From Eledone cirrhosa (lineage: Eukaryota): a stretch of 64,000 bases of DNA. The number at the start of each line of letters is the position of its first letter. The first letter of the stretch is position 1. Positions 1 to 64,000 of this stretch are shown here, piece after piece. Where the stretch lies: contig OZ024745.1 in NCBI GenBank assembly GCA_964016885.1, positions 45,880,001-45,944,000 on the forward strand. The letters run 5' to 3'. Below the pieces are notes generated by a model that saw only the letters and a program-made list of their open reading frames with translations, was not told where the DNA came from and made no database searches. Both the position numbers and the translations under genes were made by a program.

Positions 1-49
1 AATAAGTCATATCTGAATACTTACATACAAATATGAATATGTGTATAAA

Positions 50-160
50 CGTCGAAATCCAAACACATAATTGCTACAATTATATTAGCGGGAGAAAATC
101 GGGTAAAATACACTGAGGGACAGAAAAAAATCAGCCAGCAGACACTACAGAGTATTGAAC
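50..160 (-). mobile_element. Fragment of a tRNA-associated short repeat family (core GAAAATCGGGTAAA)
   Basis: Shares 'ataattgctaca...gaaaatcgggtaaaatac...aaaaa' with 3780-3870, 33232-33330 and 36410-36460. Confidence 0.45.
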
Positions 161-978
161 ATTGTATCTCTTGAATTTTCGACAAGCACGTTAACCACTA
201 CACCAAATTGCAGCAAACACATATTTTCTTTAAATAGCGGAAATATTGTCAGACAGCTTCATCAAACACAAAAGCCAAAGTTAGTCGCATCAATACTCGC
301 GACCAGAAATAAAGGATCATGGTGGCCACCACTGATACCCTCGCAAATGACATATCAGCGGCCACTACTGACACCTGAAATGGCACACCAGTGCTACTAC
401 TAAATGTCAGAGGCTTCGTAAAGCGGGTTGGATTCTCAGGACAGTCAGGACAAGAGATCTGGAAACCTTATTATTTAGTCCTCTACAGCAACAGATACGG
501 TGTTTCTCTTGTTTAACGTGATGCGCCGCGATGTTTATATAAATGTATACCCCAAAGAATGTTTTCTTGGATTGAAAAGTTCCCTGAGGTGCTGTGAACT
601 CTCACCATGAAGGATATCTTAAATTGTTAGAATATCCAATGCTGTTATAACACGGTGAAACTGCAGTCGGGACATCGAACTAAATTGGGAAACTTTTATT
701 TTATCGTCTTTACTTGTCCCACATATAATTATATATGTATGCGTGTGAGTGTGGGGGTATATTTGTGTGTGTGCGTGCGTGTGTGTGTGTCGATGTATGT
801 ATATATACATTTATATATATATGTGCGGGTGGGGGGCAACTAAACTCAACTATACCTATCATATCTCAATAGCCAATAAAACAAGTATCAGTAATAATAA
901 TAAGTAGTATTATAATAATATGGTTTGATTTTTATATCCTTCTATCTATAAAATGTTGACTTCTGCCCTTGCCGAAAA

Positions 979-1077
<99 letters not shown>

Positions 1078-2572
1078 ACTGCAATGTTGTTGGTGTTGTG
1101 TAACGGCATTGCTCTAATAGGCCTACCTGTGATGAAACGCCCCCCCCCAATCGACACATAATTTCAGTACACCAAATATTATAACCTTTCCATGCAGCTA
1201 AATATGATAGTGTACCAGTATTAAAATGTATTACATCCAACCCCATTTCCTCTGGCCAGTTACATTTATAATTAGTGTGGTGATGGGGATTGCAGACTCT
1301 ATCACATTCATTGAAAGATATGATAGTTAGTGCGAAACACATCGCAGTGTTTGACTTTAGAGGCGTTGTGGAATATTCCTGTTTATATTTATTTTATATT
1401 GATTCTGAGGTGCAGAGAAATGTAACAACATCGTTATTTAAATATAGTTATTGTGGAGAGAATATGATTGTAGCTCACTGTTAACGTTCATGAAGGGAGT
1501 GTTACATAGTGTACACTATGTGGATTGTATGGTTGTGTGTAAGTATGTGCTTGTAGGTTAGTGTGTATAAGTGTGTAGTTCTATGGATTAGATACCTTCA
1601 CACTTGTCCAGAGAATGACTAATGAAGGATGGATCAAATGAGTCACACCATTTCTGGTTAGAAATTCTTATGGTCGAAATAAAATTTTAAATACATTTAT
1701 ATTACTAAAATTCTCACCGATATGACGCCATATTGAACTCTAAACGAAATGAAGAAAAGAAACCATGAAAATAAAAATCTTATGAAGAAAAAAAGCAGAA
1801 AGAAAGTAAGGTTGAGAGTAAGAGTGGGAAGTAAAGAAATGTGGAAAAGAAAAACTTAATAAAAACAGACAATGATAGGGGAAAATGACGAAACAGACAA
1901 TTTTAAGACAAAAACGAGAAAGAGGAAGAAATTGAGAAAATGCAAATATACATATTTACATATTCATACCAACATATATAAATATATATATATGCATAAA
2001 CATATCAATATATACATATATACGTATAAACGTGCATACCTACATACATATAAGCTGTATGAGAAAGGCGATAGTAAAGAAACCAATTGCCACACGTATT
2101 CATACACTTTCCCAAATACAATGTATGTGTATTCACCTTCATACGTAATACATTCGCAGACACATACACCACGGTTATAATAAATTACATTCTTAATGTT
2201 CATAGCATAAGAAATGAGAAATTGTCACAAAGATGGCCGCTCAATGATGGAAGTCTTCAACTAGTGACTCATCAAGTTTTCTCTGCTAGATACAGGAATA
2301 ATAATAGCAAGCAGGTCGAACAAACGGCTATTATGATACACAATTTTAGTTTGGAGGTGAACTTGATCCTACTGGGGGAAATGGATGTTCTCAATTAGTA
2401 TTGTTTATCAGTTGTGACATGTTTTTTTGAACAGTCAATGTATTCTCTGAAAAATACTAAGCTGTTGGTCACGGCACTGACAATCTGTATCCATGTGTGT
2501 GTGTGTGCGCGTGTGTTTGTGTGTAGGGGCGGGTGTCTATATGTGTGAGTATTGGCTTGTATGAGTAGCCTG

Positions 2573-2845
2573 TGAAAAGGCGTGGCTTAGTTTTCAGGGT
2601 GAACGGTTCACGATCGTACAGTTGCACGTTGTGACCTTAAACAAAACACTTTATTTCCCGTTGCTCCGGTCCACTCGGGGGAAAATGAATTGATTCAAAG
2701 GGCCAGCTTTAACCCATATTTTGTTACTCTGAATCTCCCTAAGAACTACGTTAAAGGTACACGTGTATGTGGAATGCTAAGTCACTTGCGCGTTAGTTTG
2801 TTGTACAAACTGGAACGCTCGCTGTTGGAACAGATGGAGGTCTAA
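2573..2845 (+). mobile_element. CORE-type tRNA-derived SINE, degenerate (tail type 1)
   Basis: A-box-like TGGCTTAG head; CORE-like 'ccttaaacaaaacactttatttcccgttgctccggtccactc'; tail 'caaagggccagc...gaactacgttaaaggtacacgtg' shared with other copies. Confidence 0.7.
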
Positions 2846-3413
2846 CAATCAATTTGGGTGTGAGCGTGTGTGTGTTTGTGTGTATATGAGTGTGTAGGTT
2901 GGTGTAGTTTTATGTATCTGTTGTATATGGTTGTGAGAAGATGTGTATGATTGTTTAAATCTTACATACATTCACCCAAATCAGTATTATACCATGTTTG
3001 GTGTAATACTGCTGCGCAATATATATTTGGTCACAATATTTTGATTATAATTGATATATCCTGTTGTGGAATTTCAGAAGCTGTAATGGGAAGAATTATT
3101 GTTTATATTTCAGATTTAGATAACCATCGTCAATCAACAGCAAGCGATAGAAATTTGTAGATCTCATTCAAGAAAGTAATATATAGAGAAATAAATAACT
3201 TATTTCTATCATTCTATCAATTATTTCTATCACTGATGCAGCTTAATCAGAAACTATACAAGAACATACTATATATACATACTATACATATAAACATACA
3301 TATATACATACATATATACATATATATATATACATACATATATATATATACATAAACACATACATATATACATAATATATATATATGTGTGTGTGCGTGT
3401 GTGTCCATGTGTG

Positions 3414-3454
<41 letters not shown>

Positions 3455-3591
3455 TCCTCGCAGGCTCCTCTTTCCATTTTGTCCTGATGTACTTCCCAAG
3501 ATTTTCTCAGCTATTATTTATACTGGTCGACTATTATTATGCTCACATATATACATATAATGTATGATGCCGAATTTCCGGCTTTTGAAGC

Positions 3592-3778
3592 GCTTGGAAT
3601 ATATGTATAAGTATAAGGAAAGTGCTTGGAATATATGTATAAGTATAAGTATAAGGAAAGTGCTTGGAATATATGTATAAGTATAAGTATAAGGAAAGTG
3701 CTTGGAATATATGTATAAGTATAAGTATAAGGAAAGTGCTTGGAATATATGTATAAGTATAAGTATAAGGAAAGTGCT
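3592..3778. repeat. 38-bp minisatellite, about 5 copies (GCTTGGAATATATGTATAAGTATAAGTATAAGGAAAGT)
   Basis: Units start at 3592, 3624, 3662, 3700, 3738 and 3776. Confidence 0.95.
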
Positions 3779-3779
3779 C

Positions 3780-3922
3780 AAAAGCAGAAATGCTATAAAG
3801 ATAGCTTATAAAATACGGTGATCCCCCTTAAAAGACGGAAAAATTAGCCATCGGCCGCTATCAGGAATTGAACCCCATATTTTCCAGATACCGGGCCGGT
3901 ATCTGGAAAATATAGGGTTCAA
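3780..3922 (-). mobile_element. tRNA-associated repeat ending in a ~27-bp-arm palindrome
   Basis: TTGAACCCCATATTTTCCAGATACCGG g CCGGTATCTGGAAAATATAGGGTTCAA; minus strand has T-loop-like GGTTCAATTCC followed by a T run. Confidence 0.5.
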
Positions 3923-4682
3923 GATAAGGAGTAGTGCAGTTAGTTCTCTAAGTTTAGGGCAACATCAAAAAAGTTGATACAGGTGAGGGACTTCTGTAAA
4001 GTGATCTTAAATCCTGATTCCCGGAAAATGTTGATGAGATGTTTGCATACCCGGTCCGTACTACTTGGGTTGTATCCGGTGAGAGTTACGAGCCCGTCAT
4101 CTCTATACAGGCCCTTTCGGAGAACAGGAAACTCTTCTATTAGTTTCTAGTCTGTAGCGTCCGCCGAGTCAATTGCTGCTATACTAACATATACATACAA
4201 ACGACGTGTGTGAAGCTCTAACTTTTGAACTTAATAAGCGCCGAACTTACACATGAGACGTAAAATGCGAACAACATCCACCGAGGGACTCAAACTCACC
4301 TCTGTCTTACATCTGAGCTTACCAGTTGCAACAAGGGAAGTCTAACGAAATTTTCTGTTAATTTTAGTTTTATCAATCGACCAGAAAATAAACATGGCCA
4401 ACTTTTTGACTATTTTCATAGGTAAAAAAACATGCGTTGAAGCTTTTAATTTTAAGTTAATTTCAATAATATACATATCCATTCAATGTTTCTAAAAATA
4501 GATGGTTTGTTTATGTTAAATCTTCTTGATCCATCATTAGCACCATCATCCTCACCACCACCACTATCGACCGCTTTCATCATCATCTATATCCTCACCA
4601 TGGCCACCATTTTCGTTATCATTAAAAATATTCTAATCGTCCCACTCAACACCACCAGAAGCAACAGCCTCAGTATAATAAT

Positions 4683-4867
4683 TGTTTCTACTTTTTGGCA
4701 CAAGGCCAGCAATTATCCCAGTACATTACTGGTACTTTATTTTATCGACCCCGTAAGGATGAAAGGCAAAGTTAACCTCGGCGGGAATTGAACTCAGATC
4801 GTAAAGGGACGTAACTATGCTGGAAAGCATAATCCGACCCTCTACCGATACTGCCAATTCACCGCCC
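4683..4867 (-). mobile_element. tRNA-derived SINE family A (young, ~190 bp)
   Basis: Minus strand: A box TGGCAGTATCGG, B box GAGTTCAATTCC, central 'ctttgcctttcatccttacggggtcgataaaataaagtaccag'; TSD TATAATAAT. Confidence 0.9.
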
Positions 4868-5540
4868 TATAATAATCACCAGCCTCAGTATAATAATGAT
4901 CATCATTAATTATCATTTTAAATATAATTATCATCATCATCAGTATCATCATTATCATCATAATCATCATCATCATCTCATCATCATCATCGCCACTATG
5001 TCACCAACGCTAGAAATATAGAAAACTCAGATCAGTAGAGATACAGTAAGATTAGTCGTTAGACGTCTGTGCAATTAGCCAGTTCAGTTCTTGTACTCTT
5101 TTGTGTTACTGTTGTAATTGTTGTTGTCACTGTTGTTGCCGTTCTATATATTCTTATCCCCACTGGTCCGACTTATATGAGTTCATCATCACACAGATAT
5201 AAATCCAATGATGGTAAAGTATAGTAGTAGTAAGCTTTATTCCGTGATTAACATGTTATATTCTGGTCCCATTTGCCATTAAATGCCCCAGATGTATCAT
5301 CACATATTTGAACCGGATGAGAAATCCTTTTCTCTTCGTTGTCTTTTCGCACTACATAAAGAATATATCGATTTTACTTTTAATTTTTGCTTCCATTGTT
5401 GAAAATTATTCTTTCTTTCTCTCCTCTTGTTTTCCTCATTTTATCTATCTTTGCCATCTTTTTGTATATCTTTCTACCCCTAACCTCACTTTCTTAATCC
5501 CTCGTCATCACTCCTCCCTTTTTTCTTTCTAAAATAATTA

Positions 5541-5629
<89 letters not shown>

Positions 5630-5962
5630 ATTTTTAATCTATCTACCACACTATCTATTTATCTATCTATCAACCTATCTACCTATCTGTGTTTGTCTAT
5701 CTGTTAAGCTTTCTATCTGTCTCTGTATCGTCCTTACATACCTCTAGCTCTGTTGTTGTTGTTGTTGTTGTTGCTGCTGCTGCTGTTGATTTCGCTGTTG
5801 TTGCTGCTGATTTTTCTTTTGCTGCTGCTTGGTCCCCTGTTCAAGCCTAATAAAGCCGACTTTTAGTCAGAGGTATTCAAGCCCTGACCATATTGTGTCT
5901 AGTGTTTTCCCTTTTCTAAAGCGGTAGTGTTGTAATTGTTTTCGCCTTTACAGGTGAATGTT

Positions 5963-6262
5963 GTGAAGGTTGCTGACTTAGTGGATGGTTCGGTTCACGA
6001 TCGTAAGTTCACGAAATCGATTCCTGGTGGTGTGTTGTGTCCTTAGACAACATACTTTATTTGAGATTGCTCTAGTCATTTCAGGTGGCAAAAATAATTT
6101 GCATATGTAATTCAAAGGGCCAGACTTGTCACACAGTGTCCTGTTGAATCTTCCTGAGAACTACATTAAGGATACACCTATCAGCAGAATTCTCAGCCAC
6201 TTTCAAGTTAACTTCACGGGAAGGTCAAACAACTTATATACTCATCGTCGCAACTGGCGGTT
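5963..6262 (+). mobile_element. CORE-type SINE, degenerate (tail type 1)
   Basis: gaagg..gacttagtgg head, tcgattcc B box, 'tgtgtccttagacaacatactttatt' CORE-like segment, same tail as 2573. Confidence 0.7.
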
Positions 6263-6287
6263 ATCCGGCCCATCCCATTGCATAAAT

Positions 6288-6593
6288 GTAAATCCCGAGT
6301 GAGCCGTAGGGGTGTCGTAGTAGCATACGACGTTTCTAGGGCATTTTGAAGTCTGGCAGAACAGAGCCCATCCCTTTCGAGGTCTGAACACAGAAAAGGA
6401 TAGAGAGTGAGAGAGAGAAAAAGTGATATAGAGGAAGAATCGATCCCAGTACTGGACTGGTACTTCTTTTTTATCGACCTCGAAAGGGTGAAAGGCAGAA
6501 TTGACCTAGACGGGATTTGAACTCAGAGAGCCGGAATGAATGCCGTATAGCATTATATCCAATGTTCTAACGACTCTGCAAATTTGTCATCCC
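6288..6593 (-). mobile_element. SINE family A head and core with an alternative long 3' tail
   Basis: Family A core at 6438-6593; tail 6288-6437 homologous to 24075-24255 and 53365-53535. Confidence 0.65.
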
Positions 6594-7352
6594 AACCATA
6601 ACAGTAAATTCCAGCGTTCTGTAGTGCCTGAAGTTATACCAACACTCATACACTTCAAGTGGACGGTGGTTTACTGTATATCTATAGATAGCAACTTATG
6701 CAGATATTGCTATATACTTCCATATATACCAATTGCTTGGTTACGTCTGGCGGTCTACTAACACCACAGTGAAGGTATGAACATACATAGATAGAGAGAG
6801 GGAGAGAGGGAAAGAGAGTGTGAGAAAGAGATAGTGTGAGAAAGACTGGGAGAGAGCTAGATAAGTAGGTAGGCAAGACCAGGGTAGATAGATCGATAGA
6901 TATATAGTAACTGAGAGAGAGGGGGAGAGAGTCTGTGAGAGAGAGAGGAATGGCTATTACATAGGGCCGTAGATAGATAGATGGAGAGGTGGATGGATGG
7001 ATTTTGATAGTGTTGTATGTAGATATATATCCAATGATGTTGACTTGTTCCTTTTGGTAAATATCATCTTGGTTAAGAGAGTGGGACTGGCTTTGTGCAG
7101 TGCCTTTGCTCACTATAAAAGCTTCACGGCACAGGCATTGCTTTATATCTGGAGATCTCTCAGCACTTGTCGTCACAGGATACCATGGGCTTAGCACTAT
7201 GTGTCAATTATTACTATGGATAGTGTTTGTACCAGAGTTTTCAAGTCCCTGGCTGGACTAAAATGTCACACTCGTTCAGCGCATCAGTAGGGGTTCTCCT
7301 ACAGGGATATAAAGTAGTGGCCGTACTCGAAAATGAGTTGGCAGCCACCATA

Positions 7353-7450
7353 TGGGTAGGTAGGTAGGTAGGTAGGTAGGTAGGTAGGTAGGTAGGTAAG
7401 AAGGTAGATAGGTAGATAAGTAGGTAGGTTGGTAGGTAGGTAGGTAGGTA
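7353..7450. repeat. (TAGG)n tract abutting the LINE 3' end
   Basis: Direct reading. Confidence 0.95.
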
Positions 7451-10295
7451 CTGGTTGATATGTTTCTTTATTAGCCACAGGGGCACAAAAGAGGGAGACA
7501 AATACAAAGGGGGAAGTTTACATACAATAAAAACGTGTAAAATATTATCAGAAATGCAATTTAAAAATTAATCGATTTTCCCCAATAGGGGGAGACATTA
7601 CATATGGGTAACACATACCCCCGAAAAAAAAATGTGCAACCCTCATCTCCAGGAGTACGAAGAGTTTGTACTCCTTTCCTCTCCTCCTCTTTTTCGTCAA
7701 CCTACAGGTTGATATAGAGAGAAGGCTCATTCACTCGGGCCATTCTCGCCACATTCACCCACCTTTCATAAAACTTACTGGGGTACAGCACCTCTCTCTC
7801 CATCCTGATTCTTCTTCCAAAGTGGTTTTTGAAAAAAAGAATCAGTTGTTGGCTGGAGAGAAAGGTGTCTGACCTCAGCCCTTTCAACCTTGTCCACCAT
7901 ACAACCTCTTTCGCCATAGCTATCACACAAAGGAAAACCGCCTCTCCTTCCTTTTTGAAGGAGGGTGGCGGTTTGATCATGACAATGGACTCGGTGGTCA
8001 ACTGGATTGGTCCCACCCGCGACAATAGTCGTTCCACATAGCCCCACAGGTCGGTGACGCCCGGGCAGTGTATGAATGCGTGGGCTACAGTTTCTTCGTC
8101 TCGTACACACCTCGGACAGATCTTTTTTGCAGGGTCCCTGCGCGGGCGCCCATGTCTGTAGAGCTTGTCTCGAACTGGTAGAGCTCCTCGGTAGCACTGC
8201 CAGGCCAGGGACTTTTGGAAGTTGTCCATCGGTCCCTGGCGGAAGGCCCTACCGAACAGACCTGCCAGTTCGTCTTCCTCTACGCCCAGAGTTTCACCGA
8301 GCGCATCGTCGCACTTGCTGCGGATCAACCCTCTATAGAATGATGAAGTGGAGTCTCCACTGATCGCTGGGTCCGCCTGCCAGAGGGCTGTGAGTGCCTG
8401 AGCACATTCGATGTGCCAGTCGCCCATTTTCCTCGGTCTTTGCTTGACCCAGGACTGCAGCTTGGTCAGCGAGACGAGTTGTGGGAAGGCTCGTTCACGA
8501 ACGGGGCCCACACCGGTTGTCCGGTGAGTGAGGAATACGTAGAGATACCGCAGCCTAAGCGCGTATTTGCGCATCGTCAGCCACGGCAACCCCAGCCCTC
8601 CGTTGGAAGGGCGTTGGCAGCAGATGGATCTTCTCACCAAAGGAGCCCGCCTCTTCCAAAGGAATTGGAAGAGCGCGCTCTCTATTTTGGCGCGCGTTTT
8701 GGCTGGACAAGGCACGACGGTCAAGCGGTAGTAGATGGCGGACGCTATAAAAGTGTTCGCCACCTCCGCTCGACCTTTCAATGATAGTTTGCACTCGGTC
8801 CACTTCTGGGTGAGTGCAAACACCTTGGCCGACACCTCGTTCCAGTTCTTCTCCACCTGGAGGTCCGGACCAAACCAGACCCCGAGCAGCTTTACCGGTC
8901 CTACCGTCCAGCGTCCGACGACGCCATCGGAAGGCATCGGTTTGCCTCTCCACGATCCGAGTTGCAAACCGATGGACTTGTCCCAGTTCAGCTTCGCTCC
9001 TGTGAACCTTTCGTATTCCTTCAGTAAGGTGCCGACTTCCTCGATTTGCGAGGCGCTCGACACCATTACTGTCACGTCTTCGGCGTAGGCCGACGCTGCT
9101 TTCCGCAGTCCCGGTTCCAAAGGGATGCCCTGCAATAGCTCCAACTACCGCAGTAGTGGCTCGAGAGTCAGTACGTACAGAAGGGAAGAGGGAGGGCATC
9201 CCTGTCGAATGGATCGCGTGATATGGAACGGCTCCGAGAGGTAGCCGTTCACCTTAACCCTTGAGCAGATGTTGCTGTTATGCATTGCAACAATCCCGCC
9301 CCTGAACACGGGTCCGAAGACTGCCGCCTCGAGCACCGCATCCAGGTAACGATGGTCAACCCTATCGAAAGCCTTAGACTGATCCAAGTTGATCAGGGCT
9401 CCACCGAAGCCGGGTTTACACCCTACCCTCTCTATGATGTATCGCATGGGGTGGATGTTGTCGTGTATGGACCTGGTCGGGATTGCGCATGTCTGTGCTT
9501 CTCCCACCAGGTTCTCGACGACAAGCGCCAGCCTCTTTGCCAACACCTTGGCCAAAATCTGTAACTCTGTGTTTAGCAGAGTTATGGGCCGGAAGTTGCC
9601 TATGTCATCCCCCTTATTCTCGTCCTTCCTGACTAGTGTGACTACGCCCCCGGTCACAGAACTGGGAATTCTCCCGTTCTGTTGCCAGTTGCAGTAGACC
9701 GCTTCCAGGAGACCGGAGAATAAGTCCGGCATTGCTACGTAAAATTCGTAGGGTAGACCGTCGAGACCTGGAGATTTGCGTTTTCCGCATTGGCTCAACG
9801 CGTCCCCTATCTCAGCGGCTGAAATCGGCTTTTTGCAGAACTTTGCCTCGCTGTCCGAGAGTCGCGGTAGGCCGTCGAGGTATGGACCGAAATCCATAGA
9901 CCCTCCCGGCGCGCCGCCCTGCCCGAACAGCTGAGCCAAGTGCCGCTGAAAGGCCGCACACATCTGCTTCGGCTCACGTATCACGCGTCCGTTTTGGTCC
10001 TTCAAAGACCGAATAGTGGACTTGTTGCCACTTTTTGCCTCCGTCACTCGGGCCCAGCTAACAGCTTTGACTCCCTCGTTTCCCAGAGCACGTATTTTGC
10101 ATCTGACAACGCAGCCCTCATGCTTTGCGTCGAAGAACTGGTCCAAGGCCGTTCTCGTTGCTAGCACGCTGGCTACGTTGCCACTTCTAATTGCTTCTTC
10201 TACTTTATCTACCAGTTCTTTCTCGGTTCTATTTCTATCTAACGCTAATTCTTTACTAAAAACTAACGAGTCTAATCTAACTGCCCTCTTGAGAG
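7451..10295 (-). mobile_element. 5'-truncated Tx1/L1-clade non-LTR retrotransposon
   Basis: GC-rich block with RT and CCHC domains; ~250-bp 3' UTR with AATAAA (plus-strand TTTATT at 7467-7472) 16 nt from the end; both ends abut (TAGG)n. Confidence 0.9.
7702..10290 (-). pseudogene. LINE ORF2 remnant (linker + reverse transcriptase + zf-RVT zinc knuckle); in-frame TAG at 9145-9147; endonuclease domain lost
   Basis: Motifs KSPGLDGLPYEFY, NFRPITLLN, LDQSKAFDRVDH, IRQGCPPS, AYAEDV (YADD mutated), VKLLGVWF, GGLGLP, CPRC-x8-H-x4-C. ORFs 9145..10167 and 7702..9144 are in the same frame, which stays open upstream to the truncation point ([18 protein letters not shown]...). Confidence 0.92.
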
Positions 10296-11583
10296 AGGTA
10301 GGTAGGTAGGTAGGTAGGTAGGTAGGTAGGTAGGTAAGTAGGTAGGTAGGTAGGTAGGTAGGTAGGTAGGTAGGTAGGTAGGTAGGTAGGTAGGTAGGTA
10401 GGTAGGTAGAGAGGTAGGTAGGTAGGTAGGTAGGTAGGTAGGTAGGTAGGTAGGTAGGTAGGTGGGTAGGTAGGTAGGTAGGTAGGTAGGTAGGTAGGTA
10501 GGTAGGTAGGTAGGTAGGTAGGTAGGTAGGTAGGTAGAGAGGTAGGTAGGTAGGTAGGTAGGTAGGTAGGTAGGTAGGTAGGTAGGTAGGTAGGTAGGTG
10601 GGTAGGTAGGTAGGTGGGTAGGTAGATAGGTAGGTGGGTAGGTAGGTAGGTAGGTAGGTAGGTAGGTAGGTAGGTAAGTAGGTAAGTAGGTAGGTAGGTA
10701 AGTAGGTGGGTAGGTAGGTAGGTAGGTAGGTAGGTAGGTAGGTAGGTAGGTAGGTAGGTAGGTAGGTAGGTAGGTGGGTAGGTAGGTAGGTGGGTAGGTA
10801 GGTAGGTAAGTAGGTAGGTAGAGAGGTAGGTAGGTAGGTAGGTAGGTAGAGAGGTAGGTAGGTAGGTAGGTAGGTAGGTAGGTAGGTAGGTAGGTAGGTG
10901 GGTAGGTAGGTAGGTAGGTAGGTAGGTAGGTAGGTAGGTAGGTAGGTAGGTAGGTAGGTAGGTAAGTAGGTAAGTAGGTAGGTAGGTAAGTAGGTGGGTA
11001 GGTAGGTAGGTAGGTAGGTAGGTAGGTAGGTAGGTAGGTAGGTAGGTAGGTAGGTAGGTGGGTAGGTAGGTAGGTAGGTAGGTAGGTAGGTAGGTAGGTA
11101 GGTAGGTAGGTAGGTAGGTAAGTAGGTAGGTAGGTAAGTAGGTGGGTAGGTAGGTAGGTAGGTAGGTAGGTAGGTAGGTAGGTAGGTAGGTAGGTAGGTA
11201 GGTAGGTAGGTAGGTAGGTAGGTAGGTAGGTGGGTAGGTAGGTAGGTGGGTAGGTAGGTAGGTAGGTAGGTAGGTAGGTAGGTAGGTAGGTAGGTAGGTA
11301 GGTAGGTAGGTAAGTAGGTAGGTAGGTAAGTTGGTGGGTAGGTAGGTAGGTAGGTAGGTAAGTAGGTAGGTAGGTAGGTAAGTAGGTAGGTAGGTAGGTA
11401 GATAGGTAGGTAGGTAGGTAGGTAGGTAGGTAGGTAGGTAGGTAGGTAGGTAGGTAGGTAGATAGGTAGGTAGGTAGGTAGGTAGGTAGATAGGTAGGTA
11501 GGTAGGTAGATAGGTAGGTAGGTAGGTAGGTAGGTAGGTAGGTAGGTAGGTAGGTAGGTAGGTAGGTAGGTAGGTAGGTAGAT
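10296..11583. repeat. ~1.3-kb (TAGG)n array grading into (TGGA/TGGG)n to ~11890
   Basis: Direct reading; source of the spurious 491-aa (YLPT)n ORF. Confidence 0.97.
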
Positions 11584-11979
11584 GGGTGGATGGATGGGTT
11601 TGGGTGGGTGGGTGGATGGTGGGTGGGTTTATGGATGGGTGGGTGGATGGGTGGGTGGATGGATGGGTGGATGGGTGGATGGGTGGGCGGTGGATGGATG
11701 GATGGGAGCATAGAGAGATGGGTCGCTGGATGGGAGGATGGGAGCATGGATGGATGTATGTATGGGTAGATGGATGGATAAATGAATGGATGTATGGGTG
11801 GTTAGATGGATGGGTGGATGTATGAATGGATGGATGAATGGATGCATGGGGATTTGAGATGATAGGGGGTGGGTGGGTTGATTGATGGGTTAATAGTTAT
11901 GAATATTCATATAGGCATCCATATTGTTACCCGGCAACCAACTAGCTGATGTACAGTTAAACCGACCTACTTACAAATC

Positions 11980-13032
11980 TAGCTACATCACCACCAACAC
12001 TGCTATATACCCCTATCTAGTAGCTACATCACCACCAACACTGCTATATACCCCTATCTAGTTAGCTACATCTCAACCAACACTGCTATATACCCCTATC
12101 TAGTTAGCTACATCACCACCAACACTGCTATATACCCCTATCTAGTTAGCTACATCTCAACCAACACTGCTATATACCCCTATCTAGTTAGCTACATCAC
12201 CACCAACACTGCTTATACCCCTATCTAGTTAGCTACATCACCACCAACACTGCTATATACCCCTATCTAGTTAGCTACATCTCAACCAACACTGCTATAT
12301 ACCCCTATCTAGTTAGATACATCACCACCAACACTGCTATATACCCCTATCTAGTTAGCTACATCTCAACCAACACTGCTATATACCCCTATCTAGTTAG
12401 CTACATCACCACCAACACTGCTATATACCCCTATCTAGTTAGCTACATCACCACCAACACTGCTATATACCCCTATCTAGTTAGCTACATCACCACCAAC
12501 ACTGCTATATACCCCTATCTAGTTAGCTACATCTCAACCAACACTGCTATATACCCCTATCTAGTTAGCTACATCACCACCAACACTGCTATATACCCCT
12601 ATCTAGTTAGCTACATCACCACCAACACTGCTATATACCCCTATCTAGTTAGCTACATCTCAACCAACACTGCTATATACCCCTATCTAGTTAGCTACAT
12701 CTCAACCAACACTGCTATATACCCCTATCTAGTTAGCTACATCACCACCAACACTGCTATATACCCCTATCTAGTTAGCTACATCACCACCCACACTGCT
12801 ATATACCCCTATCTAGTTAGCTACATCACCACCAACACTGCTATATACCCCTATCTAGTTAGCTACATCACCACCAACACTGCTATATACCCCTATCTAG
12901 TTAGCTACATCACCACCAACACTGCTATATACCCCTATCTAGTTAGCTACATCACCACCAACACTGCTATATACCCCTATCTAGTTAGCTACATCACCAC
13001 CAACACTGCTATATACCCCTATCTAGTTAGCT
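11980..13032. repeat. 42-bp minisatellite, about 25 copies (AGTTAGCTACATCACCACCAACACTGCTATATACCCCTATCT)
   Basis: 42-bp period; two interspersed variants, ATCACCACC and ATCTCAACC. Confidence 0.97.
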
Positions 13033-13069
13033 AGCTGGCCATAGCCATGTGACTAGCTGTGTGTTAAGA

Positions 13070-13275
13070 GACGTGGGTATGAAGGTACATACGATACGTT
13101 TTAGTATAATAAACATATATAAGTCTCGCTATGGGTGTTTTAATCTGTGATCATGTCACAGGCTATTTCACGAATACTGAAATAGCTGAGACATGATCAC
13201 AGATTAAAATACCCACAGCGAGACATATATATTTATTATACATAAACATATCAGTGATACCTTCATATACACCTC
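13070..13275. repeat. Imperfect fold-back, ~95-bp arms with a 7-nt loop
   Basis: gtctcgctatgggtgttttaatctgtgatcatgtc..gctatttca / tgaaatagc..gacatgatcacagattaaaatacccacagcgagac. Confidence 0.85.
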
Positions 13276-13341
13276 TGTAGTGAATCACGCCTTGTTAGTT
13301 ATATTTCTGATTAAGCCTAATTGTATATATACATGAATATG

Positions 13342-13444
13342 TACAGGGTGTTCCGAAAAAATGTATTCACACTTTGATTAACTGTACGACCAATATTTAT
13401 TAGAATGCTGTTGAAGTGTGTATACATTTTTGGGACACCTTGTA
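13342..13444. mobile_element. ~100-bp Tc1/mariner-type MITE
   Basis: TA-CAGGGTGTTCCGAAAAA...TTTTTGGGACACCTTG-TA terminal inverted repeats; related copies at 31143 and 44453. Confidence 0.8.
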
Positions 13445-13454
13445 TATATATATA

Positions 13455-13692
13455 TGTGTGTGTGTGTGTGTGCGTGTTTGTGTGTGTTTGTGTGTCTGTG
13501 TGTGTGTGTGTGTGTTTGTGTGTGTTTGCGTGTGTGTGTGTGTGTTTGTGTGCGTGTGTGTGTGTGCGTGTGTGTGCGTGCGTGTGTGTGTGTGTTTGCG
13601 TGTGTGTGTGTGCGTGTGTGTGCGTGTGTGTGTGTGTGTGCGTGTGTGTGCGTGTGTGTGTGCGTGTGTGTTTGTGTGTGTGCGTGTTTGTG

Positions 13693-13753
<61 letters not shown>

Positions 13754-13876
13754 GTGTTTGTGTTTGTGTGCGTGTGTGTGTGTGCGTGTGTGTGCGTGCG
13801 TGTGTGTGTGTGTGTGTTTGTGTGTGTGCGTGTTTGTGTGTGTGTGTGTGTGTGTTTGTGTGTGTGCGTGTTTGTG

Positions 13877-13912
<36 letters not shown>

Positions 13913-13932
13913 TGTGTGTGTTTGTGTGTGCG
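13455..13932. repeat. Interrupted (GT)n array
   Basis: Direct reading. Confidence 0.97.
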
Positions 13933-14262
13933 TAATGACTATAGCTAGTAAACTAGATATCTAACTAGATTGTCACAGAGCTAACTAGCTAGCCGATTAT
14001 AAAGTTTGTGTTCACATTCCTTCATTGGGATAGCCCGAGTGTGAGTTGACGTAGAAGGAAGGATCTTAGTCGATATGTGATATGTGTAAGTGACAGGTAA
14101 ATACTTAGCTATGTTGCTACCTAATAAGCTAGCTACCTATTTAACTGCCAAGCCATATTAATTGTAGATTCCGATTCGTAGATAGTGTGACAATTGATCA
14201 ATATATATGCTGCTCTTATGTGTGTCTGTGTATGTGTGCGTGTCTGTGCGTGAGTCTATGTG

Positions 14263-14372
<110 letters not shown>

Positions 14373-14454
14373 GTACCATATATAGATACATACATAGAGA
14401 CAGAAAATAAGAGAGGGAGAAATAGCTAGCAAGCAAGCCAGCTAGCTAGATAAC

Positions 14455-14487
<33 letters not shown>

Positions 14488-14678
14488 AGGGAGAGAGAGA
14501 GAGAAAGAGAGAGAGAGAGGTATTTTCACAAATTAATTAAATGAAGCTTGCTGCTAAAGGGAATGAAAGAATGAAGGAGTTAGTGAAATATAAAGAAGCA
14601 ACTATTGAGCAGAGAGTAATAAGGTTAAGGTGTCGTGAGATTACAGTTGTCGGAGACATGAACCATTGCCTACTCCCA

Positions 14679-14763
14679 TTCTTCTTCTTCTTCTTCTTCT
14701 TCTTCTTCTTCTTCTTCTTCTTCTTCTTCTTCTTCTTCTTCTTCTTCTTCTTCTTCTTCTTCT
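14679..14763. repeat. (CTT)n
   Basis: Direct reading. Confidence 0.97.
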
Positions 14764-14945
14764 GTCCCAGGACACCAGTTACACAAGAAATGTTTGCTCT
14801 CACTTTCAGTATATCTACTTACCTCTTACTATCTTCTCTCACTCGCTTTCTCTCTTTCTTCACATAAAGACACATACACAAACACTGATACACACACACA
14901 CTTACACATATATCTATATACATATATGTGTGTGTGAGTATACAT

Positions 14946-14978
<33 letters not shown>

Positions 14979-14980
14979 AG

Positions 14981-15121
14981 AAATTAAAAGATGGTTAAAA
15001 AAGTTCCATATCTTTTAATTTCTTCTTTAATATATACTCCAGTTCTACCAACTGTTGAGTGCTACTTATCTGATATATGCATAGTTTTATTGTTCTACAA
15101 TATTACTCACCTTCTAGATAG

Positions 15122-15163
<42 letters not shown>

Positions 15164-15297
15164 AGAAGGTGAGTAATATTGTAGAACAATAAAACTATGC
15201 ATATATCAGATAAGTAGCACTCAACAGTTGGTAGAACTGGAGTATATATTAAAGAAGAAATTAAAAGATATGGAACTTTTTTAACCATCTTTTAATT

Positions 15298-15298
<1 letters not shown>
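14981..15298. repeat. 136-bp inverted repeat (14981-15116 / 15163-15298) with a microsatellite spacer, flanked by (TA)n
   Basis: Arms read as exact reverse complements; the ORF track gives the same peptide on both strands. Confidence 0.95.
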
Positions 15299-15333
<35 letters not shown>

Positions 15334-15359
15334 TGGGGGGGGGTATAAACTTGTATAAT

Positions 15360-15900
15360 ACGTTTATATACAATAAACATATGAGTAGCCTCGCTGCCGA
15401 AGATTTTTTCCGTAACGAAACGAAATAAGCATTTTTTTCTTCTTTATTTTCCTATATGGATATGTCACCGAGTTTCCATTATATTCTGAGAATGTCAGAT
15501 AGCGTTGTTTCAAGATTTGTTAAACTTTCATCAGTGACTCATAACATGCGTGCATGAAATAGACTATGATTTTTCTAGAATTTTGCGTGATGATCACTCG
15601 CATGAAATACTGATGTACATGTAGCAAATAGAAAACATCGGCTGGAAATAGTCATTTGCATATTGTCCGAGCTTGTCCCAGCGTTTAAGTATAATAGATG
15701 TGTATATGAAAACATATGTAAACGTGTATAATACATTTATATTTAATAAAAAATATGGGTAGCCTCACTGTCGAAGAAAAATATTTATTTTTATCTATTT
15801 TCCTCTATACATATATATAACGTTGCCAGTATGTTGCTAGAGTGTCAGACTTCGTGCTCAAGATTCATTAATCTTTCATCATTAACACTGACTCAAAATC
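15360..15900 (-). mobile_element. Diverged tandem dimer (~350-375-bp period) with a hammerhead-like motif in each unit; possible older retrozyme
   Basis: atatgagtagcctcgctgccgaaga / atatgggtagcctcactgtcgaaga; gtcagat..caagatt..ctttcatca..tgactca present twice. Confidence 0.55.
15494..15538 (-). ncRNA. Type-I hammerhead ribozyme motif (stem III degenerate)
   Basis: Minus strand: gtca CTGATGA aag-tttaacaaat-ctt GAAA caacgcta TC tgac; stem I gtca/tgac, stem II aag/ctt. Confidence 0.6.
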
Positions 15901-15904
15901 TACT

Positions 15905-15938
<34 letters not shown>

Positions 15939-16058
15939 TATAGACATAGAATATTCGAAAATATTCTGTATGTTTATAATAAACATTTTGAAGACCTAAT
16001 CGCTATAGAATAGAATACGTCACGTATTACAATTAGATTCTCGATAAAAGCAAGGGAA

Positions 16059-16101
16059 GTAATCTACGCGTTTCATTCTTATTAGAAATCTTCAGGACTA
16101 C
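16059..16101 (-). ncRNA. Minimal type-I hammerhead ribozyme, copy 1
   Basis: Reverse complement of gtagtc CTGAAGA tttctaataagaat GAAA cgcg TA gattac. Confidence 0.8.
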
Positions 16102-16368
16102 ATATCCAGTGCTTTTATCGAGAATGACACAGCTAGAGACTTATAGAATACTTAGCTGTGTACAGGAACTGGTTTGAAAGAGCGGTTGCCGGTCCGGCAG
16201 AAATTAGAAATTGGAATAAATGCTCTGAAATAGCGATATATATGTGAATATAGACATAGAATATTCGAAAATATTCTGTATGTTTATAATAAACATTTTG
16301 AAGACCTAATCGCTATAGAATAGAATACGTCACGTATTACAATTAGATTCTCGATAAAAGCAAGGGAA

Positions 16369-16411
16369 GTAATCTACGCGTTTCATTCTTATTAGAAATC
16401 TTCAGGACTAC
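16369..16411 (-). ncRNA. Minimal type-I hammerhead ribozyme, copy 2
   Basis: Identical motif 310 bp downstream of copy 1. Confidence 0.8.
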
Positions 16412-16860
16412 ATATCCAGTGCTTTTATCGAGAATGACACAGCTAGAGACTTATAGAATACTTAGCTGTGTACAGGAACTGGTTTGAAAGAGCGGTTGCC
16501 GGTCCGGCAGAAATTAGAAATTGGAATAAATGCTCTGAAATAGCGATATATATGTGAATATAGACATAGAATATTCGAAAATATTCTGTATGTTTATAAT
16601 AAACATTTTGAAGACCTAATCGCTATAGAATAGAATACGTCACGTATTACAATTAGATTCTCAAAATGTTTATTATAAACATACAGAATATTTTCGAATA
16701 TTCTATGTCTATATTCACATATATATCGCTATTTCAGAGCATTTATTCCAATTTCTAATTTCTGCCGGACCGGCAACCGCTCTTTCAAACCAGTTCCTGT
16801 ACACAGCTAAGTATTCTATAAGTCTCTAGCTGTGTCATTCTCGATAAAAGCACTGGATAT

Positions 16861-16903
16861 GTAGTCCTGAAGATTTCTAATAAGAATGAAACGCGTAGAT
16901 TAC
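16861..16903 (+). ncRNA. Minimal type-I hammerhead ribozyme, copy 3
   Basis: Stem I GTAGTC/GATTAC; core CTGAAGA 16867-16873; stem II TTCT/AGAA with AATA loop and a U.U closing mismatch; GAAA 16888-16891; palindromic ACGCGT; predicted cleavage after A16897 (GUA). Confidence 0.8.
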
Positions 16904-17170
16904 TTCCCTTGCTTTTATCGAGAATTTAATTGTAATACGTGACGTATTCTATTCTATAGCGATTAGGTCTTCAAAATGTTTATTATAAACATACAGAATA
17001 TTTTCGAATATTCTATGTCTATATTCACATATATATCGCTATTTCAGAGCATTTATTCCAATTTCTAATTCCTGCCGGACCGGCAACCGCTCTTTCAAAC
17101 CAGTTCCTGTACACAGCTAAGTATTCTATAAGTCTCTAGCTGTGTCATTCTCGATAAAAGCACTGGATAT

Positions 17171-17213
17171 GTAGTCCTGAAGATTTCTAATAAGAATGAA
17201 ACGCGTAGATTAC
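17171..17213 (+). ncRNA. Minimal type-I hammerhead ribozyme, copy 4
   Basis: Identical to copy 3. Confidence 0.8.
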
Positions 17214-17480
17214 TTCCCTTGCTTTTATCGAGAATCTAATTGTAATACGTGACGTATTCTATTCTATAGCGATTAGGTCTTCAAAATGTTTATTATAAAC
17301 ATACAGAATATTTTCGAATATTCTATGTCTATATTCACATATATATCGCTATTTCAGAGCATTTATTCCAATTTCTAATTTCTGCCGGACCGGCAACCGC
17401 TCTTTCAAACCAGTTCCTGTACACAGCTAAGTATTCTATAAGTCTCTAGCTGTGTCATTCTCGATAAAAGCACTGGATAT

Positions 17481-17523
17481 GTAGTCCTGAAGATTTCTAA
17501 TAAGAATGAAACGCGTAGATTAC
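17481..17523 (+). ncRNA. Minimal type-I hammerhead ribozyme, copy 5
   Basis: Identical to copy 3. Confidence 0.8.
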
Positions 17524-17790
17524 TTCCCTTGCTTTTATCGAGAATCTAATTGTAATACGTGACGTATTCTATTCTATAGCGATTAGGTCTTCAAAATGTT
17601 TATTATAAACATACAGAATATTTTCGAATATTCTATGTCTATATTCACATATATATCGCTATTTCAGAGCATTTATTCCAATTTCTAATTTCTGCCGGAC
17701 CGGCAACCGCTCTTTCAAACCAGTTCCTGTACACAGCTAAGTATTCTATAAGTCTCTAGCTGTGTCATTCTCGATAAAAGCACTGGATAT

Positions 17791-17833
17791 GTAGTCCTGA
17801 AGATTTCTAATAAGAATGAAACCCGTAGATTAC
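17791..17833 (+). ncRNA. Minimal type-I hammerhead, copy 6 (stem III palindrome broken, ACGCGT to ACCCGT)
   Basis: G to C at 17823. Confidence 0.7.
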
Positions 17834-17991
17834 TTCCCTTGCTTTTATCGAGAATCTAATTGTAATACGTGACGTATTCTATTCTATAGCGATTAGGTCT
17901 TCAAAATGTTTATTATAAACATACAGAATATTTTCGAATATTCTATGTCTATATTCACATATATATCGCTATTTCAGAGCATTTATTCCAA

Positions 17992-18047
<56 letters not shown>

Positions 18048-18093
18048 GATATTAACAAATGGAAACTATATTTATAAAACCATATTTATTTCA

Positions 18094-18147
18094 TTATACA
18101 TATTTCAAGGACACCAAGTTAAATTATGGTGTGCTTTCATCAGACAA
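18094..18147 (-). ncRNA. Hammerhead-like motif (Penelope-type minimal stem III)
   Basis: Minus strand: ttgt CTGATGA aagcacacca-taatttaact-tggtgtcctt GAAA tatg TA taat, then AATAAA; stem II pairs 9 of 10 bp; stem I weak. Confidence 0.55.
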
Positions 18148-18271
18148 AATATAATATAGATCAGTTTTATAAATAAATATTGACATACCCTTAAAAAATG
18201 CAACCATTACTGTTGGCATATATATATATATATATGCCAAACCGTTTGGATGGGACCACCCATGTAAACTC

Positions 18272-18355
18272 TCATATCTGAAGAAGTGTCGATTAAGATT
18301 CGGGATACGATCGCATGATCAAACCCGAGCTGATTGATATAGAAACATTTATAAT
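18272..18355 (+). ncRNA. Degenerate hammerhead-like motif with a long stem II
   Basis: CTGAAGA 18278-18284; gtgtcgat/attgatat and ttcggg/cccgag pairings; GAAACATTTA then AATAAA. Confidence 0.35.
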
Positions 18356-19366
18356 AAATAATATCAAATATATACTGTATATATAAATAATATCAAATAT
18401 AAAGTTTACAAAAAGCTGCAATTCTTATTGTCACTTTATATACACTCTGCAAAGTACATCCGCCTTAAACTTGGAACACAACCCAACGAGAGATGGGCCC
18501 AGTAACAGCATCAAGTGCTTCGACCAGCGTCGCCGCTAGTAACCACAAGCTACTCAAATACTGACATTGCCATTAGTCGGAGGTCACGCTATGAGTGCCT
18601 TTAATCTATTGTGTCATGAATGCTACTATCACTTGCTCTTATTATCTGGTATACGTAACACCATGGATCTACTGCCTGGCTGTCTTCTGAGTTAACTATT
18701 GGGACACCGTGATTTGGTTCTCTACCTTGAGTATTTGGAATAAATTGAACGTAGCGTTGAAGAAATGTTCCCCTATTTTCATATATTGGATCTACTTCGT
18801 CGAATAAATATTTTCCTAGATTCTGAGGACTGGAGACCGATGGTTCAGTCGAACTCCTGATAAGGCCACGCCATTGAGTTTTTTCATCACAAACTTAATC
18901 CTAATATAAATCCATACAACACGCGACTACGGTTTATGACTAGTTACTTACTTTTTAATTAATTAGTTGCTTTTTAACTAATTACTTAGATTAGAATTAG
19001 AATTCTTCACTTCTCGTAACCATATACTTTTTATAACTCTTTATAACTTTATTTGTTTACTCTTTCTTGGTTTATTTGCTTGGTTTTCTCCTTTTTACTG
19101 GAGTTGCGACCGATAGATAGTATTAGCAATTGGAAAGACCAACGGAAACATTGTTTCCTCGGTCCGATTTGACGAAAATAGATCGTTCTCCTTTTTATAA
19201 TCCTTGTAATCTCTATAGTATTTATAACATTTCACACCACTAAAGTTTATACCCTTTAAGAGATTCCCTGTCAGGCTACGTTGGTTTTGGGCCTGAGACT
19301 ATCACTATCGCAACATAAATAAATGAAATGTAGTTCACTTATTTTCGATCTTCAGGATTACTTTAC

Positions 19367-19579
19367 CCTGGCAGTATCGGTAGAGCGTCAGACACTATGG
19401 TTTGCAGCATAGAGTCATGGCCCTTTACGTTCTGAGTTCAAATCCCAACGAGGTTAACTTTGTCTTTCATTCCTACGGGGTCGATCAAATAAAGTACCAG
19501 TAATGTACTGGGATCGATTTAATCGACTTTCCCCTCCCTCTAAATTGCTGGCCTTGTGTCTATAGTAGAAATCATTATT
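19367..19579 (+). mobile_element. SINE family A, long variant
   Basis: TGGCAGTATCGG, GAGTTCAAATCC, core, extra 'gatcgatttaatcgactttcccctccc' segment, tail gctggccttgtg..gtagaaa. Confidence 0.9.
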
Positions 19580-19661
19580 CATAGTGATCGACTATTGTTG
19601 TAGTCATTTGCGGAGTAACGACTACATTTCAAAATTTCCTAATGTTTCATATGTCAGTCAG

Positions 19662-19744
<83 letters not shown>

Positions 19745-19939
19745 TGTGTGTGTGTGTGTGTGTGTGCGTGCGTGCACGCTTTTGTATGTGTGTCCAGAAA
19801 CTTAGCGTTTCGACAAATAGAATTAGTACCAGGCGTTACATGTGTCGATATAATCAACTGGACCCTTGAATGCACTGCCCCAGTATGGCCGCAGTCGAAA
19901 GACTGAAACAGGTAAAAGGGTAAATGAGTATTTTAGTCT

Positions 19940-20186
19940 TCCTTTCTCACTCTCCCTCTCTCTCGATTTCTCTCGCTCTCTCTCTCACTCTCTTTCTCTC
20001 GCTCTCTCTCTCTCTCTCTCGCTCTCTCTCTCTTGCTCTCCCTCTCTCTCGCTCTCTCTCGCTCTCTCTCTCTCACTCTCTTTCTCTCTCTCTCTCTCTT
20101 TCTCTCTCTCACACTCTCTCTCACTCTCTTTCTCTCGCTCTCTCTCTCTCTCGCTCTCTCTCTCGCTCTCTCTCTCTTGCTCTCTC

Positions 20187-20220
<34 letters not shown>

Positions 20221-20777
20221 CACCTCTCACTACCTTTCACTCTCTTCCTCTCCCTTTCCACAACTGCCTCTCCATCTCTCTCACCACTCGTGTCTTTCCC
20301 TTTTTCTGTCTTTCTCCTTTTTTCTTTCACCTCCCTCTCTCTGTCTCTCCACCTCTGTCTTTACACCCTCATCTCTCTCTCTCCCTCTCTCGATCTCTTG
20401 CTCTTTCTGTAGAACTCTCGACCTCTCGTCCTCTCTCGACCACTTGATCTCTCCCTCCCTCCCACCCTCCCTCTCTCACCTGTACACGTACACACCTGCA
20501 CGTCGTTTCAAGCATATACACCCCACCCACTATTCCCCTTATATTCCTCTCTAACAATTACTTCCATCTTACAATTTCTCTTATCCCCACTCTTCCTTCC
20601 CCTCACTATATACTTCTAGCTTTTCTCCTCTCTTTCTCTTTCCCACCCTGTCTCTACTATCTCGTTCACTCTCTCGCTCTCTCTCCCTTACTCGCTCTAC
20701 TATCTCCTTCATTCGCTATCACTCAAGTCTTTACTCGTTCTCTCTCTCTCCTTCATGCACTCTACCTATCTTTCATT

Positions 20778-20824
<47 letters not shown>
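19940..20824. repeat. (CT)-rich polypyrimidine low-complexity region
   Basis: Direct reading. Confidence 0.9.
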
Positions 20825-20828
<4 letters not shown>

Positions 20829-20936
20829 ACATCCACATTGCAAATCCCTTTCTTCCTAATTTCTGCTCTGTTTTTCCATTCATCTTTCTTTCTATCTTCT
20901 CCCCACCCCACTTCACTTCTATTTTATATCATTAAT

Positions 20937-21120
20937 TGTTTCTACGTTAGGCATAAGGCCAGCAATAACCCAGTACATTACTGGTACTTTATTTTATCGA
21001 CCCCATAAGGATGAAAGGCAAAGTCAACCTCGGCGGGATTTGAACTCAGATCGTAAAGGGACGTAACTATGCTGGAAAGCATGGCGTCCGACCCTACCGA
21101 TACTGCCAATCCACCGCCCC
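20937..21120 (-). mobile_element. SINE family A, full length
   Basis: 13-bp TSD TTATATCATTAAT at 20924-20936 and 21121-21133. Confidence 0.93.
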
Positions 21121-22084
21121 TTATATCATTAATAATAGTTAACTCTCCTGCTCTCACCATCTCCATGGCTTGCCTTCCCTCTTGTAGCCTTTCTATCCAC
21201 CAGTATTTCTTCCCTCTATTTCGTTCTCTTCCTTATTGTCTCTCATCTTCTTCTTTTACTGCTCTGCCTTCTCCTCCTGCTCCTCCTCCGTTTTATTGCT
21301 CGTCATCGACGTCTTTTGCTTTCATTTCTAATAGCTGGAAGGCGAAATAGCTGGTAATGCCGTACAGTGTTGTAATAATATCTTGCCGAGATATTGTAGC
21401 TCGGAATTGGAGTGAACGTCAATCAACCAAACTGTTGTGACAGCTCTAGTTAGGATGAGACGTCCGGCTTTTTCCAACTTTAGCTTGTTTAATACGCTGA
21501 TAAATCGATTTACGGTTGTAGATTTTCCCCTTCACTTACGTCAATCACTTCGAGAGAAGCTTCAGTTTTGCTTGACAAAATATATTCATAAGCTGTAGAT
21601 GGTAGGTGACAGAAGCCGGGACAAAGGGCCATAGGCAAACTGGATGCTTATCTCAACAAGGCAACGAGATATATTCTACATAGTCTGTCAAACTTCTAGA
21701 AATAGCAGTCAATTCTTCCTCCCAAAACTGAAGGAATAAAAAGTTTTATCTCAATCCGCTACGCTGGCTACAATGTTGCTGCTCTTAACATCCCATTAGT
21801 TTTGTTTAAGTTGGGTCTTGAGATGTCCCTAATGTCGTATTAAGTATTAAGTATTGGAAATTCAAATAGATCAAGCAATAAGTAAGTCTAGTGTTTAGGG
21901 TGTTGGACTTACGATCATAATGTCGTGGGTTAGATTCCTGGACCAGGTTCTGTTTTGTGTTCTTGAGAAAAACATTTCATTCCATGTTGTTTGGGGCTTG
22001 AGATAATCACAAATCAACATGTTTTAAAAAGAAACACGTTGCCTAATGTATGTCCGAACTAAGCTATAGCTAGTCTCCGAGTTA

Positions 22085-22530
22085 AACAACAACCAAGTCC
22101 ACCGTGGACTCTTTCGGCCTCCACCCGCTTTCCTGTCGCCACAGTGCCGACCGCCTTCCGCGCCATGCTGCCCTCAACGAGGTCATAAAGCATGGCTTGG
22201 ACGCTGCAGACTTGCCTTCCCAGCTCGAGTCGGTGGGGCTGGACCGAGGGGACGGCAAAAGGCCAGATGGCATGACCATCTTCCCGTTCCGCGGTGGCAA
22301 ACCCCTCGTCTGTGATGCTACTTGCACCGTCACTTTCTCCAGCCGCAACATGGTGCAGTCTGCGACTAACCCAGGTTCTGCTGTACGTCGGGCTGTGGAG
22401 GCCAAACTCTTCAAATACCCGTCGCTCTCCTCGGAAGCTGGAATGGCTTTTCCAGCGCGTCTCCTTTGCCGTCCCCCAGGGTAACGCCTTCTCCATTCTG
22501 TCCGCCGGGGCTGTGGGGAGGCCACCAATA
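22085..22530 (+). pseudogene. C-terminal restriction-like endonuclease fragment of a CRE-clade non-LTR retrotransposon
   Basis: HPLSCRHSADRLPRHAALNEVI...DGKRPDGMTIFPFRGGKPLVCDATC...PGSAV..EAKLFKY; other frame WLFQRVSFAVPQGNAFSIL. Confidence 0.75.
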
Positions 22531-23221
22531 TGATTGAGTGACTTGTCATTTTATCAGTCAGATGTTTTTAGACATCACCCATAAGCAACCTATTAACCAA
22601 GTACCATCTCAATGACACATGAACACTAATGTCTCAGAATTATTGAGGTAATTAATCATTCATCAAATCAATAGTTAAGTATATTTAAATATATTTCGTG
22701 GTTGTTTTAAAATGGCGAATTTGGTACATACTACCAAGAGCTACGATGAGTGAAGCCCTTGGGATTAACTGAATTACTAATATATAGAGCAAAATACCCG
22801 ACAGATGGTTTAAATACAACTCCTGTGAAATGGAAGATAAATCAATACTACATCCGCTTGACCATCTCATTAGCAATATTAAGGGAATTATAAAAATAGT
22901 GTAGAGCTATACACCATAAAACAGGCGTAAGCTCCCGCTGAGTTATTTCCATAACCTAGTTTCAATCCCTAATTGTATCTATTTCCCCCTAATTACATCA
23001 CTAAACTCCATAAGAACAGCATGAATACCATCATTCTCTTTGCTACTCTGCTATAAATCTGAGTTGATATGTTGCTGAAAAGAAATCGATATAGTGTTCT
23101 TATTTTGTTTTACATTCTCCAAAGACAGAAACAAGTTGAGACCTTGTAATATACTTGAGTTGTGTCTGTACATTTTTAGTAAGGAATAACCTTATGCCTA
23201 AATAAAAACAAATCATTAGTC

Positions 23222-23333
<112 letters not shown>

Positions 23334-23982
23334 TGATTGATAGGTAAATAATATTTCATAATAATGTTTTTTTATATGCTGCTTGCTCTTGTTGCAGTTG
23401 TCGTTACTGTTGTTGTTTAGTAGGACTATGATCGAATATTTAATCAAAGAAAATCCACCCACATATCTTTGAATTAAAAAGCCACGTATATAACAGAAGG
23501 TACACCCACTAAAATTAGGAAGTATGAATTGAATAGAAATAAACACACAACATGGCGACTGGTGACAAAATAAATAATATATATAAGAATAAATACGAAC
23601 TCCATCCTCGATAGAATAGTCGAATAGAATAATAACTACCGAGTGTCTTACTATTTTTTTACCCGTCTAACTATTGACTCAGCTAACTGCTATTTACCTA
23701 ACTACTGGTAAAATAATATTTCTATGGGCATTGACAGTCACCCATGCGAAGAATGTGAAATAATCGAAGTAAAGAAACCCAGACAGGCTTGCAGTTGATA
23801 TCATTAACCCCAATACTGGTTGAGAGTTGCTTTATCGAACTATGTCTTATATATAAACATTGGAAGGATGGAAAGCAAACTAGATCTCGAACGTAGAGAG
23901 ACATAGTTAAACACCTAGTTACTTTGACTATTTTGTTACTTTGATTCTGCCGATTTTGTCACCCACTTTTGGTTTGCGCTGA

Positions 23983-24255
23983 AAATTGGCAGAGCAGTGC
24001 GGTATTCGCTCCGGCTCGCTGCGCTCTAAGTTCAAATCCCGCTGAGGTCGATAGAAAAAGTACCAGTCCAGTACTGGGGTTGATTCTTCCTCTATATCTC
24101 TTTCTCAATTCTTCTCTATCACACAGTCTTTCTCCTTCTCTGGAAGAAATCGACTATGTTCAGGCCTAGATGGCCTCCACCTAGTTTTTAAAATGCGCAT
24201 AGAACGTTGTATGTCACTACGGCTTCTTTAAGATTCAGCCAGAAGTTACGGGTTA
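23983..24255 (+). mobile_element. SINE family A (internally deleted) with the alternative tail
   Basis: ttggcagag...agttcaaatcccgctgaggtcgata..aaagtaccagtccagtactgggg; tail as at 53365 and 6288. Confidence 0.6.
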
Positions 24256-25711
24256 AAAACAAACGATATATTGTGGATTAGATATGCCAGTGGTCTTAAT
24301 ATTTGTGACTGCTAAATTTTTAACTACCCTAAATGATGACAAAATTGAATGATAATAAAAACTTAAGAAGAGATTTCTGATAAAATCGTAGAGAGACGTT
24401 CTCTGTAAACGTTTTACTATTTGTAAAATGGCCCCCACCATCCTACATTTGTGGACTGCTTGTTTTTCCTTCATTCATAAAACACTACCCTCTACCAGTT
24501 ATATACACCGCAGCCTCACTGTTACTCATATTCGAAATTTACAATTTATATATAACAAACAAAAGTAAGAAACTATGCATGACTCTTACACATGCTAGAA
24601 GTAGCAGCTAAATCTCCCTTAAATGTAGTGCTTTATACATGAAATTCGAGTATGGTTACAGCTGAAACACAGATTTAGACAAAGGCTAAAACATCTACAG
24701 CTTGGTGGTAGCTAGCAACATGCAAGAATGAAAATAAATGTTTTCAGTTTATAAAAAAACCTGGTGTAATATTTTAATAATGGAACTCCAAGCATTATAT
24801 AACTTAAAGCCTCACCAGATATAAATCGCGTACTGCGTTTGAACATATGTCTACTCGAGGTTGACCTAGGACTAAGCAACAATATTCTTTATATAACGTG
24901 TTAACCTGACATGAAGGCATCCATGAACATGTCCCATTATCCTGACACACTTGTATACACATCACGCCACTGGCGCATTACTTTTCTAAATATCACTTTT
25001 ATCAATAATATATTCTGATATACATCCGATATATTACGTATATCTTAACAAAATGATATAATTTCTTCAGATTTGATCGATAGATAGCCATATGTTTTCC
25101 ATAAATAAAATAATGTATCCAATACAAACCTCTGTTTAAAAATATTGCTCATTGAATAGTAGCAAACTCATCGAAGAAAGATGATATTCTGTTCGAAAAA
25201 AAAAATAAATTACCAAATAGTAGACTTCCTCATTACATCTGAAACATACATCTCAAATTCTACATATAGTAAAAATCTCAGATTTTAGATATCTTATCTT
25301 TGCTGTGAACATATACATTTCCTTTGATTGAACACATATTTTAGATCATTTGACTAACCACAAGTTTAATTATGTAAAACATCTCATATTTTAGTTATTT
25401 TTTATGAAGCAAATATTAATTTTTGTTTGAATAGGTACAAAGCCAATATTTCCAGGGGAAACAACTATCTATCTGAAATGACACCGGTTAGTATAGGAAT
25501 TCATTTTACCAACACAGAAGAACTGAAAGGTGTTAATTCAGTCCTAATGAAACCACATTACATTAAGGCTGGAGCTTAACGCTGTCTGCAATATTGCTAC
25601 TCTTAATATCCTATTAGTTCTTTTTTAAGTTGGGTCATGAGATTTCCCTACTGTCGTATTAAGTATTAAGTATTCGAACATAGTCACAACTAAGGTAAAT
25701 AGACCGAGCAA

Positions 25712-25990
25712 TACGTAAGCATAATGGTAATGGTGTTGGACGTACGATCTTAACGTCGTCAGTTCGATTCTGGACTGGGTTGTGTGTTGTGTTCTTGAGC
25801 AAAACACTTCAGTTCACGTTGCTCCAGTATACCAAACTGAAAATGAGTATCTGTTGTAACTATGGAGTAAACCCTGCGATGGACTGGTATGCTGCCCACA
25901 GGAAAGTATTGTACTCTAAGTCACTTAACGTCAAGGAAACCGGAATAAACACCTGCCTGGTGAGCTTCCAGGCTTGGGACGGACTTTAAT
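25712..25990 (+). mobile_element. CORE-type SINE (tail type 2)
   Basis: gttcgattc B box; 'tgtgttcttgagcaaaacacttc..cacgttgctccag'; 'aaccctgcgatggact' tail. Confidence 0.75.
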
Positions 25991-26253
25991 TTAATTCAAA
26001 TGTATAAAGGTTAGTTATCTAACACATGAAAGATGATTAGAACTAAAGTCCAAATGTTTGTATTTCTGTTTACCTTTCATAATTAGCGTTATCTCTCAAA
26101 TTATCTCAGGTGTTTTCAAGAATGACAAGGGATTCTGTAGTATTTATGATATATATATATACATACGTAGGTCCCGGGTTGAGTCGGGGATAACCACAGT
26201 AAGTAAGGTACTCAATACATGGCAGAGTAAAATTTTTTTATTTTATAGAAGGA

Positions 26254-26302
26254 GCTTCTACAGGACTAGTACTGTTTCATTCAGATGAAATCTTCAGGAA
26301 GC
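26254..26302 (-). ncRNA. Type-I hammerhead ribozyme (mirror copy)
   Basis: Exact reverse complement of 26310-26358. Confidence 0.8.
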
Positions 26303-26309
26303 AGGAAAT

Positions 26310-26358
26310 GCTTCCTGAAGATTTCATCTGAATGAAACAGTACTAGTCCTGTAGAAGC
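26310..26358 (+). ncRNA. Type-I hammerhead ribozyme with a complete stem III
   Basis: gcttc CTGAAGA t-ttc-atct-gaa-t GAAA cag-tactagtc-ctg TA gaagc; stem I 5 bp; stem III ACAG/CTGT; GUA site after 26353. Confidence 0.82.
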
Positions 26359-26383
26359 TCCTTCTATAAAATAAAAATTTAAA

Positions 26384-26792
<409 letters not shown>

Positions 26793-27629
26793 ACGGCCTA
26801 CCCGCCCAGCCAGTGGGATGGCGTAATCGTATGGCTAAAACAGCACGTGTTGTGACCAGCGGCGCCGAATGGCGCCCGACAGACTGGTCGGTCGAGGTGA
26901 TCAAGGTGATGTATATATGTATATATATATATATATATATTGTGAGGGGGAGGGGGATTTCTTTTTATCCTGTAAGTATTAGTGAATCTTCTCGATTCTG
27001 TTTGCTGAAATGTTACGGCTACGGCGACAATTATGTGTAAAATCCTATTATTTCTAGAATCAAGCCATTAGGAAATATTCATTTATTGTTTGTCTCACCC
27101 CTCCCTCAAGCCCACCACCAACAACTAAATATATTTAAAACCAACATTTCTCAATTCTATTACAATGTTCTAGCATTTCTGTTTAAGGTGTTAGCCTCAG
27201 TCATAGCTGCAGGTCATCTGGAGATTACATCCCATCATGAATATTGGATGACTCAGTAGTCTTATATATTCTCTTTCGTCTAACAAGACATGCAGAAATC
27301 TACCATTGGGTGTGACTGTTTATACAGACGACACATACTTGATGCAGATGAAATATCTTATGTAGAGAGGCTTTTTGAAAAAAATTCTGGAATTTTCCAA
27401 CATGCTAACAGAATATATAAATTCAATAGTTATCATGATATCAAAAGCAACGTCCGCTAAACTGATACTACTACGGCACTCGACTTTTGAGAAGGCTTTT
27501 GTTTAGTGTGACATCAATTCGCTGAAGAATACTCTTGGTAAATATATTCACTAGCAAATAGATTGACTAATGAGTTGGTAAATAGATACTAGCAATCAAT
27601 CAATAGGGAAGGGGAAGTATAGAAACGGT

Positions 27630-28315
27630 GAGAGTGTGTATGTGATAGAGAGAGAGACAGACAGTGTGTGAACTAGAGAGAGAGACAGAGAGTGTGTGTA
27701 CTAGAGAGAGAAAGACAGAGAGTGTGTGTGTTAGAGTGACAGACAGGGAGTGTGTGTGTTAGAGAGACAGACAGAGAGTGTGTGTACTAGAGAGACAGAC
27801 AGAGAGTGTGTGTGTTAGAGAGACAGACAGTGTGTGTGTGTGCTAGAGAGACAGACAGACAGTGTGTGTACTAGAGAGACAGACATAGAGTGTGTGTTAG
27901 AGAGACAGACAGACATAGAGTGTGTATGCTAGAAAGACAGACAGAGAGTGTGTTAGAGAGACAGACAGACATAGAGTGTGTATGCTAGAAAGACAGACAG
28001 AGAGTGTGCGAGAGAGACAATCAGAGTGTGAGTGTGTACTAGAGAGACAGACAGAGAGTGTGTGTTAGAGAGACAGACAAAGAGTGTGTGTGTTAGAGAG
28101 ACAGACAGAGAGTGTGCGAGAGAGACAATCAGAGTGTGAGTGTGTACTAGAGAGACAGACAGAGAGTGTGTGTTAGAGAGACAGACAAAGAGTGTGTGTG
28201 TTAGAGAGACAGACAGAGAGTGTGCTAGAGAGACAATCAGAGTGTGAGTGTGTACTAGAGAGACAGACAGAGAGTGTGCTAGAGAGACAGACAGAGAGTG
28301 TGCTAGAGAGAGAGA
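27630..28315. repeat. Degenerate ~24-28-bp minisatellite (AGAGTGTGTGTACTAGAGAGACAGAC)
   Basis: Direct reading. Confidence 0.9.
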
Positions 28316-28512
28316 AAAGAGAACGGTCGAAAGAACGAAAGGACGGAATGGAGAAGGAAATAAAAGATCAGGAGAAAGTAAAGAAACGCAAAGAAAGAAA
28401 ACAGAGAAAGTGATGAGGGTAGAGGAGAATAGGAGAAGATATAAGATACGAAAATGAAGTCATAAAAGAAAGGACGGAAATAGAGATATAAAATACTAAG
28501 TTAATATTATCG

Positions 28513-28687
28513 TGGCAGTATAGGTAGAGAGTCGGAAGCCATGCTTTGACGCATAGTTACGGCCCTTTACGGTCTGAGTTCAAATCCCGCCGAGGTTAAC
28601 TTTACCTTTCATCCTTACAGGGTCGATAAAATAAAGTACCAGTAATGTACTGGATAATTGCTGGCCTTGTGCCAAATGTAGAAACAA
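28513..28687 (+). mobile_element. SINE family A
   Basis: A and B boxes, core and tail; TSD ATTATCGT. Confidence 0.92.
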
Positions 28688-29096
28688 TTATCGTTACTAG
28701 CAGAAAAACCACCCTTCGGCTGGTTTTCTGCTAGCATGTGTAGTGTGCATATTGATATTATATGCAAGTATATATATATACATGTAGATATGATACATGA
28801 AATAAAATCGTAATTGACAATATATACAGAAATTGAACGTAGACTGCGTTACACTGTCTTATGTAATCAGTAACGTAATCCATGATACATTTTAAAAAAG
28901 ACGATATTATATATAAACTGCATTAGGAGAAAATTAGTGACGCCAATATATGAATGTTTATTTAAGCGATCGCTAACCGGAAGTGTTGATATTTGAACAT
29001 TTTAAAGAAGTGAATCTTTAAATAAGTAATAAAATATATTTAATCAACAGCCACGAAATTTAGTAGATAAATTATGTAATATTCATTCATTATTTA

Positions 29097-29320
29097 TTCA
29101 AATCCCGCCGAGATTGACTTTGCCTTTCATCCTTACGGGGTCGATAAAATAAAGTACCAGTAATGCACTGGGTAATTGCTGGCCTTGTGCCTAAAATAGA
29201 AACAATTATTTATTCAAAGTAAAGAGTTAACTTTGCCTTTCATCCTTACGGTGTCGATAAAATAAAGTACCAGTAATCTACTGGGTAATTGCTGGCCTTG
29301 TGCCAAAAGTAGAAACAATT
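29097..29320 (+). mobile_element. Two tandem 5'-truncated SINE family A copies
   Basis: ~29097-29205 and ~29224-29318; flanking repeat ATTATTTATTCA. Confidence 0.88.
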
Positions 29321-30053
29321 AGTTATTCGAAGTAATCCAACTTATTTTAGTAATGGGATAAAAAATTATAAACCGTACGCAATCCCGCGCTCCTTACTTT
29401 ATTATAGTTTAGATTTACATTCGCTGGACTTGATTTAGTCACAAATTATTTAGAGGTTGATTTCTTTTTATAATTTCAGTTTTTGAATAATACCAGTAAT
29501 GTATTACTGTTGAATTTTTCGTTTACATTATCTCCCTTTATAAAAACTGACATAAAATCATAAACCAAAACAAATCTATATTGGTGTTATTAGTTTCGCC
29601 TTCATCGTGTTATCTTTCTTTGTGTGATATTATTATTTCATGTTTAGTTTTTAAACTGGTTCTATTTTCTCACCTTTGAGCTTAGGATGATCCTGAACTC
29701 AGGATGAACCTGAGTTCAAATGTGAAACTCCAGAATAATAACACTCATCACTTAATCATAATAAAGAATATTGAAAATCATCTTCAGAATTGAGTACTCT
29801 TTCTTGCGTTTGTCATTATTGCACGAATATATATATATATATGTGTGTGTGCGCGTGTGTGTGTGTGTGTGTGTGTGTGCGTGTGTGTGCGTGTGTGTGT
29901 GTATAATATATATATATAGAGAGAGAGAGAGGGGGGACACATGTGTGTGTGTGTGTGTACATATATACACACTACATACATATGTGCCTGTGTATGTGTG
30001 CATATTTTCTTTTTTGTATTATTTTTCTAACTTTTCCTGGATATCTTTACCAT

Positions 30054-30100
<47 letters not shown>

Positions 30101-31101
30101 AGGCTCTTTCTTTCGATAATTGTCTCAGTCTAATAAATATGCAAATGTAACTTCAGCTCCCGAAAGTGCTTCCTTTAAAAGCTGACGTTTAGTTCAGATT
30201 CCTTGGCAATAAAGAAAGTGAGAGACAAATCTTTGTAAACAATGTTAGTCCATCTTGCGCAGAAAACATTCTAAAAGATTTCGTACCTATTGCTTCGACA
30301 ACAGAGCAAACTAATGTTCGAAAAATTAAACAACATTGTTAGAATACATGACAAGATGAACTGAATACCTATTGATGGATCCACCGTCTGTTTCAACGAT
30401 GGGTATTCCATCAACTGAACCTTCAACTCTTAACCTAGTGCGTAAGTGGACGAGTATTCAACAGACTCGTGTGCCCTTAAAATAATTCCCAAGTAGAGTC
30501 AGTGGACTTTTGAAATACATGTGCAATCCATCTACCCAATTTCCCATATAATTCTTGGGTTGACCCATAGCTATAGTAAAGACAATTGCCCAGTATATTA
30601 TACAGTGAGATCGAACCTGAAACCTCATGATTGCGATGCGAAATTCTTAAACACTAAACCACACCTTCATCCACATCTACCTAATAAGTTGTTGGTGTAT
30701 GAATAGCGATCCTCATTGTATTTTAATTGATCATAAACTAACTTAGTATAGTGAAAGCGCCAACAAATCTGGGGAACTGGGCTATATATTGAACACAGTC
30801 TATGATTAAAGTTTGGCTTCTATAGATCCGAATATAAATCCTGGTCAGATCGGCTTCGTCTTTTAGACTTCTGCTAGGAGAGGGTCGATAAAATATGTAA
30901 AATTTTTCTCCAGTGGAATTGATTCATTTTACTGTATTCCTATTCCTTAAAGATTTGGCCATATACCTAGTTAAGAATTAATCAATATCTTTACAAGCAA
31001 AGTAGATTTGTAGATAATTTAGTATTTCTCCCTCTGTCTATTTCTCAAACTCTTATTTTATCAATTATTTCAGTTAATTTCTTTCACTAGATTTTCGGTT
31101 T

Positions 31102-31355
<254 letters not shown>

Positions 31356-31849
31356 TGTGTACTTGTGATGGATTTCTTATATAGTTTTTCAATCTCATAT
31401 AAAATGTCCCTTAATCACCTTCTTCTTCTTGTTCTCAAAATTTCTTTCTCTCTTTCTCTCGTGTTTTTCTCATTTCTCCCCATATACACAATGTATTACG
31501 TCAAAGATACGCGCACACACAAATACACTTTTCTCTCTTTGTCATACTTTCCTTTTCTTTCATAAATTCCCACACGGTTTCGGTGATGAGTGTTTCGTGG
31601 AGATTCAGCGTGAAATATTGTGTGACAAGTCCGGCCAATTAAATTACAGCCTGTCCGATTGGCTTCCAAACACTTTCCGTCTGCCCAATTTTATTCTCAA
31701 GGTATGGGTAGACACCTGCCTTTGATGCTACGCAGTAGAAAGTTGTGCCGTACATATCTCGAGATGAATAAACTACACAATCAACTTTATATAAATGTCG
31801 AGGCTGGCGTTAGATAAAATTGCCTATACACATGAGTAATTTTTATGTG

Positions 31850-32042
31850 CAGACCTGCCAACTTCTAAAAACCCAGACCAGTACCATGAAAAAGGTGCCC
31901 CAAAACTGAGAGAAATGAGGCAAAATGGGGAGACATTTTACATAATGAAAACTATACCCATTTTCACTAGAGAAGACATCTCTTACCTACCACAAAGTGG
32001 GTGGGAGATCTCCCCGTCGGACAGGGGGAGTTGACAGGCCTA
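31850..32042. mobile_element. Possible hAT-type MITE
   Basis: Imperfect TIR CAGACCTGCCAACT / AGTTGACAGGCCTA; possible 8-bp TSD tttatgtg / tatatgtt. Confidence 0.45.
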
Positions 32043-32189
32043 TATATGTTTAAAATCCCTCTTCAATGTTTGTAAGCTAGCAGCTAGTGAGAGGTGTAGA
32101 GTTCCGTGAAAACCAATTTCAATGTAACACGTATGTTAAATACAGGCTAGTCTTGAAATGTTTAAGTTAAAGTCTGTCGCAAGCCATCA

Positions 32190-32425
32190 GGCTGATACTT
32201 ATCCCCGGTTTCATTTTTCACCGTCTTTAAGCAACTAAAAGTACAAGTGACCTTCCTGGGCCTGACGCCAGTTCATAACAAGTATTCGTTTTCAGCTGAG
32301 TGTACTGGAGCAACATGAAATGAAGTGATTTTCTCAAAAACATAAGTGACCCGATCCAGGATTCGAAACCATGACATTATAATCGTTAGGCCTATACCAT
32401 AACCACTAGATCACGTATCTTATAC
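32190..32425 (-). mobile_element. CORE-type SINE, degenerate (tail type 2)
   Basis: cagctgagtgtactggagcaacatgaaatgaagtg...ggattcgaaacc...aaccactaga. Confidence 0.65.
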
Positions 32426-33231
32426 ATGCGAAAGATAATCAGGATATCTCTATATTTTTGTGTGATTTGTGAATGTGTGTGTGTGTGTATGTGTTTGTGT
32501 CTGTGTGTGCATGTATGATCATTTGTTTAACGCAATGTGTTAAACAATAAATCCTCCCACATTTCCGTTTTTAGACTTCAAGCCTCACTTATCCACTTGC
32601 ATTTAGTTACCACCAAGCCAGATGTTGACAAAAGAAAAGAAAGAAAAAATACAAAATAAAATGAGAGTTCGTTGCTGACAGTGACACGGTTATTTTGTAA
32701 GACTTTTATAGGACTAAATATTAATGAACAGAATTGTACAGGATTGTATTTTTTTATGTAGAAGATTCACATGTAGATTTTAAAATAGGGTCTTATACAA
32801 TTTTGCTGATTAGATGAACTTGCAATGGCAAGTTATTACTGTCATTCTTTGTCAGATAACATCAACTTTTATGGCTTAGTAATTCACTTTTTCGATAAAC
32901 AATTGTGGTACAGTTCTGAATGAATATATAATTTATGTGGTTTCTTCTAGATATTTTGCTTTCAGAGACTTTTTATTGTTTGAAGACTCTGCCCCTACGA
33001 CACTCTCAGGAATAAGTGGGCGACAGCGAAGAAGAAATATTTTCTATCATCTCCCAGTTAATTCGCATGTTTTTGTCGTCCATCTCTTTCGAATACGACT
33101 ATTACTTCGGCAAATATGACGAAGTCCATGCTTTTCAGATTAAACCATATTAATAGCAAAACATATTTGAAGATGTCTCCAGTACTTTCCGAAATAATTA
33201 AAATAATTCTTTAAAATTGTAGAAAATCAAA

Positions 33232-33465
33232 AAACAGAAAATAATTTTAACTACAGTCGATTGCTATAAAGAATAGCTTAGAAAATCGGGTAAAGTACCC
33301 ATATAGACGGGAAAAAGTGGACAGTAGCTGCTACGAATAATCGTGGTGTTCGATTCCTTCGTAGTTCTTGCTGGTATTTCTTTCAACAGGAGCACTTTAC
33401 CCGATTTTCTAAACTATTGTTCATAGCAATCGACTGTGGCTACAATTATTCTCTGCGTTTGGGAT
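33232..33465. mobile_element. Head-to-head pair of the tRNA-associated repeat (imperfect ~70-bp arms)
   Basis: acagtcgattgctataaagaatagcttagaaaatcgggtaaagt / actttacccgattttctaaactattgttcatagcaatcgactgt; central GTTCGATTCC. Confidence 0.6.
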
Positions 33466-34039
33466 TCCTGCATCTTCTAAGAATTTCAAATCTAACCAAC
33501 GCTTCGATACTTTATAATTAAAATGATATCAGTCCTTGATTAATATTCTTCTTCGGCGACATATAATTCTAGCTAGCTTATTAATGGTACCTTAATTAAA
33601 CATGTTAATATAAACTTAACTATAATCTATTCGGGCAACTTCATATTAGTTGTACATTATTAACACACGGGTATGAAGAACAATGGAGGTGAAGTCCATC
33701 CTTTATATCGTTCGAGGAAATGTATTGTGTACATCTAACATAATTCTCAGGAAGATTAAACATGACACAATGTGTGACAAAGCCAGAGCTTTGAATTACA
33801 AGTATAGTCAATCAGACGGGCTTCCAAACAGTTGCTGTCTATCAAATTTCATTCACAAAGCATGGATCAATCCAAGGTTATGGTAAATGACACGTGTCCA
33901 AGATACATGCAGTGGGATTGAAGCCGGGACCTAATAATATCGAAGTGAACCTCTGAACCATTCAGCTATCCTGCATCCACCGAACGATATAATGCTTCTT
34001 CTCGACAGTTTCAACTGCATCTATAAGCTTAGCCGTCTT

Positions 34040-34345
34040 CTCACACATACACACACAACGTATAAACACACGTACACAAACAAACATACATAAGCACACA
34101 CACACACACATACACACACAACGTATAAACACACGTATACAAACAAACATACATAAGCACACACACACACATACACACAACGTATAAACACACGTACACA
34201 AACAAACATACATAAGCACACACACACATACACACACAACGTATAAACACACGTACACAAACAAACATACATAAGCACACACACACATACACATACAACG
34301 TATAAACACACGTACACAAAAAAACATACATAAGCACACACACAC
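34040..34345. repeat. ~60-bp CA-rich minisatellite, about 5 copies
   Basis: caacgtataaacacacgtacacaaacaaacatacataagcacac recurs. Confidence 0.9.
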
Positions 34346-34639
34346 AAGCGCGCGCACACATGCATGAAAACGCGTGCACACGTGTGCACACAAACGCGCG
34401 TACTCACACAAAAAGCAGATATATAAACACGCACATGCATTAACATATGCACACACTGACACAAACATATAAGCAGACACACACAAATACAAGCCTAAAC
34501 ACCCACACAATCACATTCATAAATACACACATACTCACACACATACACACATAAACACTAAACAACTCACACATAAACGCACACCAACACCTATAAACAC
34601 GTACATACACACTCACACACAGACTCTCTCTCTCTAGCC

Positions 34640-34677
<38 letters not shown>

Positions 34678-34949
34678 TACACTCAGACCCTTTCTCTTTC
34701 TTTCTCTCCTCTCGCCCCACACTCACACAGTTATCCTCTCACTCCCCCTCTCTCACTCTCATACACTGTTATACTATTTTTCTCGCTTTCTTTCTAGCAC
34801 ACAATTTCTCTCTCTCCCTCTCACACACACACACACAAACATTCTCTCTCTCTCTCCTTATCTCTCTCTCTCCTTCTCTCTCTCTCATAAACACACATAC
34901 ACAATTTTTCTCTCTCTCACACACACAGATACGATCTCTCTCTCACTCA

Positions 34950-34981
<32 letters not shown>

Positions 34982-35409
34982 CTTTCTCTTTCTCACACAT
35001 GCATACTCACGTTCTATACCTTTCTCTCTTTCTCTTTCTCACACACACATACACACTTTCTCTCTCTCTCTCTCTCTCACTCCTTCCCTCTCTCCTACAC
35101 ATCACACACATACTCACAGTCCTTTCTACCCGGTTTCCTAGTAACTGGTAAGCTGTTCCTGTGTAGCAGCATGCAGTGTAATATTTGCCGTTAGGAAGAA
35201 AAGAAAGAAATGGGAATCAGATATTTAGACACACTATCAAACGTCCCATAACAGAATTTGTTTACCGTCACAACTATCGACCTTGTTCACATCACTTCAC
35301 TCCCCCCACACACAGTTGATAATAAATAATATTAATTATAAACAAGCGATTGACTTAAGAAGCCTTCGGATAATAATTGGAAATGTAGCCGTCCCTATGT
35401 AAATGATAG

Positions 35410-36317
35410 TAATGGTTTCTACATTTGGCACAAGGCCAGCAATTATCCCAGTGCATTACTGGTACTTTATTTTATCGACCCCCGTTAGGATGAAAGGCAA
35501 AGTTAACCTCGGCGGGATTTGAACTCAGAATGGCAAGGGCCGTAACTCTATACGTCAAAGCATGGCGTCCGACCCTCTACCGATACTGTCAATCCACCGC
35601 GTCGCTCTAATAATTGTTTCTACTTTTTGGCACAAGGCCAGCAATTATCCCAGTACATTACTGGTACTTTATTTTATCGACCCCATAAGGATGAAAAGCA
35701 AAGTTAACCTCAGCGGGATTTGAACTCAGACCATAAAGGGCCGTCTCTAATAATGGTTTCTTATATAGGTACAAGGCCAGTAATTTGGGGAGAGGGAGAA
35801 GTCGATTAAATCGACCTCAGTGCGTAACTGGTACTTTATTTTATCGACCCCATAAGGATGAAAGGCAAAGTTAACCTCGGCGGGATTTGAGCTCAGGCCG
35901 TCTCTAATAATTGTTTCTACTTTAGGCACAAGGCCAGCAATTACCCAGTGCATTACTGGTACTTTATTTTATCGACCCCGTAAGGATGAAAGGTAAAGTC
36001 AACCTCGGCGGGATTTGAACTCAGATCGTAAAGGGACGTAACTGTGCTGCAAAGCAAGGCGTCCGACCCTCTACCAATACTGCCAATCCACCGCCCTCAG
36101 GCCGTCTCTAATAATTGTTTCTACTTTTGACACAAGGCCAGCAATTACCCAGTGATATTACTGGTACTTTATTTTATCGACCCCGTAAGGATGAAAGGCA
36201 AAGTTAACCTCGGCGGGATTTGAACTCAGACCGTAAAGGGACGTAACTATGTTGGAAAGCATGTCCGACTCTCTACCAATACTGCCAATTGACCGCCCTC
36301 AGGCCGTCTCTAATAAT
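35410..36317 (-). mobile_element. Stack of five head-to-tail SINE family A copies
   Basis: Copies at ~35410-35600, 35612-35743, 35753-35896, 35911-36097 and 36115-36298, separated by the recurring linker (CTCAG)GCCGTCTCTAATAAT. Confidence 0.92.
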
Positions 36318-36758
36318 GATATCTAATTTTATCCGACGCTGTACCGACTGTACTGATAATTCACTACCGTAATGGAAATAATGATTACATGACTACTATG
36401 AATGATTGGTGGGGAAATCGGGTAAAATACCCTTAGAGAAGGAGAAAAAGCAGAAGAGTCGTTCAGCGTAGGGATTAAAGTTCTCGTCTCCATCCGGGAG
36501 ATAAGGGGTTCGATTCCGCGCAGGCGTTTCTGTCCCAGGCTATGTTCTCAACAATTATTTATAGTGATCGACTCATATTTGTATTTGAAGGTCCTTGTAT
36601 TTACTGAGTTTCCTAGATGTACAGTCTACGGATACTGACGCGCTTATGCTTTGAAACCTAAGGTAGAGTTATACACGTTACGCGTATGAATCAGCTCAAT
36701 TTCATTAGATAGAGCTCTCTTTTCCTTTTTCCTCCCTACAGATCTTTTCACTATATGC

Positions 36759-36809
<51 letters not shown>

Positions 36810-37210
36810 TGTGTCTGTGTCTGTGTGTGTCTGTGTGTGTCTGTGTGTGTGTAATTTAAATCAGCGTGCACACCAACAGCCAAAATTAACAATACACACA
36901 AAGTAACTATGACTAGTATTTGTTTGATTTGTTACAAATAGCAGCTAAATTCCCTTCAAATCACATCCGACAGTTTTAGAAAGCAATTGAGAATGTGGTT
37001 CTAGATTCCCTGCACGTATGAGAAAGGTGTGATATTGATGGTTTAAATACCTTTAATTATAGGTCTGTTGATCATAGGTATGATTGGGGGCAAAACAACC
37101 ACAAGAACAAATAACCTCACATTGAACCACATCATCTTCCCCATCTTCCTTACCCCCGCTTCCTCCTAATTCACTTCAGTATCCTATTACCACAAACATT
37201 ATAATAATCA

Positions 37211-38325
<1,115 letters not shown>

Positions 38326-38744
38326 GCCGCCATTAACACTGCCTTCGTTACTGGCAGTTGTCATCGTTATTGACACCTTCATTGCTATCATCATTATTGA
38401 AGTCAACCTATTGTATGTCACATCTAGAATCTACCATTCAAGATAGAGAGGAGGAGAAGGCGCCTTGTGAAGTGAAATTAAATGGCAGCCCGCCTTTTCC
38501 TCATATTCAACATTTTCTCAATATGTACACCAACTGTTTTCAACGGGATTCACCGGTTGCCAGGTTTTAGTTATTATTATTATTATGAACTATCGAACAT
38601 TGCTGTGTCTCCATGGTAACTAACATGGGGACTCAAGTGAAGGGTTTGGAGTTATAACAACAAAACAAATACAAAAAGTGGAAGAATAAAAGAGAGGTTT
38701 CAGGGGAATATATATACATATATATATACATGTATATGTAGATG

Positions 38745-39030
38745 GTCGAGGTTGACTTTGCCTTTCATCCTTACGGGGTCGATAAAATAAAGTACCAGTA
38801 ATGCACTGGGTAATTGCTGGCCTTGTGCCTAAAGTAGAAACAATTATATATTGGCAGTATCGGTAGAGGGTCGGACGCCATGCTTTCCAGCATAGTTACG
38901 TCCCTTTACGATCTGAGTTCAAATCCCGCCGAGGTTGACTTTGCCTTTCATCCTTACGGGGTCGATAATATAAAGTACCAGTAATGCACTGGGTAATTGC
39001 TGGCCTTGTGCCTAAAGTAGAAACAATTAT
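38745..39030 (+). mobile_element. Two tandem SINE family A copies (truncated, then near full length)
   Basis: 38745-38848 and 38851-39030. Confidence 0.92.
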
Positions 39031-39058
39031 ATATATATATATGTGTGTGTATATATAA

Positions 39059-39090
<32 letters not shown>

Positions 39091-39429
39091 ACATATATAT
39101 ATATATACATACATATATATATAATATATATATGTATATATATATATATATATATACAGACACACATATATATATATACATATATATATACATACACACA
39201 CACATATATATATATACATAAATATATATATATATATATAATATATATATATGTGTGTATATATTTATATATATATATATATATAAATGGAATAGAATGA
39301 AACGAAATTTCATTTCTCACTCTTAGTACGGCACTTACTTAAATGTAAGTATGTATGTATGTATACGTACATACATATATGTATACAGACGTACAATAGT
39401 ATGTATATATATATATATATATATATATA

Positions 39430-39590
39430 ACGAAGGAAATGTGGTAAGGAACCAGGTGGACCATAACGCACCAAAGTACTCAATACTTGAGGTAGTAGAG
39501 TGGGTAATAGGAACCAGTAAGACCCCGACAGCTGAGAATTAGCCGTCGAAACGGCTTGAGCTCAGCTGTCGGGGTCTTACTGGTTCCTAT
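39430..39590. mobile_element. Penelope-like terminal fragment with a 30-bp-arm inversion in (TA)n; 3' half of a hammerhead
   Basis: ATAGGAACCAGTAAGACCCCGACAGCTGAG / CTCAGCTGTCGGGGTCTTACTGGTTCCTAT; GAAA-cggct-tgagctc-agctg-TC. Confidence 0.55.
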
Positions 39591-40149
39591 ATATATATAT
39601 ATATATATATATATGACTGGTGCTGTATACTGAAATGCTCGTATCAATAAACATTTTTATAGTCTAGCTATGAATTTTTTAGAAACGGGACTTAATCTAC
39701 CACTGGTCTTTAGCAACCAAGCAAGAGCGAGCATTCTAACGGCGCTGTTACTGTCTCTTTAACTGTTGCCCGAAAGGTTAACTCCTTTTTTGATGCCTAG
39801 ACGAAAATAAGGTAAAAGCTATAGGGTGTATGCTTATGAATATCGGCTGACGAAGCTCGTTTGCATAGAAAACAAAAGCTAACTAGCTCTAAACAATGAG
39901 AGGAAGTGGTGTTCATGTAAATATATCTGAGCCACACAAATGCACTTGTGGAGCAGTGGTCAACAAGTTCGGCCTGCAACCATTATCTTTTTAACTTAGT
40001 GGGGGTCGACTCTCCGTCATGCTACTCTGAACAATATCATCAGAAGGAGCCTCGACGCAACCGATTTCCCTTCATAATTGGAACCGGCTGGCCTCGACCG
40101 CGGCGATGGAGCGCTAACCCCTTTCAAAGGGAGCATATCTCTAATTTGG

Positions 40150-40470
40150 GGGAACAACATGTAGTTACTCGTTCTCAGCCTCCAGTCTTGTCGCTTTGAC
40201 CACAAGACCGGGCTCCGCTGCCCGCAATGCGGAGGAGAGAAAGATAGTCAAATACCAGGGTCTGACTAACCGCTTCCTCTTAGCACCGATCTCTGCCGAG
40301 ACTTCTGGCGTCCATGGTCCTCGCACTGCTGATTCCCTCCATAAAGTCGAAAAAATGGTGGCCCGCTTAAAGAGGGTGCCCCGTGAGGTAGGATGACTGT
40401 TGCAGCGAGTGTCTCTGGTCATTCTCCGTGGTAACGCTTTTGCTGTTTTGTCTGTGGGCACAGCTGAGAC
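40150..40470 (+). pseudogene. 3' end of a CRE-clade non-LTR retrotransposon
   Basis: PGSAARNAEERKIVKYQGLTNRFLLAPISAETSGVHGP...PREVG*LLQRVSLVILRGNAFAVL; similar to 22085-22530. Confidence 0.72.
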
Positions 40471-41272
40471 ACCATTCAGACTGGTGTGTAGTGACTGTCC
40501 TTCCTCCTCTCCCTTCCTTTCACTGCTTGACCAGTCTTTCTTTTTCTCTTTTTCATTATCTTTTTTTTCTACCCTTTTTGTTCCCGTTAGTAGTGTGTTT
40601 TTTTCATTAGATACTGCTTAATTAGTTTTATATAATGTCAACGGCCTTTCATGACATTGTGAGATTTTGTATAATGAATAAAGTATAGGCTACTTCCTAA
40701 AAAGAAAAACTAATGCTGGACTGGTCGTCCTACAACCACTACACTAGTTCATGAATTAGTTCATAAAGAACAATTTATACCTCAGTTGAGACTCCAAAAC
40801 AACGAAAATTTAATAGAAGGAAAATTCAATATAAGGATGAAAAAAATATTCTGTAATTTGGCCAAATAACACATCGACCGAGAAAAAAAGAGGGTTTATA
40901 TTTATACTATAAATCCATTTTTGCTGTGAATTATTTATCCATATATGTTATTCCTGATAATTTATTATTGTTATATATAATATTTTTTTAATTGTGTATA
41001 TTCTATATGTTGTGTATAATAGTTGTTTCTACTTTTGGCACAAGGCCAGCAATTATCTCAGTGTATTACTGGTGCTTTATTTTATCAACCCCATAAGCCC
41101 ATGAACAGCAATTTGGGGGAGAAGAATGTCGATTACACCGACCCCAGTATTTGACTGGTACTTTATTTTACCAACTATACCATCAGGTTCAGAAAGCCTC
41201 AACATTACAATAGAACACTCCTAAAACCAATATTGTGGGGATATCAACATAAAGAAATTGAACTAAAATAAT

Positions 41273-41460
41273 TGTTTCTACTTTAGGCACAAGGCCAGCA
41301 ATTATCCCAGTGTATTACTGGTACTTTATTTTATCGACCCCATAAGGATGAAAGACAAAGTTAACCTCGGCGGGATTTGAACTCAAACCATAAAGGGCCG
41401 TAACTCTTTGCTGCAAAGCATGGCGTCCGACTCTCTACCGATACTGCCAATCCACCGCCC
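41273..41460 (-). mobile_element. SINE family A, full length, between older fragments (41020-41175 and 41476-41635)
   Basis: 15-bp TSD TTGAACTAAAATAAT at 41258-41272 and 41461-41475. Confidence 0.93.
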
Positions 41461-42500
41461 TTGAACTAAAATAATGTTTTCTGTTATAATTTAGGAAGAA
41501 GGCCACCAATTTGGAGGGAGGGGAATGTCGATTACATTGACATCTAGTACTTTAGTGGTACTCTATTTTACTGACTCCAGAAGGATGAAAGGCAAGTTTA
41601 TCCAACGCTCCAACGATTCTGCTAATTCACAGCCTTCATTTTATGCTGTATATAACAATAAACTTGTTCCTAATCGTTGTAGATAAATTTACATATAACA
41701 GCGAGTGCTTTAATGTCATTTCGCTGCTACCACATAGGTTAACCTTACAGACCGCATGACGGGTTTCATATTCGTTGTGGGGCCCATTTTAAGACAACAT
41801 TTTTCGAATGGATATGCTTCTTGTTGCCAACACTTTTAATCGCTTCTTACGGTGCCCAGTAATACGGTGCAAGTAAATTTAAATATAAGAAAGAAAAAGA
41901 TAATTAAAAGCAAAGCAACTACGTATTATGGAGTACGAGCATCAGTTTACAGTACCACGTGTCAAGGACATAAGTGCTACCTTCATAGACCTGTGGCCAA
42001 GTCTAGCATTAAGATGTGTTGATATATCTACATAAAGGTTACCGATCGATCTACCAATTGCATGATGGTAGGCTAGAGATTAAACATTTTTTTCAATGTA
42101 GGTGTTACGTAAAACACACATGCACATGCTAATACAAATATTATTACACACACACATTCCTCTGGACAAGATAGATAAAAGTCTGTGGGAAGGAGATTTG
42201 AAAGACTGATGAGGTTTAAGTGCAATTGTGAAATTTAGTTGGCAACTATCGATATACCCAGCTGCGATATACATGCATACAAGTGCTCACGCAAAGATGC
42301 AGAAACAAACGTACATTGCGTGTGCAGGCTTCTCATCATCACACACGAGTGACCAAGGGATTTGCACCAAGAAAGTTCCCCTCGACGCACAAGTCTGAGC
42401 AAGATTGTTTGTGGAAGATCAGCTGTCACCCATGAATACCCGTCTCCCCTCTATTTGTCGTGCATACATGTTAAGTACATGCATGTTAAGTGTATGAAAA

Positions 42501-42624
<124 letters not shown>

Positions 42625-43052
42625 ATAATATAATATTTTATGAGCAACCGTGCCAATGTAAGCATACAAATGTTAATACAAATATTCAATTATCTCTATT
42701 TGCATATCTTTAGTGTTATGTGACATAGTATGCATTTATGAATTCATATGTATGTGTGTGTATACATATAAAATATTTATGAGTGCATTTATTTCTATTC
42801 ATTTGAGAAAAATGATTATAGATAATAAAATTTAGACGTTATTTATATTAAAGCAAAAAGCTGCCCCTTTGCTGACCTCAGCATCAAATGTCAACAATAT
42901 TACAGTAGGTATATTAGTAATAGTGAATATATATGACTTGGAAAGACAAAAAGAGAATGTGAGAGAGAAAGTGATAACGAAATACTAAGGACAAAAAATG
43001 AACTCATATATCAGATTATCCGAAATACGCGTTGCAAAGAAACTTATTTATG

Positions 43053-43164
<112 letters not shown>

Positions 43165-43207
43165 CATACATATGAATATATATATATGGGAGGTGTATGT
43201 GTGAGTG

Positions 43208-43432
43208 TAATAATGGTTTATTATACTGGTACAAGGCCAGCTACTAATTATTTTTTTTTGGGGGGGGGGGGGGAGTCGATTATATCGACCCCAGTGCGTG
43301 ACTGGTACTTTATTTTATCGACCCCGTAAGGATGAAAGGCAAGGCTAACCTCAGCGAGATTTGTACACAAAACGTGAAGGGCGTAACCACTATGCCGCAC
43401 ACATGTTGTCCGACTCTCAATCAATTCTGAAT
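43208..43432 (-). mobile_element. SINE family A, long variant
   Basis: Core 'ctggtactttattttatcgaccccgtaaggatgaaaggc'. Confidence 0.82.
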
Positions 43433-43507
43433 AATAATAATGAACTGAGGCAATATGTAAGATTATAAGGATAAAATGATATAATTCTACCTATATAGTT
43501 AGTTTAT

Positions 43508-43757
43508 TATTGAGGCCCTGAACTCTTTAATAAGCTGCCAAGAAATTTGAAAGATCTGCATGGTGTGGGTGTGGAGGTTTTCAAGAAATATCTTGACACT
43601 CTGCTATCCAAGATCACAGATGAGCCCACAGTACGGAACGAAGATAACTTAAGGGCAGCAGCAACGATCTCCCGCCTACACCAATTGCCAGCCAAATCAG
43701 ACTGGAGATAGAACGTTTAGCAACAATGGCGGTACCCCAGCATAGCCTCAGCCGGAT
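43508..43757 (+). pseudogene. 3' end of a CR1/L2-group LINE
   Basis: GPELFNKLPRNLKDLHGVGVEVFKKYLDTLLSKITDEP...RAAATISRLHQ followed by a short 3' UTR. Confidence 0.7.
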
Positions 43758-43777
43758 GTATATATATATATATATAT

Positions 43778-43956
43778 GGATGTATATATAATGTATTTTG
43801 CAATACACTTTATGCTTAATTAAAAGCATTTTGAAGACCGTATGCTCTAAAACAATAGCATACGGTCTTCAAAATGCTTTTAATTAAGCATAAAGTGTAT
43901 TGCAAAATACATTATATATACATCCATATATATATATTGCTATTTCAGAGCTCCAA

Positions 43957-43963
<7 letters not shown>
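43778..43963. mobile_element. Short inverted insertion of a diverged relative of the 310-bp retrozyme unit, in (TA)n
   Basis: Arms 43778-43846 / 43857-43925; ggtcttcaaaatg...gctatttcagagc..tccaatt(t)ctaat shared with 17896-17999. Confidence 0.75.
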
Positions 43964-44013
<50 letters not shown>

Positions 44014-44024
44014 AATAATAATTA

Positions 44025-44126
44025 TTATTTCTACTTTTGGCACAAGGCCAGCAATTATTCCAGTGCATTACTGGTACTTTATTTTATCGACCCCGTAAGG
44101 ATGAAAGGCAAAGTTAACCTCGGCGA
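44025..44126 (-). mobile_element. SINE family A, 5'-truncated, in (TAA)n
   Basis: Core and tail present. Confidence 0.88.
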
Positions 44127-44257
44127 ATAATAATAATAATTAGTATATCTATATTAAATATTTATACTCTGCTATGTATTGAGTACCTTACTTACTGTGG
44201 TTACCCCCGATTGAACCCGGGATAAACTTATATATTTCTATATACATATATATCTGT

Positions 44258-44346
<89 letters not shown>

Positions 44347-44351
44347 TATAT

Positions 44352-44406
<55 letters not shown>

Positions 44407-44409
44407 TAT

Positions 44410-44452
<43 letters not shown>

Positions 44453-44457
<5 letters not shown>

Positions 44458-44557
44458 CGTATCCAAAAAAATGTATACACACTTCAACAGCATTCTAATA
44501 AATATTGCCTGTTCAGGTAATCAAAGTATGTATACATTTTTGGGAGGACACCCTGTA
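44453..44557. mobile_element. Tc1/mariner-type MITE, copy 3
   Basis: TA-CAGCGTATCCAAAAAA...TTTTTGGGAGGACACCCTG-TA. Confidence 0.78.
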
Positions 44558-44918
44558 TATATACGTATGTTCATATATAGGTATATATATAAATATATAC
44601 ATACATACATGTATGTGTGGGAGGGTGTAAAAGGTTAATAGCATCGTTGCTTATCGGTTGTTTAAAATTTCCATTACTAAATATCCTTTAAGTGTGATGT
44701 TGATACGAAAATGTGTATGAAATGTTCTTGAAATACGTAACTATCGTTTTAAACTATGTAAATATAACTAAAGTATGTTATAAGATGTGATATGTCACCA
44801 TCAACGTTTAAGCGGGAAGTTTGTCGTTTGTATGGATGCATTAACATCACACACACAGATATATATATATATGAGTGGGTGCATATATATATATATATGA
44901 GATGAGTGGGTGCATATG

Positions 44919-45015
<97 letters not shown>

Positions 45016-45089
45016 ATGTATATACTTATGTATATTAATACACAGGTTTAGTTGTAGTTCAAGAAACTAGTGAACACATTATGAGAAAC

Positions 45090-45153
<64 letters not shown>

Positions 45154-45842
45154 TGTGTATGTATATACTTATGTATATTAATACACAGGTTTAGTTGTAG
45201 TTCAAGAAACTAGTGAACACATTATGAGAAACTATATATATTATCTGCAATATATTAATCAACCACCATATTTAAATCCGTAAACATCCGCAATATTTGT
45301 AACTTCCGATGATTAGATGTTTCAAGTATATAATGCCTGTTGCAAAGGAGATATGTCTCTGCAGTCACTGAAGTGGGTAATATCCTCAGTTATATCATAA
45401 TATTTACTTTGACAACCAATTAAATATATCTTAGATATGCGATCTGACATACGCGCAAGAGACAGTCATACATATACACATACTCACACTTACACGCACG
45501 TACCCACACACACACACACCAACACATGCAGAGGAATATCGTATAGGCGTAACTGTCATAGTGTTACAACTGTTTATTAATTGGAGCCCGCCAGGTTTAT
45601 AACGAAAAACTATAAGCTTTCAGTTTATTCTTTCTTAGAAATAAAGGAGTAAGCCTCTCTTATGGCGGATAAATTTCCAGAAACGGTGCCGTCGGGGTGC
45701 TCTCCTTTTGTTGATAAGACTAGCAGTGACATGATCACATCTTATTGAAAATACATAGCGAGGCTAAAAGGTTGTTTATTATCCATAAACATTTCGTATA
45801 ATACCTCAAAATACAACCCATGTAACGTTTTACGTTTCAGAT

Positions 45843-45986
45843 AATTATTTCTACTTTTATCGACCTCGTAAGGATGAAAGACAAAGTAAACCTCGGCAAG
45901 ATTTGAACTCAGGATATAAAGGGCCGTAACTTTATACCGTAAAGCATATGCTGACGCTCTATCGACTCTGCCAATCCACTGCCCTT
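45843..45986 (-). mobile_element. SINE family A with an internal deletion
   Basis: Head and core present; tail shortened. Confidence 0.75.
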
Positions 45987-46029
45987 CAAACATTTGTAAT
46001 CAAAAATAATAATAATGGATTGCGATAAA

Positions 46030-46277
46030 AAAGGGGGTAAAGACCCCCTTCGGTCATTAATAACCATGGGATTTGAACCTAGAAATTTATCCAAGAGAAA
46101 GGCCGATGCAGCTTGGCAACAGTGACGTCGCAACTCATTTCTACAGCTGAGTGAAGTAGAGCAACGTGAAATAAAGTGTTTTACTCAAGAACACAGCGTA
46201 AAGCCCGGTCTGAGAATCGAACTCAGAACCTCTTGATTGTAAGCTCGACGTTCTAACCACTAATCCATGCGCCTTCA
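46030..46277 (-). mobile_element. CORE-type SINE (tail type 3)
   Basis: Minus strand: gaaggcgcatggattagtggttag...gagttcgattc...cttgagtaaaacactttatttcacgttgctc. Confidence 0.82.
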
Positions 46278-46314
46278 TACGTAAGCATAATAACTATATC
46301 ATTCAAAAAAAAAA

Positions 46315-46437
46315 TGCTTATAGCACCTAGGTCTCCCAATCAAGCGTTCACCCATCTAAGTACTGACTAGGCTCGACGTTTCTTTACTTCAGTGATCGGA
46401 CGAGAACCGGTGTTTTCAGCGTGATGTGGCCGTCGAA
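46315..46437 (-). pseudogene. 5S rRNA: 5S rRNA-derived sequence, probable pseudogene, with a T10 terminator (46305-46314)
   Basis: Minus strand: acggccacatcacgctgaaaacaccggttctcgtccgatcactgaagtaaag..cgtcgagcctagtcagtacttagatgggtga..tgggaga cctaggtgctataagca; matches metazoan 5S with substitutions and a small insertion. Confidence 0.88.
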
Positions 46438-46499
46438 GTCATTTTAAATCCATAATCTATAGATTCTACCTTATCACAAAACATTTCATCTAAGAGAAC

Positions 46500-47110
46500 A
46501 TGAAAAACCGCGATGAATGCTCAGTAAATTCAATAGGGTTTTCACTCTCTTCATTGTTACTCAACAAGAGCAGCTATCTGTTTTATATGGCGGATTTATA
46601 AGCCTTTGCCGAAAACGATACCCAACAAGCTGGCCAACTGATCATTAAAAAGAGCTTCAGTGATAGCATTAAATGGTGTTTGGATTAGATAAACGGACCA
46701 AAGGTACATTCAAGAAGAGTAGGTTTATCGTAGCATCAGACATAGAACTTGACAAAAATACCGAAGTCAAAGAGCTTGACTAGGAAGGCACATACATGTA
46801 CCAAAGTGAAAGAAATAAAACAATATATAACATTATGCTATGAGAGAGAAAATTCACAAAGAATTACAAGATAGTAAAAATGGTACTAAAGAGAGAACTA
46901 AATGCATCAAACAGTGTAGTCACGTAGTTTCAACATTATAAACCGGACATTTAATAAAATTAAAATTCTAGATATTAAAATAAAAAAATGCTGACAAGAG
47001 CCAAGATGACCATCTAAAAGCAGATATTGACAGAATTTACCTAGGAAGAGCAATGGGAGGTAGAAGTCTGGTATACCTCGAACTAACCTGCAAAACAACA
47101 TTTCAGGCCT
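46500..47110 (+). pseudogene. Decayed R4/Dong-clade LINE reverse transcriptase fragment
   Basis: LFYMADL*AFAEND (cf. LFYMDDLKLFAKN), FGLDKRTKGTFKK, HLKADIDRIYLGRAMGGRSL. Confidence 0.68.
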
Positions 47111-47281
47111 ATATATACATATATATGTATAAATAGAAATTGTCAAATATCTATATTCAAGCACGAAAGAAGCTAGAAAATTCTCACAAGAACTCAATAT
47201 TCCTGAGTTAACACAACATATTAACGAGACATATTTTGCCTGTAATAAAACAAGAGGCAATACAATATATATATACATATA

Positions 47282-47365
<84 letters not shown>

Positions 47366-47870
47366 GAAGGTACGGGGCTCAACGGTTAGAGTGCTGGACT
47401 CACAATCGTGAAGTTGTTAGTTCGATTCGCAGACCGAATGTCACGTTATATCTTTAAGCAAGACATTATATTTCGTGTTGCAAGGGCGGTGGATTGGCAG
47501 TATCGGATGAGGGGCGGACGCCATGCTTTGCAGCAAAGAGTTACGGCCCTTTATGATCAGAGTTCAAATCTCGCCGAGGTTAATTTTGCCTTTCATCCTT
47601 ACGGGGTCGATAAAATAAAGTACCAGTAATGCACTGGGTTATTGCTGTCCTTGTGCCAACAGTAGAAACAATTATATTTCGTGTTGCTCCAGTTTACTCA
47701 GCTGGAAAAATAAGTATCAGCCTGTGCCTTCCTCCTGAACAACATCGGTGGTGTGGAGAGGGGAGACTGGTATGCATGAGTGACTGCTGGTTTTCCAGAA
47801 AATCACTTTGCCTGGGTTTCGGCGTGGAAGGAACATTTTAAAGCGCAAAACCGATGATCACTCTTGATCA
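47366..47870 (+). mobile_element. CORE-type SINE interrupted by a full family A SINE (47482-47670)
   Basis: 17-bp TSD ATTATATTTCGTGTTGC at 47465-47481 and 47671-47687 inside the CORE segment. Confidence 0.92.
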
Positions 47871-48034
47871 CAGCGGAACGTTTTGTTTGTGTGCGTATGT
47901 GTGGATGGGGTGTATGAGTGTGTAAGTATATCCATATATATATGTGTGTGTGTGTGTGTGTTTGTACATAATATGATAATAGAATACGGAGGCTAGATTT
48001 CATCACAATAATTACGCAGTATCCATAATACGTA

Positions 48035-48210
48035 TTTCTTCTTCGCCCACTTATTCCTGGTAGGATCATGGGGGCGTCCTTAAACACGTCATCTAGTAGG
48101 TCATATCAGAAGAATCCCTCTCCAATTGATCCGACTGGGTCCCCAAGCGAAACCAGCCGAGCTCATGGATATTATCCAACCATCTTGCTCGGGGTCTACC
48201 CCTGGATCTC
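48035..48210 (-). pseudogene. 3' end of an RTE-like LINE
   Basis: Minus strand RSRGRPRARWLDNIHELGW; terminal 'caggaataagtgggcga..agaagaaata' also present at ~33005-33040 (+). Confidence 0.6.
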
Positions 48211-48370
48211 CCACATATTCCTGGAGGGAGTGGGGTCTTGGGAGCCGAGTCCTCAAGCAAGCCTTCTAGTGGGTTTTATCAAAGCAACCATCTCAAATTG
48301 ATTTGGCTGGATCCCCAGGTGAGACAGAAACAGCTGGAATGCATGCTTGAGGATTCTGCTCCCAGGACCT

Positions 48371-48371
<1 letters not shown>

Positions 48372-48401
<30 letters not shown>

Positions 48402-48497
48402 AAGAAGAAGAAGAAGAAGAAGAAGAAGAAGAAGAAGAAGAAGAAGAAGAAGAAGAAGAAGAAGAAGAAGAAGAAGAAGAAGAAGAAGAAGAAGAAG

Positions 48498-48527
<30 letters not shown>
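48372..48527. repeat. Pure (AAG)n, about 52 units
   Basis: Direct reading. Confidence 0.98.
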
Positions 48528-48528
<1 letters not shown>

Positions 48529-50154
48529 TACAGGATTATTGAAAGAGAGCGATATGGAGGAATCATATACAGAATCCGCAAGAAGGAATTGTGAAATGTT
48601 TGAAAAGATCAAAGGATAATGGATAATAAAAAAACCATCTGGAACACGATGAATACAAGACTAAGAATATTGTGATTACATTGATAGTCAAAAGAAAATA
48701 GGAATAGTCAAAGATTACTAGATTCCAAGATGTTTGGTTTGAGTAATTCTCACCCTGCATTAATGATTGGCTAAAAATAATCAATATAATTATCGTCACT
48801 GGTAATATCTCCCATTGGCAAACATAAAGACATGATATTCACGTCAAAATCAGAGAGAATGTCATGTCTAAAGAATTACAAGCCCATAATATATGTCCTT
48901 CAACAATATATAAATACCGAAATATACAAATATCGAAAGACTGGAATACAAAAGAAAATGGAAAAGCCAATCATACGAAAACCGCGTACAAAAAGAGCGT
49001 ATGGTTTCTAAGTTTAACACTTAATAGATAACAAGTCGAATGGTGTAATAGATGAATCAATCTCAAAACAATAAAGACTAGATATATAAAACACATATGG
49101 ATGTATATCCATAGCTGTTTTTAAACCTTCAACATATTGAATGTACGGTAATAAGGTTCATAAGAAATAATTCTTACAAATATTGGCACAAGACCAGCAA
49201 TTTGGGGGAAGGGGAAAGTTGATAGCATCGACCCCCCCCCCTCCCCCTCCCAGTATTTAACTGGTACCTTATTTTAGATAAAGAGAAGACTGATTAACTT
49301 TATACACTTGTATGTGAACGGAAAGATGTTTTTGAGAGTTGGAGATGAAAAATATATTTTAGCTCATCGTTTTTCTCGTAACTAACTTTACCTATCTAGT
49401 AAATTGGTATAGTCAATTGGCATTTATTTAGTCGAAACCGCAGCAGTGAACATCAAAGATGACCTTAACGAAATACAATTTTCAAAAATGTGAAAGTTTA
49501 ATAATTGTTTGATATGTAAAATTAATTCGCATTTTTAGAGGTAGGTTTTGATGTTCGTAAATTTGCCATTTGAAAAACCACATCGACGACTATCAAAATT
49601 AGAACATACTGTTATAGGTTCACTATTCTGTGGCACCCTACATAACCACATAAAATATAATCGACCCAATGAAGGAGTCTTTACGTGGTCGCTCCACCTG
49701 CTAGAGATAGCAACAAAATCCTCTTCAAGACCCACAGTTTTGTCTTATCAAACGATATATTCGATCTCTGCGGGCTTTTGGTCGTATGTTAGCTCAAACG
49801 TAGCCGACATGTCACTAGATAACAACATTAACTAAATATAAAGATTTCTCACGTTAACAGAAGTTGTCTTCTTTGTGGATGGGAAGCACAACCCATTGAA
49901 TTGATTCTTGTGCATTAATACCACTTACTAGCCAACACCATAAGGCATTAATCTCAAAATGTTAAAGAACGAAACTAAATTGTATAAGTAATTTATTCCA
50001 GCACTTTACCGTTTTGACTACTCAAACATCTTCTCAAATTAAGATGGCAAAGTTACCCTACGTTGACACAGGGTAATAAATTTCTTTATGAGAGACATAG
50101 TACATACTTTTCATCATTTTTGTTTGTTTGCTTTATTTTGCTGTTGCTGTTTTT

Positions 50155-50720
50155 TTTTATGGAAATGGATATAAATAAAATAAAATCAATAGTAATCTGC
50201 AAGAAAGAAGACACGTCCAAAATAAATAAGACAATTGAGGGAAAGCAAATTGAACAGACATCAAAGATAATAAACCTGGGATATATATAATTAGTAAACG
50301 GAAAACGGAAAACAAAAATCAAAAGGAGGATTGAGATAACTAGAAAGTCATTTAAAAAAATGTCAAACACATTATTAACTTCAAAAAACATAACCATCAA
50401 AATCAGAAAAAGTTTATTAAAGGGTTGTGTTTGATCCACTCAACTATACGTATGAAGTTTTTGAGATGTGGGCGTAAGAAAATTATGGACAAAACACAAA
50501 ACTAATGATGAAGCATTAAATATGGCAAAAGTAAAGTTTTTTGGACATCGACGAGAAATAAACTATAATGTTTTGACCACTTAATTAGAAAACATAGTTT
50601 ACAGAGACTATTCAAAATAAGCAAAATGAATGGGATGGTAGCAAGAGAAATACCAAGATTTACGTGGAGGGATAATTTCAACAGGCCGCGAATATATGAT
50701 GCATTATGTGGACGAGGTTC
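50155..50720 (+). pseudogene. Decayed RTE-clade LINE ORF, C-terminal part
   Basis: MDINKIKSIVI..IEGKQIEQ..INLGY; IKRRIEITRKSFKKM..LLTSKNITIKIRK; HLIRKHSLQRL..REIPRFTWRDN. Confidence 0.65.
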
Positions 50721-50883
50721 ATACATTTTTGTGAAGAATTCTTGGTATTTCTCTTTCTACCATCCCATTCATTTTGCTTATGTTGAATAGTCTCTGTAAA
50801 CCATGTTTTCTAATTAAGTGGTCAAAACATTATAGTTTATTTCTCGTCGATGTCCAAAAAACTTTATTTTTTGCCATATTTAA
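50516..50883. repeat. ~145-bp inverted duplication of LINE-derived sequence (50516-50660 / 50737-50883)
   Basis: Near-identical reverse-complement arms. Confidence 0.9.
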
Positions 50884-50938
50884 AAATAAAAAACCGTTTT
50901 ATTTTTTTATTTTTCTTTGCGCTTTTCCTTTTGTGTTT

Positions 50939-50972
50939 TGTCTGAAGAAGGGCAAATGCCCGATACGTTGAC
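50939..50972 (+). ncRNA. Degenerate Penelope-type minimal hammerhead (GAAA mutated to GATA)
   Basis: gt CTGAAGA a gggc-aaat-gccc GATA cgtt gac. Confidence 0.45.
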
Positions 50973-52450
50973 TATGAAACTCATTCTCTTTCTTTTCAGC
51001 ATGAAACTAATACGACTTGATGTTAATGCATCCTCTTGTTTGTTCGTTTCTTGTTTCTTTGATATATATATAATGAAGAAGTATGTACTTGAATCTTACT
51101 TCATTTGATTGATTACTTTGTTACTGTTATATATATTACAGTGGTATCTATCACGTAATAAATACGACCTCATCAGACAATAATTGTGTAATCTTTTGTT
51201 CAATTTGTGATAAGTCTCGCACGCCTGGTCTACCGATACTGCCAATTCAATCATTAAATGGTAATGAACATAATACCAAAAATATATTTAAGTCAGGAAG
51301 GCAGTATTCACCAGCAAAAGAAACGGCTCCTATGGTAATTCCATGTAAACCTCTACACCAACCCCGGGTTACTCGAACGCATTGAGAGCATCAAATGTAC
51401 GCTTTCACGGTTTCTTTCCTTCTGCTTAGAGAAGCTTAATCAATTTAACCTCGTCAATTTAGCCGCTCTCACTCATCTTTCATGAAACACACTAGAAGGC
51501 AACAACGCCCACTCCACCCCAACTTTCTTCATCAAGTGGTACTTGATGTGGTTGATGAGGGCTTAGCTTGAGAGAAAAATTCTTGTCCTCTAATAATCAT
51601 AATTATTGTCGCAATGACGACGAATGAGGGTACATTAGGTGAAGAGGTGACAAAATAGGTGTGGAGGTATACAAAGAAATTAGATGTAATAAAGAAAAAG
51701 CGACGGTATGTACATATATTGGATCTAATGTTTAATAGGAGTATACATTAATGAAAGTATTTAAAAGGAAAAAGGGATTAGAATAATATATGAGAGAAAA
51801 ATGTGAGAAACGTGTGTAGGTGGTAGGGGTCAAGAAATTAAATAATAAAGGAAAGAAGAAGAGGCAAACTCCCTTGCAAGGTGGTATATCTCAGCTGCAC
51901 CCCGCGATAAAGCTGTTGACTGTATTGCCACAAAGAAAACCAGCGACACGCGTGTACCCTAAACATAGTTCTCAGAGAGATTCAGTGTGGCAGTGTGTGA
52001 CAGGAATTACACTTTGTATTACAGGTACAGTAGATCCGACGAGCTTCCAAACAGATTCCCTCTATTTAATTTCTTTCACAGCGCATAGGTTGACCCAAGA
52101 CTATGGTAAATAAAACTTTTCCAAGATACCCAAATGGAATTAAGCAGTCGGTCATACATCGTTCATTAAGGAAGAATAGAATGCCGATACAAATATCTAC
52201 AAAATACAAACATGTATTCCCTTTTTTCAAAAGGGTAAGAAATACAAAAGAAAAACGAAAATAACAGGCTGCTTTAAGAAGCAACAGAAACCGTGATAAA
52301 ACTGCAAACTAAACTAAACGATGACAAGAAAGGTCCCTACATGAGACTTACAAATATATACAATATACAGAGAGGTCACTAATTTCAATACAATAGAAAC
52401 TTGTGCTCGGTATTATACTAACACTACACAATGAAAATAAGATTAATAAT

Positions 52451-52637
52451 TGTTTCTACTTTAGGCACAAGGCCAGCAATTACCCAGTGCATTACTGATA
52501 CTTTATTTTATCGACCCCGTAAGGATGAAAGGCAAAGTCAACCTCGGTGGGATTTGAACTCAGATCGCAAAGGGACGTAACTATGCTGGAAAGCATGGCG
52601 TCCGACCCTCTACCGATACTGCCAATCCACCGCCTTG
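52451..52637 (-). mobile_element. SINE family A, full length, inserted at the tail of an older copy (52656-52740)
   Basis: 18-bp TSD GAAAATAAGATTAATAAT at 52433-52450 and 52638-52655. Confidence 0.94.
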
Positions 52638-53219
52638 GAAAATAAGATTAATAATGGTTTCTGATTCAGGCATAACGCCAACAATTTGGGGCGAGGAGGA
52701 AGTTGATTAAATCGACCCAATATTTAACTGGTATTTTATTAACTCGGATCATGCTTGCAATAACAACAATAATTAATAACCCACTCACTATACTATAATG
52801 CATTCCACACAATAACAACAACTCATAAAACTCGTATTCTCAATTAAATCGTCATTGGTACCCAAGTGTAACATTATTTCTCTGCACTAATTTATAAACA
52901 ACGCTTCAGAATATTGTTTTATGCGATTATAGAACATTTACAAAATAATAATTTTATTCTTGTAAAACAGAGTGGGTGTATATACAAAATGTATTATCCC
53001 AAATTATTAGAGGCTGTCATTTAACATATTTTACAAGCAAACATAAATTTTCAACATATTTTTTTAATAACGCATAAAAGAATATGGTCTCCAGTAAAGT
53101 ACTAGTAGATTACATATTGATTTACAGGCTCGCCATTAGTCTTTTGGTAAAGTACAAGAACAAACTAAGGCGGCGAATTTGAATATTCTATATCTAATAT
53201 GCAGGTTTATGTGTACTCC

Positions 53220-53537
53220 CAAGCGGCGAACTGACAGCGTCGTTAGAACGTCGGCTTGAATGCTTTAAGGTATTCGTTTCGGCTCTCTGAGTTCAAACCC
53301 CTCCGAGATCAACTTTATCTTTCAACCCTTCAAGATTGATAAAAGAAATACTAGTCTAGTACTGACGTCGATTCTTCCTTTATATCTCTTTTTTACTTCC
53401 TTTCTTTCATCCTTTATCCTTCTCTGGTGGAAGAAATCTGCTGTGTTCAGACCTGAAGATTAGAAGGTTTTAAAATGCCTCCAAAATTCCGTATGTCAGT
53501 ACGGCGCTCCTATGACTCCATCAGAAGTTACTGGTCC
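53220..53537 (+). mobile_element. Old SINE family A copy with the alternative tail
   Basis: gagttcaaaccc B box; tail homologous to 24075-24255. Confidence 0.6.
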
Positions 53538-53597
53538 ATACATATATAGTACAAACTATTCCATAAAATATTGTTCAATGAGATGATTAGCTATTGA

Positions 53598-53985
53598 GAT
53601 AATTCTTTCTAGCATTAGAACAAGGCCTACAATTTTAGGGAAAGGTAAAGTCGATTTATTGACCCCGGAAGAATGAATGGCAAAGTTGACTTCGGTGGCA
53701 TTTCAATTCAGAACATTCAAAAATCGTAACTAAACACAGCAAAGCATTTTCACCCGACACATTACCGATACTGTCAATACACCGCAAAGTAATAATTTCT
53801 GATGTAGGTACAAAGCCAGTAATCCATGGGGAAGGGAAAATCAATTATATTGTTTCAATACTTAACTGGTACTCAGAAGGGTGAATGTTGGTGTTAGCAG
53901 TATTTAAACTCAAAACGTAAAGACCCAGAACAAATGTTGCTAAGCAGTTATCTGATGCTCTAACGATTCTGCCAATCCACAGAAG
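53598..53985 (-). mobile_element. Two degenerate tandem SINE family A copies
   Basis: acaaggcc..aaagtcgat..gaatggcaaagttgacttcgg..; ctctaacgattctgccaatccac. Confidence 0.6.
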
Positions 53986-54064
53986 AATAAGTTTATACCA
54001 AAGATATACGGTACAACTGACAAACTTCCTATAAGTGAAATAGTATTGTATGATTTGAATATAT

Positions 54065-54520
54065 ACAATACGAATCTGCCATGTGCTTGGACTGATTACA
54101 AGAAGGCTGCTGCTTCAGACTTTCATAACTGGTTCATTAAAATACTGAAAGTTCACAAATGTCATACCTCCATGGGGAACTTCTTGAAAAAACAAAACAG
54201 AAGAAGCAAACCGTTCTGAAACCCTTGAACATCATCATAACTGTATTCAGTCTCACTGAAATATTTACTTGCCAACAATTCATATATTCTTCATTTCACT
54301 CTATGCTTGATACCTTTCAGCTGCATGATTAAGGGAAGAGGATATGTGATAATATATAAAAAGAGGTGAATCAAGTTCAATGATCCTTTCTATCTCATCG
54401 ATAACTAAAATTTAAATGCAGAAATGGTGCCTAGCTTAAGCCTCATTTTCAATGTAAAACAGCTCATCGAAACTTCAAATTACTTCCAACAGACTTTAAA
54501 AAGGCCCTTGTACAGACAAA
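54065..54520 (+). pseudogene. Highly decayed R4/Dong-like RT fragment
   Basis: NLPCAWTDYKKAA..HNWFIKIL (cf. NLSMAWIDYKKAYD..HSWI); LCLIPFS; DPFYLIDN. Confidence 0.45.
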
Positions 54521-54654
54521 TTCTACACTTGGCATGGCAATCAACGGAGGTGAAATACAACAATGTTCGGACATTTCTGCTTGCTTTAGGTATTTGGATG
54601 TAATAGAGTATGAAATGGTATATATGAAAGCTGCTTGAATGGGAATAGTGGACG

Positions 54655-54992
54655 GAGTGTGAGTGTGGCTAATGGGTAAGATGTTCGCTTCGTAATCCTT
54701 AGGTAGAGGGTTCAATTCCACTACGTAGCATCTCGGACAAGTGTCATTTACTATAACCCTATGAGTGAAATTGAGTGGAAGGAAACTGTTTGGAAACTTG
54801 TCGAATAGATTCTTTCTATTATTCAAAGGATGAACCATGTCACACACACTGTGTCGTGCTGAATGTCTCCGAGAATTATGTTAAGGCTACACGTATCAAT
54901 GGAATGTTCAATCATATACACGTTTAGTTCATGAGTGGTCTGTTCAATTGACCGAATAGCTGGAACACTCACCGTTGAAACCAACGGAGGTG
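54655..54992 (+). mobile_element. CORE-type SINE, degenerate (tail type 1)
   Basis: tggctaatggg..gggttcaattcc..ggacaagtgtc; tail ttcaaagg..gagaattatgttaaggctacacgt. Confidence 0.6.
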
Positions 54993-55364
54993 TGTTTTAT
55001 TCTATTCAGAATGAGAATAATTTATCAGATTAAATAAATACTAAAATATCTTTTAAGCAGTAAAATCAACTTGAATTCACACAACACATTTCCATGGCTC
55101 TCCATAACATATCATTTTCTGTTGCTCTACTGTAATTGAGACATTAAGAAAAGTTTCGAAAAGATTTACACAGAACATAATTAATACATCCAGCGATTGA
55201 ACAATCCAATAAGAGAATGAGGTAAGGAACAATTTAATATCATAGAACTGTTTTATATGATTGTTGGTAATGTTGCTCATTATTTTTCAAAATCACACAA
55301 AAGAAACATGTTATTGTTGTTGTATAATTCCATGTCAGCTCTGTTAGAACAGACATGGTGGAAG

Positions 55365-55395
<31 letters not shown>

Positions 55396-57139
55396 TTCTC
55401 GCTATGAACGTCTCTTCTTGTCTCCTGATAGAATTCGTCTAGAACTACATTACAAATGTGTGCTCTATTTGAAATATGATGGAATATGTTTTAAATGTGT
55501 TTGTTATTTCTATTGAGTAGACTGATCGTATAGAACTTCCCATGGGCATGTCTTATCCGAGCTGTCATGTCTATATTACTTATCACAAACACGTGGTATA
55601 CTTCTGTATTTCTTCCAGAACAAGGATTTTTAGATATTATCCTTAACTCTAAGCCTGAAATTCCTCCAGCAGAGTCTGCTCAACCTACTGTTGTCGATTC
55701 CCAATGCAAATGTTGGCTATTTTTGCTAGTCGCCTACATTAACACCTTTTTTATATAATGTAAGAGCTGTTGTCGTTGTAATCACCAAGTAACACCAACG
55801 GACGTTGTTGCTGTGAATCCCTAACAAAATTGCAGATAATTATTTCTAAATTCGATCAAGTCCACACTTTTGTAGGGATGGGTAACTATTGATTGAATGG
55901 AAATCACTCCGTTATTGGTACTCAACTTATAAACGCCGAAGGGATGAAAGCCACTGTTGACTTTAGACTCCGAACGTAAAGGTACATAACTAAATAGACA
56001 AAATATTTTGAAGGTATATATAACTCTTTTCTTGAACGTTCAAACGCATACAGAACAGACCCAATAACCCTTCACAATATAGTTGATAAACAATGTCATA
56101 ATAATGTAAAGAAAATAGATACTAAAGCAGAAGACTATACTTGTCATAGTAATCACATAAAATGACTTTTCGATTCTACCATCCATAAATTCCAGACGAA
56201 AACAATAGACATCACAAGGAAATTACTACATATTCAATAATATAGAGAAAAAATGACGACTACATGCACAAAAACACTTTTATGTGCATATACAGAAATA
56301 TTGGTTTCAAATTTGCAGGAAGGAAGGGGTGTAATTTGTTATGTCGACTCCAATATTTCACTGGTATTTATTTCATCAATCTGAAATTAGGAAAGATGAT
56401 GCTGATCACGGCAAAACGTGAAATTTCAACGTAAATACCGAATGACATTTTGTCCACGACTCTACTAATTCTACCATGTTATGTCCCATATAGATGTATT
56501 ACAGTATAGTATTAAATATACTAACAATAACAAAACATACAAAACCGATACTAATATTACAAACCAGTAACAGTTAAATTGTTTCTAACATTATTAATTG
56601 TTTCTAGCATAATAGTTTCTACTAGCATCAAACGTAAATAAATAGTTAAGGATCAGGTAACTAATCGATTGGAATAATACGACTGAAGCCAGAAACTGGG
56701 GAGAACTAAAGTAATAATCAACAATGTTTCACTAAATACAGCGACAATTTCGTATCGGAGATTACAGAAGTGATAGAAAATGTCTCCAAATGTTACGGGA
56801 ATATATTTTGTTACAACTACATTGCAAAGAGAAACATTGTTGAGTATAAAATCTTTGTAGCTAAAGAGTCTGACAGGTCAAGAGTCATGAGTAACTTTGG
56901 AAAAAGAACTAATTATGTGTTATAATTTAGTATTTAAACTGGTCCTAATGTATTATTGATACTTGTTTCTTCGGCCTGAGAGATAACGCAGCGATTATTG
57001 ACACCAAAATAATAAGGTACATAAATCCAATATCGTGAAGAACTTAAGGGTTCCAATAGTAATATCGCCGTCAACAAAATAACATATCCCCATTTCTGTA
57101 CTGTCTTCACGGATTTTCACTGACTTGGTTCATTTATTA

Positions 57140-57289
57140 CTTCTGAAGAAATACATCTCTCACTATGTATGATAGGTGTAATATATAAGTATTCTTCCTT
57201 ATGTTTGTATTCATATTATTAATATTTGTTTTATTATGTCTATCCTGTCTATGTATTATACTGAGAGATGTGATGAAACAATTGTAAAG
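57140..57289 (+). ncRNA. Hammerhead-like motif with an expanded (~125-nt) stem II
   Basis: ctt CTGAAGA (57143-57149); ACATCTCTCA (57153-57162) / TGAGAGATGT (57262-57271); GAAA CAATTG TA aag; (TA)n starts ~40 nt downstream. Confidence 0.55.
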
Positions 57290-57369
57290 AATTAAATGTT
57301 TTAAGAATCTCTCATCTCAATTTGTTGTATATATCTATATCTATATATATATATATACATATGTATATA

Positions 57370-57432
<63 letters not shown>

Positions 57433-58249
57433 AACATAGACTTCTACACGTGGTGAATCATAAGTTGCCATATTTAGGCATTTCCAAGGGGAGATAACAA
57501 ATATATTAAACTTTAATTCAAGGACAGTGTGGAAGGAGAGGAGGTTAATCTTTTAAAGAGATTCACAGTATTTTATTGCGATTTATTTTCTCGACCTCAG
57601 AGAGATGAAAGTCATAAGTCAATAGAAGCAGTCGTATTTAAAACTTATAACACTCAAAGGCAATTGGACCGACACATGACTATTCTTGCCATGCCTTAAT
57701 CACAAATCAATATATGATTACTATAAAGTCCTATATAGAGAGCTCCTTACATTATTGTTGTCGGTGTTGTCATTTAGCCTCAAGTGACCCTGATCGAGCA
57801 GAGCTATGATTAAACATATTCCAACCGTACACCATCCCGTCATTTAGCAGTGTGCACAACTACATTATTTACTGTGTCATTGTTCCTTATTTCAAGTATT
57901 AGGGTGTGGGTTGACGGAGATATGGCTGCTATTTCCAGCAGGGTGGACAACTGTGAAGAGGCTACTTCGTTTGTTCATTGACCCTTATTTCAGAGAAATT
58001 TAGAAATGGGACATTTGCATTCATACTTTTGAAGAAAACATTATATAATCAATAATAAAAATACAACGGTAATAATATAAATAATATAAGTAGTATAAAT
58101 AACAAAAGCTGTAATAACATCAACAATACCCCGGAATGAATAAACCTAACCACAGAAAAATCAACATTATTAATTATAGCTACAAATAATCATTTCTATA
58201 ATGCAAATAAATATTATATCGCCATTTATATTATCATTAATCGGGTGTA

Positions 58250-58552
58250 TGCAGGATGGACAAAAGTTTAAGAACTTCATTTTGCAATCATTAGGTCCCG
58301 GGTTCAATCCCTCTGCGTGGCATCTTAAACAAGTGTCATTTACCATAGCCTCGGATCGACCCAAGCCTGGTGAGACAAGTTAGGTATTGGGAAACTGTTT
58401 TCGAAGCCAGTTGGATGGATTGTATCTGCAATTCAATAGGCTAGCCACTGATTTTCCTTAAGAATTACGTTAAGGGTACCCGGGTTTGTGGAATGTTAGC
58501 CACTTACACGTTAATTTATGAACAGTCTGTTCCGTCGAAATTGGCGGAGTTC
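58250..58552 (+). mobile_element. CORE-type SINE, degenerate (tail type 1)
   Basis: gggttcaatcc; cttaaacaagtgtc; agaattacgttaagggtacc. Confidence 0.6.
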
Positions 58553-59409
58553 CATTCAATTATTAGTGGTGAGTGAGCTATATATTTTCTAGTACCGGTC
58601 ATATACTGCAGTCTGTTCAAACAAATAACTTTCACCTATGAATTTGTGGGCATTTGCCAATCGGATGTGTTTTGTTAACTCTAGGTCGGTTCAACCTTGC
58701 ACTAGCAAGCTTATGATGAAAGGCGTGTCTGTTGTGACTATGTCTCTTTGTGTATCCCAGCTAGGTTTTTTTAAGCCGGTAGGTTATGATTTGTGGGTTA
58801 TTTGGTTACTGTGTATTGAAGGTCACGCGACCACGAAGACGCTCTTATATTTATTATTGGCTGCAGTCATGGGAGATTATATTCTCAGCGAACGGAATCT
58901 ACTGAGTACTTTCCATTATCAACTGCAACCAAATTAACATATGCCACTCATAGTATTTGTAAAACAGACCAATACAAACAATTTCTATACAATCATACAG
59001 TTCCGTATCAATGTAAAAAAAAAGAATGTTTATTGTTAAGGTACTGATATTAGCTTTTAACACGACCATCTGGCCATTGGGTGCCGTTTGCCGAGTACAT
59101 ACTTTTGCAAATATTCAGGCCAGCTATCTGTTTTGGGTATAACTTCATCCCACAGGACTCAGAGCCCTAAAACGTCGTTCACCTGACTAAGCCACAAGAG
59201 AAATAAATTGATACAATTCTTCAACATAACTAGGGTCACCTGATTAATAATGATGATGATATTTATTATGGATGAAAGACAAAAAAACATTTTGGAAAAA
59301 GGTGGACAAAAATATTCGATAATATCGCAAGGTACTTGACAAGAGCCTGTTAAATCGATCCCAGACAAATAGAAGACAAAGTCGGCCGATGTGAACTCAG
59401 AAGATGGTA

Positions 59410-64000
<4,591 letters not shown>

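Follow-up and report, generated by a model that had tools for sequence, protein, structure and literature searches.

How a 310-nt unit without coding capacity came to be written, in tandem and in both orientations, into a (TA)n microsatellite of Eledone cirrhosa is the question raised by this locus. It lies in a 64,000-nt stretch of contig OZ024745.1 (positions 45,880,001 to 45,944,000, forward strand), hereafter the window, to which the coordinates below refer. The original prediction, made from the letters alone, had read it as a hammerhead retrozyme whose multimeric transcripts cleave themselves into monomers that circularize and are reinserted by a helper reverse transcriptase (RT). Our analysis supports the retrozyme reading: tandem units without an ORF occur at dispersed loci, and their hammerhead shows covariation when sister families are compared. 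On every sequence feature examined, the window element is a member of the non-LTR retrozymes. We read it as a young non-autonomous Penelope-like element (PLE) of this kind, and give a probability of about 0.93 to its mobilization by a Penelope-like element.

Anatomy of the insertion in the window

TRF delimits two arrays of period 310, at 15926-16662 (2.4 copies) and 16661-17999 (4.3 copies), with 99% matches, and (TA)n on both sides of them (15907-15935 and 17998-18046). The two arms are reverse complements in head-to-head orientation. Arrays, flanks, and orientation thus bear out the claim of an ORF-less 310-nt unit, tandem and inverted, within (TA)n. The unit contains 34% GC, its longest stop-free frame is 59 codons, and no LTR layout is apparent in the retrozyme copies. 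Unit positions are numbered from the predicted hammerhead cleavage site. A pattern match identified the core gtagtc-CUGAAGA-UUUCUAAUAAGAAU-GAAA-CGCG-UA-gauuac in all six full units, four on the plus strand (core starts 16867, 17177, 17487, and 17797; predicted cuts after A16897, 17207, 17517, and 17827) and two on the minus strand (core starts 16405 and 16095). The features are listed below, S standing for the short end and T for the tailed end.

15907-15935, left (TA)n target tract (TRF)
15936-16662, minus strand, S arm of 2.4 units, with its 5′ break at unit position 23 and its 3′ end at ~130
16059-16101, minus strand, type I hammerhead, predicted cut after 16065 (extent calculated from the core start, 16095)
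16369-16411, minus strand, type I hammerhead, predicted cut after 16375 (extent calculated from the core start, 16405)
16661-16662, head-to-head junction, 2-nt microhomology
16661-17999, plus strand, T arm of 4.3 units, with its 3′ end at position 172 of the unit
16861-16903, plus strand, type I hammerhead, predicted cut after 16897 (pattern match)
16898-17207, plus strand, one cut-to-cut monomer, the predicted 310-nt RNA
17171-17213, plus strand, type I hammerhead, predicted cut after 17207 (pattern match)
17481-17523, plus strand, type I hammerhead, predicted cut after 17517 (pattern match)
17791-17833, plus strand, hammerhead with G>C at 17823 breaking the stem III palindrome (pattern match)
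17967-17999, plus strand, Penelope-type "tail", unit positions 140-172, at the T end only (a tail as described in the available parts of PMC8557442 and PMC11167929)
17998-18046, right (TA)n target tract (TRF)

Because the unit carries its own ATATATAT, the 3′ end of the S arm is ambiguous, from unit position ~130 up to 139. The array ends in the window are not located at the cleavage site, and no 3′ end at that site was found genome-wide for the haplotype class searched.

The claim that every full unit holds the conserved core stands for the core pattern (6/6) and in part for the palindrome ACGCGU of stem III, intact in five of the six units; the last plus-strand core reads ACCCGU. As predicted, this stem does not close within a monomer: it is absent from the monomer fold, and the palindromes pair in a two-copy fold. 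Stem II consists of three pairs only, with a U.U mismatch at its base. In the folded circle, computed pair probabilities are 0.78-1.0 for stem I and 0.15-0.17 for stem II. The 310-nt monomer folds far better than shuffled sequences (z -4.75), its ends being closed in the computed fold by a long 16-bp helix (unit 13-28 with 250-265) and by stem I. From these folds, the transcript may cleave itself through a dimer paired at the palindrome. The Rfam check proposed with the original prediction failed: a scan of 14000-20000 returned hairpin miRNA noise only and no hammerhead match even at E<=10, although the motif is real.

TA tracts here often carry stacked insertions. A 350-nt palindrome at 14965-15314 (92% complementary), bounded on each side by (TA)n and centered on a microsatellite, is possibly another two-armed insertion. 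A very high-copy repeat starts directly after the right (TA)n tract (18052-18200). Farther along the window, tandem duplications of 113 and 205 nt (29117-29335 and 35892-36317) involve a dispersed repeat that they share, which we take to be a common octopus SINE-like sequence.

A dispersed family with two fixed 3′ ends

Searched for genome-wide as had been proposed, the unit proved to be dispersed at many loci. In 3.0 Gb, an exact 32-letter core pattern, which covers only part of the haplotypes, gave 3,151 matches (control, 0). S ends number 1,622, and T ends 882 on the forward strand alone, the count used here since overlapping matches inflate the reverse-strand figure; S and T ends are therefore in a ratio of about 1:1. 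The family comprises about 1,600 insertions.

We studied 75 stretches: set A (n = 20) from a DNA search, set B (n = 16) from the first core matches on contig C1, and set C (n = 39) from the first short-end matches on the same contig, hence chosen on one end. They yielded 64 two-arm and 22 single-arm rows. Both outer ends were classed in 51 two-arm rows, the 13 others having an open or unclassed end and being left out of the end count. Fifty combine one S and one T end, a single row is T+T (L044, on a small unplaced contig), and none is S+S. S ends fall within unit positions ~130-139, and T ends, 25-40 nt farther on, within 156-172 (mode 165). In sets A and B, which were not selected on an end, S+T occurs in 24 of 25 rows, an outcome of probability ~8e-7 if ends were independent at even odds. 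Among the open or unclassed rows of set C, six have a T end at the expected place in the genome-wide T list and a seventh probably does. At the loci studied, all of them filled, the outer ends adjoin (TA)n, in which any target-site duplication would be hidden. Inverted arms with two fixed 3′ ends are the rule of this family and its most informative feature, one that the original prediction had missed.

Two loci (L038 and L057) contain higher-order duplications of whole insertions with their TA tracts, and L065 contains a repeated junction. These repeats reflect either post-insertion amplification or assembly effects.

It had also been asked whether the ribozyme core breaks as often as the rest of the unit. 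In the young family, fixed changes near the ribozyme fall at N7, in loop 2, and at wobble-neutral positions of stem I, and one of them restores the basal pair of stem II. None falls in the core, an absence that alone is not significant (P 0.12), part of the core having been used as anchor; it is the covariation among sister families that speaks for conservation. These older families (5,215 matches of the tail motif; units of ~317-320 nt) give the stronger evidence for selection on the ribozyme. Among 78 distinct motifs, positions 3 and 8 are C-G in 63 and U-A in 15, and mixed in none, under a pattern that permitted mixing. Hammerhead variants with U3-A8 are active. For the pairing of these two positions, a double-mutant rescue is cited in PMC11167929. 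Across 22 sister motifs, 89.6% of cells pair, with 33 double-sided changes against 11.5 after shuffling; as the sister sequences are related, independent covariation events are few.

Older sister retrozyme lineages with 317-320-nt units, a U3-A8 core, and a stable 4-bp stem III were observed at L129, L138, L145, L147, L150, L161, L170, and other loci, and the same one-tail, two-arm layout was found in the sister lineages of L157, L161, and L164. A second, unrelated, abundant short element also has a U3-A8 hammerhead with a palindromic stem III, is often present as inverted pairs, and ends ~14 nt past its cut (L048:3106, L054, L064, L066, L074, L093, L099, L120, L137, L143, and L154). Tandem derivatives of 163 and 146 nt, at L159:994-1510 and L166:1043-1215, respectively, keep the tail motif and show no hammerhead; they would bear on the need for the ribozyme in tandem copying.

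Template, priming, and candidate helper

The arms of one insertion carry the same haplotype at 49 of 50 comparable loci, compared with 9.8% of 2,808 between-locus pairs (L038, L048, L065, and the duplicate row of L057, complex or gapped, were left out). The 57 loci comprise 28 haplotypes. Neighboring insertions 1-3 kb apart (L079, L104) differ from each other in haplotype and are each uniform within. Among 42 young loci with at least three full units, 17 lack any unfixed substitution. A private substitution is fixed throughout in four, below the 21% of units that carry an unfixed change in young arrays; at L054, a locus-private change is fixed in 16/16 full units, across both arms. The variant 174T>C (window 17071), just 3′ of the tail start, is a single-unit change in about ten loci that differ in haplotype, and L008 has it fixed. 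Changes recurring in scattered units of one locus only were observed in L033, L036, and L102, those of L033 and L036 in non-adjacent units, and L046 contains clear multi-variant duplicated units. The recurrent non-adjacent variants and the duplicates of L046 indicate that DNA-level shuffling also acts. Recurrent scattered changes, position 174 included, reflect per-lap RT error, conversion, or sequencing artefact; position 174 and the locus-specific recurrences could be per-lap RT errors made on a single molecule.

Of 38 exactly resolved inner junctions, 30 show 0-5 nt of microhomology (mean 1.73 nt, compared with 0.77 in a random simulation) and eight contain insertions. In three of the latter, the inserted sequence is a 20-29-nt piece of the unit; in one, 260 nt of a different retroelement were captured between the arms (L095:846-1101). 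The 5′ breaks (n = 118) are distributed all round the unit, positions 1-93 being mildly overrepresented (KS p 0.016), and two lie at most 3 nt from the cut; an apparent pile-up at position 1 was rejected as a filter artefact. Drop-out at the cut is no higher than elsewhere, arms traversing it at the general rate. In 563 of 567 cut junctions, nothing changes at the cut beyond haplotype letters; the remainder are three G>T at the first base past the cut and one local repeat expansion. Arm length has a median of 2.6 units in both the S and T classes and a maximum of 27. The lengths of the two arms are uncorrelated (rho 0.21, p 0.15), the longer being S in 19 insertions and T in 28, with 3 near-equal (n = 50).

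In the model that we favor, and rate as somewhat better than an even bet, both cut strands are primed by a Penelope-type enzyme on a single circular monomer, which it copies by rolling, and the cDNAs then prime each other. Taken singly, a single-monomer circular template is likely, and the priming of both target strands equally so. Array transcripts would cleave themselves at GUA, as dimers or with protein help, and the monomers would be closed by ligation into circles of 310 nt. Both strands of a (TA)n tract would be cut by a Penelope-type RT/GIY-YIG enzyme that is probably dimeric, and RT would start from each 3′-OH at two internal sites of one circle, 25-40 nt apart. Each RT would roll for a random number of laps, and the two cDNA 3′ ends would anneal by 0-5 nt and prime each other's second strand, giving head-to-head arms. 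More tentatively, and slightly short of an even chance, these insertions may be the genomic record of twin-primed rolling-circle RT, in which each subunit of an enzyme dimer has its own start site on one covalent RNA circle. If true, this process would explain the tail, inverted copy, and tandem copies of Penelope-like elements generally, and retrozyme "satellite" arrays would be born full length. Weighing against the favored model are the computed weakness of stem II, the uncorrelated arm lengths, the 22 single-arm rows, the small number of loci with a private fixed substitution, and the in vitro results on Xenopus dimers and the Anolis hammerhead given below; the duplicated and recurrent variants of L046, L033, and L036 count against a pure circle. 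Among the sequencing runs listed as containing the sequence, none is on record as RNA. Runs X4, X5, and X6 each gave one 340-nt contig of the commonest haplotype; as a collapsed tandem array is indistinguishable from a circle, these contigs carry no weight on expression.

The best surviving alternative, which we regard as unlikely, keeps the same PLE machinery and takes as template a linear multimer that arose by read-through and stayed uncleaved, or else two RNAs of a single dominant source array, the arrays being later homogenized and lengthened by gene conversion and unequal exchange. It would require a long uniform master for each of the 28 haplotypes, and daughters could not outgrow their donors, even though all insertions are truncated at the 5′ end. 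That the cut site is read through cleanly suits this alternative as well as it suits a circle, and unprocessed RNA was the main substrate in vitro (PMC11167929). The duplicated units of L046 and the recurrent variants of L033 and L036 also favor it, whereas only 5 of 56 unfixed substitutions recur between loci, all at single sites. Conversion would moreover have homogenized inverted arms and not insertions 1-3 kb apart.

We find it less probable still that a single monomer served without a covalent RNA circle, whether as a cleaved monomer that its terminal helix keeps shut while the RT jumps across the nick, or through a uniform multimer from a monomer DNA circle. The single-unit bottleneck is explained equally well, and the modeled stem I and 16-bp helix could hold the ends together. 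The three G>T changes and the repeat expansion at the cut are in its favor, but stops at the cut are not in excess, and no bases are gained or lost in the 563 unchanged junctions. In coral, mussel, and axolotl, retrozyme RNAs have been demonstrated to form covalent circles (PMC7229834).

Self-priming was proposed for inverted Adineta Penelopes (PMC3846280). One cDNA or antisense RNA would snap back and copy itself into an inverted arm, giving identical arms, and a few insertions are indeed symmetric. The two breaks lie at most 10 nt apart in 7 of 59 junctions, which is not above chance (4.4 expected, P 0.14), either arm may be the longer, and 1 of 78 private variants is mirrored between arms, post-insertion changes not being expected to mirror anyway. 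Junction, arm-length, and variant data thus disfavor fold-back as a general route, and we consider it improbable. Classical twin priming with a stall at the second primer was rejected on the junction, haplotype, and arm-length data.

Least probable of all is ordinary satellite DNA or an assembly artefact of palindromic reads with a chance hammerhead, to which the silent Rfam scan and the T+T row on its small unplaced contig would be suited, but the ~1,600 dispersed loci have fixed ends, ribozyme changes are compensatory across sister motifs, an artefact would give equal ends rather than S+T, and many different head-to-head joints are present in contigs of public run X1, which may be the source sample.

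As to the helper of the favored twin-strand model, the same genome contains an abundant Neptune-like element, P0001. Within (TA)n, its copies have two alternative ends, located about 131 and 187 nt past their own hammerhead cut, and inverted pairs mostly combine one of each. Its start motif resembles that of the retrozyme and lies at a similar distance from its own hammerhead. The translation, an open frame of 1,167 codons, has an RT, a C-terminal GIY-YIG, and a CX2-5CxxC linker, the latter shared by Nematis with Neptune (PMC8557442). Pfam gave no match on P0001 and P0002 (see below) themselves; a GIY-YIG match was obtained in a related fragment, and Atlas neighbors carry RT/GIY-YIG families. 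In a non-exhaustive search, the unit showed no alignable homology to the P0001 pLTR beyond the short motif, and no retrozyme copy joined to an ORF was found. Since longer homology is lacking, P0001 is the best candidate and not a proven partner; we put the odds that its family is the helper at about even. Arm-versus-arm divergence of Neptune pairs is a weak indication, being low in three of seven usable pairs and near the between-locus median in the rest. A Nematis-like PLE, P0002 (L058:1579-4470), with an open frame of 963 codons and an inverted arm ending in (TA)n, is a weaker candidate than P0001; its end motif differs. The predicted reinsertion of a circle by a helper RT gains indirect genomic support from the ends, haplotypes, and cut junctions of the insertions, the ends of P0001 pointing to a Penelope-like helper class, whereas the circle itself is something that we infer.

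Three other groups of sequences were rejected as helpers: L031, which is the only diverged DNA match and belongs to an older non-coding sister family; 40 tail-motif loci, also older non-coding sister families; and the PLEs beside copies at L039, L053, and L058, which are separate insertions in the TA tracts that they share with those copies.

Comparison with known retrozymes, PLEs, and LINE-1

The non-LTR retrozyme is a known kind of element; the anatomy of the insertion is the new part. In the literature covered (subscription papers and Repbase/Dfam were outside its scope), we found no account of this retrozyme family. Within the same range of papers, neither a one-tail rule for retrozymes nor twin priming in PLEs was found. 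In its accessible part, PMC11662667 mentions cephalopods for twister ribozymes only.

Animal non-LTR retrozymes (PMC7229834; 10.64898/2026.07.22.740005) are likewise ORF-less tandem units of 150-450 bp with low GC, one type I hammerhead per unit, a structured monomer, and co-occurring PLEs. The short palindromic helix III resembles that of axolotl HHR_Amex1, and the U.U at the base of helix II that of HHR_Amex2. Head-to-head arms, fixed 3′ ends, a tail, a microsatellite target, and a cephalopod host are not described in the available parts of those reports. Their RNA is proven, whereas that of the window family is predicted. Post-insertion local amplification is the explanation given for arrays in 10.64898/2026.07.22.740005, whereas here they appear to arrive ready-made. 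The same report finds that one of nine predicted Xenopus retrozyme dimers cleaved in vitro, and argues for a PLE origin of retrozymes from co-occurrence and pLTR similarity. A circle as retrozyme template is only proposed in the accessible text of PMC7229834 and PMC4209133.

Endonuclease-positive PLEs of the Neptune, Nematis, and Naiad type (PMC8557442, PMC3846280, PMC11167929) share further features with the family: an inverted 5′-truncated copy at the 5′ end, a 30-40-bp tail that is often at one end only (PMC8557442), (TA)n targets, a hammerhead upstream of the ends, and microhomology joins. PMC8557442 describes as undefined the way in which these elements acquire tandem copies, inverted copies, and a tail on one side. 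In the in vitro work of PMC11167929, both strands are cut and extended by a Penelope protein for which a dimer is predicted, with starts at two internal positions; the hammerhead of the Anolis PLE required protein, and insertion could do without it. Unlike these PLEs, the window family has no ORF, and its arms run to as many as 27 laps of the 310-nt unit; the two-armed form and the one-tail rule are close to obligatory and lend themselves to counting, and both arms come from one template haplotype. The Chlamys non-autonomous elements such as MRC1 belong to a clade mostly without canonical hammerheads and keep 3′ similarity to their helper (PMC8557442). In contrast, the window family has no helper homology beyond the motif.

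With ~1,600 young, haplotype-marked insertions, questions about PLE and retrozyme insertion turn into counts. Since the family comes with a defined template of 310 nt, a pair of start sites, (TA)n as target, and a candidate for the enzyme, the open mechanism of PLE and retrozyme insertion becomes directly testable. An enzyme that processively turned a small RNA circle into tandem copies, targeted to microsatellites, would also have interest as a tool.

In LINE-1 twin priming, a single RNA serves as template for primers on both target strands, and an inversion results when the cDNAs are joined by microhomology. The process proposed here is alike in the priming of both strands on one RNA and in the microhomology joins. 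In LINE-1, the site used by the second primer varies, and there is hardly any overlap between the arms. In the family described here, by contrast, both starts are fixed, 25-40 nt apart, and the arms repeat the same sequence many times.

Follow-up and report, generated by a model that had tools for sequence, protein, structure and literature searches.

The locus described here raises the question of what a 310-nt tandem unit built around a hammerhead ribozyme is, and whether its fold has a part in how it came to lie in the genome. An earlier note on the same DNA had proposed that the unit folds almost entirely into hairpins, with the ribozyme at the tip of a 16-bp clamp that would keep the monomer ends together for ligation into a branched, viroid-like circle. 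Judged from its sequence, the unit is a non-LTR retrozyme of the animal type bearing a type I hammerhead; this type of element is already known, and the sequence family, hereafter family A, is new. We consider it probable that family A is a retrozyme with a covarying clamp, whose RNA, predicted to self-cleave, likely circularises and is likely copied by a Penelope-like enzyme into (TA)n.

Within the window, the whole stretch of 64,000 nt that was analysed, the element has a minus-strand arm of 2.4 units and a plus-strand arm of 4.3, bounded by two (TA)n tracts. Unit positions are numbered from the predicted cleavage site, and the layout is as follows.

15907–15935, unstranded: left (TA)n flank, the target microsatellite (TRF and sequence)
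15926–16662, minus: left arm, 2.4 units with the 3′ end outward, stopping at unit position 130–139 (short end)
16661–16662, unstranded: inversion junction between the arms, with a 2-nt overlap (TC)
16661–17999, plus: right arm, 4.3 × 310 nt, stopping at unit position 172 (long end)
17967–17999, plus: 33-nt "tail" (unit positions 140–172), restricted to the right arm's outer end; the Penelope tail is described in PMC8557442
17998–18046, unstranded: right (TA)n flank (TRF)

The tandem unit, 310 nt long with about 34% GC, falls within the retrozyme range (150–450 bp, GC below 50%), and the full units of the right arm each show 0–2 differences from the copy at 16971. The array overlaps no open reading frame of 200 aa or more and contains neither an LTR nor a coding frame, in keeping with retrozymes. 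Hammerhead cores, one per tandem unit, are found at 16867, 17177, 17487 and 17797 on the plus strand and at 16071 and 16381 on the minus strand; in the final complete hammerhead of the right arm, a G-to-C change at 17823 abolishes the helix III palindrome. Genome-wide, the core pattern has 18,795 exact matches versus 0 for the reversed control. Rfam microRNA matches at the E-value level were rejected as a product of the array's inversion. Elsewhere in the window, the sole Rfam match at gathering thresholds is a diverged copy of 5S rRNA at 46315–46437 on the minus strand (63.2 bits), probably a pseudogene, and a GC-rich segment (57%) at 7702–9253 on the minus strand has open frames of 480 and 232 aa and is possibly a retroelement fragment. 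Taken as a whole, the window is rich in microsatellites and may in this be octopus-like.

The structural features of one unit, all on the plus strand, are listed in order of position.

16666–16682, plus: ATGTTTA hairpin of 7 bp (strands at 16666 and 16676), with a 6-bp equivalent in the sister families B, C and D
16685–16704, plus: AGAATATT hairpin of 8 bp (strands at 16685 and 16697), 97% of alignment cells paired
16725–16783, plus: sequence-conserved module, where insertions end
16801–16835, plus: ACACAGCTA hairpin of 9 bp (strands at 16801 and 16827); families B and D have a hairpin there in another register and sequence
16837–16852, plus: 5′ strand of the clamp (outer helix I), 94.6% of cells paired
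16855–16866, plus: 5′ strand of helix I (3 bp, 3-nt bulge, 6 bp)
16867–16897, plus: core, with CUGAAGA, helix II (U.U at its base, AAUA loop), GAAA and a 2-bp helix III (sequence and fold)
16898–16907, plus: 3′ strand of helix I, the 5′ end of the predicted cleaved monomer
16910–16925, plus: 3′ strand of the clamp
16934–16948, plus: AATACGT hairpin of 6 bp (strands at 16934 and 16942); families B, C and D have a different hairpin in the same place
16956–16963, plus: 3′ strand of the closing helix, partner of 16725–16732, 97.5% of cells paired

The order of elements inside the clamp on the plus strand is that of the type I topology. Helix III lies within the palindrome ACGCGU, and the cut is predicted to fall after GUA at 16897. 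The Rfam model HH9 gives only weak matches, on two other copies (E 0.97 and 4.2); the minus strand of the unit has no hammerhead core, and the Rfam matches follow one polarity. Published work describes palindromic helices III as functioning poorly in monomers, with activity in double hammerheads (PMC4209133); axolotl HHR_Amex2 shares the basal U.U of helix II, and its cleavage is far more efficient in dimeric form (PMC7229834). By analogy with these two reports, the weak palindromic helix III together with the U.U in helix II would favour cutting in multimers, and this suggests that the family A ribozyme may cut best as a double hammerhead there and poorly in a lone circle. Weighing against the reading as a whole, only one of nine retrozyme dimers from Xenopus was cleaved in vitro (preprint 10.64898/2026.07.22.740005).

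All six complementary stems named in the earlier note were found where it had placed them (6/6), including the TGCCGG stem, whose strands lie at 16763 and 16770, and the clamp, which is complementary at 16/16 positions and encloses 57 nt around the hammerhead. In circular folding the unit reaches −67.8 kcal/mol, which none of 150 dinucleotide shuffles equals (z −4.91), and the linear fold likewise stands apart (z −5.11, 0/100 shuffles as good). The description of the unit as almost entirely hairpins was overstated: the paired fraction is 0.58, versus 0.55 ± 0.04 in shuffles, and the six named stems cover 102 of the 310 nt. Much of the folding signal is that of the clamp domain; for the remaining 221 nt z is only −2.4, with 4/200 shuffles as good. 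Two hairpins that had been drawn with 1-nt loops are impossible in that form, but they do form stems of 6 and 5 bp with 3-nt loops. The ATGTTTA hairpin is complementary as described but missing from the lowest-energy fold of family A, its equivalent being kept in the sister families. The minus strand folds as well as the plus strand (z −5.25), so that folding energy gives no polarity; the hammerhead does. Across eight monomers from four families the circular fold has z-scores from −3.4 to −7.2, and the stable predicted circle that characterises retrozymes is seen in family A and in its sister families too.

These sister families, B, C and D, are older; identity is 59–78% among all four families (A–D) and 86–97% within them. 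An alignment was built of 35 real copies from full-length monomers (12 A, 10 B, 8 C and 5 D), leaving out loci without a full monomer in the chosen phase, with the structure taken from family A. Covariation across the genomic copies is present: 93.3% of cells are paired, versus 34–47% with slid partners. Both-sided changes occur in 7/13 pairs of the clamp, 5/6 of proximal helix I, 3/4 of helix II and 2/8 of the AGAATATT hairpin, and, unprompted, RNAalifold arrives at the clamp, the helices of the hammerhead and the AGAATATT hairpin. The core pair 3–8 is C-G in families A (12/12) and B (8/10) and U-A in C (8/8) and D (5/5); the swap from C3-G8 to U3-A8 has been reported to occur naturally and to keep activity (PMC3088659). 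At least as many doubly changed pairs were obtained in 65/500 column shuffles, and four families provide few independent covariation events. The ACACAGCTA and AATACGT hairpins show no pair-for-pair conservation across families A–D.

A different pattern is seen in the primary sequence. The clamp strands keep 4/14 and 5/14 columns across the four family majorities, whereas the segment starting at unit position 138 is identical in 16/16 columns and the hairpin and helix that follow in 17/21. This segment begins the module at 16725–16783, which consists of the 5′ strand of the closing helix, an AGAGC/GCTCT helix, an open strand of 22 nt and a small GC hairpin. Across the families the clamp is conserved as structure only, and the segment at which insertions end in sequence; the clamp is under selection as RNA structure.

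In the fold, the clamp is helix I continued past a bulge and two small internal loops. The cleaved linear monomer is predicted to have its 5′ and 3′ ends paired by helix I and the clamp, with pair probabilities of 0.99–1.0 in helix I and 0.97–1.0 in 14/16 clamp pairs, and the clamp duplex contributes −21.3 kcal/mol versus −3.8 kcal/mol for proximal helix I alone. The proposal that the clamp holds the cleaved ends together is therefore borne out by the geometry of the model, but the clamp is simply an extended helix I, and such pairing is inherent to the type I topology. Given the compensating mutations in four related families, the long stem around the cutting site likely forms, and it would hold the cut ends for rejoining. 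Circles of published animal retrozymes form mainly via the RtcB ligase (over 80% in axolotl, about 30% in mussel), with self-ligation at 3% in axolotl and about 1% in mussel (PMC7229834); ligation favoured by the clamp is plausible, and the idea is largely anticipated in the literature. The term "viroid-like" fits the shape and size of the circle but not its single hammerhead polarity, nor a genomic retroelement with insertions of the Penelope type.

The insertions themselves have a regular footprint. Of a first sample, 17 loci in positional order on C1, 12 have two clear arms whose 3′ ends face outward; the rest are one 33-nt inverted piece, three single-armed insertions and one cut by a gap. 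In 12/12 of the two-armed loci an end at unit position 139 is paired with one at 163–170. At least 1,015 insertions in the genome have an exact junction at the 165 end, and a second sample of 60 regions (61 insertions) was drawn from them. In this sample, chosen by the 165 end, the opposite arm ends at 138–139 in 55/61 insertions; of the other six, two run past the region edge, three consist of a single arm and in one an arm is very short. At the short end the exact position is ambiguous between 130 and 139, and a TA tract replaces C131 in 26/57 junctions, which fits annealing of (TA)n across one mismatch. The long end lies within a strand predicted to be open (unpaired probability 0.82). The inner junctions between the arms vary, often with short microhomology, and the outer ends are fixed. 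Arms extend up to 24–27 units, and at one locus (L041) both ends lie at 172. Arms that apparently stopped at the cleavage site proved to be an artefact of the BLAST filter.

Penelope elements are described as having an inverted copy, a one-sided tail of 30–40 bp and a bias for (TA)n (PMC8557442), and family A shows the same set of an inverted 5′-truncated arm, a one-sided tail and a microsatellite target. Open reading frames for reverse transcriptase and GIY-YIG endonuclease occur in the genome, with 4/9 of those scanned carrying both, and some are inverted and TA-flanked. No autonomous Penelope partner sharing sequence with the unit, pLTR included, was found among 40 loci (of the 150 listed GIY-YIG matches, 32 were retrieved).

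Several neighbouring kinds of insertion were seen along the way. At L035 (C14, ~25.26 Mb) several same-strand arrays have identical ends (170 to 257) with TA tracts between them; this is a higher-order duplication of a whole insertion. At L120:1900–6140 an inverted pair of 5′-truncated Penelope ORFs lies in (TA)n with a motif resembling a minimal hammerhead; the TA tracts lie 542 and 602 nt beyond the stop codons, and the architecture is the same as that of the retrozyme, but coding. A second retrozyme family of 466–470 nt, with a canonical core and a minus-then-plus arrangement, occurs at L128, L131, L132 and L135; the canonical-core pattern has 13,478 matches, spread over this family and others. 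A TA-flanked non-coding element with a closely similar hammerhead core (the same U.U at the helix II base) is present at L126:7995–8205, L127:5130–5335, L128:8585–8790 and L201–L220, in short insertions that are inverted and carry a tail of ~80 nt. Exchange of a ribozyme module between this element and the retrozyme is possible; at L201–L220 it has no upstream ORF on its own strand.

Whether the arms were copied from one template or from many can be approached through their variants. Both arms have the same hammerhead haplotype in 46/47 loci, versus a mean of 10 and a maximum of 21 in 10,000 shuffles, and the median within an arm is 0 differences. Across 55 insertions with 159 rank-matched units, 51 minority variants are confined to one arm, and mirrored variants are found in one locus. 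At this locus (L257:1290–7691, C1, ~136.72 Mb) the two outer units of each arm have one haplotype and the inner units another, and the two arms switch at equal rank. The pattern points to a mixed template common to both arms or to a coordinated jump between templates; one monomeric circle cannot produce a same-rank switch of this kind. Several long arrays have variants shared among only some of their units, which points to tandem expansion at a later stage. The haplotype data fit repeated copying of one homogeneous template, for example a monomer circle. Much the same picture would be expected from the transcript of a uniform, young array, and from L257 and the subset-shared variants it is clear that other routes occur.

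Two biases in the variants were considered and set aside. A-to-I editing is unsupported: locus-fixed A>G versus T>C changes stood at 8 to 1 in the first sample, but in the 60 new regions at 9 to 4 overall and at 6 to 3 among rare variants (p 0.17). Reverse transcriptase error bias did not replicate, singleton T>C versus A>G changes being 13 to 1 and then 12 to 13. An excess of C>T singletons falls mostly at position 131, the primer junction (27 cases).

The cycle that we propose for family A would begin with transcription of tandem units, followed by self-cleavage of the multimers by the hammerheads after GUA. Helix I and the clamp, predicted to pair and backed by covariation, would keep the ends together and, by analogy, an RtcB-type host ligase would seal them. 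A Penelope endonuclease, the presumed enzyme, would then open (TA)n; one target end would prime on the AU-repeat at unit positions 130–139, its counterpart within the open strand at 163–172, each being extended by 0.2 to more than 20 units over one homogeneous and presumably circular template. The two cDNAs would be joined at a point that varies, frequently through short microhomology, to give the back-to-back arms. A more specific version, which we advance tentatively and rate at slightly under an even chance, is that the circle has two parts: the clamp and hammerhead, constrained by pairing alone and at liberty to vary in sequence, which would make and close the monomer, and unit positions 138–196, whose sequence would be constrained by service as a docking site for the Penelope RT-endonuclease with two-site priming. 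If so, both DNA ends would be primed 26–33 nt apart on one circle around which the enzyme rolls, and two-site priming would directly produce the inverted arm and tail of Penelope, a record of which could be read in more than 1,000 insertions.

The same element and enzyme might instead use a linear multimer, or jump between cleaved monomers, with the clamp mainly aiding the folding of the ribozyme. We judge this unlikely. The same-rank haplotype switch in both arms of L257 speaks for it, multimers might escape cleavage because of the weak helix III (PMC7229834), and young donor arrays, being near-homogeneous, would be expected to give few mirrored variants; yet 54/55 insertions lack a mirrored variant over 159 rank-overlapping units, arms reach 24–27 units, and arrays are not mosaics even with at least six common hammerhead haplotypes available. 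Very improbable is an ordinary satellite, grown from single units by unequal crossover, with the inversion a later rearrangement and the fold a leftover. Against such an origin are the fixed outer ends (139 with 163–172) beside variable inner junctions in both samples, the (TA)n at both arm ends, and compensatory changes, in the clamp and in the catalytic core alike, that imply the RNA is under selection, although long arrays with subset-shared variants, and the local amplification model of a recent preprint (10.64898/2026.07.22.740005), are in its favour.

The least probable reading is a viroid-like circle that replicates from RNA to RNA, perhaps moves between organisms and is occasionally captured in the genome. 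Such a circle would have the size, circular fold and ribozyme seen here, and cloned mussel retrozyme circles were unmatched by database copies (PMC7229834), but the hammerhead has a single polarity, thousands of insertions bear the footprints of retrotransposition, and this one genome contains layers of families that differ in age (86–97% identity within each). Horizontal or infectious spread was dropped as a candidate. The unit was matched in 20 runs from 17 studies under many organism labels, 4/20 runs being examined, and no RNA data set was listed among the matches; three runs under other organism labels each contain one unit-length contig together with an unrelated repeat of the window (333, 67 and 17 contigs), and this co-occurrence led us to read the matches as traces of host DNA or of related species. 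The repeat, very abundant and dispersed, is found as tandem pieces at 29080–29335 and 35760–36340, served as the control for host-DNA traces, and is presumably SINE-like. A contig of unit length can come from a tandem array just as from a circle.

Set beside known systems, family A shows each non-LTR retrozyme trait that sequence and predicted fold allow to be assessed. Members of the Avsunviroidae have hammerheads in both polarities and no DNA counterpart, and replicate from RNA to RNA. Family A resembles them in size, in its branched predicted circle and in its hammerhead, and differs in having one polarity, in being genome-encoded, in a ribozyme unmasked by complementary sequence and in spread by reverse transcription; of the two viroid hallmarks, hammerheads in both polarities are lacking, and the absence of a DNA counterpart is contradicted by at least 1,015 genomic insertions with the 165 end.

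The non-LTR retrozymes of coral, mussel and axolotl, as described in PMC7229834, are alike in their type I hammerhead in each tandem unit of 150–450 bp, GC below 50%, lack of LTR and ORF, stable predicted circle and ribozyme free to fold, and axolotl HHR_Amex2 has the same U.U at the base of helix II and a two-pair helix III. That paper's main text uses neither "inverted" nor "microsatellite"; family A adds two-armed insertions, fixed ends, (TA)n targets and covariation. Cleavage and circles were shown experimentally for the published elements, whereas family A is known from sequence and predicted fold. In the published accounts available to us, copying of animal retrozyme circles by Penelope is proposed, not shown, and the circle structures rest on energy prediction; in family A the fold gains comparative support from compensatory changes in the clamp, in helices I and II, in a further hairpin and in the catalytic pair. 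Vertebrate retrozymes (Li, Clavereau and Pollet 2026, 10.64898/2026.07.22.740005) interpreted as Penelope derivatives, likewise have type I hammerheads in tandem units and co-occurring Penelope-like elements; the preprint proposes local tandem amplification, and its link to Penelope is pLTR homology, that of family A being the insertion footprint. Our literature search, mostly of non-subscription texts with supplements excluded, found no report of cephalopod retrozymes, of family A or of two-armed retrozyme insertions.

The closest parallel to the insertions is with EN+ Penelope-like elements, which are described as having an inverted 5′-truncated copy, (TA)n targets and a type I hammerhead with palindromic helix III (PMC8557442, PMC4209133). 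The tail at one end is 26–33 nt in family A versus 30–40 bp in EN+ Penelope (PMC8557442); family A, unlike these elements, is without an ORF and has many-copy arms of 310-nt tandem units, and its hammerhead is of canonical size with a long helix I, versus the minimal form in Penelope (PMC4209133). An in vitro system has been called for to explain the inverted and tandem insertions of Penelope (PMC8557442). The short conserved segment at which both DNA ends would be primed in family A would provide a small, defined substrate for tests of Penelope priming and of rolling-circle copying. The present analysis contributes the helix-by-helix covariation, the contrast between conservation of structure only and of sequence, the analysis of mirrored variants, and the negative outcomes for editing and for spread across organisms.
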